Shown one piece after another: positions 1 through 21,873 of a stretch of 21,873 bases of DNA. Made by a program: the position numbers and the translations under genes. The notes beneath the pieces were generated by a model, which ran no database searches, was not told the DNA's origin, and saw only the letters and a program-made list of their open reading frames with translations. Position 1 is the first letter of the stretch. Each line of letters opens with the position of its first letter. Source of the stretch: Atractiella rhizophila (Eukaryota); contig MU271219.1 in NCBI GenBank assembly GCA_021432655.1, positions 124,001 to 145,873 on the forward strand. Reading direction: 5' to 3'.

Positions 1-422
1 ACAACTGTAGTCGTTGAACTCCCGCTGGTTGAAGGTGAATTCCCCTCTAGTTGTGATATTTGAGCCTGATTGACAGGATGCTGGTTCAAAGGTAACCTCA
101 GTTCACTATACGGAGGGTTATAGCGCCAAGGAACTTTCACCTGGAGTCGGGTGTATTCGAGTTCAAAATTGTCTACTGCATCCGCGATATATCTCGCTCT
201 CCAAGCAACATGTTTCAAAACTTCTAGAATTCTGCGCCAACCATATGCATTGACGGCTGGGAAAAGAGTGGAAGTACGAACTTGGAGACGGTCTTTTCAT
301 GGCCAGGATATCTCTCCATCCAATGAGCAAGATAACCCCAATCACCTGGCAGCTGTTTCAATGAGTTCAGCGGGTAACAAAATTCTAACACGACATCAGC
401 ATTTCGACCTTCCACCTAACCC

Positions 423-851
423 TCAAATGCGCTGACCTCCATGGAACTGTGCGGAAACTACAAGCCTCTTCTGCTGAAGATTCTGAGTAAGTGTGAAGGT
501 CGAAAGTAAAATGACAATGTGGATCTGGGCATCTGACATTTCCTGCAGAGATTTTACGGCGGCTGCGATGATTTTGCTGTCAGTGAAATTAGCGTAGCAA
601 GATTTTGCGAGTCGTAGCGCCATGAAAGTATGGCTCGATTGCATCGTCACCAAGATGCGAGTCATTCCGATGTCCTCGTCACCCAAAGCCGTGCGAAATG
701 CACTTGGTTCGGAAACAGAGAAGTCTGGGTCTTGGATCAATGTTGCGTAATTTTGCCGCCAGTGATGATAGTGCTCAACGACGGCTTGTAACCGGGAAAG
801 CCTTTCCTCCACTTCGCTCTGAGTGGTTGCCGGTTGGCGAGTATAGTCCGC
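423..851 (-). CDS. Probable internal exon of a minus-strand gene, possibly the 3' part of the Zn2Cys6-motif gene at 2073-3014; product unknown
   Basis: Open frame (EERLSRLQAVVEHYHHWRQNYATLIQDPDF...) preceded by a branch/acceptor-like ctgac...ctacag near 852 and ending near a gtcagc donor-like site. No family recognised. Confidence 0.35.
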   Translation of the reverse strand, partial: ADYTRQPATTQSEVEERLSRLQAVVEHYHHWRQNYATLIQDPDFSVSEPSAFRTALGDEDIGMTRILVTMQSSHTFMALRLAKSCYANFTDSKIIAAAVKSLQEMSDAQIHIVILLSTFTLTQNLQQKRLVVSAQFHGGQRI

Positions 852-983
852 TGTAGAGAGGTGTTGGGTCAGGAATACTTAACCACGCTGCAATGAGAAC
901 AAACCAATCGTGAGTATATATCGTTTAATACCCATGAGGTGTCCCCAGGCCATCTCTTGAGCCATGTCTTGCGACATGTCATC

Positions 984-1723
984 NNNNNNNNNNNNNNNNN
1001 NNNNNNNNNNNNNNNNNNNNNNNNNNNNNNNNNNNNNNNNNNNNNNNNNNNNNNNNNNNNNNNNNNNNNNNNNNNNNNNNNNNNNNNNNNNNNNNNNNNN
1101 NNNNNNNNNNNNNNNNNNNNNNNNNNNNNNNNNNNNNNNNNNNNNNNNNNNNNNNNNNNNNNNNNNNNNNNNNNNNNNNNNNNNNNNNNNNNNNNNNNNN
1201 NNNNNNNNNNNNNNNNNNNNNNNNNNNNNNNNNNNNNNNNNNNNNNNNNNNNNNNNNNNNNNNNNNNNNNNNNNNNNNNNNNNNNNNNNNNNNNNNNNNN
1301 NNNNNNNNNNNNNNNNNNNNNNNNNNNNNNNNNNNNNNNNNNNNNNNNNNNNNNNNNNNNNNNNNNNNNNNNNNNNNNNNNNNNNNNNNNNNNNNNNNNN
1401 NNNNNNNNNNNNNNNNNNNNNNNNNNNNNNNNNNNNNNNNNNNNNNNNNNNNNNNNNNNNNNNNNNNNNNNNNNNNNNNNNNNNNNNNNNNNNNNNNNNN
1501 NNNNNNNNNNNNNNNNNNNNNNNNNNNNNNNNNNNNNNNNNNNNNNNNNNNNNNNNNNNNNNNNNNNNNNNNNNNNNNNNNNNNNNNNNNNNNNNNNNNN
1601 NNNNNNNNNNNNNNNNNNNNNNNNNNNNNNNNNNNNNNNNNNNNNNNNNNNNNNNNNNNNNNNNNNNNNNNNNNNNNNNNNNNNNNNNNNNNNNNNNNNN
1701 NNNNNNNNNNNNNNNNNNNNNNN
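984..1723. other. Assembly gap (740 N)
   Basis: Run of N. ORFs in the track that span it are artefacts. Confidence 0.99.
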
Positions 1724-2072
1724 GTGTACGAGATCCAATCACTCTCATTCTGTATGTCGCTCACGCAATAAGCGAGCACGACGGGTAGTTCAACAGAAGC
1801 CACTGCAGGAATATTTCAATTCAGTTATTGTTTGGTGGAAAGTAAGAGCGAACTGGATAGCATATGATCTCCCAAAGAAGATACCATATGCGTACCACCT
1901 AAGCGGTTGTTTATGGAGCTGTCCGCGAGGTTGAGGACCTTGATGACTTTGGAGTGCAGAGCTCCGGTGCTGTTCGTAGACGACGGAGCACGACGATTCG
2001 ATCTGGACGTTTTAAGTTGGAGGGTTTCTCTGCACGACGGTGCAAGTCATTTCAGCCCTCCAGTGCTGGCAG

Positions 2073-3014
2073 TCAAGGGTGAAGGTACTTTGAGTTTCGG
2101 TTCAGGTTGCCGGAATGTTTACGGTCCGAGTTATAAGAAAACTCGCATCTTTCCCAGCCCAAGGTGAGATTTGACAAAACAGCAGAGAGGAGAGCATAGA
2201 CGCACGGTGCTGAGGCATTCTTACACTCCCTGCAAGGAACTCTAGACAGTCCAGCAGGTTCACAAGAAAGATGGAGTTCGACGCATCGCAGACAGGTATT
2301 CGTGGCTGGTCGTCGATGAGGTCTCTGCGAGCGCGGGTTTCGAGACTGCATGAGCAGCAGGTTGCTTTGGCAGAGATCCGGGGCGACACTCGAGGAATGG
2401 AAGTGATAACGTTACTGAAGTACTGGTTCGCCCGTGACTCGTTCCTTTATGATTATGATAATTTGACGCTTGTCTGTGATGATGGTGAGCACGACATCCG
2501 GACGTTAATGGATAAGTTTGTCTTTCCGCCGCATTCCAGGACCTATGAACCTTTATGAACTTCTCCACCGGCTACGGCTACGGTTGTGTCAGCTGGCAAC
2601 TTCCCTCGCTCGCTTGCTGAGGGTACCAGTACTAATAGCTTGTTTGGATAGTAATTCGAAGCCTAGCGTGGCATTGTAATTGCAAGGAAGTGTGGGCGAA
2701 AAGTAAAAGTGCTCTTTACGTCGAACATCACAATTTCATACTGTTCTGCCCAGATGCCCAGATAAACGCCTAAGCGCCTAAGCTTGGCTGTTCGATGTTT
2801 TTTGAGGTATTTCAAGGTAAATGCATTGATCATGCCCACTTCAGGCTCCTGAGCATCTTGGAGCCTGAAAGTCTGCGCTCGAAGGGCCTTGTCCGAGTCC
2901 GAATCCTGACATCCCGAGCCGCTCATGCCCAGCATTGGTGTCGAGATCGACCTCGGGCGAACTCCTGCTCACTCGTGCGAAGCCAGGTCGCAGTGAGGAT
3001 GCGGACGAGTCCAT
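2073..3014 (-). CDS. Multi-exon gene (5' part) encoding an internal, divergent Zn(II)2Cys6 binuclear-cluster motif
   Basis: CLRCVELHLSCEPAGLSRVPCRECKNASAPC at 2202-2294 fits C-x2-C-x6-C-x9-C-x2-C-x6-C. Phase-compatible splice pairs: ATG 3014, exon to 2973|gtgagc...gtcag|2905 (DSDSDKAL...), and ...RTSTS|gtaacg...catgcag|SRNPRS. Middle exons and the 3' end are uncertain. Confidence 0.55.
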
Positions 3015-3599
3015 GTACAGTCTGCGGTGACACAGGGGAAAGTATGTCACGGTGTAGACGAAATTTCTAAACAGCTACCTGTCTAGCCAGAGTAACTGCT
3101 GAACGCATTCAACCAGACGTTGGCATAGAAAGGACTCCTTGTAACAATTTTGTGCGCGGGTTGATCTTGGAGACTTTCCTCAAGCCAGTTAAAGAGAGTC
3201 TCCATGGATGAGCCACTTCGCGACGCGATGAGAAGGATGGCGGAGTAGCAGAAGGCGACTCTGAGGCTTCAAATTTACACGAGGTCAAATAACAATTTAC
3301 AGCAGCGCCACCCTTTCTACCCAAGAACGAGGGTCTTCTCTTTCTTCCTTCCCCAGCACGGTGCTCATGTTTTCTCTCCTCCCGCGCCGGTTTCCTCGTT
3401 CCGCCTTAGTTCAACTACCGTCGCCCCGGCGAGTTCTTTGGAACTATACGCATTCCTCTGTTGAAGACAGGGGACGCAACAACACGATGGACTCCTGAAA
3501 GTGACACATACGGCGAGTTGCTCGCACACGAAGTCCTCAACGTTCTCCAGGTCCTTGCACAGAGCGACGTAATGGTAGACTCCGACTCCGTTGTGTTCG

Positions 3600-4468
3600 G
3601 CTATTGACAGAAGACCATGACAAAAGGGACTCAATCCACCATCGCACTGTTCTGGACAAGCTCAGACGGCATCAGTTTGGGTCCAGCTCTGTGCTTGTAA
3701 ATGGCTTTTCAGATGTTGGCGAGGTGCTCCTGTATTCTTGGGATCAATCTATCAATCTGATCCGTTATTTTTAGCGTGCACCTCACTTCCTGCTTGGAAC
3801 AGGCTCAAAGTGCTGCACAGGATGTCTCTTTTCGGAACATCCTTCTTGGCCTAATTGAAGAAGGGCTAAATGGATATTTCATTGATTGGGAATTTGCAAA
3901 GAAACTAAACGACCATGAGAGCTCTTGAGAATGAACGGTCCGCACCCTCCTGCAATTTTATGTAGTGGTTCATAATGATATAGTGCACTTACGAGTTCAT
4001 GTCACGTCTTAGGAGAAATCGGTCCAACAAAGACTGTCCGTCAGGAGATCTCAGATGACATTGAGTCTTTCGTTTACGTTCCGACATGGACTGTTCTACG
4101 TACGCACAAAGCGAGTTGTTGCGCCAACAGCATCGGGTCGAACGGGTATCATAACGGGAGGTCCAAGCGAGCTAAAGGTCACTCCCAACGAGCTTCAGCA
4201 ACTACTCGGGAAACTGTTCCGTAGCCTTTCTAACCCTTTGGGCGGTCGTAGTCATCTAGTAAATGATATTCTTGAATATTTCCAGGAAGGTGAAGCTCCA
4301 AAAGAGATGACGGAGGGGAAGTTGATGAAGGCCAAGAAAACGGCTCATAAGCAATCTAGTCAAGTGACTACTCACGAATTTATGTCGTGGGTGTTATTGG
4401 ATGCCTTCAAAGGTATCGCAAAGTCAGAAGAGTGGAGCAGTTTCGCAGGACGGTCATGTTGTGAGTAG
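3600..4468 (+). pseudogene. Fungal-specific protein kinase (FunK1 / Pkinase_fungal-like) pseudogene
   Basis: Ordered motifs across frameshifts: VLHR/DVSFRNILL (3810-3847, 1-nt deletion within HRD), GYFIDWEFAK (from 3872), S*E*T with two TGA stops (3926, 3932), intron 3938-3983, (C)TYEFMS (3984-4004), and after another shift DDIESFVYVPTWTVLR (from 4054). These match the FunK1 motifs HRDIS..NIL, LIDW..A, GT..FMS and DDLESFFYVL. Boundaries approximate. Confidence 0.8.
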
Positions 4469-4798
4469 CAATAGGAAAGGAGAAGAGAGGCAACAGAAGC
4501 ACACGGTTACAAGAGGTTGAAGACATTCCGACAGTACATGGCTCATTGGCTCATCCAAACCGAACGTATTCAGTACACTCTGCTTTCTTTACTCACACGA
4601 ATTCTAATTGTGTAGAGGTACCTCAGACTGATCATCTGTTCACCAACTCGGGACTGAAGAGACGTGAGTCGAAGAGTTTCGCTGACAACGACAGGATGTC
4701 ATCATTGTGGAGTAAAAGATATTTGATACACTAGACACTTTCACAACAGGGTACCGAAGATGTAGCACTGGTAGGATATAAATTCTCAAAGGAGCTAT

Positions 4799-7700
4799 TC
4801 AATCTCCATACTTGCTCAACTAGTCAGTTCAATATCGTCAGCATCAGCTTACACAAGGTATACAGATATAGCAGAGTGCTTACATCCAGGGTAAGAACCA
4901 TGCTTCCACCCTCCTCTAAATTCCTCGTCACCCCCACCAATGCGTTAGCCTTCTCGTAAAAAGCGCCTTTGAGTGAGATGACAATAAACTGAAATTCTTC
5001 GTTTGCTCTCCTCTTAACGTAGTTGGCGATCCTCGATACATTCGTGTTGTCAAGTGCTGCATCTACTTCGTCCAGAACGAAAAATGGTGATGGATGATAA
5101 CTTGTTGAAGCATCGTCAAGCAACACAAAAAGGTTAGATGCCGACAAACCTATGAATCGCAAAGAGTAGTGCAAGAGCAGCCATTGTTTTCTCGCCCCCT
5201 GAAAGCTGATCCATGTCTCTGAACCTCTTCATGGGGGGCATCGCGTGGTATTTGATTCCATGAAGGTACGGTTCCTGTGGGAACGATGAGGCAAATTGGA
5301 AGTTAACCTGAGGGACGATATACCTCACTATCTTCCAAAGAAAGATACGCGACGCCACCCATGGGACTAGCCTTTCCCTTAGTCAAGTCCTTGTAGACTC
5401 CATCGATGCGTCCAGAAATATGATTGAAGGCTTTGTTGAACAAGTCGCTTCGCTTGTTCTTCACCTCGTTAAAGATCTCTTTTGCTTCCTGAGAAACTCG
5501 TCGGGCTTCTTGAAATTCTTTTTCAGCATCGTCGAGCTTTGTCTGGACATCCTCCAGCCTATTCACGATTTCAGTAGCAGCAAACAAGATAATACAGAGT
5601 ATTACGCACCTATCAATGGCCTTCATATTTGGTGTCAGCTTCTCGATCTCATCCGTAAGTCTCTTCACTTCATTCAAAAGCTCATTCTCGGCGTCCGGCC
5701 CAGTAGCCTGATGACTCTTAGTTTGCACTTAGATAAAAAGCTGCAATAGCGCACCTCTCGCTCATCCTCGTCCAGATCAGTGAAATCAACTTCAACGCCA
5801 AAGTCCTGAACAGCTAAAGGTCTTTGGGTACCATCGTCATTGCCGTCTACTTCCATAGGAATGACGTCTCGAATTGCCTGAACGGTTACGTTAGGAGCGG
5901 TAGGTACAAAGATACATTGACGAACCTCTTCTATCGGTAAGTCTTCAAGTGAACCCTGCAGGAGCGGAAGATCAATTTCCTCCAGCTTGCAACGGCGGTA
6001 AATTCCATAACGCTCCGACGAAAGTTTCTCTATCTCATCGTTCTAACACCCAGACATAAGGGTGAGGAGAGCTCTTGTGCAAGGTACATTTAACTCACCT
6101 TTCCAGAGATCTCTTTAAGGGATTTATCAAGATTTCGAGAAGCTTTACTAGAGCTCTTCTTCGCCTCTTCAACCTTTGTAGACTTCTCTTCCAGGCTCTC
6201 GTTCAGCGCGTTGAGCTGGTCATCGAAGCCTTCCGCCTCTGCTTGGATGCCTTCAATCTTTTCCTCGATCTCGCTCTTCTCCTTCTCAGCACTTGTGAGA
6301 TCCTTCTCAAACTTCTTGATCGAGTTCTCGATGGTCAGCACACGATTTTTTAGACTGTCGAGTTGACCACGCTCAAACTTGAGCCTGTTGCCTTTGTAAG
6401 CATCTGTTCCTTCATCTGAGTAAATCACGAACTGAGTTTCCAGACGATTGATATGTTTGTTGAACGCCACCTGGGCCTTCTCCGACTCTTCTAGAGCTTC
6501 CAAAGTCTTCCCTTCGTACTCTTGGATATTCGAAACGCCTATGCGTTGACAGAATGCGTCAAAGATCTCATCGTCCGCTTCATTGATGGTTGCCTGTGTA
6601 GAATCTCGGGTGGACTGGAGCTTGTCTCGCTTTGTACTCGCCTTAAGATTCCCACATGTTAATGCCTCATGTATGGGAAGGATGGTGGAACATACACTGG
6701 CCACAGATTGATGATGCGACTTTTGGGTGGTGCGAAGTACCTTGAGCTCATCTTTGATATTAGAAAGTTTCGATTGACTCGCATTCTATCAGACACCAAT
6801 CAGCTTTTTAGAATCAACGGCAACTGCGCACCAGTTCATCCTTTGAGGCGGTATGATCCCTCTTCAACCGCTCCACCTCAAGGCTTAACTGCTCTTCCGC
6901 TCCAGGCCGCGGCTGCTCTTCTGCTAGACTCCTCAGCTGCGATAGCAGAGAATCTCGGTGCTGGCACAGCTCTACAACAGACAAGTTAACGTGTTGTCTC
7001 AGAAAAAGCGTTTTGCACACCATCCAGCTCGCCTTGCTCCCATCGCTTGCTGTTTGCTTGGAGTCCTGCGGCTCCTCCTGTAATCAGACCTGCACGATGA
7101 ATGACTGTTCCGTCGAGGGTGACAGCTGTGAGGGGCCAATAAGCTTAAATTCTCATGAGAAAACGGGGATAGATACCTTTTACCTCTTGGCCTTTCTCGA
7201 AGCAAACATGCCGGGCGATATCCATGTTATCACATATGAGCGTATCACCGCAGGCGTATTCCATTGCTCGAGCTACCTCAGGAGAGTATTGAATGCAGTC
7301 GATAGCGAGACGTGAGCCTTTCCCAGGGTTACGAAACCTATCGTTGATCGGCTTTACTTTGACTGTGTCCAAGGGAACGAAAGTTGCGATACCCGACCGT
7401 TGAGTTCGAAGGTACTACTTCATTATCAATCAAGCGAAAGGGCAGCGTGACAGGAAGATAGACCTCAATGCAGTCCATACCTCCTTTCTCTGTATCTACG
7501 ACAATGGAGTCGATATGCCTTCCGAGAGCAATGGAGACAGCAACGTCATATTTTCTTGCGCTCGGTTTACATAGGTCTACAATCCTTCCCTTTACACCTG
7601 TAGAAGTGTTAATAGGAAAGTAATGATAAGGAGGAATCAAGACATACGACCAGGGAAGACACGCTGGAGATCACTGATGAGCTGTTTCAGTCGTTGCTGG

Positions 7701-10057
7701 TGCTTGTCTGCCTGTAGCTCAGAGCGTCCTTGCTCGATCTTCGCCAGACAATCTGCTAGCTTTTCGTTATGTTCAGCTTGGAGTTGACTGGTTGCAGCGA
7801 TCAGTCATCAATCAATCAAACAATATGGGTGGAACCAACTTGATCCGTGTCTTTTCCGCTCGAAGCTCCTGCAACTGCTTGGTCTTCTCTCTTAACCTTG
7901 CGCTCAACGCCTTTTCCTTTTCTGCTCTCTAAGGTACCGGAACGAATCAGCGGGGGCACCAAGCAAAGAGGAGATGAACTTACAGCTTCTAGCTTCTCAT
8001 TGACCTGAAACTGGTCATTTTCCAGATTGTCAATCTGGTTATTAACCTGATCTAACTTCTCTGAAGCGACTGTCAACTCGCTCTCGACCTCTTTTAGGTT
8101 TCTAGAAACGGTAGCGAGTTCTTGACGCTCTTTCGCCGTCTTTGCATTTGCAGTTGCACGCCTGTCGTGAACCACTCAGCGTCAGAGCGATGTTATGTGA
8201 AGAGGGTGTTAAGCGCACAAGGTCTGGTATTGCTCGAGATCCCGAGGACTGAGCTTGAGACCCGATGCTTCAGAAGCTTTGATGGATGCTTCTAAGCACA
8301 ATTGTCCATGGCATGAGCGTCCAAACTCCTCATAGAGTTTGGAGCAAGCGTACCTTTATGGCGTGCAGCATTCCGCTTTGTCTCTTCCAACTCCTTCTCC
8401 ATCTCAGACACAGCCTTTTTCTTCCCATCTAAGTCCTTTTTCACATCTTTGATCGTCTTTTCCGCCTTTGTCTTCTTCGTCGTGCTGTGGATTACCCTCT
8501 CCCCCGCAGCAACAAGTAATGGTTCCTATACAAATGTCACGGTGGTACATCAGTGGCATTCATTTGATGGAGAGAAAGGTAAAGACATACTTCCTCCTCC
8601 GCTTGCTTCAACAACTTTTTCTTCTCCCTTTCTACCTTCTGAAGTTCTTTCGTCGCCGTAGCCTGCTCTTTCTTAGCCCTCTTCAATTCCGCTTCTCTCT
8701 TCTCAACTTCATCCCTCATCGCCCCCAAGGCATCATTCTTTTCTTCTATCCACTCGGAATGTGCCTCAATCATCGTCGAAATGTGATATAGTTGGAAAAG
8801 AAGGTGGTGAATGACAGCTGCCGCCTATCCACCAAACATCGTACAAGCACACGAAGAAAGTATTAACAACAGTCTTTCAAGGAAAGGGACAAGGAGGGAA
8901 GTGTGTGGTGTTGAGAAGGCGAACCTTTTTCTCCTTCAATTTAGCAAACCGAATAGCCTCGCTCTTCTGCTCCTTAAACTGTTTAATCTCGCTGTTCAGT
9001 CCTCTTCGCTTATTGAAGTTGAAAGTTGCATTCTCCGTTGCCTTTTCTTGTGCGACTCGGGCAGTTTCGTATTCCTCTTTCAACTCCAACGAGCTGTGGA
9101 ACGGTTTTAGGGCAAAGTAGGTGGGCCAATGGTAGACATACCCGCTGATTTGCTCAATCAATCGAGAGAGATCCTTTGGTGACTGAGATGCAACGGCTTC
9201 GACGTCTCCCTATGAACATAAAGGAATCAGATGGTACCTCGGCAATATGAGAGAAAAGATGTTAAGACCACTTTCTGGGGGAGGAAGTTACAAAAGCAGG
9301 AAATAGACCAACCTGGAAAACAAGAAAGTTCTTCGCTTTAACAAGAATATTGTGCTGCATGAGCGTGTCATTGTACTTATTGTAAGGCACAGGTTTGTCA
9401 TTTAGGTGGTAGGTGGAGCTGCCAGTGGTAGTTATCCTGTGAAGCATCTGTCAGTCAAGTCCATTGTGGAGCATCTGAAGAATCGAGAGAGGTTTTTACC
9501 GCGCCACGCTGTAACACATCACCATTTTTGTGTAATACAATAGCAAGGCATAGACAATTGGTTGATCTCTGTCCAGTGCAGCCTCAAACAAAGAGTAAAC
9601 CAAACGGCTGCACGGTCTAACAAAGGCTCCTGTGGAAAGAGTCGCGATGTTGTGGAAAGAGTCGCGATGTTGTGGAAAGAGTCGCGATGTTGCGACACAT
9701 AGCAAAGGTAACGTTCGAATACCCCTTCCAACAGACATTCAACAGAAAAACTCACGTTCGCATAAAGGTCCACTCTTTCTCATTCTTGTCTTTATAAACC
9801 GCTTTCACCCAAGCCTTCTTCTCAGCCTCCTCCTCCTCCTCCCCTTCCTCGCCTTGCGGGCCTCGATACACCAAATCCTTCAGCACGCTGCTCCTCAGCA
9901 TTGAACTCCTAACCCCCAAGACAAAGGAAATGGCGTCCATGCTATTTGACTTGCCAGATCCATTGGGGCCAATTATGCAGGTGAATGGATGCAGGGGACC
10001 TAGGACTTGATGCCCACGGTAAGACTTGAAGTTGTACACCTCGAGACGCTCCAGCAT
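4799..10057 (-). CDS. SMC1: Cohesin subunit Smc1, full-length multi-exon gene
   Basis: N-terminal NFKSY and Walker [47 protein letters not shown]; hinge [12 protein letters not shown]...YACGDTLIC...[52 protein letters not shown]; Walker [21 protein letters not shown]. First exons 9756-10057, 9313-9436, 9142-9209, 8925-9093, 8591-8824; stop TGA at 4799-4801. Confidence 0.97.
9437..9755 (-). ncRNA. Candidate intronic structured RNA (H/ACA snoRNA-like) in SMC1 intron 1
   Basis: 319-nt intron vs about 50-100 nt elsewhere. Stems ggaaggggt/actctttcc followed by ANANNA-matching acaaca or acagga, and gtgcagcc/ggctgcac. No rRNA target identified. Confidence 0.3.
9631..9690. repeat. Perfect 3x 20-bp tandem repeat (tgtggaaagagtcgcgatgt) in SMC1 intron 1
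   Basis: Three exact copies here. The duplicate has one variant copy (tgtggaaggagtcgcgatgt, about 11567-11586). Confidence 0.97.
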
Positions 10058-10086
10058 CGCGTATAATATGTCGAAACAATGGCGGG

Positions 10087-10092
10087 ACGCGT
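10087..10092. promoter_or_regulatory. MCB-like element ACGCGT 30 nt upstream of the SMC1 ATG
   Basis: Exact MluI cell-cycle box. Yeast cohesin genes are G1/S MBF targets. A 6-mer can also occur by chance. Confidence 0.4.
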
Positions 10093-10440
10093 TTCGTCGT
10101 TTTTGGTGGACAACGTTTGCGATGTGTGGAAAGAAGCAGCCTTAAGAACCCGCGCAGCACAAATCTCCTGCCAGCAGGCTGGCTCTGCAGCTAGTGACAG
10201 CGTCGAAAAACTGCTTCCTTTTGTTCATGGTAGAAGTGTTAGGTACAGTATACCTATGACCAGTCTTAACTGATGGAAGTCACATGCATTTTTTGTTTTG
10301 AAGTCAGCTGAAGTGAGTAACCCATTCGTCGGGTGCATCAGATTTCCTCTTGCTTTCACTATGATATCTTAGAGATTCGGCGCTGAAAATATATACAGCA
10401 TTAATTCTTTGTTTACTCTCTCATTACCTGCAAGGAGCCA

Positions 10441-11953
10441 TCAGATAATTTCCACCTTTCCATTCACTGAACCTTGCTCCAGGTGTAAAGCTAAGTGTGG
10501 TGGGCAAATATGCGTTTGCAAATGCCGAAGGAAGGGATGAGCGTGTACGGGAAGTACCAAATCATGAAGAAGAGAAACCTTCTGAAGTTCTTTCGTCGCC
10601 GTAGCCTGCTCTTTCTTAGCCCTCTTCAATTCCGCTTCTCTCTTCTCAACTTCATCCCTCATCGCCCCCAATGCATCATTCTTTTCTTCTATCCACTCGG
10701 AATGTGCCTCAATCATCTTCGAAATGTGATATAGTTGGAAAAGAAGGTGGTGAATGACAGCTGCCGCCTATCCACCAAACATCGTACAAGCACACGAAGA
10801 AAGTATTAACAACAGTCTTTCAAGGAAAGGGACAAGGAGGGAAGTGTGTGGTGTTGAGAAGGCGAACCTTTTTCTCCTTCAATTTAGCAAACCGAATAGC
10901 CTCGCTCTTCTGCTCCTTAAACTGTTTAATCTCGCTGTTCAGACCTCTTCGCTTGTTGAAGTTGAAAGTTGCATTCTCCGTTGCCTTTTCTTGTGCGACT
11001 CGGGCAGCTTCGTATTCCTCTTTTAACTCCAACGAGCTGTGGAACGGTTTTAGGGCAAGTACGGTGGGACAATGGTAGACATACCCGCTGATTTGCTCAA
11101 TCAATCGCGAGAGATCCTTTGGTGACTGAGAGGCAACGGCTTCGACGTCTCCCTATGAACATAAAGGAATCAGATGATATCTCGGCAATATGAGAAAAAA
11201 GATGTTAAGACCACTTCTAGGGGAGGAAGTTACAAAAGCAGGAAATAGACGAACCTGGAAAACAAGAAAGTTCTTCGCTTTAACAAGAATATTGTGCTGC
11301 ATGAGCGTGTCATTATACTTATTGTAAGGCACAGGTTTGTCATTTAGGTGGTAGGTGGAGCTGCCAGTGGTAGTTATCCTGTGAAGCATCTGTCAGTCAA
11401 GTCCGTTGTGGAGCATCTGAAGAACCGAGAGAGGTTTTTACCGCGCCACGCTGTAGCACATCACCACTTTTGTGTAATGCAATAGCAAGGCATAGACAAT
11501 TGGTTGATCTCTGTCCGCCTCAAACAAAGAGTAAACCAAACGGCTGCACGGTCTAGCAAAGGCTCCTGTGGAAGGAGTCGCGATGTTGCGACACATAGCA
11601 AAGGTAACGTTCGAATACCCCTTCCAACAGACATTCAACAGAAAAACTCACGTTCGCATAAAGATCCACTCTTTCTCATTCTTGTCTGTATAAACCGCTT
11701 TCACCCAAGCCTTCTTCTCAGCCTCCTCCTCCTCCTCCCCTTCCTCGCCTTGCGGGCCTCGATACACCAAATCCTTCAGCACGCTGCTCCTCAGCATTGA
11801 ACTCCTAACCCCCAAGACGAAGGAAATGGCGTCCATGCTATTTGACTTGCCGGATCCATTGGGGCCAATTATGCAGGTGAATGGATGCAAGGGACCTAGG
11901 ACTTGATGTCCGCGATACGACTTGAAGTTGTACACCTCGAGACGCTCCAGCAT
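10441..11953 (-). CDS. Truncated SMC1 paralog: N-terminal head half plus start of the coiled coil (about 285 aa) with a 44-aa read-through tail, about 329 aa
   Basis: Exons 11652-11953, 11255-11378, 11085-11152, 10868-11036, 10441-10767. Exons 1-4 have the same lengths as in SMC1, all GT/AG sites are intact, and there is no frameshift or internal stop. After ATKELQKV it reads SLLHDLVLP...GKVEII* in the upstream DNA of the full gene. Expression unknown. Confidence 0.7.
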
Positions 11954-12241
11954 CGCGTATAATATGTCGAAACAATGGCGGGACGGGTTGAGTAGATTCT
12001 GGTGGACAACGTTTGCGATGTGTGGAAAGAAGTAGCCTTAAGAACACGTGCAGCTCAAATACATCTCCACCAGGCTGGCTGGCTGCAGCTAGTGACAGCG
12101 TCGAAATACTGCTTCTTTTTGTTCATGGTAGAAGTGTTAGGTACAGTATAGCCATGACCAGTCTTAACCTGGGTAGGAGTAACCTGAGTGGGGGTCACAT
12201 GCTTTTCTTGTTTTGAAGTGAGCTGAAGTGTCACCCCTGTC

Positions 12242-12247
12242 ACGCGT
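12242..12247. promoter_or_regulatory. MCB-like element ACGCGT upstream of the truncated SMC1 copy
   Basis: Lies in a cacgcgtg palindrome within a short segment that is absent from the equivalent position of unit 1 (about 10315). Confidence 0.3.
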
Positions 12248-13852
12248 GAGTAGCTCATTCCGGGTGCATCAGATTTCCTCTTGCTTTCACTATGATATCA
12301 CAGAGATTCGACACCGAAAATATATACAGCATCAATTCTTTGTTTACTCTCTCATCTCATTACCTGCAGGGAGCCATCAGATAATTTCCACCTTTCCATC
12401 CACTGAACCTTGCTCTAGGTGTAAAGCTAAGTGTGGTGGGCAAATATGCGTTTGCAAATGCCGAAGGAAGGGATGAGCGTGTACGGGAAGTACCAAATCA
12501 TGAAGAAGAGATTTGTTTATAGCTCAATACAATGAGGACTCCGCGCCGTATGCTATGTCAGCGTAACACTTTGAAGTATCACGGCTCGCAGAACTGTTGG
12601 CCTATGGCAATAGAAAGCTCTGCCTTATCGACTGAAAATACTTACTAGGTGCACCTTCCGCCCCTTGAATCTCGCTTCCTTTGAATTCCGTTTCGGTTGA
12701 ACTTGTTCTCCAACTTGCAAAGTGCCTTGCATTCTCGGTGTCAAGATGATCCCCATATGATATTATTTCTGCCTACTTCACTTGAGACGGATGTTGCGTA
12801 CCTTTTAGCAATGTAGGTCGCATCGGAATCTGCATTTGTCAGGAAGAGATGATTTCGGTGAGACCGATCAGTGAGGTCCTTCCGACCATCAAATTCGCCT
12901 CGTGCGTTCTTTTCTTTTGACGCTTCGAATTCTCGAACCTCCAAGCAAGTTCCACGCTGACTTCCAAGCTCCAAGCTCTCCAAGCTCGAGCTTCGCCCCC
13001 ACTTTAGCCTCACCGATCCTTGTCTTTCTCGTCACCGTGTAACATTGGCAGTTGTGGTGCCGACTTTGTCAGCAAATTTACAGAGAAATTGATTTGGTGT
13101 CTCGTACGAGCTGACATATTTATCTTTCCGCTTTCAGCGCTTTGAGTTTTGACCTTCATGCCCTGGGTCGGCTCTCGATTCGAGGGCCGAAATGAGCACT
13201 TAGGACCTGACGAATGCAATATTGCGCCGAACAGGCTGGCTTTGGAAGCAGCTCCACAAAGGTCCTCACACAGCGGCAATCGGAGACGTACAGAGACCTC
13301 CAGACATTTCGCTAACCCATTCACTAGGCAATATTCAATCCTTCTCTTTTAATTCAAGTGTTACAGCAGAGACACCCAAGAAAACAACGCGACCAAAGCA
13401 GCCTCGTCCGAAACTCAATTCCATTCAATTGAATTAGTTTCTGAGCGTTTCTGAACTCGCACAAGACTTGAGTTCGGTGGCAGCCAGGTGGAGCTCGCAC
13501 ATCCAAGCTGCCTAAAAGCGCACTCTCCTCTTAATCCCGTCGCCGCGGCAATGGCTTCTTCACCCCTCGATCAGGTCAGCCCAACTTTCTGAACAGTTTC
13601 AATTCTAGCTGCCGACCTATGATATATTTATGGTGGTCAGTTCGACCGTGCGGCCTGCGATTGCGGGTCGCGGAATGGCAGTGGATGGTGTAGAAGTCTT
13701 TAGCTCGTTCTCCGCCCATGTTTACCACTCCAAATCATCTACATTTGGTCTACATCATTTAAAAGAGCGCTTCCCTCCGCAGTTGCATCATTAACCAAAT
13801 CTTTAATACTTCGAAAAGATCACTTCCTCAAGCCACCCTTACAGAGACCAAG

Positions 13853-14768
13853 ATGACTATGAAAAAGAGTGTAATCGAACCTCCTCTCCCAAGATTTCAA
13901 GCATGCTTTGCCTGCCGGTACGTTTTCCAAAGGAGCTCTAGCACTGAACAGACTCTAAGGCCGTTGCAGGGCACGAAAGATACGCTGTGATGGGGAAAAG
14001 GTAAGAATTGTTTTTGGTTTTTAAAACAAGTTGGCTAACTCATGAATAGCCCACTTGTGGTCCCTGCATCAAGAGCGCCTATGCACGAGGAGAAGAAGCG
14101 AAGCCTTGCGAGTACCAAGTCGTCACTCACCCCGTCCGTCGAAAGTCGCGCAAAGACAAGGACGCGTCTCCGCCATCATCCAACAAGGCTGCATCGAATC
14201 GTTCTTCACCTTCCAACCTTCCCAACCTACCAGCCTCAGCGTGGAACGAGTTGGCAATTTCTTCCCCCAATGCCGAGATTTGGGCTACGAAATGGATAGC
14301 GAACCGACAGGTGAATTCCCAGACGAGGGATGGCGAGGGAATTGGATTTCGATCGACCTCCTCCAATGAGGACGACAGGGCAGCTTTGAGGGAGAGCTAT
14401 CTTGAACAGAAGCGAACTTACAACGCTTTCGGTATGTTAGATCGGTTGAAGGCATCTACGAGTCTAACATCCCTTTAGAATCATTACGAGACTTCGTTAC
14501 CCCGCGAGCAGAAGCATTCTCAAACCCACTGCATCAACTAGCTGCAGACTCAGACAGCTCCTCAAATTCTCATTCCGATTACCGGACGAGCATGTATCAG
14601 CGGAATCGCTTGGACATGGAAGAAGAGAACTCTTTAGCCGGCTATTTACAGACTTTGCAAGGATCCTGGTGTCCCGAAGAAACCCAACGGAGGCATACAA
14701 TCCAACCCGAGCAAGACTGGTCAATACTCCAGCGGTTTTTGGAGGAAGTCAACTCCCAGCAAACTTGA
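13853..14768 (+). CDS. Zn(II)2Cys6 (GAL4-like) transcription factor, about 255 aa
   Basis: Spliced model 13853-13917, 13970-14000, 14050-14431, 14479-14768 (768 nt, in frame) gives PRFQACFACRARKIRCDGEKPTCGPCIKSAYARGEEAKPCEY. The motif is split by two introns, so it is invisible in the ORF track. Confidence 0.88.
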
Positions 14769-15153
14769 GAACCAATAATAAATTTTGTATCATCCAGTGT
14801 ATTCGATGCTCAACATTCGGACTGAGACTGTGTTACATCGTTTTTCTTTCAGAGAGGTTGTTTCGATGCATTCAAACTCGAGTACTTGCAACTTTTGATC
14901 ATCATCCTCAGTAGATACATGTAACTCATTCTAATTGAATAAGTGACGCTTTGGGTCCCATTCAACTTTTAGGCGACGATCAATTTGGCCATGTATTGAA
15001 AGTACCGGACTTTGAAGCTCGAAACTTGAAAGCTTGAACATCCTTTACATTGTAGTTTGGAATGATGCCTTGAATGCCAGGCAAACCATAAACCATCACC
15101 ATGACTCAAATCTCGTTGTTGACTTCAGCCTCCTCAAGCCTCCTCACAAAAGC

Positions 15154-16904
15154 ATGCCTCTCCCCCCGTCCCTCAGCCGGCTGGCGCAGTCCCTCCAATC
15201 ACTTCCCAAACAGATTCCAAACCAAGCGGAGGTTTTAAAGGTGCTATATTCCAAAAAAGCGAGTTGGGAGGAAAAGATTGGTGTCGTTTCGAGGAATGTT
15301 AGCGAGTTGACAGGATACGGAGGGATTGAAAGGCTCAAGGGGGAGGTGGGAGAAAGAGGTAAATGTCTGTTTCTTGTGAACTTGAGGGATATGGTCGCAT
15401 TTGCCCGGTTTTGAACGGAAAGCGGGATGCTCTTTAGTGTGCATTTCGTCGAAGTGTGGAAGTGCCTTTTCTCTACGCCTTTACAACCTACAATCAGAAA
15501 GAACTGGAGTTGTGCTTGAAACTATTGTTGGTTGTTTTAACTCAGATGCGAACGGCGAAATACTGGCTGTTCACGCTAAATATATTGTTTGGACATTGTC
15601 AATGGGCTGGGATATTTCAGCCAAATCATGTTACCGTTCTTCCCTTCTAACACGGATCACTATTTGAATATCGATGAGGGACGTTTGAGCTTATGCCGCC
15701 AGAAGTTCCTCATTTAATCGTCCCTTGCTCAACAACTCAGTCTACTATACTTGCTCGGATAAGCTCCTCTGACAGAAACTTTGTGCAGAGAAAGCTTTAT
15801 CATCTCTCCGCGCGCTGTCTACAGCCTCCAAGAAGGCACACGAACTCGCAGTCGCGAAACGTGCAGCCTCCCATGCTGAGGTGAACGATTTGCTTCAGCG
15901 AAAGACTGTGCAAGGGTGGGGAGAAGGTGAAGTCGAACGGTACGCGTCCCTCTCTTGCTTACACGTTTAATATTCAACTACAATCGTGGATAGCTTTACA
16001 CTACTCGTAAGGAAAGACCATGATAATGAGCTCGAGGAGAAACGAACAAAGGAGGAGATGGACCGACGGGAGGAGGCTACTGAGAAGGCTTTCTCTGGTA
16101 TGTTTGATTTCTGTCTATTTCTCCCTCTAGATTGGTTCATTCGCAGACTTGATGCAATCCATTTTGAATCGATATCATGAAGAGCAGATCTGGAGCGATA
16201 AGGTGATCATGACAAGTTGCGTCTTGTGGTGTTGTTCTCATCTGGACTAGTCTAGATACGGACGATCTCCTCATACGGTTCAATGGGCATCACTGCACTT
16301 AACATAATTCTCTTCATTGCGGCCATCCTTATAGTTGAGCCTTGGAAGCGACGGAAAATGGTTGATCGTTTTGAGGAGCGGTACATCTTTTTGCTGATGC
16401 GCAATTTCCTACTGACCCATTTTTACCCAGGCTAGAAGAAAGGGAGCACATCGCGAGAGACCATCTGCGAGTCAAATTCGAGGAGATGCTAGAGAAGCTA
16501 AATTGGACGGAGGAGAAGGTGGATCTACTACTTAAGCGCGTCCTAGAAGAAGAACCACTAGCGAAGGATTCAACATTGTCAGGGGAACCAATTCTTGTTC
16601 CCCTTCTCGAGTCAGGACCACTTGAGGAGGCAGCAGAAGGTGCATTTCTTCTTTCATGTCTGGTTACTTTCCGCTGAATTCCATGGATCAAGCACCAACG
16701 GCACCTAGTGCCGATGTCCCTATCCTGCCAATAGGTGTTGAAACACCGACAATGTCCAGAGAAACAGAGAAGATCCAACAGGAAGAAGAAGAGCGGGCAC
16801 AATCAGACTATGACAGATTCATGAGGGCTGTCGTTGTCACTGCCGCGTCCGCTGTCACCGGCGCACTTCTTATTTCGATTGGAGAATTCTTCTTTGGAGG
16901 ATGA
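15154..16904 (+). CDS. SHE9: She9/Mdm33 mitochondrial inner-membrane protein
   Basis: Motifs SELTGYGGIERLK, EVNDLLQRK, RFTLLVRKDH, ILNRYHEEQIWSDKIR, hydrophobic segment then VEPWKRRKMV..FE, and a C-terminal hydrophobic segment, joined by GT-AG introns. Stop TGA ends at 16904. Confidence 0.93.
15359..15788 (+). ncRNA. Candidate structured intronic RNA in the 430-nt SHE9 intron 1
   Basis: About 8 times the local intron size. Stems gaacggc/gctgttc (15550-15572), ggctgg/tcagcc (15605-15622) and gagggacg/cgtccctt (15676-15726), the last followed by ACA at 15732. Confidence 0.35.
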
Positions 16905-17258
16905 ATTGTTGGACAACCAACCTCTCAATCTTTGTTGAGCGCTTAATATTTAGATTCGTATTGCATCTATTGCAAAGTTGGACTTGCTGTCATCGCTCGC
17001 TCTCGGTATTTTGAAGGAGCTGTCTGGATCACAACGACGCCGCTGTGTTGGCCTTCTACCGTAGAGTGTTGATAGTGCTATTAAATTCGACCAAGGCATC
17101 ATGTGGATATACAACTTGAAAGCGCAGGAGCTCCATCGATGAACTGAGAAAGTAGTCAACCATAATTAGTTTAGGGTATCAAAGTTAGCTCAGCATTCCA
17201 ACCCACACCATCGTTTAGCTTCATAGTCCCTCTTTCAGAGCAGATTAGCGACTGACAA

Positions 17259-18621
17259 CTATGAAGCGCTCGTCTGCTCTCCCTCAATTCGTCCTTCCCA
17301 TAGCTCCAGAAACCTCCATCTTTCCTTCACCTTTATATCCTTCACCTCCTCCCCATGGACTTCCCCCAGTCGTCCCTCCAGCTGCACGTCGTGAGACGCC
17401 CAAACCAGCACGCGATCATCTTGTTCAAATTCGAGCAATTTAGCAACAGTTTTCATGTACACTTTAGGGTCTGCATGTACCTAAGTAGCCTCGTCAGAAA
17501 TACGCACCATCAGTTAGGCTGGAGAGGACGAGATGAAGAAGCGATTGCGGAAGAGGAAAGAAGACGAACAGAGCGTGGCATTCCTGGTGGCGCCCACCAA
17601 CTTGCAACCTTACTTAACGGTTTATCTCGTCCATTCAAGGGACGCGAAGGATTTGGGCGGAGGATAGATGGGTGGTGGATTGTATCGCCTGCTAATAGCA
17701 CGAACGAGCCATGTCCGACGTAAGTGAGAGCTGAAATATGTCCAATACAATGCTGAGGCAAGAAGGTAGGTGAGTAGTGAGAACAGAGAGGGAAAGAAGG
17801 CACGAACTCCTGGAGTGTCCAACAAATACAGAGAGCCGTCGCCGAAGTAATCGTGCGATCTAAAACCAGCGATTTCCCCATCAAACTGAACTTCTGTGAC
17901 CTTCCTTCCACTTTCCTTCGAATAAACGTTCAATTCTTCGAGGGAATATGGTGAAGGGACATACGCCGTATCCTTGTCGAGCACCTGAGATGTGGGCTGT
18001 TTCGGAAAACCAGGCTGAATCTCCTTTAACCCATTTGGCCCGACTAGGAGAGAAGTGGAAGGGGGGAAGAGAGAGGTGTCCCCGATGTGGTCAAGGTGGA
18101 AGTGACTGTCCACAATGCTTCTTGGTGCCACTAGATCAGAAAGAATAAGAGAAACACGGACCTCCAAACAACTGTCTCGATCGAATCTAATGATAACCCC
18201 ATCGACGAGAGTTGCGTAATGAGTGACGCTCCGGCTTCATAGGATTTGACGAGTCCAGGAATAAGTTTAATGGCCATTCGAATGGAAAGAGCGTGTGAAT
18301 CGAGTCTCTATTCCCACACGTGAAATGAGCGCATGTCTCGTTACATAAGTCAAGCAACGCTCGCTTGACGTGAGGAGCATGCTTAGAGGGATAGATACGC
18401 ACCTCCCGCAGTCCTAAATCAAAGACAACCCTTCTTTTCCTCCCTCCATCCTCTTCATGCTCTATCAAGAAGCCATACGAAGGGACCGACATTTCTTTTG
18501 GCAAAGCAGGGACATCCTTATCCGCAGGTGTGAAGTACCACGAAGGTTTGAGAGATATTCGACCAGTGTTGAATGCATGAAGACGGACAAAGGAGGTAGG
18601 AGTGGGGAGGTCAAGCACCAT
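17259..18621 (-). CDS. Metallo-beta-lactamase-fold hydrolase, AHL-lactonase (AiiA)-like fungal family
   Basis: PSYGFLIEH...VVFDLGLR; SHFHLDHIGD (HxHxDH); DYFGDGSLYLLDTPG|HCIGHISAL; LLAGDTIHH; ASHD. Multiple GT-AG introns. Confidence 0.92.
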
Positions 18622-18820
18622 CGTCTATAAGCAAAGCAGAGGGGAGAGCCTAAGGCGAGAGCGGTAAAACTGGCAGCATTGCTATTATACTCTCGAGGAC
18701 TGAGGCTGCGAAGTCCGCCGACTCCTCATTGTCCCACCGGGTAAGAGGCGGAATGGGAAGTCCGTTCCTGTACCCACATAGTTCGCAACAGGAGCAGCAT
18801 ACGCAGAGGAATATATGTGT

Positions 18821-19364
18821 TCACAAGCGCTCTATTTCATTGGTAGACCAGCAATGAGTTTCTCTCCGCTGAATGAGGCAGTAGGGGCAATGTAGAAATG
18901 CCAAATCAAGGAATGTACAATGACCACTATGGTTCGTTCGCTTGCCAGAGCGAGACTGTCGTAATGGAAGCGGTATCTCATTCGTGGATCCAAAACTTCT
19001 GACGTGGTGTATCCAAGGAACGCGATAGCATAACAAACAAAGCGGTAGGCGAGCGAGCCAATCCTCTCGCCTTTGCCATCTCCTCAGATTTACAAAGAAA
19101 GAACGGACTTGTGCCTGAATTGAAGCTATGAGTGAGTGAATCACTGCTTCAAGGTGGGAAGCTTCAAGCTTCGCTAGCCACTCCCTGCTTCCCACAATGG
19201 TAGTCGCAGTTGATTGACAAGGAATGCGTTGATCGGCGGTGTTGCAAACACAGGTACCCCCTATGTTGCCTAGATCCTTTATGCTGCGAGATCCCTTTGT
19301 CAGAAAATAACAAAATAAATGAAACAACATGATCAAGATGACTTACGAAACGACGATTCGACAC
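18821..19364 (-). other. Unassigned exon-like sequence, possibly a gene remnant
   Basis: gtaagt...ctgacaaag intron-like segment at about 19295-19346 followed by open frames. No family recognised. Confidence 0.25.
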
Positions 19365-19441
19365 TTGAAATCAATCCGCTAAAACGGACCTAAGCCCGCT
19401 TCTCTAGGCCAAAGCTTTATTCTTCGGTTGCAATGAAACCT

Positions 19442-19984
19442 GATGATCATGTCGTGCCTTTCCTCGTCACCAAGATCTTCGTATACACCATTCAGGATAT
19501 CGAGAGACGGCATGAAGACCTTTTGCATCCTCCTCTGGTGTGCAGCGGGTGAGAAACAGTAGACGGGGGAAAATTAGGAGAGGCATTGTCGCAGTGCTTG
19601 GTTCCCTGACGTTTCTGGCGAAAGGTACATTCAAGACGAGACTTTTGAGCACCTGGAACGATCATCAATCCTAGTGTATCGATTTCACTTTAGGGAGACA
19701 GCGACAGACCTCGTCATCGGCAATCATGTCGTTCAGCATGAGCTTACTGATACCGACGACACTGGTGGCTTGCGCTTCGGGATCGGATTGGTCAAGCGAA
19801 TGAAGCAAGAAGTCAATCACGCGATCTGGCTACCAGCAGTCTGCAATCAGCGGCCGAGAACAAAGGAAGCAGGGAGACAAACTGAATGTCCTTTCTCAGA
19901 GAGAAAATTTAAACCATGCAGCATGAGTATGTCGAAGATAGTCTGAAGAACCTTGATTCTGAGATCCCCTTCCGCATTTTGCGA
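19442..19984 (-). pseudogene. YCG1: Internal fragment of condensin HEAT subunit Ycg1/Cnd3 (CAP-G), disabled
   Basis: Spliced (introns 19830-19882, 19653-19709): LRIKVLQTIFDILMLHGLNFL...PDRVIDFLLHSLDQSDPEAQATSVVGISKLMLNDMIADDEVLKSLVL/MYLSPETSGNQALRQCLS*FSPVYCFSPAAHQRRMQKVFMPSLDILNGVYEDLGDEERHDMI. This matches the Cnd3 motif Y..P.T..NqaLRQcLsyFfPvYc. There is a +1 frameshift at about 19631 and a TAA at 19574-19576. Confidence 0.85.
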
Positions 19985-20381
19985 CCTCCGCCTCCATCTC
20001 TCCCGAGCTCATATCCACAGATCCATCCTTGCTATTTTGACCAATTTGCTCCAAATTTTTGGTGCATACTTTGGGAAATATTAGCAAAGAGATCCCGTTG
20101 CGCTTATGGAACACAGTAATTCAGGCGCAACAGAACGGATCCCAGATTTCATACATACCTTCTTGGCAGATGCAATTTCCTCGCTGAGCAAATCTCCTCA
20201 AAACCTTGCCAAAACCAACAGTAATAACCAGATTCAACTAGGGAGCTAGCCAGTTAGCACCAAATCTTTGCAAACGACAATGTAGTGACGTAGTAAACCC
20301 CAAGGGGGGGACTGGTGTTAACCAAGATCGTTCGTCATCCCAACTCGTCCTCGTCCCAACTCTTGTCCCATTCTTGAGACA

Positions 20382-21873
20382 ATGTCGGCTCACGACGTCG
20401 TTTATGAGTTACTGTATCAAGTAGTGCAACCCGGTGATGAAAATCAGCTAGTCGGAAAAACGTCTGTTATCGAATTTCCTACCAACAAAACGGTTGCTGC
20501 GTTAGAGGAGGCAATCCTTCAAAAGTTGGGCGAAAAACTGCACGGAAAAGAATTTGATTTGTGGATGTTGGACCCAATGCTGGCCATTGAGGAAGAAGAG
20601 CTTCTGAAAGCGATCAGGTTCCCCTCTGAAAGATTGAGAAAACTCCACCCTGCGAATCGGTTATCGAAATACTGGCAAGAAGCCCCTCACGATGGACATC
20701 TCCATATCGTGGCCCAGTTGCACGATTCACCTCTCGTAGTACAACATCAAACCTCTCGTACGTCCCTGCGGTCATTCCATCACAATTTTCTCTGATTTGT
20801 TTGTTAGTCTGGCAAGCTCATGGTAATCTCGATCAGTATCAATCTCTTGCGCGCATCATGACACTCAATGCTGGATCATTCGAGCCTCACGCGCTTCTCG
20901 AAGCAAACAAACTCCTCCCTGTCCATGACTCCGGAGATCCTGACATCGTGAACGCTTTCCGCCGAGTGAAGAACACATTAGGGCAACTGTTCCAGCTCCC
21001 TGATATGCCTGATGCCGTTACTCGTGCAATCGGAACGTCACTTAAAAATGAATTTTTCCCACGAGGGCCTGCGACTCAAGGTCGAATAGCGACAGCAGCG
21101 GAACTTCGCCACTATCATGAGGTTGCCACTGCCCATCCATTTTTGGCGAGATTTTCAGACAACAAGGAGCCATATTTCAACTGGACGTACATGATGCCTG
21201 TCGCGAGAGAAATCTCTCGCCGCCGGTATGGATCGGACCAAGTGTCCGATTTCACAGCGTACGCTTCTTGCCGTTGGCTGATTTCCGCTGATATAGCCGA
21301 TTGTTCAGCAACAGAAAGTGGTCAATTCATCTCTATCCTTACACTGCTGAAATTCCAGCGACTCCCGAATCGCCAGCCGTCCCTATGAGACAATACAAGT
21401 ATCAACCTCGAAGCGATTTTCAAATTCAACGGCATGGGATCCCCCAAGTCCTCGTGGAAGTACAATCAAAACCATCGGGGGAAGATCGTTGGCGGATGTT
21501 GCTGCAAGCTGGCGCGGTCGTCAGGGTGGTGAATCATGCGACGAGAAGGGATGCCTCAAATCCCTATGTTCTCATCGCGTACTATATCACCAACGTATTG
21601 GAGGCCGAACAATACCTATTGTGCATTGATTCAGACTCTGTGCGTAGATTCACGGCTCGTCTCCAGTCAATTCTGATGTTTTGCAGAACACCGTGAAGTA
21701 CTCAGAATACCGTTTTGATCTTCGTGTGCGTGAAGAAGCGTTTCAGTTTCTGCTTGAGCTATACAACTGCTCAGATGTGATCGATTCGAACAACAGTGGG
21801 ATCAATGAAAAGGCGAGCAAAATCAAAGACAGTCTGAACGCTTTCGGCCAGCTCCCGTCATTCATGGGCACTT
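20382..21873 (+). CDS. Crinkler (CRN)-like protein: ubiquitin-like N-terminal header plus probable restriction-endonuclease-fold C-terminal domain; 3' end outside the window
   Basis: N-terminus ...KTVAALEEAILQK...FDLWMLDP...LHPANRLSKYWQEAPHDGHLHIVAQ resembles the CRN LxLFLAK-like and HVLVxxP-like pattern. Later YQPRSDF...PQVLVEVQS...DRWRMLLQ is PD-(D/E)xK-like. Introns 20758-20807, 21259-21308 and 21640-21686 keep the frame open. Confidence 0.8.

Follow-up and report, generated by a model that had tools for sequence, protein, structure and literature searches.

Two haplotypes probably stitched in tandem account for a truncated SMC1/psm1 copy in a draft assembly of Atractiella rhizophila

Sd-RanGAP of Drosophila is a truncated tandem duplicate with a selfish function. 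On paper, a locus of the fungus Atractiella rhizophila could be set beside it by analogy, with a 5′ partial tandem duplicate of the cohesin gene SMC1/psm1, equipped with its own promoter and a novel tail, placed upstream of the full-length gene in a window of 21,873 nucleotides (GenBank assembly GCA_021432655.1, contig MU271219.1, positions 124,001 to 145,873 of the forward strand; coordinates below are those of the window). A first-pass annotation of this window had proposed, with Sd-RanGAP in mind, that the upstream copy could be a selected ‘mini-Smc1’. Genome assembly itself provides a second point of comparison, with ‘heterotype false duplications’ named as the main source of false gene gains in the part of Ko et al. 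(2022, Genome Biol 23:205, PMC9516828) drawn on here, where a gene lying next to its own duplicate and joins produced by incorrect gap filling are among the examples. As far as that part of the paper describes them, the locus shares with such duplications two diverged haplotypes lying side by side, a partial gene copy adjoining the true gene in a gapped draft assembly, heterozygous words in reads and a single copy in an independent data set, but differs in having one odd base, and no assembly gap (N), between the copies. We consider it probable that two SMC1/psm1 haplotypes were stitched in tandem within a gapped draft assembly, which would make the extra copy an everyday assembly fault instead of a new gene, and the tandem SMC1 feature most likely has no biological reality.

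As a member of the Smc1/Psm1 family, the ATPase subunit of cohesin, the downstream gene is complete, with Walker A, hinge, LSGGEK and Walker B all present. The Walker A P-loop GPNGSGKS, expected of Smc1/Psm1, occurs in both copies. The SMC_N family (PF02463) is matched by exon 1 of the upstream unit (Table 1) and, with an E value of 4.9e-58, by the public protein P0002 (1228 aa, ‘cohesin complex subunit psm1 [Atractiella rhizophila]’), whose residues 518–631 also match SMC_hinge (PF06470) at E 1.8e-29, with the matching open reading frame pieces lying at 7670–7148. A C-terminal stretch with LSGGEK and hhhhDE, which we take to be the SMC signature motif and Walker B respectively, is found both in the frames at 5382–4827 and in P0002. 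This protein is the best match of exon 1 (100% over 100 residues) and the only psm1 protein of A. rhizophila among the matches listed, with the next-best match showing 63% identity among the 120 best matches listed, which places the organism at this atractiellomycete (Pucciniomycotina) or very close to it. Past residue 285, P0002 follows the exons below 8634 to the end of the gene, as seen by tblastn along the whole gene.

The upstream unit has the same first 285 codons, with its frame (11953–10441) continuing from V285 into a tail of 44 residues and then a stop. In contrast to the downstream gene, it ends within the first coiled-coil arm, without the hinge and the C-terminal half-head, and therefore cannot alone be a working SMC. 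The piece carrying the tail (P0001, exon 5 plus tail) matched 0 Pfam families, and a search for its protein homologues of 59–189 aa returned 4 candidates with none at E ≤ 0.001, which is weak evidence. No truncated Smc1 form was found among the exon 1 matches of 176–2000 aa within the 120 best matches listed, with only P0002 exceeding 63% identity there. The outcome of the exon 1 search counts against a selected mini-Smc1, as does the nature of the tail, which is translated promoter DNA with no family match. A 28-base word across the junction had 0 metagenome matches; a 30-base exon 5 control common to both units also had 0, showing that the locus is missing from the metagenome collection and that the blank at the junction is uninformative. 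Annotated proteins of 259–545 aa that carry only the N-terminal head of Smc1 do occur in several basidiomycetes among the matches listed (P0009, P0024, P0029, P0040, P0086, P0088 and P0119), and instead of true mini-Smc1 genes these may represent gene models that were split, or assembly duplicates of a similar kind.

Table 1. Coordinates of the SMC1/psm1 features and of the scaffold gap in the window
Feature	Position	Strand	Basis
Scaffold gap, 740 N	984–1723	.	run of N
Full-length SMC1/psm1 coding region; start 10057, stop 4801–4799	4799–10057	-	ORF pieces, P0002 tblastn, Pfam
Unit A: promoter, 5′ region and exons 1–5 (part) of full-length SMC1/psm1, ‘A-type’ allele	8634–10575	-	repeat borders, exons
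Unit A exons 1–5	10057–9756, 9436–9313, 9209–9142, 9093–8925, 8824–8634 and onward	-	
Frame read-through into the upstream DNA of unit A: 44 new residues, stop 10443–10441	10441–10576	-	no family match
Single extra base between the units, A on the + strand	10576	.	
Unit B: same promoter and exons 1–5 (part), ‘B-type’ allele; adjoins 8633 in other samples	10577–12511	-	
Exon 5 part, unit B, to repeat border (191 bases)	10577–10767	-	
Exon 4, unit B	10868–11036	-	X3 contig piece 10867–11036
Exon 3, unit B	11085–11152	-	X3 joints 11036->11085, 11151->11254
Exon 2, unit B	11255–11378	-	X3 spliced-contig joints at 11377 and 11254
Exon 1, unit B; ATG at 11953; Walker A GPNGSGKS	11652–11953	-	SMC_N E 2.2e-24

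Self-BLAST of the window places the 1.94-kb unit twice, head to tail, with the gene-proximal half (10577–11588 versus 8634–9652) 96.96% identical over 1020 columns (22 mismatches, 4 gap openings) and the remaining half (11567–12511 versus 9671–10575) 91.0% identical over 946 columns (43 mismatches, 17 gap openings); a repeat search of the window gives 4 direct families at spacings of 1896–1943. Outside the repeat borders the sequence is unrelated, with 77/100 flank columns differing, and comparison of the flanks revealed no homology between the two breakpoints. The junction is plain sequence free of N, with the one extra base (A) unlike both the base before 8634 (T) and the base after 12511 (T). 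The run of 740 N marks the record as a gapped draft assembly, and since the similarity between the two flanks of this gap is limited to a chance match of 13 bases, the window contains no further stitched overlap. Intron 1 shows a length polymorphism between the alleles, with three consecutive copies of a 20-base motif in unit A (9648–9707) and a single copy in unit B (11575–11594).

The first-pass annotation described the tandem copy accurately, with its counts and coordinates exact when checked by self-BLAST and exon alignment. The splice sites that it reported as kept in the upstream copy are indeed intact, with 4/4 GT donors and 4/4 AG acceptors in each unit and only the 4th base of one donor unlike between them, and the frame is open for the ~285 aa plus 44-aa tail that it gave, with V285 and the stop at 10443–10441 in place. 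Its hand count of about 14 synonymous and 4 non-synonymous changes is borne out by the coding alignment of the two units (854 bases, 0 indels), in which 18/284 codons differ, 14 synonymously and 4 by replacement (K89T, T97I, T175A and T238K from A to B), with the four consecutive synonymous codons it had pointed out located at codons 12–15. Likewise, its statement that indels are confined to non-coding DNA agrees with the 91 gap columns of the alignment, 0 of which are in exons (3 intronic events account for 47 columns and 5 upstream events for 44). The Nei-Gojobori estimates for unit A versus unit B are dS 0.083 and dN 0.0060, a ratio of 0.072 (Fisher p 2.7e-7), and substitutions amount to 18/854 (~2%) in exons, 17/523 (~3%) in introns and 40/516 (~8%) upstream. 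RIP leaves a pattern of near-pure C-to-T change, and a RIP-like origin of the differences was rejected, with the whole unit showing 47 transitions and 28 transversions plus many indels.

Four public runs were read as Logan contigs, whose starts, ends and rare variants are no basis for judgement; Logan contigs drop minor variants and may switch haplotype, and mosaic contigs and absent A-type letters are read cautiously. Runs X1 and X2 come from one sample (‘organism A’) and contain 0.72 and 0.70 of the sampled words, with run X3 (‘organism B’) containing 0.34 and run X4, a soil metagenome, 0.07; the cover from X4 is confined to exon 1 of unit B, where two 151-base contigs have a depth of 2. The contigs of X1 and X2 run through introns and intergenic DNA (e.g. 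7674–8444 and 12417–13500), identifying these runs as DNA. Those of X3 are intron-less, with 10/11 joints of intron size (48–102 bases), 9 of them CT..AC and 1 GT..AG, and with the joints in the SMC1 5′ region coinciding with predicted exon borders; from the missing introns we infer that X3 is RNA or cDNA. X1 and X2 have no contig cover on 10515–10576, and X3 has none on 10113–10715, a stretch that takes in the tail and the junction, and neither of these blanks is evidence.

A 921-base contig of X2 fuses 8541–8633 directly to 10577–11404, skipping 1943 bases with 1 other letter. Since the introns on either side of the 8633/10577 joint are unspliced in this contig, the joint is not a splice. 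An X1 contig (8541–8873) spans 8633/8634 with the letters of unit B at 8729 and 8775, and contigs of X1 (12417–13500) and X2 (12370–13500) pass 12511/12512 without a break. A tandem junction in this sample should fork the word graph and end contigs at both borders. This independent sample of the species has a single copy of the SMC1 locus. At several flank sites, e.g. 8076, 12665, 12822 and 13198, X1 and X2 nevertheless have letters at full depth other than those of the window, which means that these runs represent another strain or haplotype set and not the source, and their single-copy state is therefore no proof for the source strain. An old duplication with gene conversion in the X1/X2 sample was also considered and set aside, with the exon contigs of X1 lying at flank depth and not at double that depth (contig depth being different from copy number) and with no border fork, an argument that leans in part on how the graph is expected to behave.

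The letters that seem specific to one copy behave differently when these runs and the public protein are followed along the gene. P0002 carries T89, I97, A175 and K238, i.e. 4/4 B-type residues, in a protein that is full-length. A 679-base contig of X3 links 8590–8823, where positions 8729 and 8775 show the letters of unit B, to exons 4, 3 and 2 in their unit B form and to exon 1, and is a normal full-length mRNA with B-type letters. At places in unit A where the runs have another letter, this is the letter of unit B at the homologous place in 15/16 cases; on unit B, 2/5 such letters are those of unit A and 3 are third alleles. One X2 contig (9679–10252) is a mosaic of a B-type exon 1 and an A-type promoter, either a recombinant haplotype or a haplotype-switched contig. 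The A and B states thus behave as variants of one locus, and the presence of B letters in full-length DNA, in a transcript and in P0002 makes the ‘copy-specific’ letters alleles of the full-length gene. On this evidence the selected mini-Smc1 of the first-pass annotation is not supported, with the letters of the upstream copy found in a full-length DNA contig, in a spliced transcript contig and in P0002, so that the divergence did not arise in the truncated copy and the low dN/dS goes back to whole, working alleles, a half-head fragment having had no part in it. The parallel with Sd-RanGAP fails too. Here the junction is unconfirmed in any read set, with the independent sample, which lacks the duplication, showing a single-copy joint and unbroken outer borders, and the divergence is allelic and not private to the truncated copy, with all four residues of P0002 B-type and the letters in X1 and X3 linked to 8590–8633.

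Allelic variation of the same kind extends beyond the repeat. Two alleles are present within single runs outside the unit, at 7572–7661 and 8445–8540 (X1, X2 and partly X3), and the allelic sites of exon 6 (8445, 8475, 8502, 8508 and 8514) are 5/5 synonymous third positions, which marks the synonymous bias between A and B as ordinary allelic divergence requiring no selection on the fragment and again counts against a mini-Smc1. Haplotype-specific words, which the part of Ko et al. drawn on here associates with heterotype false duplications alongside about half read depth on each copy and discordant read pairs (PMC9516828), are accordingly found at the locus in the non-source sample, at 7572–7661, at 8445–8540 and in the promoter. 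The genome of this organism is markedly heterozygous, with ~2% divergence in exons and up to 8% in promoters at the SMC1 locus. The two alleles also appear at unequal depth, at a ratio of ~1:2 (77 of 228; 98 of 286, or 98 versus 187.6; and 118 versus 202 in X3), contig depth being a poor measure, and this could reflect aneuploidy, three genome copies or nuclei present in unequal numbers. The A-type promoter piece of X1 (10339–10510) has a depth of 86.7 and its B-type counterpart (12270–12446) one of 169.2, again near 1:2 and together close to the 215–254 of the flanks, a weak hint since contig depth does not measure copy number. The articles listed on the genomes of Atractiella and Atractiellomycetes yielded nothing on ploidy or heterozygosity. 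The acknowledgements of one article, in the part consulted, call Atractiella genome data unpublished (PMC13347111).

The first-pass annotation had itself named the scenario that would undo its proposal, namely two haplotypes mis-assembled in tandem, and this is now the best explanation and a likely one. The locus would then be one SMC1/psm1 gene, with two diverged alleles in the sequenced material as in the independent sample. The assembler would have left two contig ends unmerged despite their ~1.94 kb overlap, because of allelic differences of 2% in exons, 3% in introns and, indels aside, 8% upstream, and would then have abutted the ends with a single filler base at 10576. Up to 10575 the window would represent one haplotype, and from 10577 onward the other, the ‘truncated upstream copy’ being the 5′ end of the second allele and its 44-residue tail translated promoter DNA that would never have been joined to that allele in the cell. 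The 14:4 synonymous bias would stem from purifying selection on two full-length alleles. We infer that the junction is absent from the source strain. Counted against stitching are the lack of N at the junction, where the one extra base is also possible from real end-joining, and the finding of A-type exon letters (T97, T175 and T238; exons 2–5) in no run, which is to be read with care.

An unlikely alternative is that the tandem arrangement is a real but unselected variant of the source strain, with a non-homologous join of two homologues (or nuclei) placing the 5′ 1.94 kb upstream. The copies would then have been diverged at birth, and the truncated one would be a young pseudo-fragment with a frame open by chance. 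The uninterrupted junction in the assembly, with a 1-base filler and no N, favours this alternative, and it explains equally well that the copies differ as alleles do. The first-pass annotation had offered, as its fallback, an unequal crossover between already diverged alleles; the divergence does predate the juxtaposition, as that proposal has it, but the breakpoints lack homology, so a homology-based unequal crossover is out, and what would be needed is end-joining between homologues, a less frequent event than a mis-stitch in a draft with gaps. The single-copy state of the independent sample also speaks against a source-strain variant, as does the public protein model, which requires unit A to be skipped. 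The repeat border reads AAG/GT in both units, which allows all of unit A to pass for a canonical GT..AG ‘intron’ 1943 bases long (8635–10578, minus strand); a transcript-fed gene modeller could yield P0002 from this same assembly by skipping unit A.

It is very unlikely that the reads mixed in the assembly came from two strains or from a culture with contamination, and not from one individual with two haplotypes, and the stitching would in that case have had the same outcome. The per-contig allele depths near 1:2 in X1, X2 and X3 would be unusual for a simple dikaryon or diploid and lend this some weight; however, the same ratio in three runs from at least 2 samples is better suited to something inherent in the organism, for instance aneuploidy or nuclei in unequal proportion.

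A selected mini-Smc1, i.e. an old duplication encoding a 329-aa protein of half-head, coiled coil and 44-aa tail under its own promoter and acting as a cohesin modulator or dominant-negative, has in its favour an intact frame, start codon, promoter and set of splice sites and a dN/dS of 0.07 between the copies, but is hardly credible when its letters occur elsewhere in full-length SMC1 DNA, RNA and protein and the duplication is absent from the independent sample. A tandem copy that was both real and under selection would provide a rare example from nature of a truncated cohesin ATPase retained for a regulatory role, and the evidence points the opposite way. We attach next to no likelihood, similarly, to a strain-specific tandem partial duplication, born of a join between the two diverged homologues of the source strain, whose 5′ fragment with promoter and intact splice sites gives rise to a transcribed 329-aa Smc1 half-head with tail that interferes with or tunes cohesin loading, although such a half-head, if true, would amount to a dominant-negative of very recent origin or to an incipient meiotic-drive-like element.

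With two stitched haplotypes as the preferred reading, the locus offers a textbook case of uncollapsed haplotypes in a draft fungal assembly mimicking a ‘conserved’ partial gene duplicate, and a low dN/dS between copies is no evidence for selection on the shorter copy when the copies are whole-gene alleles. In practical terms, the region 8634–12511 of the record can be flagged as a probable false duplication, and heterozygosity of this order will lead to excess genes and paralogues being counted in other parts of the assembly.

The sequence next to the repeat shows further features. Low-depth X3 transcript contigs lie on the + strand at 12273–13037, with a GT..AG intron at 12218–12272, and a loose end at 12901 of an X3 contig matches 13819–13848 in 28/30 letters by eye. 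These + strand contigs (12190–13037 and about 13819–14060) look like the long spliced 5′ leader of a divergent neighbour gene, so that the repeat unit would contain a bidirectional promoter and part of the leader. The start of the neighbour gene, near 13854, may encode a Zn2Cys6 cluster, judging from how its motif reads. Additionally, an open frame on the + strand at 20322–20795 matches the Pfam Crinkler effector N-terminal domain (PF20147) with an E value of 9.8e-06 and 26.7 bits (cut-off 24.6), and a Crinkler-type domain in a root-endophytic basidiomycete may merit a look.
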